Of a stretch of 38,070 nucleotides of DNA, positions 1-38,070 are shown one piece after another. Both the position numbers and the translations under genes were made by a program. Within the stretch, counting starts at the first letter, position 1, and each line of letters begins with the position of its first letter. Below the pieces are notes generated by a model. It was not told where the DNA came from and searched no databases. It saw only the letters and a list, made by a program, of their open reading frames with translations. The DNA comes from an uncultured Bacteroides sp. (GTDB lineage Bacteria > Bacteroidota > Bacteroidia > Bacteroidales > JACABE01): positions 1 to 38,070 of the forward strand of contig CAZUCB010000002.1 of the NCBI GenBank assembly GCA_964618755.1, given 5' to 3'.

Positions 1-2
1 TA

Positions 3-350
3 TATAATTTCCAACGTATTTTTAATATCCGCAAAGGACATGGTGTTCGCAAGGATGATGCACAACCTTATCGTGCAGCAGGACCTGTTACCGTGGAAGA
101 ATACGAATCACGTCAGGAACGTTACGACAAACAAATGAAAGAGTTGATAGGTGTGGATCCTGAGGGAAAAACTACCGAAGAAAAAGTAGCTATTACTCGT
201 GCTTATCGCGAAGATCGCTATGAACAACTGCTTGATGCTGTTTACAAACGTCGTGGATGGAACAAAAACGGAGTTCCTACTATTGAACATCTTAAAAATC
301 TGGGAATGGATTTACCACAACTAATTGAAGTAATTACTCCTTTACAATAA
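3..350 (+). CDS. Aldehyde:ferredoxin oxidoreductase (AOR family, W/Mo-pterin), C-terminal part; 5'-truncated by the window edge
   Basis: The frame is open from position 3 (YNFQRIFNIRKGHGVRKDDAQPYRAAGP...) and ends with LLDAVYKRRGWNKNGVPTIEHLKNLGM. This matches the AOR C-terminal motifs 'R.FN.R.G...DD..P' and 'Y..RGW...GVPT...L..LG'. The ORF-track start at 93 is an internal GTG. Confidence 0.85.
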   Translation, partial: YNFQRIFNIRKGHGVRKDDAQPYRAAGPVTVEEYESRQERYDKQMKELIGVDPEGKTTEEKVAITRAYREDRYEQLLDAVYKRRGWNKNGVPTIEHLKNLGMDLPQLIEVITPLQ

Positions 351-370
351 ATAGTAGAATACTGAGAAAT

Positions 371-404
371 AAAAGGCTCGTTTCAAATGGAACGGGCCTT
401 TTTG
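371..404. terminator. Bidirectional intrinsic terminator between convergent genes
   Basis: AAAAGGCTCGTTTC-aaat-GGAACGGGCCTTTTT hairpin with A-tract before and T-tract after. Confidence 0.85.
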
Positions 405-427
405 TTTATATGATTTTTTTAATTATT

Positions 428-2416
428 TTATCTGATCAGTGTAATAGCACCGCTTTTGATACTCTCTTTGCCAAAGATATCTTTAATAATAATTTTGTAG
501 TTATATACCCCTTGCATAGCTTCTTCATTTCCTTTTAATCTTCCATTCCATCCTTGGTTAACAGCATTAAAAATTTCTTCGCCCCAACGACTGTATATGA
601 AAATTTCATATTTCTCAACCCCTGTGCATTTTGGGATAAACTCATCATTGTATCCATCGTTATTGGGTGTAAAGCTATTAGGCACATAAAAAGTAACTTC
701 ATTCACTATCACTTTTGCTGTTGAACTATAAACACAACCAAAATTATCAGTAATTGTCAATATTGGATAATAAATTCCACCAATGTGATATTGATGTTGA
801 AAATTATCAGAAGTATATGTGTATCCATCGCCAGTTTTCCAATTTAATTGAGAATAGGGTAATGTGAAATTTGTAAAATTTACCATTGTATATGGATCTG
901 TTATTATTGGAGATATGGTGTAATTTAAAGTTAAAGGTGTAATATAACTAACTATTATTGTATCATAAATCGTATCGCAAATAAAAGCTTTTACCCAATA
1001 TGTTCCAGCTTGAGTAACTGTTATAGAAGCTGTTGTTGCTCCAGTTGACCAAAGATATTGGTAAGCATTTCCTAAACCAGTATGTAAAATTAAACTTTGG
1101 TTTTGACATAGAGTTGTATCATTTCCCAAATTGATACTATTGTTATCTGGGATAAAACAAGCCATGGTCATATTAATATTCATCGTATTTTTTGTAATTG
1201 AAGGAATAAATTCTTGATTAAGCAAATCGAAAGATGAAATATTAGCTGATGTAATGCTTATTTGCTGCTGAGGCATAGTTGAAATATTATTAGTTTGAGT
1301 ACAAGAAAAATCAGTTAATTGGCTGCTTTTGATAAGAATTAAACTATCATTGCTTCCTGAGCGTTCCACAGCAGCACAAATTATTGATTGATTATCCAAT
1401 TCAACAAAATCAGAACCATAAGTAGCCAAATTTTGTGGCGAAGCATCTATTATTTTTTGTTGTATCAATATTCCATTAGCATTAAATTCTGTTAAGCATA
1501 ATTTTGAATTTAAAGAAAGTGCGGAATAAATATTCCCTGTAACCAATAAATTTCCATTGCTAAGTTTTTTTAAAGATTTTAAGGATGATGAGTTAAAAGA
1601 ATTTGAAATCCAATTCAAACCACCACCAGTAGAAAGAGAAAACAGATAACATATACTATCAGATGAACTTGGGTAAGAAGCAAAAATATACTGGTTGCCA
1701 ATTTCAATTGGTTTTGTTGTATAACGTATGTTAAAATAGGAATTTGCCCACATAACATTACCATTGACATTTAGTTTATAAATTAAATTACCACTTCTAA
1801 TCAAAATACCTTCATCAGAAGTATTAATAGCTGAACCCCAAATAGGATTAAAAGCATATCGTTTATACCATACTAAATTACCATTCGAACTTATTTTTGC
1901 AATAGCATTGTAGGCTGATGAACCGCCTATATTATCATGATTTGAGAAAATAAAAAAGTTGCCATCAATAGTTTGTCCAATAGAATAAACATAATCAACA
2001 CCTCCAGGATCAAAAACCTTTACCCAAACAAGATTTCCAATTGACGATAACTTCATTATAAAAGACTTACCGTTATAAGAAATATCATCTAGAGAAGAAA
2101 AATATCCAGTTAAAACAATATTTCCATTATTGTCTGAAATTGCATCTGTTGTTGTTAACGAAGCAGTATCAATGCCATATTTGTATGACCAATTTATTAT
2201 TCCACATTTGTCGTAACTTATTACCACAATTTCGCTTTTTTTCTCGCCAATGGTAAATGACTTTGTGTTGGTTGCGGTAAACCAGCCATTATCATAGTTT
2301 TTTAGCAAAATAACATTATTGTTTATTTTGAAACTGTTTATTTTATTTTGCCATTTTTCCTGTGAAAAAACTTGTAATGAGCAAAAGAAAAAAATCGTAT
2401 AAATAATTATTTTCAT
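428..2416 (-). CDS. T9SS type-B (gliding-motility-associated CTD) secreted protein with propeller-like N-terminus and PKD/Ig-like domains
   Basis: Signal peptide; repeated GNLVW/GNVMW units; NLGNDTTLC...YLWSTGATT spacer; PKD-like W.TGDG...H.Y...G.Y; C-terminal YVPNSFTPNNDGYNDEF...IYSRWG...GWNG...GVY.Y...GAITLIR. Confidence 0.85.
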   Translation of the reverse strand: MKIIIYTIFFFCSLQVFSQEKWQNKINSFKINNNVILLKNYDNGWFTATNTKSFTIGEKKSEIVVISYDKCGIINWSYKYGIDTASLTTTDAISDNNGNIVLTGYFSSLDDISYNGKSFIMKLSSIGNLVWVKVFDPGGVDYVYSIGQTIDGNFFIFSNHDNIGGSSAYNAIAKISSNGNLVWYKRYAFNPIWGSAINTSDEGILIRSGNLIYKLNVNGNVMWANSYFNIRYTTKPIEIGNQYIFASYPSSSDSICYLFSLSTGGGLNWISNSFNSSSLKSLKKLSNGNLLVTGNIYSALSLNSKLCLTEFNANGILIQQKIIDASPQNLATYGSDFVELDNQSIICAAVERSGSNDSLILIKSSQLTDFSCTQTNNISTMPQQQISITSANISSFDLLNQEFIPSITKNTMNINMTMACFIPDNNSINLGNDTTLCQNQSLILHTGLGNAYQYLWSTGATTASITVTQAGTYWVKAFICDTIYDTIIVSYITPLTLNYTISPIITDPYTMVNFTNFTLPYSQLNWKTGDGYTYTSDNFQHQYHIGGIYYPILTITDNFGCVYSSTAKVIVNEVTFYVPNSFTPNNDGYNDEFIPKCTGVEKYEIFIYSRWGEEIFNAVNQGWNGRLKGNEEAMQGVYNYKIIIKDIFGKESIKSGAITLIR

Positions 2417-2456
2417 TGTAATGTTAACTCAATAAAAGTTTATTTTATAAATAAAT

Positions 2457-2464
2457 CAAAGATA
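2457..2464 (-). promoter_or_regulatory. Bacteroidota -7 promoter element (TATCTTTG) for the T9SS type-B gene
   Basis: CAAAGATA on + reads TATCTTTG on -, 40 nt upstream of the ATG; matches TAnnTTTG. Confidence 0.5.
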
Positions 2465-2489
2465 TAAATACCAATATTATACAAAACAA

Positions 2490-4355
2490 TTAGTCCAGTT
2501 TTTCGTACACTGAATTTTGACTTTTATATTCAGGTACTATTTCCTTCATTTTCATTACCAATTCAAAATTATCTTGCTTTTGAATTAATTCAATAAGTTC
2601 TTCTATTTGTTCAAAAAAAATCTTTTTGTCAGTTTCCCTTACTTTTGCAATCATAATTTTGGGATGATGTGTAGGTAAAGTATTTTCTTTCGTATTTAAC
2701 AATTCTTCATATAGCTTTTCTCCAGGTCGCAAACCGGTGTATATTATCTGAATATCCTTACCTAATGTTAAATTAGAGAGTTTTATCATCTTTTTAGCTA
2801 AATCCACTATTTTAACAGATTCCCCCATATCAAAAATAAAAATTTCACCTCCATTGCCCATGTTTCCTGCTTCCAACACCAATTGACAAGCTTCTGGAAT
2901 GGTCATAAAATAACGAGTAATATCAGGGTGTGTGATAGTAACAGGACCTCCTTTAGCAATTTGCTGATTAAACAACGGAATTACCGATCCATTTGATCCT
3001 AAAACATTTCCAAAACGAGTAGTAATAAATTTAGTAACTCCTTTATGGGTTAAAGCTTGCACATACATTTCGGCAATTCGTTTACTAGCTCCCATCACGT
3101 TAGTTGGATTCACTGCTTTATCAGTAGAAACCATTACGAACTTGCTCACACCAAATTCAACAGCAAGGTCTGCAATCAGTTTAGTTCCTCTAATATTAGT
3201 TGTAACTGCCTCATAAGGATTTTCTTCCATCACAGGAACATGTTTGTAAGCTGCTACATGAAATACAATATTTGGCTTAAAGTGATTAAATATTTTTCGC
3301 ATTCGTATTTCATTCTTAATATCTGCAAGGATAAATTCAAAATGAGCTGTTTTATATTTTTCGGCCAATTCAACTTCCAGATTATACAAAGGAGATTCTG
3401 CTTGATCGATGATAATAATTTGTTTATGTGGAAATTCAGCAATTTGACGAACCATTTCACTTCCAATAGAGCCACATGCTCCAGTAATTAGTATAGTTTT
3501 ATCTGCTAAATCAGCACTTATTTTATGCTTGTCAAGGTTAATAACATCTCTTTCTAGCAAATCATCAATTTTCACCTTTTTAATCTGTTTAAAACTAAGT
3601 TCTCCATTAATCCAACGACTTACAGGAGGAATGCTAAGCACTTTGGTATTATTTTGCAAACATGTTTCGATAAGTTCTTGCTTTCGAGCTGTACTTATCT
3701 TTTGAATGGCAATAATCATGTGTGCTACTGTATTTGTTGAAAGAATTTCTGAAATTTTATCTGAGGCATAAATTGGAATATTTACTAATTTTTTACCTAC
3801 TTTTTTTTCATTATCATCAAAGAAAGCAATTACTTTGTATTTCGTTCCAGCATCTCTATCCAATGCTGCTTTAGCAATTACAGCGGCTTCACCTGCTCCA
3901 AAAATAACAACATTAGTTTTATCACGATTAGGATTCAAATATTCAGCATACGCAAGTTTTACTAACATACGAAGTGAAATCATTACAAAAGTAGTAACCA
4001 GAAAATCAATAATTATTATTGAAAATGGAATGATAAAAATATGATTGTATGTATAATATGTAAAAACATTTATTAACCCAAAAAATACACTACCAAAAAA
4101 GCTTATTAAAAAAATACGCAAAGCATCATCAGTACTAGTATAACGAATTATTCCAATGTAGGATCTTGTTATTAAAAAACTTATGAGACGTACTGATAAT
4201 ATAATCCCTAAAACTAATGGCAAATCTAGTATAACATATGTAGGAATTGAAAAATTAAAACGAAGAAGGAATGCCAGAATTACCGAAAATAAGCAAATTA
4301 CGATATCAATGACTAAAATAATCCAAGATGGTGTATTCCTTTTAAAAAAAAACAT
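2490..4355 (-). CDS. Membrane-bound nucleoside-diphosphate sugar 4,6-dehydratase (CapD/PglF/WbpM family)
   Basis: Four N-terminal TM helices; CoA-binding-like FGAGEAA; ITGACGSIGSE; HVAAYKHVP; STDKAVNPTNVMGASKR; RFGNVLGSNGSVIP; GLRPGEKLYEEL. Confidence 0.93.
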   Translation of the reverse strand: MFFFKRNTPSWIILVIDIVICLFSVILAFLLRFNFSIPTYVILDLPLVLGIILSVRLISFLITRSYIGIIRYTSTDDALRIFLISFFGSVFFGLINVFTYYTYNHIFIIPFSIIIIDFLVTTFVMISLRMLVKLAYAEYLNPNRDKTNVVIFGAGEAAVIAKAALDRDAGTKYKVIAFFDDNEKKVGKKLVNIPIYASDKISEILSTNTVAHMIIAIQKISTARKQELIETCLQNNTKVLSIPPVSRWINGELSFKQIKKVKIDDLLERDVINLDKHKISADLADKTILITGACGSIGSEMVRQIAEFPHKQIIIIDQAESPLYNLEVELAEKYKTAHFEFILADIKNEIRMRKIFNHFKPNIVFHVAAYKHVPVMEENPYEAVTTNIRGTKLIADLAVEFGVSKFVMVSTDKAVNPTNVMGASKRIAEMYVQALTHKGVTKFITTRFGNVLGSNGSVIPLFNQQIAKGGPVTITHPDITRYFMTIPEACQLVLEAGNMGNGGEIFIFDMGESVKIVDLAKKMIKLSNLTLGKDIQIIYTGLRPGEKLYEELLNTKENTLPTHHPKIMIAKVRETDKKIFFEQIEELIELIQKQDNFELVMKMKEIVPEYKSQNSVYEKLD

Positions 4356-4384
4356 AGTATTATTTTTTTGTTAAATATGAGCAA

Positions 4385-4392
4385 CAAAGGTA
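4385..4392 (-). promoter_or_regulatory. -7 promoter element (TACCTTTG) for the capD-like gene
   Basis: CAAAGGTA on +, 30 nt upstream of the start codon. Confidence 0.5.
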
Positions 4393-4665
4393 TAAAAAAA
4401 CATAATTAAAAATACACCTTATAAAAAATCACGTTTTTATAAAAGGCGTTATATTGATTCCTATTCATTTAATTTTTTAAATACTAGACATTTTTCGCAT
4501 CAAAACAAATCTAAATATATTGATAAATAACTACTTGATTCATTTTTCAATTAAAAAGGCATCTGCTGATGAAGAAAAAAACAATTCAAAGCTTAAAACT
4601 AAGTGTATTTATTTAAAATTAATAAAAAAAGTTTTCATTCATGCATTTTTTTATTAATCTACCAA

Positions 4666-5439
4666 CTATACCATCCTTTTTATAAGCCTCAATTGGTGAG
4701 TATATTTTTGTAATGATTCATTATAAATACCTTGGTGATCAATAGTATCAATGCGTACATTGCCAGATGCATGGATAATTTTATTGATAGCATAAAGAAT
4801 ACCTACGTGAACAATATTACCTTCGGTATTGTCGAAAAATAATAAATCACCAATTTCAGCTTCGGATAAAAAACTGAGGGTTTCACCTAACAAAACTTGC
4901 TGAGATGCATCTCTAGGTAAACCATAACCAGCTAATTTATAAACCATTTGAGTAAACCCAGAACAATCAATTCCAAAATGAGTACGTCCTCCCCATAAAT
5001 AGGGTGCACCCAAATATTGGGCAGCATATTTGATAATATTTTCTTTTTGGGAAGTTGGTATAATAAAATTCCCATTTAAAGTATAGGCTTTGTTAATAAA
5101 AATAAATTGATCTTCAGATAGTATAGGTATTGAACTTCCCATTAACAAAGGGAATGAAATTCCTGTTGCATTTTCAATTACAGAAGATGTTGTGTTGCAT
5201 ATTAAAACTTTAGGTTGGTTTCTAATAAATCCCATTTCTGATGTATCCAAACTCAGAAATTGTCGTTGATGTATCCAGCCTATATAATTATCGGAATGAG
5301 TTAAGATTTGAATCCAATTTTCATGCTGACTTAAAATATCAAAACTTTCGCCAAAAAGCAATTGAGAAACCATTTCAGAGGTATGTTCAGCTGTTTTACG
5401 AACTGGAATTACATTTAAATTGCATATACCATGTTGCAT
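4666..5439 (-). CDS. SH3b + NlpC/P60 (C40) peptidase, YkfC/dipeptidyl-peptidase VI-like
   Basis: SEMVSQLLFGE SH3-like N-terminus; PYLWGG, GIDCSGF (catalytic Cys), HVGI and IIHASG. Confidence 0.92.
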   Translation of the reverse strand: MQHGICNLNVIPVRKTAEHTSEMVSQLLFGESFDILSQHENWIQILTHSDNYIGWIHQRQFLSLDTSEMGFIRNQPKVLICNTTSSVIENATGISFPLLMGSSIPILSEDQFIFINKAYTLNGNFIIPTSQKENIIKYAAQYLGAPYLWGGRTHFGIDCSGFTQMVYKLAGYGLPRDASQQVLLGETLSFLSEAEIGDLLFFDNTEGNIVHVGILYAINKIIHASGNVRIDTIDHQGIYNESLQKYTHQLRLIKRMV

Positions 5440-5456
5440 ATTGATATTATTTTTTG

Positions 5457-6050
5457 TTAAATAAGTCCTTTTTCGATAAGATTCACAATAATTTCGATTG
5501 GTTTGTCCTCGCCTTCAGGATCATAAGTTGATTTAAGATTGTAGCCAAACAATCGTGCAAAAGCTTGATAAAAGAAAGCTACAAATTTTCCTCTAAGCTC
5601 CTGAACTAAAGCATAAGAACTACTTCCTGTTTCGCGATATAAAAGTTTAATTAATATTTTCCCTTGCGAAAAAGTAAGATTTTTAAGGTCGCTTCCAAAT
5701 TCAGCTTTAATTTCTTTTTCAGCTTTCTTCATTATCTTCCTGCGTTCGCCATCATTAGATGCTTTAGCAAGTATATCATTGTACTGGCGAAGTTTTAAAC
5801 CTGCTAATTTGGCATAAGGATATACTTTTTTTACATTCCTTACTAATCTTTCAAAGTTTCTTTTATCTTTTTCGCTCAAAAACATTCTTGTTGAACTTAC
5901 ATTAATGGTAGCAAGATCATAATATGGAATAGTATCTCCGTCTAATACCTTAGCATAAGTTACAATACGCTTTGGTTGAATAATTTCTTGTCCTTGCGAA
6001 AAAAAAGGAATTAGCAACAAAAATAGAATAGTGATTTTTCGATTATTCAT
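5457..6050 (-). CDS. DUF4294 family protein
   Basis: Signal peptide; GDTIP, NVKKVYPYAK, LTFSQGKILIKLLYRETG, A.LFGYNLK..YDP motifs typical of Bacteroidota DUF4294. Confidence 0.85.
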   Translation of the reverse strand: MNNRKITILFLLLIPFFSQGQEIIQPKRIVTYAKVLDGDTIPYYDLATINVSSTRMFLSEKDKRNFERLVRNVKKVYPYAKLAGLKLRQYNDILAKASNDGERRKIMKKAEKEIKAEFGSDLKNLTFSQGKILIKLLYRETGSSSYALVQELRGKFVAFFYQAFARLFGYNLKSTYDPEGEDKPIEIIVNLIEKGLI

Positions 6051-6074
6051 AGCGAAAATATTGCTTCAAAAATA

Positions 6075-6082
6075 CAAATTTA
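6075..6082 (-). promoter_or_regulatory. -7 element (TAAATTTG) for the DUF4294-NlpC/P60 unit
   Basis: CAAATTTA on +, 25 nt upstream of the ATG. Confidence 0.45.
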
Positions 6083-6294
6083 CAATTATAAAACGAAGAA
6101 AATCTGAGATTGTTTTATTTGGATTTATTTTATTTAATAATTTGAAAAATACTTTTTTATTCTTGCTTAATATTAGATAATTTGAGCTGTTATAAAATCA
6201 CAAATAAACTAATGAATTTCAACTTATATTTATAAAATTTGAAATTATCATTCTAAATTTTTGCGATAAAACAAGGTAGTTTAAATTATTTTTA

Positions 6295-6302
6295 TACTTT
6301 TG
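6295..6302 (+). promoter_or_regulatory. -7 element (TACTTTTG) for rfaE1-ubiE-porT
   Basis: TAnnTTTG match 23 nt upstream of the ATG at 6326. Confidence 0.5.
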
Positions 6303-6325
6303 CTTTTTAACTCAAACTAAAAAAA

Positions 6326-7339
6326 ATGCTTTCAAACATTAATTTTGATAATTTATTAAAATCATTTAATACACAAAAAGTATTAATAATTGGTGATGTA
6401 ATGATTGACTCCTATTTATTTGGGAAAGTAGATAGAATTTCACCAGAAGCACCTGTACCTGTAGTTGTTGTAAATCAACGAGAAAACAGATTGGGTGGAG
6501 CTGCTAATTGTGCTCTAAATGTTCAGGCATTGGGAGCAGAACCTATTCTTTGTTCAGTAATTGGAGAAGACATAAAAGGGAATGAATTCATTAACCTTTT
6601 ACACGATCATAAAATTTCCGATATTGGTATTTTAAGAAGCAAATCTCGAACTACAACTACTAAGTTTAGGATTATTGGGAATAATACTCAAATGCTAAGA
6701 GTAGATGAGGAAATGATTGATAATTTGACTGATTCTGATGCAGAACAATTTATCGCTTTAATTGGCAAAATTATTGCAAAAAACAAAATTGGCAGTGTAA
6801 TTTTCCAGGATTATGATAAGGGTGTAATTACAGCATCTATATTGGAAAAACTTATTCCAGTTTTCAATGAACTCAATATTCCTATTGCTGTTGATCCAAA
6901 AAAACGAAATTTTCACTTATATAAAAACGTTAGTCTTTTCAAACCCAATTTGAAAGAATTAAAAGAAGGTTTGAAATTAGAATTTAATTCACAGTCCATT
7001 GAAGAACTTTCATCTGCAGTTACCCAATTATTGGAGCTACATAATGTTAGAATTGCACTCACAACATTATCAGAAAAAGGCATTTATCTAAGCTGTAATT
7101 CACGTGAAGGAGGAAGAATAAACGAACTTATCCCAGCTCATATTCGATCTATTGCCGATGTTTCTGGTGCAGGAGATACGGTAATTAGCACTGCAGCTAT
7201 ATGCTTAGCATTAGGTTTAAAAGCTTATGATATTGCTTATATATCAAATTTGGCTGGCGGATTGGTTTGTGAACAAATCGGTGTAGTTCCTGTTGATAAA
7301 GAACGATTACTCGTAGAGTTAAATTCATTAAAGCATTAA
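6326..7339 (+). CDS. rfaE1: D-glycero-beta-D-manno-heptose-7-phosphate kinase (RfaE domain I, PfkB family)
   Basis: IGDVMIDSY..G.VDRISPEAPVPVV, LGGAAN, QDYDKG, VDPK, FKPNLKE, DVSGAGDTV. Confidence 0.92.
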   Translation: MLSNINFDNLLKSFNTQKVLIIGDVMIDSYLFGKVDRISPEAPVPVVVVNQRENRLGGAANCALNVQALGAEPILCSVIGEDIKGNEFINLLHDHKISDIGILRSKSRTTTTKFRIIGNNTQMLRVDEEMIDNLTDSDAEQFIALIGKIIAKNKIGSVIFQDYDKGVITASILEKLIPVFNELNIPIAVDPKKRNFHLYKNVSLFKPNLKELKEGLKLEFNSQSIEELSSAVTQLLELHNVRIALTTLSEKGIYLSCNSREGGRINELIPAHIRSIADVSGAGDTVISTAAICLALGLKAYDIAYISNLAGGLVCEQIGVVPVDKERLLVELNSLKH

Positions 7340-7346
7340 TTACCAA

Positions 7347-8057
7347 TTGGAAAACAAAGAAAATATTGGCAAAAAAGAATATGTTAGAAATATGTTCAAT
7401 AGCATAGCCAAGCGTTATGATTTTTTGAATCATTTTTTATCTATGAATATAGATTATCTCTGGCGTAAAAAAGTAATCTCTATACTAAAATCATCTCAGC
7501 CCAAAAAGATATTAGATGTAGCAACGGGAACTGCCGATTTAGCAATACAAGCTACTATTCTTAAACCAATGCAAATTATTGGAATTGATATTTCTGAAGA
7601 GATGCTCAAAATTGGGCAAAAGAAAATAGCAGACAACAACAAAGATTGTATTATTCAGCTAATTAATGCTGATGCTGAAAATATGCCATTTGAGAACAAT
7701 AGTTTTGACGCTTGTATGGTAGCTTTTGGTGTAAGAAACTTTGAAGATTTAGAACAAGGTTTATCAGAAATGCACAGGGTTTTAAAACCTAATGCTAAGA
7801 TGGTTATACTTGAATTTTCAAAGCCGACTCAGTTTCCCGTAAAACAAATTTATGGTTTATATTTTAAAAGAATATTACCTTTCGTTGGCAAAATAGTTTC
7901 AAAAAACAATAATGCATATATGTATTTACCTGATTCTGTTAGCAAATTTCCAAATCCAGCAAATTTTATAGCATTGCTCAAAAAAATCGGGTTAAAAGAA
8001 ATTAGAGTTCAAAAACTATCTTTTGGAATTGCAAGTATTTATTATGGTGTAAAATAA
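7347..8057 (+). CDS. ubiE: Demethylmenaquinone methyltransferase UbiE/MenG (TTG start)
   Basis: MFNSIAKRYDFLNHFLS, LDVATGTADLAI, AFGVRNF, ILEFS.P, AY.YLPDSV. Confidence 0.95.
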   Translation: MENKENIGKKEYVRNMFNSIAKRYDFLNHFLSMNIDYLWRKKVISILKSSQPKKILDVATGTADLAIQATILKPMQIIGIDISEEMLKIGQKKIADNNKDCIIQLINADAENMPFENNSFDACMVAFGVRNFEDLEQGLSEMHRVLKPNAKMVILEFSKPTQFPVKQIYGLYFKRILPFVGKIVSKNNNAYMYLPDSVSKFPNPANFIALLKKIGLKEIRVQKLSFGIASIYYGVK

Positions 8058-8102
8058 ATAAAAAATAATTCCGTTATTGAAAACTACAATACAAACCAAA
8101 AA

Positions 8103-8825
8103 ATGGGATTTCTAAAAAAAACCACTTATATAATTTTACTTTTATTTTGCTGCACGACTTATAAACAAGTATATGCACAACGTGTTCGTATCCCTAATAA
8201 TCGAAACTATGATTTAAAAGCTTATCATTTTGGATTTTTGTTGGGACTCAATCAAATGAATTTTATTATTAAACCTATTGAAAACTTACGTCCACTTGAT
8301 ACATTATATGGAATTGAATCAACACCAAAAATGGGCTTTAATATTGGAATTGTTGCAGATTTGCGTTTAAATGATTATATAAATCTAAGATTTATACCTT
8401 CTTTATCATTTGGAGAAAGATCGCTCAACTATTTTATTAAATTTAACGATCGTATAGTTTCCAGTGTTGAAAAGAAAGTAGAATCAACCTATATTGAATT
8501 TCCGCTTGAACTTAAGCTGCGATCTCAACGCATGACAAATGTAAGGGCTTATGTGTTAGGTGGAGCAAAATATTGCTTAGATTTGGCCTCGCAAGCCAAA
8601 AAAAAATCTGAGGAAGATGAAATTGTTATAAAGCTTAATAAAAGCGATATTTTATTGGAAATTGGTGTAGGATTCGACTTTTATCTTGTCTATTTTAAGT
8701 TGGGAACAGAACTTAAAATGTCTTATGGGATTACAGACTTATTAATTCGCGAGAACAACTTATATACAGATGGAATTCAACGTCTTAATTCAAAAATGTT
8801 CCAGTTTTCGCTAACTTTTGAATAA
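8103..8825 (+). CDS. porT: T9SS outer-membrane beta-barrel PorT/SprT
   Basis: YD....HFGFLLG.N, GFNIGI, LRFIPSLSF, ESTYIEFPL, G.GFDFY..YFK, terminal FE; follows ubiE as is usual in Bacteroidota. Confidence 0.85.
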   Translation: MGFLKKTTYIILLLFCCTTYKQVYAQRVRIPNNRNYDLKAYHFGFLLGLNQMNFIIKPIENLRPLDTLYGIESTPKMGFNIGIVADLRLNDYINLRFIPSLSFGERSLNYFIKFNDRIVSSVEKKVESTYIEFPLELKLRSQRMTNVRAYVLGGAKYCLDLASQAKKKSEEDEIVIKLNKSDILLEIGVGFDFYLVYFKLGTELKMSYGITDLLIRENNLYTDGIQRLNSKMFQFSLTFE

Positions 8826-8909
8826 ACAACTACAAACAGATCTTAAAATAATTAAAGCTATATTTAATTATTTAATCTCAAATTTTACTTAATAAACTTT
8901 TAGCTTATT

Positions 8910-10460
8910 ATGATTAAAGAAATCGAAATTGCACTTTTACCTGAACAGGTAAACATATATAATTCTTTAGAAAAAGCAGTGGCACAAGCCATCAGAGTTC
9001 CAAGAGAAAAAATAAACTTTATTAGTGTTCTCAAACGTTCTATTGATGCTCGAAAGGCTAAAGTATTGATTCGTTTAAAAGTAAAAGTTTATACTCTTGA
9101 GTCGCATCCAACCGAAGAAATAAGTACTGAAAATAAATATAAATATGTACAAAATGCTGATCCAATAATAATTGTTGGTTCAGGACCTGCGGGATTATTT
9201 GCAGCCTTACGATTATTAGAATTAGGACTTAAGCCTATCATTATTGAAAGAGGAAAAGACATTCACTTAAGAAAATACGATATTGCAGAATTGAATCGTG
9301 AACAAAAAGTAAATCCCGATTCAAATTATTGTTTTGGAGAAGGTGGAGCTGGAACCTATTCTGATGGAAAGTTATATACCCGTTCTACAAAAAGAGGTGA
9401 TGTCAATGATATTCTTCAAAAATTAGTAGCTCATGGTGCTTCAAATGATATATTAATTGAAGCTCACCCTCATATTGGAACTGATAAATTACCTTCAATT
9501 ATTTCAAATATCAGAGAAACCATAATCAATCATGGTGGTGAGTTCTATTTTGAAAAAAAAATAGCTGATTTTCTTATAAAAGATAGCAATATCAAAGGTG
9601 TTATTGACCAATCAGGTAGTATTTACGAAGGAAAATCAGTAATACTTGCAACAGGTCATTCTGCCAGAGATATCTATGAACTTTTGAACTCAAAACAAAT
9701 TTTCATTGAAGCTAAACCTTTTGCATTAGGAGTAAGGATAGAACATCCTCAACAAATTATTGACTCCATTCAATATCATTGCAAAACAAGAGGACAGTTT
9801 TTACCAGCAGCAACTTATCAGTTAGTAACACAAGTAGAAGGCAAAGGAGTATTTTCATTTTGTATGTGTCCTGGGGGTATTATTGTACCTGCAGCTACCG
9901 AAGAAGGCCAAATTGTTGTAAATGGCATGTCAAATTCACGTAGAAATTCACCTTTTGCAAATTCAGGAATGGTTGTTTCTGTTGAATTATCTGATTTACA
10001 AGCTTACCAATCCCATGGTGCATTAGCAGGATTGAAATTTCAAGAGGATGTAGAAAAAGCTGCTTTTAATGTTGCTGGTAAAGGACAAATCGCCCCTGCA
10101 CAAAGAATGACTGATTTTATCAATTCAAAGATATCTAACAACCTTAATTCAACTTCCTATACACCAGGTCTTGTTTCAGCTTCATTGCATGAAATTTTGC
10201 CCTCCTTTATTACCAAGCGATTGCAGCAAGCTTTTGTGACATTTGATGAAAAAATGAGAGGTTATTTAACTCAAGAAGCTAATATTGTTGGTGTTGAATC
10301 TCGCACTTCATCTCCTGTTAGAATTCCTCGAGATACTGAAACAATGCAACATATTCAAATTAAAAATCTTTACCCTTGCGGTGAAGGAGCAGGTTATTCA
10401 GGAGGAATTATTTCATCCGCATTAGATGGAGTAGCTGTAGCTGAAAAAATTGGAAAATAA
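8910..10460 (+). CDS. Uncharacterised NAD(P)/FAD-dependent oxidoreductase
   Basis: IVGSGPAGLFAA Rossmann motif, FGEGGAGTYSDGKL, HPHIGTD, ATGHSARD, FCMCPGG, ESRTSSPVRI, GEGAGYSGGI. Confidence 0.88.
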   Translation: MIKEIEIALLPEQVNIYNSLEKAVAQAIRVPREKINFISVLKRSIDARKAKVLIRLKVKVYTLESHPTEEISTENKYKYVQNADPIIIVGSGPAGLFAALRLLELGLKPIIIERGKDIHLRKYDIAELNREQKVNPDSNYCFGEGGAGTYSDGKLYTRSTKRGDVNDILQKLVAHGASNDILIEAHPHIGTDKLPSIISNIRETIINHGGEFYFEKKIADFLIKDSNIKGVIDQSGSIYEGKSVILATGHSARDIYELLNSKQIFIEAKPFALGVRIEHPQQIIDSIQYHCKTRGQFLPAATYQLVTQVEGKGVFSFCMCPGGIIVPAATEEGQIVVNGMSNSRRNSPFANSGMVVSVELSDLQAYQSHGALAGLKFQEDVEKAAFNVAGKGQIAPAQRMTDFINSKISNNLNSTSYTPGLVSASLHEILPSFITKRLQQAFVTFDEKMRGYLTQEANIVGVESRTSSPVRIPRDTETMQHIQIKNLYPCGEGAGYSGGIISSALDGVAVAEKIGK

Positions 10461-10535
10461 AAATAATTGTATATACCTATAAATCAAAATTTAATAAAAT
10501 TATTTTTTATTTTTAATGAAAAATGCAAAAAAATA

Positions 10536-10566
10536 TTTGTAGATATAAAAAAAAATTCTAATTTTG
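10536..10566 (+). promoter_or_regulatory. Bacteroidota housekeeping promoter (-33 TTTG / -7 TAATTTTG) for tRNA-Glu-rpsT
   Basis: TTTG at 10536-10539, a 19-nt spacer, then TAATTTTG at 10559-10566; consensus spacing. Confidence 0.75.
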
Positions 10567-10590
10567 CACTCCCAAATTAATGGAAAACAT

Positions 10591-10665
10591 GGTCCGTTCG
10601 TCTAGCTGGCCCAGGACGCTAGGTTTTCATCCTAGAAATCAGGGGTTCGAATCCCCTACGGACTA
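10591..10665 (+). tRNA. tRNA-Glu (anticodon TTC); CCA not encoded
   Basis: Acceptor stem GGTCCGT/ACGGACT, anticodon arm CTAGG-TTTTCAT-CCTAG, T arm AGGGG-TTCGAAT-CCCCT. Confidence 0.97.
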
Positions 10666-10692
10666 CTTTATTTAATAATAAAAACGAAAAAA

Positions 10693-10944
10693 ATGGCTAA
10701 TCATAAATCGGCATTAAAACGCATCAGATCGAATGAAACTAAAAGAATTCATAATAGATATTATGCTAAAACTATGCGTAATGCTTTAAAAGCATTTAGA
10801 GAATTAACTGATAAAGCTATTGTTGCTGAAAAATTACCAGTAATGGTTTCTTTAATTGATAAAGTAGCTCAAAAATCAATTATTCACAAAAACAAAGCAA
10901 GCAACTTAAAGTCTAAGTTGATGAGAAAATTAAATCTTATGTAA
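10693..10944 (+). CDS. rpsT: 30S ribosomal protein S20
   Basis: MANHKSALKRIR...IDK.A.K.IIHKNKA...KSKL. Confidence 0.98.
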   Translation: MANHKSALKRIRSNETKRIHNRYYAKTMRNALKAFRELTDKAIVAEKLPVMVSLIDKVAQKSIIHKNKASNLKSKLMRKLNLM

Positions 10945-10964
10945 GATTTTATAATACAATATTT

Positions 10965-10998
10965 AAAAAAGGCTTCCTAAAAAGAAGCCTTTTTTTTT
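10965..10998 (+). terminator. Intrinsic terminator after rpsT
   Basis: AAAAAAGGCTTC-ctaaaaa-GAAGCCTTTTTTTTT. Confidence 0.9.
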
Positions 10999-11064
10999 AT
11001 CTTAATATTAAAATTGATTTTATTTGAAATAATCTATAATTTTACACACTTAAATATTAATATA

Positions 11065-11463
11065 ATGGCAAGAGTAATACAATTGTCTGAAGCTGCTTCA
11101 TTGGCTATTCATGCAATGATTTTAATTGGAAGATCTAAACAAATTATAAATGTAAATAAAATTGCAGAAATTACAGGTTCATCTAAAAATCATCTTTCTA
11201 AAGTTATGCAGAGATTGGTTAAAGATAGTTATGTTAAATCTACTCGAGGCCCTTCAGGCGGATTTATTTTAAACAAAAAAACCTCTGAAATCACATTGCT
11301 GGATATTTACCAATCACTTGAAGGAAATATTACTAATACTGCTTGTCCAATAAATCATACCGTTTGCCCTTTCGATAAATGCCTTATGGGAGGTATTATT
11401 AGTAAACTATCCGATGAATTTAAAAATTATCTTGAAAATCAAACGCTTGAGAGTTATTTATAA
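11065..11463 (+). CDS. Rrf2-family transcriptional regulator with three C-terminal Cys (probable Fe-S ligands)
   Basis: Start more plausibly the ATG at 11065 (MARVIQLSEAASLAIHAM); HLSKVMQRL..., STRGPSGGF.L, ITLLDIY...EG, C-PINHTV-C-PFDK-C. Confidence 0.9.
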   Translation: MARVIQLSEAASLAIHAMILIGRSKQIINVNKIAEITGSSKNHLSKVMQRLVKDSYVKSTRGPSGGFILNKKTSEITLLDIYQSLEGNITNTACPINHTVCPFDKCLMGGIISKLSDEFKNYLENQTLESYL

Positions 11464-11493
11464 AGATATCTAGATATTTTTACCTGCTATAAA

Positions 11494-12306
11494 ATGAAAA
11501 ATAAATTATTTATTTACATATTAGTTTTAATTACTTTTTCTAATTGCAAAAAAGATAATACAATAGAAACTCAAATTCCTTCAATTGAAACAGGAAAACT
11601 AAAAATTGAATTTGCTCATACTATTAATAATCAGCCAATACAACTTAATACAAATATTTACGTAAACGAAGCAGGAAATCATTATGAACTTACTGATTTA
11701 ATGTATTTTATTTCTGATGTAATACTTTATCCTCGCAATGGTGTATTTTTCCCTATTGATGATTTTACGGCTATTCATTATGTTGATATTCATATTCCAA
11801 ATACATTAACATGGAATATTTATGACCCGATTCCTACGGGTATTTACGATTCTATTTCATTTATTTTCGGTTTAAATGAACAGAGGAATCAATCTAATGC
11901 ATTTGTAAACCCACCTGAATCAAACATGGCTTGGCCAGATATACTAGGTGGAGGTTATCATTATATGATGATGAATGGAAAATGGGTAAATTTACAAGGC
12001 ATTTTGAAGCCTTTTAATTTTCATCTTGGAATTGGACAAATATATACCGATACCATCAATTATGATATCAATACCATTACAAGCTTTGTTCAAAACTACT
12101 TTAAAATAACATTACCTTTATCGGCTTTAGAAATTAGAAAAAACAACACAACTACAATTAAATTAAACATGTATATTGACAGTTGGTTTAAAACGCCACA
12201 CAATTGGAATTTTAATAACTGGGGTGGAAATGTAATGCAAAATCAGCATGCACTCCAAACTATCAGAGAAAATGGATTTGATGTATTTACAATAACAAAC
12301 AAATAA
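11494..12306 (+). CDS. MbnP-like lipoprotein (putative copper/metal-binding)
   Basis: Lipobox FSNC followed by KKD; Y.N.AGN.Y....L.YFISD, IP.G.YDSISF.FG, M.W....GGGY.YM..NG.W, F.FHLG resemble Bacteroidota MbnP-family proteins. Confidence 0.65.
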   Translation: MKNKLFIYILVLITFSNCKKDNTIETQIPSIETGKLKIEFAHTINNQPIQLNTNIYVNEAGNHYELTDLMYFISDVILYPRNGVFFPIDDFTAIHYVDIHIPNTLTWNIYDPIPTGIYDSISFIFGLNEQRNQSNAFVNPPESNMAWPDILGGGYHYMMMNGKWVNLQGILKPFNFHLGIGQIYTDTINYDINTITSFVQNYFKITLPLSALEIRKNNTTTIKLNMYIDSWFKTPHNWNFNNWGGNVMQNQHALQTIRENGFDVFTITNK

Positions 12307-12311
12307 GTCTT

Positions 12312-13772
12312 TTAATACTTAAACCCTATTGTCATCATAATATTACTGCCTTTCAATTCGTTTTTTACAGGACTAAGGGCAGGAACTACTGATGGATCAT
12401 AGAAATAATAATCTTCACTTTGTTTTGAATAAGCATAAGCAAAATCAATAAAAAATTGTTTTTCTCTAAAGCCAATTCCGAATGAAAGTGTAGTGCGTTT
12501 TCCATCATTTACACCTGATTTAAAAGGACTTCCATATATTGCATATCCTGCTCTGAAAGCCAATGGATTTAATCTCCATTCAGTTCCAACTCTTATATTG
12601 GAAGTAGTATTGTATTTTGTTTGAATTGCATCGGTTTGATAGCTAAAATCTGTATTTTCAGCTCTTAATCGAGGTTCTGAGTAATCTACAAATTCATAAT
12701 CTGCACTTAACAAGCCATACTCACCAAATACAAATGCAAGACTTCCTATTACTCTTAATGGAGTAGTCAACTCATAATCAAAGCTACCTTTAGGAGAATA
12801 TGTGGAAAATTTCCCTTGTGAAGCCAAATCTGATTCAATTTTACGGCTATATTCGTCTTGCATTGAATAATAATATGTTGGTGAATGAAAAGCTAGACCA
12901 ATCCGAATCATTTCAATTGGACGTGAAATAATACCAAATTTGAAGTTAATACCAGCTCCTGTTGTTTGTAAATCATCTGAAACAGTAAAAGAATTAAAAT
13001 TATTGATACTATCTTTACTATCGATTTCTTTATAGGTAGATTGCTCGAAATAACGAATAAAAGGAAAGCCTATTGTAGCTCCTATATATAATTTATCGCT
13101 ATAATTTCCACCTAATGTCATAACAACTTCATTCATTGATCCCCCAGAAGAAACAGTTTTCCTTTGAGTTACACCTCCATTTACAACCGAGGTATAATGT
13201 AAAGAATCTGAAATAATAGGTTTAATAAGATGGGTTGCATAAGCCAAACGTGTATCAAAACTGTTTAAATTATCAGAATAATATCCGTTTGCATAATTAA
13301 CATATTGGTTTAGCATCGAGCTTGTTGAATTAAACCCTTCGATTATCATTCTATTGTTGAAATTATTCAAACGATTGATACCAAATCCAAACTGTGCAGA
13401 TTTAAAACCAGGTTCTTCAACATAGTTTCCTCTTTTGAAAAAAGTATATACAAATCCTATATTTCCTAAATTAACGTTGTATTTATTATCATCTCTGATG
13501 GGAGAATCAGAAAATTTAGATGATGTTTTACCAATATAAAATGATGGTGAAAAAGTAAATTCAGAAATCTTGTACAAACCTATACCTGCCGGATTTTGGC
13601 TTAAGGTTGAAAAATCAGCGCCTAAAGCTCCGAAAGCACCACCCATAGCGGTTGATCTTGCAGTTCCTCCATAATATATTTGTGAATATCTAAGTGCGTC
13701 TATTTCATTCTGAGCAAAAATACTTGAAATACTTGCTATTGCTAAAACTATTGATATAATAATTTTTTTCAT
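12312..13772 (-). CDS. OmpP1/FadL-like outer-membrane beta-barrel protein
   Basis: DALRYSQ...GTARS.AMGGAFGALGADFS....NPAGIG hatch motif; alternating beta strands; terminal GFKY. Confidence 0.88.
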   Translation of the reverse strand: MKKIIISIVLAIASISSIFAQNEIDALRYSQIYYGGTARSTAMGGAFGALGADFSTLSQNPAGIGLYKISEFTFSPSFYIGKTSSKFSDSPIRDDNKYNVNLGNIGFVYTFFKRGNYVEEPGFKSAQFGFGINRLNNFNNRMIIEGFNSTSSMLNQYVNYANGYYSDNLNSFDTRLAYATHLIKPIISDSLHYTSVVNGGVTQRKTVSSGGSMNEVVMTLGGNYSDKLYIGATIGFPFIRYFEQSTYKEIDSKDSINNFNSFTVSDDLQTTGAGINFKFGIISRPIEMIRIGLAFHSPTYYYSMQDEYSRKIESDLASQGKFSTYSPKGSFDYELTTPLRVIGSLAFVFGEYGLLSADYEFVDYSEPRLRAENTDFSYQTDAIQTKYNTTSNIRVGTEWRLNPLAFRAGYAIYGSPFKSGVNDGKRTTLSFGIGFREKQFFIDFAYAYSKQSEDYYFYDPSVVPALSPVKNELKGSNIMMTIGFKY

Positions 13773-13821
13773 AATGTAAAATTTTAAGGTTTTACTTTTA
13801 ATTATATTTTATTAAATGGAA

Positions 13822-15525
13822 TTATCGTCTCCTTTGATTTTCGGAACCTGAATTACCACCTCCACTTGACCTTGAATTATTTCCTCCCGAACTAGATGGT
13901 GGTGGCGTATAAGTTGAACGACTTGGTGCAGGAGTACTATAATTATTGTTGTTTGAAGGTTGCGAATAATTTCTGTTTTCATTATTATTTGCAGGAGGTG
14001 TATAATGATTTCTATTTTCATTATTAGCTGGTGGCGTATAATTTCTATTTTGATTATAATTTGATGGTGTATTATAGTTTCTGTTATTATTATTGTTATT
14101 ATAATTTGTTTTTGGTGTTTCCTGATAATTAGAGGGTCTTGTTTGCTCAGGTTTTGTACTATAATTTCTTTCGCTCTTGTATTTTGGAGCTTCAAATTCC
14201 TGGCTTGAACGTGGTTGCGAATAACTTGGCGAACTATATGACTTTGGCTCGCGATAATTATATGTATTTGTTGGTAGTGAACTACCCTGATTAGTAGGCT
14301 TTTCCAATTGTCTTTCTTGATTTGAGCGACTGTATCTTTGGTAATTATTAATACGGTTATTTGAAGGATTTTGATTTACTGGGGTATTATAGCTCCTTGA
14401 AGTATTTTTTTGAATTTCATCTTTCGTAAAATTCTGTTCAGTTTTCCTTTCACTTGTTGATGGAAATGTATTTATCCTTTCATCTTGATTTGAACTAGGT
14501 ATTTTATTATCAATTGACTTTCCAGAAGTAGTATTGGGAGCAATGTCTTTATCCCGAATTATATCTGTTGGTAATTTATTAATATCAGAACCAGAAGGAG
14601 TTTTTCTAAAATCATTTCCTGTAGTAGTATTGTCATATTTTTTTGAAGAATTATCTTTAGAACTGAGAGGTTGAATTGATTTGCCTTTTACCCCATTATT
14701 TCCTAAACCAGATCCACCTGCAGGTGTCGTGGTGCCATTTGAAGCACCTATATAGTTCCTTGGCCCAAAATAGCTGGATGTAGATGAATTATTATTCGAA
14801 GCCCAATACCCATCGTTGTAACCATCATTGTAGCCATTGCCATAAGACCCATATCCGTGGTAACCACCCCAATAATATGGAGAATTCCAACCATAATAAC
14901 CAATTCCAAAATAACTCCAACCATATCCAATACCAAAACCAAAGTTCCAACCCCAATTATTGTAATAATAAGGATTATAAAAAGAATAACTTGGTCCCCA
15001 CCAGTTATAACCAGTATAAATACTTGTTCCAAAGTAAAAAGGATCATAATTATACCAATACATATTGGTGTAGTAATCGTCATAATAGCTAGAAAAACGA
15101 CATGGATTGTGAAATCTCCTTAATCTAGAAGAGTAACCATAATCATAATAATCATCAACATCATAATTGGAATAATTTTGATTTTCTTGATTTTCAACAT
15201 TTTCTGTTTGCGTCAAATAACTATTATCTACAACATTATTAGCATTTTCAGCTTTACTTTGTTTGTATTTATCATAGCTCAATTGAGATTTATCAGCAGC
15301 ATTCTCAGTATTATATGATTTTGGAGTAAGTTCCTTGTAATCTGTATTTTTTGGTTCTGTTGGTTTCTGATTTTCAACAACAGTTAGTGTTTGAGATAGT
15401 ATTGGTTTTGCTTTTTTTGAAGAATAAACACCATCATCATCATAAACTGATGATAGCTGATTTGCAGAAGTACATGCCGATAAAATGAATAGAGAAACTA
15501 CTGCGAATTTTAATAGGGTTTTCAT
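13822..15525 (-). CDS. Conserved Bacteroidota lipoprotein with Tyr/Gly/Trp-rich middle and Asn/Ser/Arg-rich disordered tail
   Basis: Likely start at ATG 15525 (MKTLLKFAVVSLFILSAC, lipobox); YDDDGVY and Y.YSSRLRRFH motifs; lies between proS and the FadL-like gene. Confidence 0.8.
   Translation of the reverse strand: MKTLLKFAVVSLFILSACTSANQLSSVYDDDGVYSSKKAKPILSQTLTVVENQKPTEPKNTDYKELTPKSYNTENAADKSQLSYDKYKQSKAENANNVVDNSYLTQTENVENQENQNYSNYDVDDYYDYGYSSRLRRFHNPCRFSSYYDDYYTNMYWYNYDPFYFGTSIYTGYNWWGPSYSFYNPYYYNNWGWNFGFGIGYGWSYFGIGYYGWNSPYYWGGYHGYGSYGNGYNDGYNDGYWASNNNSSTSSYFGPRNYIGASNGTTTPAGGSGLGNNGVKGKSIQPLSSKDNSSKKYDNTTTGNDFRKTPSGSDINKLPTDIIRDKDIAPNTTSGKSIDNKIPSSNQDERINTFPSTSERKTEQNFTKDEIQKNTSRSYNTPVNQNPSNNRINNYQRYSRSNQERQLEKPTNQGSSLPTNTYNYREPKSYSSPSYSQPRSSQEFEAPKYKSERNYSTKPEQTRPSNYQETPKTNYNNNNNNRNYNTPSNYNQNRNYTPPANNENRNHYTPPANNNENRNYSQPSNNNNYSTPAPSRSTYTPPPSSSGGNNSRSSGGGNSGSENQRRR
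13958..14097 (-). repeat. About four imperfect 33-36 bp coding tandem repeats (NRNYTPPANNE-like)
   Basis: Units encode NRNYNTPSNYNQ / NRNYTPPANNE / NRNHYTPPANNNE / NRNYSQPSNNNN. Confidence 0.75.
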
Positions 15526-15585
15526 AATTTGGTCCTCCCCGTGTTTTATTATTTTAATTATTGTAAATCTTAAGTTTATATTTTT

Positions 15586-15593
15586 TAATTTTG
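15586..15593 (+). promoter_or_regulatory. -7 element (TAATTTTG) for proS
   Basis: TAnnTTTG match about 60 nt upstream of the proS ATG. Confidence 0.45.
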
Positions 15594-15655
15594 CCAAATA
15601 AAATCAATGATAAAATTTCTTGAATTAGAACAAATTTTATACCAAAGTAAAGAAA

Positions 15656-17128
15656 ATGGCAAAAGATTTCACAAAAAGAGCAGATAATTATTCGCAATGG
15701 TACAATGAATTGGTAATTAAAGCTGATTTAGCTGAAAATTCTGCAGTTAGAGGCTGTATGGTTATCAAACCTTATGGATATGCAATATGGGAGAAAATGC
15801 AAGCTGCATTAGATAAAATGTTTAAAGAAACAGGTCATCAAAATGCATATTTCCCATTGTTTATACCTAAATCTTTTTTTAGCAAAGAAGCAAGTCATGT
15901 GGAAGGATTTGCTAAAGAATGTGCTGTGGTAACGCATTATCGTTTAAAAACAGATGAAAATGGTAAAATTGTAGTGGATGAAACCGCAAAATTAGAAGAA
16001 GAACTTATTGTTCGTCCAACTTCAGAAACTATAATATGGGATACCTACCGTAATTGGATTCAATCATATAGAGATTTGCCTATTTTGGTAAATCAATGGG
16101 CTAATGTAGTAAGATGGGAAATGCGAACACGTTTATTTTTGCGTACAGCAGAGTTTTTATGGCAAGAAGGTCATACTGCTCATGCTACACAAGACGAAGC
16201 ATTAGTTGAGACTCGTAAAATGCTTGATGTTTACGCTACTTTTGCCGAAAATTTTATGGCTGTTCCAGTTTTAAAAGGTATTAAAACTGCCAATGAACGT
16301 TTTGCAGGTGCTATCGAAACGTTTTGTATTGAAGCATTGATGCAAGATGGTAAGGCTTTACAAGCTGGAACTTCTCATTTTTTAGGACAAAATTTTGCGA
16401 AAGCATTTGATGTTAAATTTGTATCTAAAGAAAATAAACAAGAATATGTTTGGGCTACTTCGTGGGGTGTTTCTACCAGATTGATGGGTGCTTTGGTAAT
16501 GGCTCATTCTGATGATAATGGATTGGTGTTGCCTCCAAAATTAGCTCCTATTCAAGTAGTTATTATTCCTATTTACAAAAATGACGAACAATTAGCTCAA
16601 ATTTCTGTAAAAGCCGAAGCCATTAAAAAAGCCATTGAAGCCAAAGGAATTAGCGTAAAATATGATGATAGAGATACTTATAAACCAGGCTGGAAATTTG
16701 CTGAGTATGAATTTAAAGGCGTTCCTTTACGTTTAGCAATTGGCCCACGTGATTTAGAAGAAGGAACCATCGAGGTTGCTCGTCGCGATACCATGGAAAA
16801 AGCAATTTATCAACAAATTGATATTGAAAATAAAGTTGAACATTTATTAGAGTCTATTCAAAATAATTTATATCAAAAAGCTTTGAATTTCAGAGATATG
16901 TCAACTTACAAAGTAGATACTTGGGATGAATTTAAAGATACTATTGAAAATAAAGGTGGATTTGTATTGGCACATTGGGATGGAACTACCGAAACTGAGC
17001 TAAAGATTAAAGAAGAAACCAAAGCTACTATACGTACTATTCCTTTGAATAATCCTCAGGAAAACGGAAAGTGTATTTACACTGGAAAACCATCGATACA
17101 AAGAGTGGTTTTTGCAAAATCTTATTAA
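15656..17128 (+). CDS. proS: Proline--tRNA ligase (archaeal/eukaryotic-type, usual in Bacteroidota)
   Basis: [64 protein letters not shown], terminal FAKSY. Confidence 0.98.
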
Positions 17129-17151
17129 TATACACTTATATTTCAATAACT

Positions 17152-17186
17152 TAATTCTGACATGGTATAAATCCCTGTCAGAATTA
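17152..17186 (+). terminator. Stem-loop between proS and the GT2 gene (weak terminator or RNA-stabilising hairpin)
   Basis: TAATTCTGACA (17152-17162) and TGTCAGAATTA (17176-17186) form an 11-bp inverted repeat; short T run after it. Confidence 0.5.
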
Positions 17187-17205
17187 TTTGTAAAAAATTA
17201 TCAAA

Positions 17206-18078
17206 GTGAAAGTAGCAGGTTTTAGTTTTGTTAGAAATGCCATAAAATATGATTATCCAATTATAGAGGCAATTACATCTATTTTACCAATTTGCGATGA
17301 ATTTATAGTGGCTGTTGGTAATTCAGAAGACGATACATTGGAATTAATTAAAAGTATTGCTTCCGATAAAATTAAAATCATTGAAACGATATGGGACGAT
17401 AGTTTACGTGAAGGCGGACAAGTGCTTGCAAAAGAAACGGATAAAGCACTACGTGTCATTAGTTCTGAGGTAGATTGGGCTTTTTATATTCAGGGTGATG
17501 AGGTGGTTCATGAAAAATATTTAGATGAAATAAAAAACTCCATGTTGAAATGGAAAGATGATAAAAATGTGGATGGTTTGTTGTTTAATTATCGTCATTT
17601 TTATGGAAGTTATGATTACGTTGCCGATGCACCCAATTGGTATCGTAAAGAAATTAGAGTTATCAGACCTTCTCAAAATATTTATTCCTACAAAGATGCG
17701 CAAGGATTTCGTAAGAATGAAAATAAAGTATTGAATGTAAAAGAATTAGATGCTTTTATATATCATTACGGTTGGGTAAAAAAGCCTAGAATCATGCAAC
17801 AAAAGCAGGAAGATTTCCACAAACTGTGGCACGATGATAATTGGGTAAAAAAAAATGTTCCTAAACGCCATGAATTTGATTATTCAAATATTAATTCATT
17901 AACTGCTTTTTCTGAAACACATCCTAAAGTGATGAATTATAGGTTAAAACAATCGAATTGGAAATTTGATTTTGATTTGTCTTACAAGAATTACAGTTTT
18001 AAAGATCGTTTTAAACTCTTAATTGAAAAACTTTGTGGTTATAGAATAGGTGAATATAAGAACTATAAGATTGTTTAA
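17206..18078 (+). CDS. Glycosyltransferase family 2 protein (GTG start)
   Basis: GFSFVRNA..YDYP..EAI.SILP.CDE..VAVGNSEDDT, WAFYIQGDEV, YHYGWV. Confidence 0.88.
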   Translation: MKVAGFSFVRNAIKYDYPIIEAITSILPICDEFIVAVGNSEDDTLELIKSIASDKIKIIETIWDDSLREGGQVLAKETDKALRVISSEVDWAFYIQGDEVVHEKYLDEIKNSMLKWKDDKNVDGLLFNYRHFYGSYDYVADAPNWYRKEIRVIRPSQNIYSYKDAQGFRKNENKVLNVKELDAFIYHYGWVKKPRIMQQKQEDFHKLWHDDNWVKKNVPKRHEFDYSNINSLTAFSETHPKVMNYRLKQSNWKFDFDLSYKNYSFKDRFKLLIEKLCGYRIGEYKNYKIV

Positions 18079-18193
18079 TTGTAATAAATTAGGTTTTTAA
18101 ATAATTAGATCCCCTTTTATGTCGAAAGTAAATCGCTTATATTAAACTACTTACATTCCATTTTCTTTTCAATTTTTGGATTAAATATAATTT

Positions 18194-18817
18194 TTACGCT
18201 TGTTTCTGTGCAATAATTAAGAATAGAGGATATTTTCTAATTTGGTTTTTAAATTCTTTTTCAATTTCATAGAAAATTTTATAATACTTTACAATGAACC
18301 CATTGTTAACCATCATTTTGCTTAATTCATTTTTATCAAACCCATTGTGACCATCATAATCTGGCATATGAGAATGAAAACTTCCATCTTCGCTAATTAA
18401 GTCACCAATGCATAAATATGCACCAGACTTTAATATGGAATTAAAGTTAGTTAGTATTTTATTTATATCATTAACATGATGTAATGCCATGAAAGTATAT
18501 ACAAAATCTACTTTGTCAATTTGGATAACATTAGCAGGCATTTCAATAAGTAATGGAAATAAGTTTGTTATGTTTTCATTGACAATTTTTTTATTTAAAA
18601 CATCTATCATTCCTTTAGAACTATCAGCTAATGTTATAGATTTCAAATCATCTTTCAAATGATAACTCAATAGACCTGTTCCACTTCCAAACTCAAAAGC
18701 TGTCATGGTTTGATTATCAAATTTAAAATATTTTTTTAGCTCATTTGCCAAAACATTAGCTCTTTCAATCATTTGAGGATTAATATCCCAATCTTTTGCT
18801 ACGCTATCGAAATCCAT
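18194..18817 (-). CDS. Class I SAM-dependent methyltransferase
   Basis: FD..AKDWD, FEFGSGTG motif I, ADSSKGM, MALHHV.D, EDGSFH...HNGF. Confidence 0.9.
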   Translation of the reverse strand: MDFDSVAKDWDINPQMIERANVLANELKKYFKFDNQTMTAFEFGSGTGLLSYHLKDDLKSITLADSSKGMIDVLNKKIVNENITNLFPLLIEMPANVIQIDKVDFVYTFMALHHVNDINKILTNFNSILKSGAYLCIGDLISEDGSFHSHMPDYDGHNGFDKNELSKMMVNNGFIVKYYKIFYEIEKEFKNQIRKYPLFLIIAQKQA

Positions 18818-18965
18818 TTTGATAAAAGGTTTATTTTAAAAATATAAAGGAATAACAAAAAAATATTAGAATTGTTATTGTAAAGAGTATAAAGAGAATT
18901 TATTTGAGAGAGTATATATCATACTTCTTTGACCATTTAGTTTTAAACGGTCAACGCTATAATTA

Positions 18966-18973
18966 CAAATTTA
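18966..18973 (-). promoter_or_regulatory. -7 element (TAAATTTG) for the methyltransferase, giving a leader of about 145 nt
   Basis: CAAATTTA on +. Confidence 0.4.
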
Positions 18974-19307
18974 AAGTTTTTATTAGTTGGAATTCAATTA
19001 AAAACTCCAAAATAATAATGGGCAATTTTTACTTTTAAAACGTCTTTTTTTATTTCTTTTCTCCATTTAACAACTACTAAACTACTAAATGCCCAAGATT
19101 TTTTTCTTAGTTTCTTTCTATTAAAAAAGTTTATTGAAACTAATTTCAAAAAACTTTTCAATAAATCAATATTAATAGTTATTTTGGAGGTTTTTACCAA
19201 CCAATTTTTACCATTATATCAAATTAAAAAAGCTATAGTTTTCTCTTATAAATGAAGATTTTAAAATTGAAGTTAATTGAAGAAAACACAATTTTTAAAA
19301 GTCCCAT

Positions 19308-20192
19308 TTATACTTTTTCTTTCTTCAAATCCAGTGGCAATACACCTGCCATTTCGCCAATTACATTTACCAATTCGCTGCCAGTGGGTATAACAATTTT
19401 GGCATTAGTTTTCAACGAAGTTTCAACCGCTTCGAGCTTACGTAATAGTTGAGCATTGCCTGTAAAAAATTTATCAGCTGCTTCATTTACCAATTTAATG
19501 GCTTCGGCTTCGCCTTCGGCATGCAAAATTTTAGATTGTTTATAGCCCTCAGCTTCCTTAATTTTGGCACGTTTTACACCATCAGCAACAGTTTCGGCAG
19601 CAGTGGCATAATCAATAGCTGCAATTTTTTCGTTTTCAGCTTTTACTACCTTGTTCATAGTTTCTTGCACATCTTTTGGGGGGTCTATTTCTTTTAACTC
19701 GGTACGTACTATTTCAATGCCCCAACTTTTGGTTTCTTCGCAAAGGGTTTTGTGTAATTCAGCATTTATTTTTCCACGTTCGCTATTAGCTGATTTTAAA
19801 GTCAATGTACCGATAATATTACGTAAAGTAGTACGAGCAAGGTTAACAATTTGCCATTTGTAGTTATTTACGTTGTATTGCGAATTTTTAACGCCTTCTT
19901 CACTTTCGATTACTTTAAAATAAACCTGAGCATCAACTCTTGCATTTAGGTTGTCGTTTGTAATAATTTCCTGTGGTTCTGCATCAATCATGAGTTCGGT
20001 AATGTTCACTAAAAACATACGGTCGATAAATGGTATAATCCAATGAAAACCAGGTGTAGCATATTTGTGATATTTCCCAAGTCTTTCTATTAAACCTCTG
20101 TGGGTAGGACGAATAATTCGTATGCCCAAAAACAAAAATAATACTACGCCCAAAACGACTAATAAAATTGAAATTTCCATGTTAACCTCCAT
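19308..20192 (-). CDS. SPFH/Band 7 (stomatin/prohibitin-like) membrane protein
   Basis: N-terminal TM; ERLGKY...PGFHWIIPFID, QEIITNDN...VDA.VYF, TTLRNIIG, WGI...RTELKEIDPP, AE-rich coiled coil; TATCTTTG element at 20228-20235 on -. Confidence 0.93.
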   Translation of the reverse strand: MEVNMEISILLVVLGVVLFLFLGIRIIRPTHRGLIERLGKYHKYATPGFHWIIPFIDRMFLVNITELMIDAEPQEIITNDNLNARVDAQVYFKVIESEEGVKNSQYNVNNYKWQIVNLARTTLRNIIGTLTLKSANSERGKINAELHKTLCEETKSWGIEIVRTELKEIDPPKDVQETMNKVVKAENEKIAAIDYATAAETVADGVKRAKIKEAEGYKQSKILHAEGEAEAIKLVNEAADKFFTGNAQLLRKLEAVETSLKTNAKIVIPTGSELVNVIGEMAGVLPLDLKKEKV

Positions 20193-20626
20193 TTTTTTGT
20201 TTATAAAAAATAATATAATTTTTTTGTCAAAGATACTATTTTTAAAAATCAGACAAGAATTATTTTATACAAATAATTGAAATCGCAAGAATTTGGTTTT
20301 ATATGTTTTAAAATTTCATAATTGAAAATGTAATTATTGTTCCATCTAATCAAGCGTCTTTATTAAGATTTGGGTTTTAATTCATATTTCAAAAAAATAA
20401 AATGGTATATTTATATAAGACTTTTGCTAAGCCATTATGATAATTATATTGAATATTTTGAAAATAAACACTAATTTAGAAACATTTTATTTATTTTCAT
20501 AAATTTTGAATTCCCTTCTTTTAATATAAAATTGATATTCAATTACTTAACATTTATATCTTATAAAAAAATAATTTAAAACCAAAAATCAATTTTTAAC
20601 AATTTAATTAATATAAAAATATCAAC

Positions 20627-20634
20627 TATCTTTG
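20627..20634 (+). promoter_or_regulatory. -7 element (TATCTTTG) for the barrel-GDPD-barrel-MFS operon
   Basis: TAnnTTTG match 20 nt upstream of the ATG at 20655. Confidence 0.5.
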
Positions 20635-20654
20635 TTTGCAATATTTAATTAAAA

Positions 20655-21356
20655 ATGAAATTAAAAACAATATTTTTTCTTTTTTTAACCATACAAAATC
20701 TTGTTATTGCACAAGACATTCTTATGCCTAAGACATTTATTTTCTATCCTGGAGCTTTTCAAAGATGGGAATACAAAATCAGTACGGGTATCAGTCTCAC
20801 CAGATTACCTAATGAAATTATTGAAGAGGAAATCAATACATTACCTACGATAAATGCTGACTTTAAGATAGGACTTCCCTTGAAATTTATGCTACATTCC
20901 AGCATAAAAACAAATTACATTTCAAATATGCTTTCAATAGCTGTCCAGAAAAGCTTAGTTGACAGAAAAGTAGCGTTGGTTGCTGGTACGAATGCCTCTT
21001 ACTGGTTTGGACAATTGTATCAGGATGTAATTAGGTTAAAAGCCTATGGTTTTATTGTAAATCCATATATTGTAGGTGGATTTCATTTTAATGATATATA
21101 TTTGTCTTTAAAATTAGAAAATCAATTCAGTATCATGAAAACATCTTCTGACGATGTTATGCTTGGAAGGAGTTCGCAACCTAATTCTGCCTATGCTGTT
21201 CAGTTTATAATTGAGCAGCCATTATGGAAAAACAATTGGGTAGCTTTAGGTGTTAAACTAAATTATTCAAAGTTTTATTATCAGGCATGGCTTACTTATA
21301 CTGCTATTGATGAATATCTTCTATATCCTGAATATTCTTTTACATTTATTTTTTAA
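20655..21356 (+). CDS. Hypothetical outer-membrane beta-barrel protein
   Basis: Signal peptide, amphipathic beta-strand pattern, C-terminal YSFTFIF (BAM-type terminal Phe). Confidence 0.6.
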   Translation: MKLKTIFFLFLTIQNLVIAQDILMPKTFIFYPGAFQRWEYKISTGISLTRLPNEIIEEEINTLPTINADFKIGLPLKFMLHSSIKTNYISNMLSIAVQKSLVDRKVALVAGTNASYWFGQLYQDVIRLKAYGFIVNPYIVGGFHFNDIYLSLKLENQFSIMKTSSDDVMLGRSSQPNSAYAVQFIIEQPLWKNNWVALGVKLNYSKFYYQAWLTYTAIDEYLLYPEYSFTFIF

Positions 21357-21365
21357 AATCTACAG

Positions 21366-22610
21366 ATGGGAAAAATTAAGATGTTCATATTTTTTATCTG
21401 CTTATTCTCAATCATAACTTCATGTTATAAAGATTATGATGCACTGGAAATTCCATTAAACGGAAGCTTGGGTTTATTAGAGGGAACTACAACTTTAACT
21501 GATTCAATGATGGAAAAATTGGAGGGAATTTATGTCCTTAATTCATCACTTTTTGGAAGTAAAGTTGTTTTAAAAGCCAACGGTAAATACTTGTCTGTCT
21601 TTGCTATGAAAAACGAATCATATATTGTACTTCAGGCTGGTTACAAAGATTCTGCTATAATAATGGAAGGCTATTGGCGATATGCATCCAGTTCCGAAAC
21701 AGGACTTATTACCATGAAAATCAGTCCTGAAAATGGTGCAAAAGAAATTATAAGGGGCGATTCTGTATCAAAAATAATTATCAATGCAATTTGGGGCAGT
21801 GAAAACGAATATCCTTCTAACAAATTTGATATGAGTTTCCAAAAGCCTATAACCAAATCATCAGACAATTTCTGGATCATTGCCCATAGAGGTGGAGGTA
21901 GAAACATTGATATGTTACCGGCTTCTGAAAATTCATTAAACATCATTCAATATGCAGAGAGAATTGGTGCAAATGCCATTGAGATTGACGTTAGACTTAC
22001 CAAAGATGGTGTTCCTGTACTCTTTCATGATGATATTATGAGCAAGCGACTAATCAATGAAGACTACTTTATTGGAGGAATTTCTGATTATAGTTTTGCA
22101 CAACTACGCTCATTTTGTACATTAAAAGATGGAGAACGAATTCCTACGTTGGAAGAAGCTTTACAAACAGTCGTAGATAAAACAAATTTAAAATTAGTAT
22201 GGCTAGATACCAAATCCTTAAGTATGACAGCAAAAATTGTATCGCTTCAACAAAAATACATGGCACTTGCAGCTCAAAAAGGAAAAAAACTTGAAATATT
22301 AATTGGAATTCCTAGCGTTGAAGTTTTTAATGAATTTACAAATTTCACAAATTTCCAGAACTATCCGGCAATCTGTGAACTCGATGAAAGTTACGTTATT
22401 CAATCAAAATCACTAATTTGGTCACCTAGATGGTCATTAGGTTTACTCGATGACAGAGTAAATTCAATGCACAACAGTGGTTACAGATGTTTTGTCTGGA
22501 CGCTGGATGCGACTGAACTGGTCAAATCATTCATCATGAGAGGAAATTTTGATGGAATTGTTACAAATTATCCAAGTATTGTTGCTTATGAATATTATAC
22601 CTCTGAATAA
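21366..22610 (+). CDS. Glycerophosphodiester phosphodiesterase (GDPD) lipoprotein with an extra N-terminal domain of about 145 aa
   Basis: Lipobox ITSC; IIAHRGG, ENSL, EIDVRLTKDGVPVLFHD, IPTLEEAL, VWTLD, DGIVTNYP. Confidence 0.9.
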   Translation: MGKIKMFIFFICLFSIITSCYKDYDALEIPLNGSLGLLEGTTTLTDSMMEKLEGIYVLNSSLFGSKVVLKANGKYLSVFAMKNESYIVLQAGYKDSAIIMEGYWRYASSSETGLITMKISPENGAKEIIRGDSVSKIIINAIWGSENEYPSNKFDMSFQKPITKSSDNFWIIAHRGGGRNIDMLPASENSLNIIQYAERIGANAIEIDVRLTKDGVPVLFHDDIMSKRLINEDYFIGGISDYSFAQLRSFCTLKDGERIPTLEEALQTVVDKTNLKLVWLDTKSLSMTAKIVSLQQKYMALAAQKGKKLEILIGIPSVEVFNEFTNFTNFQNYPAICELDESYVIQSKSLIWSPRWSLGLLDDRVNSMHNSGYRCFVWTLDATELVKSFIMRGNFDGIVTNYPSIVAYEYYTSE

Positions 22611-23190
22611 AAACTTGCTATTCTTTTTTATATTTTTAGTATTTATAAATTATACACATGCACAGGAGAAAAATAGCCTTAAAAAAGGATATTCATTATC
22701 ATTAAGCATTGGTAACGGTATTATTGCTAATATTGATCAGCATAAAAAATTTACAGATAATATCTTTTATTCACCTTCATTAAGATTTCTATGGAAACCT
22801 GATCATATTCTGAATATTGGCATTGAAAGTGCTTATTTGACTGTATCAAAACAAGACTCAACACTGGCTTCAACTGCTTTTGGTGCAACAGCGCTAAGAG
22901 CCAGGTTAAATGCAATTCCGCTTTTGTTGGTTTTCAATATGAAAGTTTCAAAAATTGATTTGTTTTATGGAATAGGTTTAAGCTATGTAACTTCGCGTCT
23001 TGAAGCTTTTGGAGAAAAAGTTGTAGTAAGTAACTGGTATTATTGCTATGATATTGCAATTGCATATACACATCCATTGTCAAAAAAAATTGATATTGGT
23101 ATTGAAGGTAAATCATACTTTTTCCCAAAACTTCAAAAAGTATCCGGAGGAATCGTTATCAATTTCACTTATAGAATTTTGAGCTGGTAA
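22588..23190 (+). CDS. Hypothetical small outer-membrane beta-barrel protein
   Basis: Probable start ATG 22588, overlapping the GDPD end; signal peptide ending THA-Q; GIESAY, AIPL, YGIGLSY, GIEGKSY strands; aromatic terminus. Confidence 0.6.
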   Translation: MNIIPLNKNLLFFFIFLVFINYTHAQEKNSLKKGYSLSLSIGNGIIANIDQHKKFTDNIFYSPSLRFLWKPDHILNIGIESAYLTVSKQDSTLASTAFGATALRARLNAIPLLLVFNMKVSKIDLFYGIGLSYVTSRLEAFGEKVVVSNWYYCYDIAIAYTHPLSKKIDIGIEGKSYFFPKLQKVSGGIVINFTYRILSW

Positions 23191-23237
23191 AATATAATAA
23201 TCAAAAATTTGCTTTACAGATATATAACTAAAAATAT

Positions 23238-24482
23238 ATGACTTCAACACCTTCAAAAAGTATATTTAATATTATAGTAATAGCTGCTGCTTTAGGCTAT
23301 TTCGTCGACATATACGATTTAATCTTATTCGGAGTAGTAAAAAATCCAAGTTTAATTGATTTGGGAATAACAAATAAAGATGCTTTGTTTTCACAAGGCA
23401 ATTTTCTATTAAGTATGCAAATGGCCGGCATGCTTATCGGTGGTATTGTATGGGGTGTTTTAAGTGATAAAAAAGGAAGGATGTCAATACTCTTTCTTAC
23501 AATATTCCTGTATTCAATTGCAAATATAGCAAATGGGTTTGCACAGAATATTGAACAGTATGCAGTGTTAAGATTTATTGCAGGGTTCGGTTTATCTGGC
23601 GAACTTGGCATTGGCATAACAATGGTTTCAGAAGTAATGACAAAAGAATCAAGAGGTTTGGGTGCAAGTATTGTATCGGGTATAGGTATTTTAGGTTCAG
23701 CTTTAGCTTTTTTAATTGCAGAGAAGTTTAACTGGCGGGTAGCTTTCTGGACAGGTGGTGGTTTAGGTTTATTATTACTGTTTCTTCGAATAGCAGTTTA
23801 CGAATCGGGAATGTATGAAAAGACAAAAACCATTAAAGTAAGTAAAGGTAATTTCCTTTGCCTGTTTACAAATAATAAACGTTTTAAAAAGTTTATATTC
23901 CTAATTCTATTGGCAATACCCACTTGGTATACTGTGAGTGTACTTGCTATAAATGCCCCCTCTTTTGCTCAGGATGCATTACATATTACTGGCCCCGTAA
24001 AAGGCTCAACCTCTGTAATGATGCACTATATTGGTGCAGCTATTGGTAGCTTTTTATTTGGTTACCTATCATTGAAATTAAAATCCCGAAAGAAACCAAT
24101 TATCTTAGGCATTCTATTTATTGCCTTTTTTGCATTCATTTATTTTGCATTAAGAGGTGCTTCACCTGCAATGTTTTATAGTATATTACTATTGTTAGGC
24201 ATACCAATGGGAGGTTTATGGTCAATATTTGTAACAACCGCTTCTGAACAATATGGAACTAATTTAAGAGCTACTGTAACGACTTCTGTACCAAATTTTG
24301 TAAGAGGAGCTACCATTTTAATTACTTATCTTTTAGGAGCTTTAACCCCCCTGTATGGATTATGGAATGCAGGTGTAATTATTGGTGTATTCTTTATTAT
24401 CTTAGCATTATTATCGGTTTTCTTTATAGAAGAGACTTATGGAAAAGATTTGGATTATATTGAAGAATTGGAAAAATCATAA
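23238..24482 (+). CDS. Major facilitator superfamily transporter
   Basis: About 12 TM; GYFVDIYDL, G.LSDKKGR motif A, RFIAGFGLSGE, SEQYGTNLRAT, EETYGKDL. Confidence 0.93.
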   Translation: MTSTPSKSIFNIIVIAAALGYFVDIYDLILFGVVKNPSLIDLGITNKDALFSQGNFLLSMQMAGMLIGGIVWGVLSDKKGRMSILFLTIFLYSIANIANGFAQNIEQYAVLRFIAGFGLSGELGIGITMVSEVMTKESRGLGASIVSGIGILGSALAFLIAEKFNWRVAFWTGGGLGLLLLFLRIAVYESGMYEKTKTIKVSKGNFLCLFTNNKRFKKFIFLILLAIPTWYTVSVLAINAPSFAQDALHITGPVKGSTSVMMHYIGAAIGSFLFGYLSLKLKSRKKPIILGILFIAFFAFIYFALRGASPAMFYSILLLLGIPMGGLWSIFVTTASEQYGTNLRATVTTSVPNFVRGATILITYLLGALTPLYGLWNAGVIIGVFFIILALLSVFFIEETYGKDLDYIEELEKS

Positions 24483-24698
24483 TATTTATTTTGAATAGTC
24501 TTAAAATATATTGTTTATTTCTTTTCTAGAAGTTTTTAAAAATAATAAACGATGAAAGAATAGTTGTTGAAGCATTCAAGAGAAAATATAACAGATTCAG
24601 GAATCGCTTGAAGCCACCATTAAAGTGGAAGTGAACATCAACGTAATCAATAATAGGTTTTATAAAAAATACAGTTTAAATTAATTACATTAACAAAG

Positions 24699-26321
24699 AT
24701 GATGAATAAAATCAAACATTTTTTATGCATATTTGGATTACTATTTCCCTTTATTATTAACGCTCAAACTTTACCATTCAATATATTGCTTGAACCTTTA
24801 AATATCCCAGAACTTGATGGACTTCAATCTTATGCTTATGGTCAGTATGATGGGAAATGGTTAATTATTGGAGGACGTATTGATGGACTTCATCGCAGGC
24901 AACCTTTTGCCAGTTTTGATATTGATGGAAATAATACACAATTACTTGTAATTGATCCTTTAGGTCAACAAAAATGGATTGCACCTTTAACTTCGCTTTC
25001 AACAGCCTTACAAGAGCAACTTAAATCAAGTAATATGGAATTTTATCAACATGGAGATTATTTATATCTATTGGGGGGTTATGGATATAGTCCTAGTATT
25101 GAAGACCATACAACGTTTAACAATCTAACAGCTATTGATGTACCAGCTACAATAAATGCAATTATAAAAAATACAGACTTAACTTCATTTTTTAGACAAA
25201 TAAATGACAGTCTGCTTCAAGTAACAGGTGGCGAATTAAGAATGATAAACAATAGTTTTTATTTAGTGGGCGGTCAGAAATTTATAGGGAGGTATAATCC
25301 TATGGGACCAGACCATGGACCAGGTTTTTTACAGGAATATACCAACCAAATCAGAAAATTCAACATTGAAGATAACGGAAGAAGTATTACAATAAACCAT
25401 GTATCAGTTATAACAGATGAAAACAATCTTCACAGAAGAGATTATAATCTAGTATCTCAAATTATGCCAAACGGACAAGAAGGATTAACTGCATTTTCAG
25501 GAGTTTTTCAAAAGAATCTGGATTTACCTTTTTTAAATTGCGTGAATATTGATAGCAACGAATATAATGTAAACAAAGCATTCACACAATATTACAACCA
25601 TTACCACTGTGCTGTACTTCCACTCTACTCAGCATCAAACAATGTAATGCACTCTGTTTTTTTTGGTGGCATAGCTCAATATTTTGATGATAAAGGAATA
25701 TTGACTCAGGATAATAATGTACCCTTTGTAAAAACGATAGCTAGCGTTACAAGAGATGCCAATGGCAAAATGGCTGAGTATAAATTTAATATAGAAATGC
25801 CGGCATTATTAGGAGCTGGTTCAGAGTTTATTGCGAATGAGAATTTAGCAAAATATCCAAATGGAGTTATAAAATTAGATGAAATTAAAACGGATACTAC
25901 ATTTGCAGGATATATTTTTGGTGGGATTAGTAGTACAGAGACAAATATTTTTTGGGTTAATGACGGAACTCAAAGCAATGCAAACAGCCAGATATACAAA
26001 GTATTTTTAACAAAAAATCCAACATCTAAATTTCATATTTTGAACGAACAAAGTACAGGAACATTGAAAATAATGCATTATCCTGTTACAAATGATAACA
26101 ACTTAGTTGTAAAATACAATTTAAGCAAAACAACTAATGTAAAACTCTCAATTTATGAATTAAACGGTAAAAAAATTGAAGATAAAATTTTCAAAAACAA
26201 ATCAGCAGGTGAAAACATCTATAAAAAGAAAATAAGAAAAAATACTGAAAAAAGAATTTACATATTATCTATAGAAACAGATTACGAAAAAGCAATTCAA
26301 AAAATAATCATTGAACCTTAA
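24699..26321 (+). CDS. Secreted Kelch-like beta-propeller protein with a degenerate T9SS type-A CTD
   Basis: Signal peptide; Kelch-like WLIIGG, LYLLGGY, FYLVGG, VFFGG, YIFGG; C-terminal SIYELNGK...IYILSI...QKIIIE. Confidence 0.7.
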   Translation: MMNKIKHFLCIFGLLFPFIINAQTLPFNILLEPLNIPELDGLQSYAYGQYDGKWLIIGGRIDGLHRRQPFASFDIDGNNTQLLVIDPLGQQKWIAPLTSLSTALQEQLKSSNMEFYQHGDYLYLLGGYGYSPSIEDHTTFNNLTAIDVPATINAIIKNTDLTSFFRQINDSLLQVTGGELRMINNSFYLVGGQKFIGRYNPMGPDHGPGFLQEYTNQIRKFNIEDNGRSITINHVSVITDENNLHRRDYNLVSQIMPNGQEGLTAFSGVFQKNLDLPFLNCVNIDSNEYNVNKAFTQYYNHYHCAVLPLYSASNNVMHSVFFGGIAQYFDDKGILTQDNNVPFVKTIASVTRDANGKMAEYKFNIEMPALLGAGSEFIANENLAKYPNGVIKLDEIKTDTTFAGYIFGGISSTETNIFWVNDGTQSNANSQIYKVFLTKNPTSKFHILNEQSTGTLKIMHYPVTNDNNLVVKYNLSKTTNVKLSIYELNGKKIEDKIFKNKSAGENIYKKKIRKNTEKRIYILSIETDYEKAIQKIIIEP

Positions 26322-26331
26322 ACAATCCGTA

Positions 26332-26381
26332 TAAAAACAAACGCCCTGTAAATCAAATAATTCACAGGGCGTTTGTTTTTA
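26332..26381. terminator. Bidirectional intrinsic terminator between the propeller gene and cydB
   Basis: 18-bp perfect inverted repeat TAAAAACAAACGCCCTGT / ACAGGGCGTTTGTTTTTA. Confidence 0.9.
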
Positions 26382-26529
26382 ATACTATTTTTATAATTTT
26401 CAGCACAATCCTAAATGTGCTATAGTAGTACCTAATTGACTGCTACTACCTGAAAATTCAGATTGGACTTCGCTAGGATTTAAATCATTTTGCTTTACAT
26501 TAATATAAATAGTGTTTATACAAAAAACA

Positions 26530-27702
26530 CTAATATGTATGTGTTTCTGTTTTTACTTCCTCAATATCAATCTTTTTATTGTCAATTGAGCGCCAAGCAT
26601 ACCAAATGTAAGCTAAAACAAAAGGAACCAATAATGAAACATAACTCATTATTGTTAAGGTATAAAAACTGGATGAACTATTTTCAATGGTTAATGAGCT
26701 TTGTAAATCAAATGTTGAAGGATAATAGGCAGTATTATTAAATCCAGCTAATAGAAAAAGAGCGAAAACAGTAAGAATTGTTCCAATACCTGTTAACCAG
26801 ATTCCTTTTGTACCGCATTTTACAAAACACGCAATTGGTCTTATAATTCCTAATAATACCATTGCAACGCCTAAAATAAAAATGACAGCTACAACAGGCA
26901 TAGCAATTAAATTATGTAAGTATTTGTAAGGTTCAATAAAAACTTCTTTAGTAAGCGGATTTACAGCAAAACCTTTTGATAATAACAACCAGATTGTAAA
27001 AATCAGAAAGAAAATCACAAATGGAATCGCATTATAAACTAATTGTTTTTTAACACGTACCATTATTTCAGTATTATTTACTCTATTCATAAAATAAAGC
27101 AATGCCAATACACGGGTTAAAAAGAAAACAGTCAAGCCTAAAGTTAAATTATGCAGATTCAATGCAGCTTCTAATCCATAGGCCATACCTTTCCATTCGG
27201 ATATTACCGGCATTTTATCGCCAATTAGTCTGGTAATATTCATTTTGTCAACAGAAAAAGCTGAACCAGTAAAAAATGTTGCAACAGCAGTTCCAATTAA
27301 GACGGTACCCAGTAATCCATTGATGAATAAAAGCGTTTCATAAGTTCTTTTCCCAAATAAATTATTTGGCTTTTTGCGATATTCATAGGAAACAGCCTGT
27401 ACTACAAATGCAATTAAAATCAACATCCAAACCCAATAAGCACCACCAAAACTTGTAGAATAAAACAGGGGAAAGGAGGCAAAAAAGGCACCACCAAAGG
27501 TAACCAAAGTGGTAAATGTAAATTCCCACTTTCTGCCTAAAAGATTAACCAAAACTGTACGTTCGTCTTCGGTTTTTCCAAGTGTGTAAATCAATGTTTG
27601 ACCACCTTGTACAAACATAAGAAATACTAATATTGCACCCAATAGGGAAACGATTATCCACCAATATTGTTGCAAAGTGATATATGAAAATGTTTCAAAC
27701 AT
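26530..27702 (-). CDS. cydB: Cytochrome bd ubiquinol oxidase subunit II
   Basis: LQQYWW, FVQGGQ, GRKWEFTFTTLVTFGGAFFASFPLFY, EYR.K, SLTIENSSSS..TL..M; Bacteroidota-type CydB. Confidence 0.95.
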   Translation of the reverse strand: MFETFSYITLQQYWWIIVSLLGAILVFLMFVQGGQTLIYTLGKTEDERTVLVNLLGRKWEFTFTTLVTFGGAFFASFPLFYSTSFGGAYWVWMLILIAFVVQAVSYEYRKKPNNLFGKRTYETLLFINGLLGTVLIGTAVATFFTGSAFSVDKMNITRLIGDKMPVISEWKGMAYGLEAALNLHNLTLGLTVFFLTRVLALLYFMNRVNNTEIMVRVKKQLVYNAIPFVIFFLIFTIWLLLSKGFAVNPLTKEVFIEPYKYLHNLIAMPVVAVIFILGVAMVLLGIIRPIACFVKCGTKGIWLTGIGTILTVFALFLLAGFNNTAYYPSTFDLQSSLTIENSSSSFYTLTIMSYVSLLVPFVLAYIWYAWRSIDNKKIDIEEVKTETHTY

Positions 27703-27724
27703 AATACTATTTTTTAAGATTTAA

Positions 27725-29293
27725 TTAATTTTTTATTGTAAGATGATTAGCATCTTCTGAACCTGGTCCTTTTTTAATTTGTGAAACCATTATTTTGATT
27801 TCAGCAATGAGTAATCCTGTAAAAATTACTAAAAACAACCAAAAAGTAAATTGTACAGAAGCAGGTTTAATTTGAGAAACGGCTGCTATAGTTGGCAAAA
27901 TATCCTGAATAACCCATGGTTGACGACCTACTTCAGCAACAACCCAACCTAATTCTGAAGCTATATAAGCCAATGGAATTGTCCATAGTGCGGTATACAA
28001 AATAAAGCGCTTCTTTTCAATTTTATCTTTCTTAATTAATAGTAATACAACCAGAAATAAGGCTAAAAAATGAAATCCCAAGCCAACCATAATCCTAAAT
28101 GAATAAAATGTTGATGGTACACTTGGAATTAATTCATTCACATCTCTATTAGCATAATATCCATATCCAAAATGAGCATAATTTTCATTGAATCTTGCCA
28201 GAGCAGAAGTTGCAATACTATCATTTCCAGTTTTTTTAGCATTTTTATATTCAGCAAGTGACTGTATTGAAATCTTTCCTTTTTCACTGCGTTCTTTGTA
28301 GGATAATATATGATGCTCTGCATTACCTTTAACTAAATCATGAATACCAGGCACATAAGCATTGGGATCTAAAAATGCCATGTAGGAGAGCATATTTGGA
28401 ATTTCTAGTTTAAATACAAAATCTTGTTCTTTAGGATCAGTTTCGGTTTTATTTTTTTGCAAAAAACCAATGGCAACTAAAGGAGCATTTTGTTGTCCGG
28501 TATATAGGTTTTCCATAGCAGCAAATTTCATGGGTTGAAATTTAGCCATGTTACGGGCAGAACCATCTCCAGTTACGATTGTTAGAAATGATGCAGCAAT
28601 ACCAAAAATTGCTGCCACTTTCATGCTTTTTTTGGCAAACGTTTTCTCTCTGTTTTTTAACAGATACCATGCACTTACGCCAATTACAAATACTGCAGCC
28701 AATACATAAGCAGATAAAGCAGTGTGTAAAAATTTATTAATGGCTACAGGTGAAAACAAAACGTCCCAAAAATTAAGCATCTCGTTTCGGGCAGTATCAG
28801 GATTAAATTTCATTCCAGCCGGATTTTGCATCCATGCATTAGCGACTAAAATCCATAACGCTGATAGATTTGAACCAATGGCAACCAACCATGTTGAAAC
28901 TAAATGAAATTTTTTACTTACCTTATTCCATCCAAAAAACATAACTGCAATAAAGGTGCTTTCCATAAAAAATGCCATGATACCTTCAATAGCCAATGGT
29001 GCTCCAAAAATATCACCAACAAACCATGAATAATTTGACCAGTTTGTACCAAATTCAAATTCAAGGATAATTCCTGTTGCTACACCAATTGCAAAATTAA
29101 TTCCAAATAGCGTCATCCAGAATTTGGTAATTCGCTTCCATTCAGGATTACCAGTACGTACATACTGGGTTTCCATAAAAGCAATAATAAAAGAAAGCCC
29201 CAGGGTTAAAGGTACAAACAACCAATGATACATGGCTGTGAGTGCAAATTGAGCCCGCGACCAATCAACGAGTGAAAAATCTACATGTTCCAT
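27725..29293 (-). CDS. cydA: Cytochrome bd ubiquinol oxidase subunit I
   Basis: SRAQFALTAMYHWLFVPLTLG, EFEFGTNWS, ANAWMQ, KFLHT, QPMKFAAME, FRIMVG, GWVVAEVGRQPW. Confidence 0.97.
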   Translation of the reverse strand: MEHVDFSLVDWSRAQFALTAMYHWLFVPLTLGLSFIIAFMETQYVRTGNPEWKRITKFWMTLFGINFAIGVATGIILEFEFGTNWSNYSWFVGDIFGAPLAIEGIMAFFMESTFIAVMFFGWNKVSKKFHLVSTWLVAIGSNLSALWILVANAWMQNPAGMKFNPDTARNEMLNFWDVLFSPVAINKFLHTALSAYVLAAVFVIGVSAWYLLKNREKTFAKKSMKVAAIFGIAASFLTIVTGDGSARNMAKFQPMKFAAMENLYTGQQNAPLVAIGFLQKNKTETDPKEQDFVFKLEIPNMLSYMAFLDPNAYVPGIHDLVKGNAEHHILSYKERSEKGKISIQSLAEYKNAKKTGNDSIATSALARFNENYAHFGYGYYANRDVNELIPSVPSTFYSFRIMVGLGFHFLALFLVVLLLIKKDKIEKKRFILYTALWTIPLAYIASELGWVVAEVGRQPWVIQDILPTIAAVSQIKPASVQFTFWLFLVIFTGLLIAEIKIMVSQIKKGPGSEDANHLTIKN

Positions 29294-29309
29294 ACTTTAA
29301 TGTTTAAAA

Positions 29310-29519
29310 TTATTTTGTTAATTGTTTAATTACATAATTACTTCTTTCATCATCTGTTTTAAAATTTGATTTCAAAAAATTTGGAAAAAATAATAATTTT
29401 AAAATCAAAAAAATGATGCCCAATTTTATAAGGATAATTATCCATAGTTTTTTTCCAACTGTCATATTTTTAAACCCTTGAAAATAAAACTCAAATATTT
29501 TTTTTGCAATTTTCATCAT
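29310..29519 (-). CDS. DUF4492 small membrane protein, typical upstream of Bacteroidota cydA
   Basis: FYFQGFKNMTVGKKLWIIILIKL.I.F.ILKLLFFPNFL. Confidence 0.88.
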   Translation of the reverse strand: MMKIAKKIFEFYFQGFKNMTVGKKLWIIILIKLGIIFLILKLLFFPNFLKSNFKTDDERSNYVIKQLTK

Positions 29520-29655
29520 ACTTATTCAGTTCATTCTTTATTCAGGACAAATGCAGATAGAATTTAAAAAGATTATCAAAAATATTTCTCTAAAATATAA
29601 AATAGTCATTGGTCATTAAATAGTATTTTATATAATAATAAAAAATAGAATATAG

Positions 29656-31545
29656 TTAACTAATAAAAGTATAGATTATCAATAATGCTAAAATCAAACC
29701 GATAAGCACAGCAAATAGTCCAAACAAACGCAATGTGATATCTAACCATAGCGGACTGGGTTTCTTTACCTCAAAATCTTGAGTAATCCCTTGCTCTTGA
29801 TAGCGTTCCCATTGTTCGCTTCGTTCATGAATCATTTCTTCCTCAGTTATTTGACCATTAAAAATTACAAAGTCCATAGGAAACTTTTCAGAGCGAAAAT
29901 GTGTGTTGAAGAAATGGATGGTAAAAATGAAACCAACAGCTAACAACGCCTCGTCTGAATGAATGATCGTTGCAACGTTAAAAAACCATCCTGGTAGGAA
30001 TTTTCCAAAGAATTCAGGAAACCAAAGAAGTAATCCACTAGAACCTATAACAGCTACCCCCCAGAAAACAGCTAAAAAGTCAAATTTTTCCCAATAAGTC
30101 CATCTGTCAAAGCTTGGTTTTGGTCCACGGAAAAAGAACCAACGAAACATAGCCTTCATATCACGAAAATCTTTTCGATTAGGAAAAAGGGAATCAAAAC
30201 CGAATAGTCGTTGAAAGAAGCTTTCATTTGATGTTTTTTTAGAAAATAGAAAGCGACTACTCATCACAAGAGCTACAATAAAATATCCAAAGGTAATGAT
30301 GGCACAAATTCGATGAATTAAGCCAGCATTGGTGGTTCCTCCAAAGAAATCCATTAAAACTTTACCCCATGAAGTTTGATTAAATTTCAATGGAAGACCA
30401 GTTAAAGCCAATCCAAGGAAACTAGTTACAACAAACAAATGAAGAATTATATGTATAGGACGAAAACGTCTGTAAACTTTTCTTCTAATTTTCTGATTTT
30501 CTTTTGAATTTGTTGCTGATTTATAAAAGAAAGCCGCATTGCGCATTTGTTTCTTTTCAACAAAACCTCTATATGCCCATAGTATTGAATGAATCCAAAA
30601 GAACAGGAAGGTTCCAATCAATAGAGCATTCATGCTTATGGTAATCCAGAAAAGCAGAGGAAACTTACTGTAGTTGGTGGGTTCTGCATGGGCAATAAAT
30701 TTTGTAAATTTATTACTAGAGTACTTATGACATTGTTTACAGGTATTAGCTATATGGGCCGAATTCACAGTTGAATTGGTATCCTTTTCCGGAAGAATAT
30801 TGTGTGCACTATGACAATCTGAACAGCCAGCAACCTTTTCAGGATAGCCAAGTCTCATGTTCTTACCATGATAACTTTCAAAATAGGTTTCTGGTGCTAT
30901 TGTAGTCACTTTATTTCGTGCCATCATTTCCGCATCTGAGTGACACTTCAAACATGCTTGTGTATGGAAAGATCGTCCTTGAGCATCATTATCAATTTTT
31001 TTAATAGCATGAAGACCATGACAATCTGAGCAAGTAGGAGCATCATTTTTTCCATTAATAAGTGCTTTAAAGTGTGTCGATTTAAAATAGTGAGATACTT
31101 TCTGATGACATTGCCCACACAACTTTGCTGCAGCCACTTTATCATTTTTAATAGAAGTGATATTATGAATGTCAGCATGGCATTTTGAGCAAGTTATAGG
31201 AAGTCGATTAGCATTGTGAATACTTGTTTCATGTTCTTTCGCAATTGAATTGTGGCAACTATTACAATTCATGGGTTTAAATTTAACAATACATTGTTTT
31301 TTCCCTGCTGTCTCCCTTACAATTGTTTGCTTAGCCTCATCCTTAACGTGACATGCAGAACACATAAGCGAATTATGAACAGACGCATTGTAAGCATGGG
31401 TGGAAATATTTTTTTTGTGGCAGCTTATACACTCCGAGTTAGATGAAGCTAAAATTGAAGGAGTTTGTGCTATTGCCACTAATGTTACCAATCTAATGAT
31501 TAGTAAAAGGCTAATTATTTTGAATGTTGAAGATAATTTATTCAT
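29656..31545 (-). CDS. Nonaheme cytochrome c fused to a cytochrome b (FdnI/HydC-like) membrane domain; CbcL-like quinol oxidoreductase
   Basis: Nine CxxCH motifs (CISCH, CSACH, CNSCH, CSKCH, CGQCH, CSDCH, CLKCH, CSDCH, CKQCH), then TM helices with heme-b His candidates (ILHLF, IHRIC, IIHSDEA, TIHFF), [10 protein letters not shown] and [18 protein letters not shown]. Confidence 0.9.
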
Positions 31546-31560
31546 AAGATTTAATAAAAT

Positions 31561-32757
31561 TTAGCTGCAAAGTCCTCCTGATCGTTTTTTAGAACCTATT
31601 TTAATTTTAGGAACATATGCATTTTTTGAGAATAATTGAAGTACTTCTGCTGGAGGAGAAGCAAGATTGATCGCTTTCTCATGTATTTTTTTATCAGCAA
31701 ATAGACTAATCCAGTTATGTAAACCGTTTTCGAGTATATATAAATTTACTACTCCCTGAACTTTCAGATATTGCCACGCTTTGATAGAGATTGAATCGTT
31801 ATCTGCTAAAAGCACCACAACACCTTGAGGTGGAAGCTGAGCAAGTGGAGCCACAAACTTAGCATTTAAAAGGTCGTCCAGTTTAACATTTTCTGAACCA
31901 CTCAAATGAAAATTCTCAAAATCTTTATTCGGACGTAAGTCCAGCGTAATAAGTTTTATTGTTGATTCGTAATTAGTTTTTACATATTCCAATGGATGAA
32001 TAAAAACAGCTTTTGATGAAAGTTGTCCTGAATACTTGGTTTCCATAATTTTCCATTTACGAATTGGGTCAGGTTGCCCGATAGACCAAACCAATACTGC
32101 AATTGCAACTAACACAACAGCACCGTAAAGATAAGGTCGCTTTGTAATTTTCCACGTCATGGCTTTACCTGTTTCCTTATTTTTGAAAAACTCTTCCACT
32201 TTCTCTGCACCATAAAACATCATTAAAGCAAATATTGTAACAATAAATACTGTTGCACCAATTGATATACCCAACCAGTCGGAAACCAAATATCGGTCGG
32301 TGAAAGAAGAATTCCAGAAATCTTCAAACCCAGGTAAAGATTCACCAAACAGCCCAGCTCCAATAATTGTTCCAACAAGGAAGAAAAGTCCATCTATTTT
32401 AAAACTTGCTGTCGCAACAAGCGAAGTACCAGGACAATAACCACCAATAATAAAGCCAACTCCCATAATGAGTCCTCCAACAATACCAGGCAATAAGAAT
32501 GTTTGGTTTACAGCGAGTTGAGAAAAATCGAGCAATCCTAAGGCTGATGAAAGAAAAATCAAAAGGCAGGCTACAAGAATACCTGTAAACATTGTTTTTA
32601 ATACGGTCATATCTTTTAAATAAAATTGAGCAGCAAGACGACGTGAATCGCCAAATCCTGCTAATTCTAAAGCAATACCGAAACCAGCACCAATTATAAA
32701 GAAAACCGCATATCCGCCGGCTTTTCCAAGTTCTGTAATAATATCAATAGGTAACAT
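31561..32757 (-). CDS. YeeE/YedE sulfur-compound transporter subunit fused to a C-terminal rhodanese-like domain
   Basis: GFG.ALE.AGFG.S..LAAQFY..DMTVLK.MF, GG.IMG.GF..GGYCPGT; soluble part has LDLRP..DFENFHL.GS and LYILENGL..W; ends KKRSGGLCS. Confidence 0.88.
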   Translation of the reverse strand: MLPIDIITELGKAGGYAVFFIIGAGFGIALELAGFGDSRRLAAQFYLKDMTVLKTMFTGILVACLLIFLSSALGLLDFSQLAVNQTFLLPGIVGGLIMGVGFIIGGYCPGTSLVATASFKIDGLFFLVGTIIGAGLFGESLPGFEDFWNSSFTDRYLVSDWLGISIGATVFIVTIFALMMFYGAEKVEEFFKNKETGKAMTWKITKRPYLYGAVVLVAIAVLVWSIGQPDPIRKWKIMETKYSGQLSSKAVFIHPLEYVKTNYESTIKLITLDLRPNKDFENFHLSGSENVKLDDLLNAKFVAPLAQLPPQGVVVLLADNDSISIKAWQYLKVQGVVNLYILENGLHNWISLFADKKIHEKAINLASPPAEVLQLFSKNAYVPKIKIGSKKRSGGLCS

Positions 32758-32780
32758 AGTAAATTTCTCTTTTTTATAAA

Positions 32781-33302
32781 TTAATCAGCCCAAAGACGAC
32801 GAACAAAATATGCAACTGCATAGCCTCCAATAAATACACTAAACATAAAAGCCCAACTTCCAAGCGAAAGAACTGCTCCACCTGATAATGCTTGCCCTGA
32901 TGTGCACCCACGTGCAAATCGAGCTCCATATCCCATAATAATTCCTCCTAATATTGCAAAGAAAAGTCGTTGAATATTAGATATTTTAGATCCTTTGTAT
33001 ATTTCAATTTTTAATCTACCATTTAGCAATGCTGAAATTAATCCACCTGCAAATGTTCCAATTAAAAGAAGAATGCTTGGGTGATCTAAAGCGTTACTTT
33101 TGCCTGCTCCCATAGAAGCAAAAGTACCGACACTGTCAACATGTGATGACCAAAACAATTTTGTAATTGCAACTTGAATTCGACTAATTGCTCCTGAGGC
33201 TCCCAAACCACTATGAGTTAATGCAAAAGCGGCAAAAAGAACTACACCGAGAATAGTTCCAGCAAAATATGGATTTTTGACGTTTTTTGGTATCCTTTTC
33301 AT
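32781..33302 (-). CDS. YeeE/YedE sulfur-compound transporter subunit (half-transporter)
   Basis: NPY.AG..LG, GLGASG, G.F.GG.ISA, GG.IMGYGARFARGCTSGQALSG. Confidence 0.9.
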   Translation of the reverse strand: MKRIPKNVKNPYFAGTILGVVLFAAFALTHSGLGASGAISRIQVAITKLFWSSHVDSVGTFASMGAGKSNALDHPSILLLIGTFAGGLISALLNGRLKIEIYKGSKISNIQRLFFAILGGIIMGYGARFARGCTSGQALSGGAVLSLGSWAFMFSVFIGGYAVAYFVRRLWAD

Positions 33303-33326
33303 TGTATAATTTCTTTAATTATTATT

Positions 33327-34763
33327 TTATTTCTTAACTACCTGAACAGGATCACGATCGTATCCAAGTTCTTTCCAGTTCAAACGACCTTGCTTAGAAT
33401 GGCATTGCTCACATGACAATGCATTCTTTTTTATTGAAACCATGTGAGTAATTGGCCCATACATCTTTGTATGCGTAAAAGCATACTTACCACTATAAGG
33501 CAAACCGTTGATTTCTGCACCTTTTTTAATGGCATATGCCCAATTAAATTTAGTCCAATATCCACCTTCACCACTGGTTAATGGTGGTATAATTATATTA
33601 TTAATTGGATCATAAGGTTGGCTGGCATGATGTATTTTAAATGGCCATATCTTTGCCTTTGAATCATTACGTGAACCAATCGGACGATTAATAAAATGTT
33701 CAGCTTCTGAATCAAGCTTGTCACCAAGGACGTAGCGATCCATTTTGCCTGTGTACCAAGCATAAGTTGGAACAACATCCTCCTCATAATGAAACTCACC
33801 TTTAATTTTCAGGTATTCATGAGGGCTGTCTTTTCGGGTAGAATCACCTGCTTTTGACCAATCCCAAGTCATTTTTGTCGGGAACTTTCTTGCAAACTCA
33901 GGAATATGGCAGGTCTGACAGGCTATACGAACAGCATGTTCGTTAAGACGCTGATCTTTATGAGCTTTCTCTGTATGACAATTCTCACATCCAAAACGAA
34001 CTGCCTTGGTTTTTTCAGTATACGTTGTATTCAATTTACCAGAAATAACATGATTGTGTGTTTTATGGCAATCTATACATTGAAAATTGAGCTTACCCAT
34101 ATGGTAGTCAAGTTCCTGATTTGCATTCAGTAAAGATTCGTCAAGATCTCCATGTTTTACACCCATACCCCCACCTCCATTGAAATGGCAAATGCCACAG
34201 TTTTCACGATAAGGACGACGTACACTTCCTGCAACTAAACGTAAATCAACATTTTTATTTGGCAAGCCGAGTTTTGTTTTTGAGTAAGTTCCAGAGCCAT
34301 CATGGCATACTATACAGTCCACATTTTCTTCTTTTGAAAAATCGAAACTCATGTCCCCCCAGCCATATCCAGCATGACATATTACACAAGAGCCCCAATT
34401 ACCTACCACACTGATACAATAGTTATTTATTTGATTTCGTTTTCCAAGAAGAATACTTTTCCCATTTCGAACAACATCACCACTAATCCATGTCCAATGT
34501 GCTGTTTGCATTATTTCCTTAGCACTATTTGTATGACATTTAATGCACATTCGGGTCACTTGCTGAGGAGAAGTAATCGAGTCCTTGAAATAAGCACTGT
34601 GGTCTAAATGAGGCAACATGCGTCCTTCAAGTGGATTTTCAGGATGTTGCTCAGATTCTTCATTGGTTTTAGAGTTATTGTTGCACGAAGTTGCTACTAT
34701 TAAAAACAGAAGCAATATTCCAGCAAGACGTAATGTAAAGAGTAAAGACTTAAAAATTGTCAT
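33327..34763 (-). CDS. otr: Octaheme tetrathionate reductase (OTR)-family cytochrome c, predicted lipoprotein
   Basis: Eight CxxCH motifs (CIKCH, CVICH, CIVCH, CGICH, CIDCH, CENCH, CQTCH, CEQCH); family signatures HWTW, GK.N.INNYC, CHAGYGW, CHF.GGGG.GVKHGDLD, ACQTCHIP, WDWSKAG, KIWPFK.H, ITHMV; lipobox ATSC. Confidence 0.92.
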   Translation of the reverse strand: MTIFKSLLFTLRLAGILLLFLIVATSCNNNSKTNEESEQHPENPLEGRMLPHLDHSAYFKDSITSPQQVTRMCIKCHTNSAKEIMQTAHWTWISGDVVRNGKSILLGKRNQINNYCISVVGNWGSCVICHAGYGWGDMSFDFSKEENVDCIVCHDGSGTYSKTKLGLPNKNVDLRLVAGSVRRPYRENCGICHFNGGGGMGVKHGDLDESLLNANQELDYHMGKLNFQCIDCHKTHNHVISGKLNTTYTEKTKAVRFGCENCHTEKAHKDQRLNEHAVRIACQTCHIPEFARKFPTKMTWDWSKAGDSTRKDSPHEYLKIKGEFHYEEDVVPTYAWYTGKMDRYVLGDKLDSEAEHFINRPIGSRNDSKAKIWPFKIHHASQPYDPINNIIIPPLTSGEGGYWTKFNWAYAIKKGAEINGLPYSGKYAFTHTKMYGPITHMVSIKKNALSCEQCHSKQGRLNWKELGYDRDPVQVVKK

Positions 34764-34834
34764 AATTTCTTATTTGAATGTGTAATTGTCCCTTCAAAAA
34801 AAACACTGATATTATTATTTTTTAATATCTGAAG

Positions 34835-34842
34835 CAAAGTTA
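34835..34842 (-). promoter_or_regulatory. -7 element (TAACTTTG) of the otr operon; no clear -33 TTTG
   Basis: CAAAGTTA on +, about 70 nt upstream of the otr ATG. Confidence 0.6.
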
Positions 34843-34894
34843 AAGTTATAAGTAGTTATTAAGATATAATCTTATGTGAAGATTGGTAATATAT

Positions 34895-34927
34895 TTTGTG
34901 ATATTCATCACATTTTATATATCTTTG
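34895..34927 (+). promoter_or_regulatory. Promoter of the Crp/Fnr gene (-33 TTTG, -7 TATCTTTG), overlapped by the CRP box
   Basis: TTTG at 34895-34898, a 21-nt spacer, then TATCTTTG at 34920-34927. Confidence 0.65.
34897..34912. promoter_or_regulatory. Crp/Fnr-family binding site TGTGA-N6-TCACA
   Basis: TGTGA-TATTCA-TCACA, an exact CRP-type palindrome in the intergenic region between otr and the divergent Crp/Fnr gene. Confidence 0.85.
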
Positions 34928-34945
34928 TATTCTTAATTTAATTTC

Positions 34946-35626
34946 ATGGAAAAAAAAAACTGTAAACACTGTTCTGTAAAATCAAAAGCAGAAGAAATCC
35001 TTAGTGTTGATGAATTAGAGGAACTTGGTAGAAGTTGTAATGATGTTGATTTTAAAAAAGGGGAAAGTATCATCAAAGAAGGCACTCTAACTTCTAATGT
35101 AATTTATATTAAAAGTGGCTTGGTTAAAATTCACAAAAAGGGACCACATAAAGAATTGATTTTAAGATTAGTAAAAGCACCTTCTTATTTGGGATTGCCT
35201 TCTGTTTTTGGTGATAAAATCAATCAATATTCGGCTACAGCTATCGAAAATTCAAGTGCTTGTTTTATTTCATTCAATGCTTTTCAAAAATTTATTTTTA
35301 CAAATGGTAATTTTGCTTTGGAAATAATTGCTGAATTATGTCGAAACGAAATAAATGACAACCAACGTTGGGTGAATCAATCTCAAAAAAATGTAAATGG
35401 TAGATTGGCAGAAACCCTTTGCTGTATATCTCATCATATTTTTCAAAACGAAACTTTTAATCTTCCTCTTACACAAAGCGAATTGGGTGATTTAACAGGT
35501 ACTTCCCGCGAAAGTGTATGTAGAATTCTCACTGAGTTTTCACAGGATGGAATTATCAGTCAATCTGGTAAAGAAATATCAATAATAAATGCTGAAAAGT
35601 TAGAAAAAATAAGCAAAAATGGTTGA
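34946..35626 (+). CDS. Crp/Fnr-family transcriptional regulator with N-terminal CxxC
   Basis: CKHC; cNMP-binding-like FKKGE.I..EG...IYIKSGLVKI; RLAE.L; HTH LTQSELGDLTGTSRESVCRIL.EF...GII. Confidence 0.95.
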   Translation: MEKKNCKHCSVKSKAEEILSVDELEELGRSCNDVDFKKGESIIKEGTLTSNVIYIKSGLVKIHKKGPHKELILRLVKAPSYLGLPSVFGDKINQYSATAIENSSACFISFNAFQKFIFTNGNFALEIIAELCRNEINDNQRWVNQSQKNVNGRLAETLCCISHHIFQNETFNLPLTQSELGDLTGTSRESVCRILTEFSQDGIISQSGKEISIINAEKLEKISKNG

Positions 35627-35704
35627 TATTTTCTTTACAATTCATTAAAAAAATAATGCCTTTGTAAAGTTTATTTTACACCATTTGGCAAATTAAGTAT
35701 AAAA

Positions 35705-35740
35705 AAGAAAGCCACGAAAAGATATATTCGTGGCTTTCTT
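35705..35740. terminator. Bidirectional terminator between the Crp/Fnr gene and the delta-60 gene
   Basis: 14-bp perfect inverted repeat AAGAAAGCCACGAA / TTCGTGGCTTTCTT, flanked by A and T tracts. Confidence 0.88.
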
Positions 35741-35818
35741 ATTTTGTGATATTATGATTTGGGAAGTTTTCTTTTCAACGAATTATTGATTGAGAAATCA
35801 AGTAAATTATAGATTGGA

Positions 35819-37375
35819 TTATTCCTTTATAAATTTAATGGTCTGTTGACTTTGTCCTTCAACTTGAAAGAAATAAATGCCACAATTCAACGTATTAATA
35901 TTAATAGTTGTAGCCTTTGAAGTCAATTTACCTTTAATTACAACTTTACCCAGTAAATTGAATACGGAATAATTCATATCTGATAAGTTTGGGTTTGCTT
36001 TTACCACAATTATATCTGTAGCTGGATTTGGGTATATTTCTGAGAGCCAAACTTGTTTATTTATCTCATTAATACCGGTAATAGTATTATTGTAACGAGC
36101 TAAGGCAAAATCAGCATCACCATTATATTTGCTGTTTCCTGCCACTATTATTTTACCATCGGATTGTAATGCTATGGCTCTGCCAAAATCAATATGACTA
36201 CTAAAATCGGTAGTAAGTTTACCATCTGTATCAAAAGTAATGTCGATGCTTCCATTGATTGTATAACGTGCTAAAGCGAAATCATAACTGTTGTCATTTT
36301 TACTATATCCTGCTGCTAAAATTTTATCATCACTTTGTATTACAATTGAATTAATTTCATTTGCAGAATTGCCAATTGCATTGGTTACTATTCCATTGGC
36401 ACCAAATGTGCTATCGATTATTCCATTGGTTTTGTATCGAACTAATGTAAAATCTGTTGTAAAACCATTGTGACTATATCCTGCCATTACGATTTTGCCA
36501 TTGCTTTGTAAAGCTATTGAATTACAATAATTAATAGTTGCACTTATAGATATAGTATCTTTTCCATCGGTATTGAAAGTATTGTCGGGGCTTCCATCAA
36601 TATTAAAGCGGGCTATTGCAAAATTTGGATTGCCATTATTAACACTATTTCCTGCTAATACAATTTTGTTGTCATTTTGTATTAGGATTGTACTACAGGA
36701 AGCTAAACTATCTTCAAAATTGGTTAATGCTATTCCATCGTAATTAAAAGCAAGGTCAGGGATGCCGCTACTATGGTATCGAATAGCAAACATTTGTTTA
36801 CTCCCATTATTATTTATTTCGGTAGTGCCAGCTACTGTAATGTCGCCGTTGCTTTGAAGAGCTAAAGCATTTCCATAATCGTTAAAGCTACCTACAGATG
36901 TTGTAACTATTCCATTATTACCAAAATTGATGTCGAGGGTTCCATTGCTATTATAACGAGCTACTGCTACCACACTATAACCCTTAATACTATCCTGAGT
37001 TGTACCTGCAATTATAATTTTCCCATCGCTTTGTATTGCCATAGAATTTCCGTAATCATGAAGGCTACAAACAGAAGTGGTTACTATTCCATTGGTACCA
37101 AAACTATTGTCGAGAGTTCCGTTTGAAAGATAGCGAGCTATTGCAAAATCTGGATATGAAATTGGATAACTATATCCTGCTACTACAATTTTCCCATCGC
37201 TTTGCACTGCAATGGCTGTAATTTCGTCGTACAGACTCCCAATATTAGTAATAACTTTACCATTTGTTCCAAAACTAAGGTCTAACGAACCGTCTTGAGC
37301 ATAAGAATTGCTTTTCAATAACAAAGATGTAGTAATAAATAATGCTAATGTAACAATTGTAATTTTCTTTTTCAT
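35819..37375 (-). CDS. T9SS type-A secreted protein with seven delta-60 (DUF5122-like) repeats, probable beta-propeller
   Basis: Seven Q(S/N)D(G/N)KI-type repeats with 'ARY..NG.LD..FG.NG.VTT'; C-terminal IYPNPA...VFNLLGK...GIYF...KFIKE. Confidence 0.9.
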   Translation of the reverse strand: MKKKITIVTLALFITTSLLLKSNSYAQDGSLDLSFGTNGKVITNIGSLYDEITAIAVQSDGKIVVAGYSYPISYPDFAIARYLSNGTLDNSFGTNGIVTTSVCSLHDYGNSMAIQSDGKIIIAGTTQDSIKGYSVVAVARYNSNGTLDINFGNNGIVTTSVGSFNDYGNALALQSNGDITVAGTTEINNNGSKQMFAIRYHSSGIPDLAFNYDGIALTNFEDSLASCSTILIQNDNKIVLAGNSVNNGNPNFAIARFNIDGSPDNTFNTDGKDTISISATINYCNSIALQSNGKIVMAGYSHNGFTTDFTLVRYKTNGIIDSTFGANGIVTNAIGNSANEINSIVIQSDDKILAAGYSKNDNSYDFALARYTINGSIDITFDTDGKLTTDFSSHIDFGRAIALQSDGKIIVAGNSKYNGDADFALARYNNTITGINEINKQVWLSEIYPNPATDIIVVKANPNLSDMNYSVFNLLGKVVIKGKLTSKATTININTLNCGIYFFQVEGQSQQTIKFIKE

Positions 37376-37587
37376 TTTATAATTTTCTTCTTCCTACTCT
37401 TATGGCTTTTCGGTTTCGCCCCGTTTTTTTAATATGGGTTCTGGTCTCCACTTTTTCTGTTTGTTATTAATTTGTTTGAGGGTAATAAATAATTATAATT
37501 TTCAACTACTATTTGTAAATCTCTTTTTTGTTTCGCTGATTAATAATTGTACTATATTTATTTGTATAAATTTTATATAAAAGATGA

Positions 37588-37595
37588 CAAAGCTA
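37588..37595 (-). promoter_or_regulatory. -7 element (TAGCTTTG) for the delta-60 gene, implying a leader of about 210 nt
   Basis: CAAAGCTA on +. Confidence 0.5.
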
Positions 37596-37796
37596 CAAAA
37601 AAAAATATAATGTATTAAAAAACTTATAAAGATTTTTGCAACATAAGAAAGTAAATATAAATGTACTTAAATATTTTAAATCTTTCCATCTACCTATTAA
37701 TTTGAGCCGTTTACCTATTTTGTTTTTTTAGGGTAAGGTATGCGCGTAGTTTTGCATCGAATACAATTACAATAGTTTTTTTTAAAGTAAATTTTG

Positions 37797-37826
37797 AGTG
37801 TGCACTTTTAATTGATAGTGCACACT
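37797..37826. promoter_or_regulatory. Inverted repeat, candidate operator upstream of the PqqD-like gene
   Basis: AGTGTGCACT-N10-AGTGCACACT, perfect 10-bp arms, 30 nt upstream of the ATG at 37856. Confidence 0.55.
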
Positions 37827-37855
37827 TTTTTAAAAATTCAATAAAATATTTTATT

Positions 37856-38070
37856 ATGAAAATAAATAAAAGCGTATGTGTTAGCGAAGCGGGTTCCCTT
37901 TTTCATCCGTTGACAGGAGATTTTTTTACATTGAACCCAGCGGGTGTTGAAATATTTACCATGTTGAAAAAAGAAAGTAGTTTTGACCAAATTATGCAGT
38001 CAATTCTTTCAAAATACGATGTTGACAGAAATACTTTCGAAAGAGATTATTTTGAATTTACAGCGGCACT
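37856..38070 (+). CDS. PqqD-family protein (RiPP recognition element-like); 3'-truncated by the window edge, absent from the ORF track
   Basis: Translates as MKINKSVCVSEAGSLFHPLTGDFFTLNPAGVEIFTMLKKESSFDQIMQSILSKYDVDRNTFERDYFEFTAA, showing the PqqD pattern G..F.LN..G..I...L......I...I...YDV......D...F. Confidence 0.8.
   Translation, partial: MKINKSVCVSEAGSLFHPLTGDFFTLNPAGVEIFTMLKKESSFDQIMQSILSKYDVDRNTFERDYFEFTAA

Follow-up and report, generated by a model that had tools for sequence, protein, structure and literature searches.

The window (the whole 38,070-nt stretch of DNA that was analysed, from an uncultured Bacteroides sp.) carries a four-gene set that is best read, with a probability of roughly 0.55, as a menaquinol-driven periplasmic sulfur-compound reductase built around an octaheme cytochrome of the OTR family. 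According to the synteny counts given below, the four genes belong together functionally, as a conserved set whose linkage lies far beyond chance. This set of otr, the armed YeeE pair and the c/b fusion offers a testable clue to the long-puzzling cellular role of OTR.

The genes are arranged head to tail on the minus strand in the order otr, YeeE C-half, YeeE N-half with a rhodanese-like domain, and nine-heme c/cytochrome b fusion. The features are as follows.

33327-34763, minus strand: otr, 478 aa with 8 CXXCH motifs
32781-33302, minus strand: YeeE C-half, 173 aa, matching Pfam Sulf_transp profile positions 174-309
31561-32757, minus strand: YeeE N-half plus rhodanese-like domain, 398 aa, Pfam Sulf_transp 12-205 and Rhodanese
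31708-31956, minus strand: the rhodanese-like domain of that protein, aa 268-350, Pfam E 8.6e-8
31564-31602, minus strand: its C-terminal arm, aa 386-398, KIGSKKRSGGLCS, with the Cys397 codon at 31567-31569
29656-31545, minus strand: 9-CXXCH c/cytochrome b561 fusion, 629 aa
29310-29519, minus strand: gene that opens the cyd unit, for a small membrane protein of the DUF4492 family, Pfam DUF4492 E 1.2e-27
27725-29293, minus strand: cydA, Pfam Cyt_bd_oxida_I
26530-27702, minus strand: cydB, Pfam Cyt_bd_oxida_II
34946-35626, plus strand: Crp/Fnr-family regulator gene divergent from otr, 226 aa, Pfam cNMP_binding and HTH_Crp_2
34897-34912, no strand: perfect CRP-type palindrome TGTGA-N6-TCACA, TGTGAtattcaTCACA, in the 182-nt divergent intergenic region
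34835-34842, minus strand: Bacteroidetes-type -7 box match from a pattern scan, TAACTTTG, upstream of otr

The first-pass annotation, made from the sequence alone, had described this layout accurately. ORF coordinates and strands agree with co-oriented genes separated by 24, 23 and 15 nt, with a further gap of 136 nt to DUF4492-cydAB in which a simple scan likewise revealed no terminator-like site, and with a divergent Crp/Fnr gene and its palindrome upstream. All the families that it named were recovered with Pfam and NCBIfam profiles.

Conservation was assessed in a scan of GTDB species, taking the best 80 of 587 relatives, 60 of which had at least 6 kb of downstream sequence. All four parts were present in 58 of these 60 informative loci, which come from many phyla (yeeE-C 59, yeeE-N 59, rhodanese 59, multiheme c 59 and cytochrome b 60). 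The set occurs in two gene orders with two heme counts, a 9-heme protein encoded downstream or a 7-heme protein encoded between the other genes, and has therefore been retained through rearrangement. YeeE linkage is not a property of the whole OTR family, since in a sample of 401 genomes from the phylum the YeeE pair adjoins about half of the OTR genes (31/61), whereas 23/61 are flanked by a cytochrome b alone and 7/61 lack both neighbours. The neighbourhood proposed at first pass (OTR, a YeeE pair and a c/b protein) thus holds among the nearest loci but not throughout the phylum. Targeted literature searching found no description of the four-gene set; the first-pass annotation likewise named no characterised operon of this composition in Bacteroidota.

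The OTR protein scores 540 bits against TIGR04315 (NCBIfam cut-off 375), matches PDB 1SP3 with E 1e-125, and begins with a signal or possible lipoprotein signal (Cys27). Its Lys108 (codon 34440-34442) and free Cys116 (codon 34416-34418) are each invariant in 80/80 and 60/60 homologues. To our knowledge, no OTR has been linked to a physiological substrate by experiment. Lys108 aligns with Lys56, the heme-II ligand of Shewanella OTR (PMC3769277), and the Lys-ligated heme 2 is a feature common to the OTR family. In an acidobacterial MAG, otr was reported to be up 36-fold after tetrathionate addition (PMC8528874), and in Shewanella sp. ANA-3 turnover of tetrathionate and trithionate is described as almost unchanged in delta-ttr delta-otr relative to delta-ttr (PMC12949373).

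The c/b fusion possesses 9 CXXCH motifs, about 5 TM helices and a cytochrome b561 domain of the FdnI/HydC type; it shares the architecture of CbcL, which bears out its initial labelling as a CbcL-like quinol oxidoreductase. Pfam Cytochrome_C7, Cytochrom_c3_2 and NNT are above cut-off, while Ni_hydr_CYTB, at 29.4 bits, falls 0.7 below its cut-off of 30.1 (relatives reach 81-91 bits). Three histidines, His369, His411 and His529, are retained in 122/123 sequences; the fourth ligand is probably His544, which sits one alignment column away from the His of the other groups. We predict that the fusion is a menaquinol dehydrogenase. Cytochrome b561-type subunits run either way (compare FdnI with PhsC), and the direction of electron flow is therefore not fixed by family. 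A cytochrome c maturation gene, of the kind that the first-pass annotation proposed to look for elsewhere in the genome, is present as a fused ResB-CcsA.

Both YeeE halves score far below the NCBIfam cut-offs for the TsuA/YedE families. The C-half corresponds to TsuA helices H8-H13, and its Cys133 (RGCTSGQ), invariant in 72/72 homologues, is assigned to TsuA Cys293 through the published PmpA/TsuA correspondence. The N-half has 6 predicted TM helices and an invariant Cys108 (68/68 homologues) assigned to TsuA Cys91. In the rhodanese-like domain the catalytic Cys is replaced (the loop reads LLADNDSIS), and none of the 68 aligned homologues has a Cys in this loop. The protein ends Gly-Gly-Leu-Cys-Ser, with Gly395 and the penultimate Cys397 (68/68) invariant, and a tail of the form GGC, GGCx or GGLCx closes every complete homologue linked to OTR (28/28) in the phylum sample. 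Neither the loss of the catalytic Cys nor this tail was noted in the first-pass annotation. An AF2 model gives pLDDT of about 90 for the rhodanese part and below 50 for the tail (391-398); the top Foldseek matches of the rhodanese part in the PDB are rhodanese-like domains, the best at E 4.4e-3 and none reaching 1e-3. Since the N terminus of TsuA lies outside (PMC7449682) and the N-half has six TM helices with K/R-rich loops at 36-59 and 181-208, topology rules and homology suggest that the domain and its arm are probably periplasmic.

A complex prediction for OTR 40-478 with the rhodanese-tail region 228-398, using alignments built within this analysis, scored 0.53 (runs 0.59, 0.53 and 0.53; best of 3 controls 0.00), in a range, 0.60 or under, where only 7/80 solved complexes pass together with both of the passing mismatches. 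Overall the benchmark mark is reached by 58/80 solved complexes and 2/110 mismatched pairs. At least 75% of contacts are shared among the runs, with a partner pLDDT of 86, and the prediction as a whole lends weak support to the association.

For the OTR module we infer the direction of electron flow, the substrate, the topology and the role of the arm as follows. The cytochrome b561 domain would oxidise menaquinol, and the nine c hemes would relay electrons from there to OTR at the periplasmic face of the inner membrane. OTR may then reduce oxidised or sulfane sulfur, whether as tetrathionate or polythionate, as polysulfide, or as an adduct on a protein thiol. The YeeE halves would form a PmpAB/TsuA-like channel whose N-half bears the non-catalytic periplasmic domain, and the flexible Cys arm could collect or offer the sulfur species on its way from OTR to the mouth of the channel. 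Through this channel thiosulfate or sulfane sulfur, as the product, would enter the cell.

The divergent Crp/Fnr-type regulator, which scores under every NCBIfam equivalog cut-off, probably controls transcription at the TGTGA-N6-TCACA box. Perfect sites of this kind number 3 in the 2.84-Mb genome, with 2.7 expected from composition; support for the palindrome therefore comes from its position and not from its existence. Among related Bacteroidota loci it is kept 124-158 nt upstream of otr, perfect in L006 and with 1 mismatch in L002, L003, L004 and L007, and none with 2 or fewer mismatches occurs in L008-L018. The -7 box is a match to the Bacteroidetes-type consensus only, and an RNA-library contig spans 34555-34810, extending past the otr start codon by 47 nt on the upstream side. 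A divergent Crp-like gene precedes otr in only 3 of the 80 loci (L002, L003 and L006; best 80 of 587 relatives). Regulator type varies by lineage, with ArsR, Rrf2 or MerR elsewhere, so the regulators give no common signal.

DUF4492-cydAB, first taken as part of the module, is better treated as an adjacent unit, probably separately promoted, that lies outside it: a -7 box match was found by pattern scan at 29584..29577, inside the 136-nt gap, and cydA is absent from the examined flanks of 80 and 60 other OTR loci (0/140). Both observations speak against an oxidative module, a wider form of the second option in the first-pass annotation and the strongest of the alternatives, though still unlikely, in which OTR oxidises arm-borne sulfane (from sulfide or polysulfide) or thiosulfate and the c/b fusion passes electrons to menaquinone and bd oxidase. 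In its favour, an FdnI-type cytochrome b can reduce quinone, and the cyd genes do follow without a terminator-like site. The Sox-type Cys-arm motif is GGCGG, and menaquinone has a potential of about -74 mV. The oxidative Sox pathway supplies the best-known carriers with a Cys arm (PMC5336275), and otr of lucinid symbionts is reported beside divergent soxY/soxZ (PMC11237559). However, the tetrathionate/thiosulfate couple, given as E0' = +198 mV (PMC8528874), cannot reduce menaquinone, so that the originally suggested transfer of electrons from thiosulfate to quinone, and on to O2 through bd oxidase, is thermodynamically unfavourable for a menaquinone organism. The same accessory genes also serve Psr/Phs-type reductases.

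About as improbable is the proposal that makes OTR a MccA/SirA-like sulfite reductase of the periplasm (six electrons, to sulfide), with the YeeE pair and arm handling sulfite- or sulfide-derived sulfur. Shewanella sp. [quoted passage not shown] Also in its favour, genes for a rhodanese, a TauE/SafE sulfite exporter and an MBL-rhodanese protein come after the set in one locus from Chloroflexota (L058). Against it, the CX15-17CH motif is absent from the OTR sequence analysed here.

It is more doubtful still that OTR draws on quinol to reduce nitrite, hydroxylamine or NO, for detoxification or ammonification, beside functionally unrelated YeeE genes. Nitrite and hydroxylamine are reported as the preferred in vitro substrates (PMC12949373, citing Atkinson 2007 and Buckley 2019), the locus has a Crp/Fnr regulator, and an Rrf2 regulator, as before otr in L023, could hint at NO. 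Yet the YeeE pair and Cys arm stay beside otr in 59/60 of the nearest loci (best 80 of 587), across phyla and despite reordering, and these accessory genes recur downstream of Psr/Phs-type enzymes. Moreover, the genome has its own nrfHA for nitrite (NrfA 610 bits, plus NrfH), which strengthens the initial view that YeeE linkage favours a sulfur substrate. In this genome (92.8% complete) the only YeeE-family genes are the two at the otr locus, and the sole molybdopterin match is formate-dehydrogenase-like.

Handling of selenium (or arsenic/tellurium) oxyanions, with OTR reducing selenite or a relative and a YedE-like channel and arm taking up the reduced chalcogen, is very improbable: the C-half finds its best NCBIfam match in the YedE/FdhT model of selenium metabolism, but at 54.6 bits, far below its cut-off of 350, and the selenocysteine forms of YeeE/YedE (GUxSG) and the OTR family tabulated in a review (PMC13188914) belong to Sec/Cys pairs that mark redox-active thiols generally and not a selenium substrate.

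The reductive sulfur reading draws further support from loci elsewhere in the phylum. All eight YeeE loci fetched away from OTR (8/8) have the order MerR, PhsA/PsrA-like, PsrB-like, NrfD, yeeE-C, yeeE-N and Cys-less rhodanese, their PhsA/PsrA-like proteins scoring 463-536 bits against a cut-off of 694. These eight cassettes encode 9 membrane-anchored, Cys-less rhodaneses ending in ..EGC or ..GGC, and the free-standing Cys-tailed forms carry the anchor at the N terminus, in keeping with the topology proposed for the arm. Psr/Phs enzymes are quinol-oxidising sulfur reductases. The presence of the YeeE pair and Cys-tailed rhodanese downstream of such molybdoenzymes supports a reductive sulfur role and the first-pass idea of a molybdenum-free alternative, which had been framed there against TtrABC or TsdA/DoxDA. 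The OTR module thus shares its accessory genes with the PsrABC/PhsABC-like cassettes, and its Cys-ended, probably periplasmic tail may be likened to the SoxY or Sud sulfur carriers.

The core of the window is a run of four closely spaced genes that encode an octaheme c-type cytochrome of the tetrathionate-reductase family (OTR), the two halves of a YeeE-family protein, and a fusion of a nine-heme cytochrome c with a cytochrome b (c/b fusion). An ORF map, with families assigned by Pfam and NCBIfam, bears out the gene order, strands, and gaps of the first-pass annotation.

34946-35626, plus strand: Crp/Fnr-family gene, divergent from otr
33327-34763, minus strand: otr, 478 aa, eight CXXCH motifs
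32781-33302, minus strand: YeeE/YedE C-half, 173 aa
31561-32757, minus strand: YeeE/YedE N-half with a rhodanese domain, 398 aa
29656-31545, minus strand: c/b fusion, 629 aa, nine CXXCH motifs and a cytochrome b561-type membrane part
29310-29519, minus strand: DUF4492 gene (Pfam E 1.2e-27)
27725-29293, minus strand: cydA (Pfam, 574 bits)
26530-27702, minus strand: cydB (Pfam, 223 bits)

Gaps of 24, 23, and 15 nt separate the four genes, and 136 nt lie between the c/b fusion and DUF4492, which is followed by cydA and cydB. A simple scan found no terminator-like site in the 136-nt gap, and a pattern scan placed a Bacteroidetes-type -7 box match inside it, which counts as weak evidence; a sigma-70 promoter scan was uninformative (38 sites versus 38.4 expected). 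Among the matches listed, the window was matched in 20 sequencing runs from 12 studies, labeled as freshwater or lake-water metagenomes. Metatranscriptome contigs (two runs of one sample in one study) partly cover otr, the two yeeE genes, the c/b gene, cydA, and cydB, with identities of 99% or higher, and one covers the otr start codon and 47 nt upstream, though such RNA-library contigs are no proof of transcription and the parts they leave uncovered are uninformative. None from these two runs bridges a gene junction; the nearest to doing so (X19 record 6, 32595-32790) reaches just 10 nt past the gap between yeeE-N and yeeE-C.

At 29404 and 31618, contigs from DNA and RNA runs leave the window sequence and share the same unlike continuation in several runs, which suggests that a relative is also present whose sequence diverges within DUF4492 and close to the 3' end of YeeE-N. 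Two other ORFs deserve mention: one of 540 aa (24699-26321, plus strand), between an MFS transporter gene and cydB, which matches no Pfam family at E <= 1e-3, and one of 518 aa (35819-37375, minus strand) that combines six DUF5122 beta-propeller repeats with a C-terminal sorting domain for type IX secretion, which fits a Bacteroidota origin.

Conservation was assessed in two samples. The nearest-relative sample, drawn by an OTR alignment scan with one genome per GTDB species, holds the best 80 of 587 relatives with 10-kb flanks; parts were detected by tblastn with the window proteins and the c/b proteins of three relatives, and synteny was counted, for these nearest relatives only, at the 60 of the best 80 loci with at least 6 kb downstream of otr. 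For the phylum sample, 401 genomes of the window's phylum were searched with TIGR04315, which gave 61 matches above the cut-off in 59 genomes; the window's own match aside, about 19 kb was fetched around each of the remaining 60.

All four parts are present at 58 of the 60 nearest loci (YeeE C-half, YeeE N-half, rhodanese part, and multiheme c at 59 each; cytochrome b at 60); the exceptions are L064, which lacks YeeE, and L032, where the heme part was not detected separately. The window's gene order recurs at L002-L019 (Bacteroidota, Ignavibacteria/Chlorobiota, Opitutaceae, Oligoflexia, and Myxococcota), and in a second layout, at L020-L081 (Chloroflexota, Myxococcota, Planctomycetota, Spirochaetes, and others), otr and the YeeE genes are separated by a 7-heme c/cytochrome b561 fusion of 720-920 aa. 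That the set is kept despite this change of gene order and heme number argues for function and not for inheritance alone.

At two of these loci (L044:9869-13168 and L032:10001-12105), the OTR frame or match continues into the next multiheme region, forming a 1,099-aa ORF with 12 CXXCH motifs in L044; either the genes are fused there, or the assembly or reading frame is at fault. In a Chloroflexota locus (L058:17113-19623), a gene group headed by an ArsR regulator follows the OTR set at a distance of about 1 kb and encodes a single-domain rhodanese, a TauE/SafE sulfite exporter, and a persulfide-dioxygenase-like metallo-beta-lactamase/rhodanese protein, an arrangement that we take to resemble BigR-type sulfide-stress operons.

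The phylum sample gives a more divided picture. The YeeE pair lies directly downstream at 30 of its 60 loci, cytochrome b alone at 23, and neither at 7. Three of the YeeE-linked loci are of the window type; in the remaining 27, the gene for a membrane-anchored OTR precedes those for a simple cytochrome b561 of 200 aa, the YeeE C-half, and the rhodanese-bearing YeeE N-half. The four-gene grouping proposed in the first-pass annotation stands among the nearest relatives; in the phylum sample, with the window counted in, 31 of the 61 OTR genes are YeeE-linked. On these counts the constant partner of OTR is cytochrome b, and the YeeE pair accompanies about half of the family in this phylum. The 23 loci with cytochrome b only (L115-L136 and L139; family f25 and others) encode an OTR of 540-600 aa and a 200-aa cytochrome b561, and the solitary OTR genes (L137, L138, L150, L151, L153, L155, and L167) encode about 457 aa; with these, OTR genes occur in no fewer than four genomic contexts within a single phylum. 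A distinct family of 625-720 aa matches TIGR04315 weakly and only at model positions 71-257 (L179:7666-9543, minus strand; G265, G041, G361, G169, G089, G065, and G241); its L179 member, the sole one inspected, has eight CXXCH motifs, and in G265 it adjoins a Psr-type YeeE cassette.

The bd oxidase does not belong to the conserved module. No cydA match was found in the flanks of other OTR loci (0 of the best 80 and 0 of the 60 in the phylum sample), and the oxidase is a neighbor peculiar to the window's genome.

The OTR itself gives a full-length alignment with Shewanella OTR 1SP3 (E 1e-125) and scores 540.3 bits on TIGR04315 (cut-off 375) and 194.9 bits on PF11783. The enzyme is widespread: at least 5,765 proteins reached E 1e-3 or better among 8,000 OTR candidates scored. 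Its eight heme motifs are all CXXCH, with no CXXCK. In Shewanella OTR, Lys56 is the ligand of heme II (C74xxC77H78) (PMC3769277); Lys108 aligns with Lys56 and C126-H130 with C74-H78, and ligation by Lys108 is predicted. This lysine and a free cysteine eight residues past it, Cys116, are each invariant in 80 of 80 nearest and 60 of 60 phylum-sample homologues, in the case of Cys116 whether YeeE-linked or not. A table in one review includes the OTR family among selenoproteins (PMC13188914); selenocysteine at Cys116 was considered and rejected, with in-frame stops in 0 of 80 alignments. Two OTR-like matches (G030:C42:1988-2857 and G384:C7:51757-52037) are interrupted by three and one in-frame TGA, respectively, and could be decayed genes or selenocysteine forms.

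In the c/b fusion, a signal peptide and nine CXXCH motifs are combined with a b561/FdnI-type domain. Of 123 relatives, 122 retain His369, His411, and His529, and the fourth b-heme ligand is likely His544, which lies one column off the His column of other groups. The window protein falls just short of the Ni_hydr_CYTB cut-off (29.4 versus 30.1 bits), with relatives at 81-91 bits, and among solved structures it gave a weak c7-like match alone (8K9E, E 1.6e-3).

The YeeE halves score 80.3 and 67.8 bits on Sulf_transp (PF04143; cut-off 27), covering profile positions 174-309 and 12-205. Scores against the equivalog models are low: 31.3 for TsuA (cut-off 400), 54.6 for YedE/FdhT (350), and 20.4 for seleno_YedE (200). 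Judged by profile, both are members of the YeeE family and not TsuA. Across 68 complete homologues, the only invariant cysteines of the YeeE-N/rhodanese protein are Cys108, in the channel loop, and the penultimate Cys397; the sole cysteine of the C-half, Cys133 in RGCTSGQ, is present in 72 of 72. Split PmpB/PmpA have counterparts of Cys91 and Cys293, two cysteines on which TsuA depends (PMC11582611, PMC7449682), and Cys108 and Cys133 are here assigned by comparison to these two positions. The TsuA Cys22 equivalent is not conserved, Cys64 being found in just 16 of 68.

Cys397 sits in a short C-terminal arm, which in the 68 homologues ends in ...K-K-R-x-G-G-L-C-S or ...G-G-C-G (GGLCS in the window). 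All 28 complete OTR-linked homologues of the phylum sample terminate in GGC, GGCx, or GGLCx; two further YeeE-N ORFs, interrupted or running off the contig end, are outside this count. The domain that precedes the arm matches PF00581 (33 bits, cut-off 22.2). A cysteine in the rhodanese active-site loop is found in 0 of 68 homologues; the window's loop reads LLADNDSIS, and residues 228-396 of its protein contain no cysteine. The corresponding region of nine free-standing relatives has none either, except for two non-loop cysteines in L178. A Foldseek search of the YeeE-N model against the PDB returned nothing at E <= 1e-3; its top matches were rhodanese-like domains (target TM 0.6-0.74, best E 4.4e-3). 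In the AlphaFold2 model, pLDDT is about 90 over the rhodanese part and below 50 over residues 391-398, so this part is modeled as a compact domain ending in a flexible tail; the membrane half, modeled in the absence of its partner, was poorly folded (pLDDT 41-51 over residues 85-150).

The N-half contains six hydrophobic helices; its loops at 36-59 and 181-208 are rich in K/R, and the one at 133-161 is acidic. Taken together with the TsuA N terminus, which lies outside (PMC7449682), the helix number and loop charges would place the rhodanese domain and its tail in the periplasm. We infer the same, independently, from the free-standing relatives, which combine an N-terminal membrane anchor with a Cys-less rhodanese and the same Cys end.

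These relatives come from a second, parallel type of cassette. When the 401 phylum genomes were searched with the YeeE-N protein, matches were found in 75, of which 40 have no OTR above the cut-off. Eight YeeE loci away from OTR were fetched (L177-L184, regions of G381, G385, G265, G020, G295, G145, G337, and G312), from five OTR-less genomes and three with a solitary OTR. All eight begin with a MerR-like regulator, a Tat-signal molybdopterin subunit, a 4Fe-4S (PsrB-like) subunit, and an NrfD/PsrC membrane subunit, and all end with the YeeE C-half, the YeeE N-half, and a membrane-anchored Cys-less rhodanese with a C-terminal Cys (...KKREGC, ...GGC); L181 has two Cys-tailed rhodaneses in tandem. 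The best model for the molybdopterin subunit is thiosulfate reductase PhsA, at 463-536 bits and thus below its cut-off of 694, which is why the enzyme is called Psr/Phs-like here. By gene content, the same accessory genes serve either OTR with cytochrome b or a Psr/Phs-type molybdoenzyme with NrfD. The idea of a molybdenum-free alternative, raised in the first-pass annotation, finds its strongest support in this cassette. Since Psr/Phs enzymes are quinol-oxidizing reductases, a reductive role on sulfane-containing sulfur compounds is also supported. The cassette recalls the Psr-Sud pair of Wolinella, in which polysulfide sulfur reaches the reductase through Sud, a periplasmic rhodanese-like protein; one of the Foldseek fold matches, at rank 23, is the Sud structure 1QXN.

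The window's assembly (271 contigs, 92.8% complete) encodes a fused ResB-CcsA, a cytochrome c maturation protein. It also encodes NrfA (610 bits) and NrfH, and therefore a dedicated nitrite reductase. This 92.8% complete genome yielded no Ttr, Psr, or Phs, its sole molybdopterin-family match being formate-dehydrogenase-like, and there are no YeeE-family genes beyond the two in the window. Large multiheme cytochromes with 16, 19, 12, and 15 CXXCH motifs are encoded on contigs C25 (1492-11791), C197 (87-3786), and C84 (3036-5156), and a 6-heme and 4-heme gene pair adjoins the fused ResB-CcsA gene; these genes suggest a heme-rich, possibly extracellular, electron transfer capacity.

With respect to regulation, the 182-nt divergent spacer contains a perfect CRP-type box, TGTGAtattcaTCACA, at 34897-34912. 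The existence of such a box means little by itself, because three are seen genome-wide versus 2.7 expected. It is kept 124-158 nt upstream of otr in related Bacteroidota, perfectly in L006 and with one mismatch in L002, L003, L004, and L007; no box with two or fewer mismatches was found in L008-L018. A Crp-like gene lies upstream of otr only in L002, L003, and L006 (best 80 of 587), and the otr regulators of other lineages are ArsR, Rrf2, or MerR. An FNR-type box (TTGAT-N4-ATCAA) was considered and rejected, with 22 in the genome and 0 in the otr-Crp/Fnr intergenic region. FNR binds its [4Fe-4S] cluster through a C-X2-C-X5-C ... C pattern; the window's regulator has Cys6, Cys9, Cys31, and Cys106, a spacing unlike this one, and scores 58 bits versus 228 on the Fnr model. 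Predicted Crp/Fnr control and the chance neighborhood of cydAB are the window's own peculiarities.

Our preferred reading is a reductive module, in which the set would pass electrons from menaquinol through cytochrome b and the nine c hemes to OTR; OTR would reduce sulfur species, either free or bound to the arm Cys, and the YeeE heterodimer would take up its product. The oxidative alternative, in which the module would feed electrons toward the bd oxidase, is disfavored because cydAB is not a conserved neighbor of otr, the Psr/Phs-type cassettes indicate reduction, and thiosulfate oxidation would be too weak a donor. The potential of menaquinone is too low for reduction by a couple at +198 mV. 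This is the value given for thiosulfate/tetrathionate (PMC8528874).

Published evidence on the substrate is mixed. Tetrathionate raised otr 36-fold in a sediment microcosm (PMC8528874). Tetrathionate reductase activity is contested even for the founding OTR member, and in Shewanella sp. ANA-3 an otr deletion in a ttr-deletion background left tetrathionate turnover nearly unaltered, the authors suggesting sulfite (PMC12949373). In Beggiatoa, otr adjoins cytochrome b and phsABC (PMC6449678), and in lucinid symbionts it adjoins divergent soxY/soxZ (PMC11237559).

A more speculative reading, to which we give a probability of roughly 0.3, is that the substrate of the OTR family, and of the Psr/Phs-like enzymes that share its accessory genes, is sulfur held covalently on the terminal Cys of the arm, not a free ion. 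The arm would swing between the Lys-heme/Cys pocket of OTR and the mouth of the split YeeE channel. Structure prediction of OTR 40-478 with the rhodanese-tail 228-398 gave a score of 0.53 (runs 0.59, 0.53, and 0.53), against 0.00 for the best of three controls; 58 of 80 solved complexes pass the mark for this score, as do 2 of 110 mismatched pairs, and passes at 0.60 or below comprise 7 of the 80 solved complexes and both mismatches. The runs share at least 75% of contacts, and partner pLDDT is 86 (own alignments; no interface output). The prediction is compatible with an OTR-tail contact and lends it slight support, not proof. If sulfur is indeed arm-bound, quinol-driven reduction and sulfur import would be coupled in one machine, a counterpart of SoxYZ or Sud that is reductive and anchored to the membrane, and "tetrathionate reductase" would be a misnomer.

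Targeted full-text literature searches yielded no description, in main texts, of a set of OTR, cytochrome b, and split YeeE with a Cys arm; the supplementary neighborhood tables of PMC6449678 and PMC8528874 may list relevant genes. The module is thus widely conserved and apparently unpublished. The crystal structure of OTR dates from 2004. According to a 2026 paper, its physiological function has never been established (PMC12949373). The conserved set links OTR with a quinol module of its own and with a sulfur channel that bears a tethered Cys arm, and its accessory genes also serve Psr/Phs-type enzymes; together these links make the question experimentally addressable. If the carrier-arm reading is true, anaerobes of freshwater and sediment would have a further, molybdenum-free way to respire sulfur-cycle intermediates, and periplasmic redox chemistry would be coupled to import in a new manner.

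Among the closest known systems is the OTR of Shewanella oneidensis (SO_4144; PDB 1SP3; TIGR04315), which shares the eight CXXCH motifs, the Lys56/Lys108 and Cys64/Cys116 pairs, and a full-length alignment. It is described as soluble with CymA as the proposed donor (PMC12949373). In the window, otr is accompanied by genes for a dedicated c/b quinol module and for a YeeE pair bearing a Cys arm.

[quoted passage not shown] It differs in supplying extracellular electron transfer and no dedicated enzyme, and the relatives of the window's set have 7-heme fusions or a plain cytochrome b.

TsuA (YeeE)-TsuB (YeeD) shares the Sulf_transp fold and the channel Cys equivalents of Cys91 and Cys293, invariant here, and PmpA/PmpB share the split into N-half and C-half. 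Unlike the single TsuA/YedE-type polypeptide of nine TM helices, YeeE is split here over two genes, the C-half gene comes first, and the N-half is longer by two TM helices and a periplasmic domain (both predicted); the set also lacks a Cys22 equivalent, has no YeeD/TsuB (TusA-like) partner gene in the operon, and scores far under the TsuA cut-off.

The SoxY swinging arm carries the motif GGCGG. The tail described here resembles it without matching it exactly: it is a flexible, Gly-rich C-terminal peptide with a single Cys that could carry sulfur intermediates, but its form is GG(L)C[SG], with EGC also in relatives; its domain is rhodanese-like, not a SoxY fold, and the operon has no SoxZ-like ORF. 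The Sox system is, moreover, oxidative and soluble. TtrABC and TsdA possibly have in common with the set a substrate class and a reliance on quinol-derived (Ttr) or heme-borne (TsdA) electrons, but their proteins are unrelated to it.

A functional parallel is PsrABC/PhsABC with Sud (Wolinella succinogenes), a periplasm-facing, quinol-fed sulfur reductase with a rhodanese-fold sulfur binder, which is what we propose for the window. The catalytic subunit here is a multiheme cytochrome instead of Mo-bisPGD, and the quinol module a cytochrome b instead of NrfD/PsrC. The Cys that Sud uses lies in the active-site loop of its rhodanese fold; in the window's domain, which is tethered to the channel, that Cys is absent and the C-terminal Cys invariant. 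What joins the two systems is that Psr/Phs-like operons of the window's phylum carry the same YeeE pair and Cys-tailed rhodanese.
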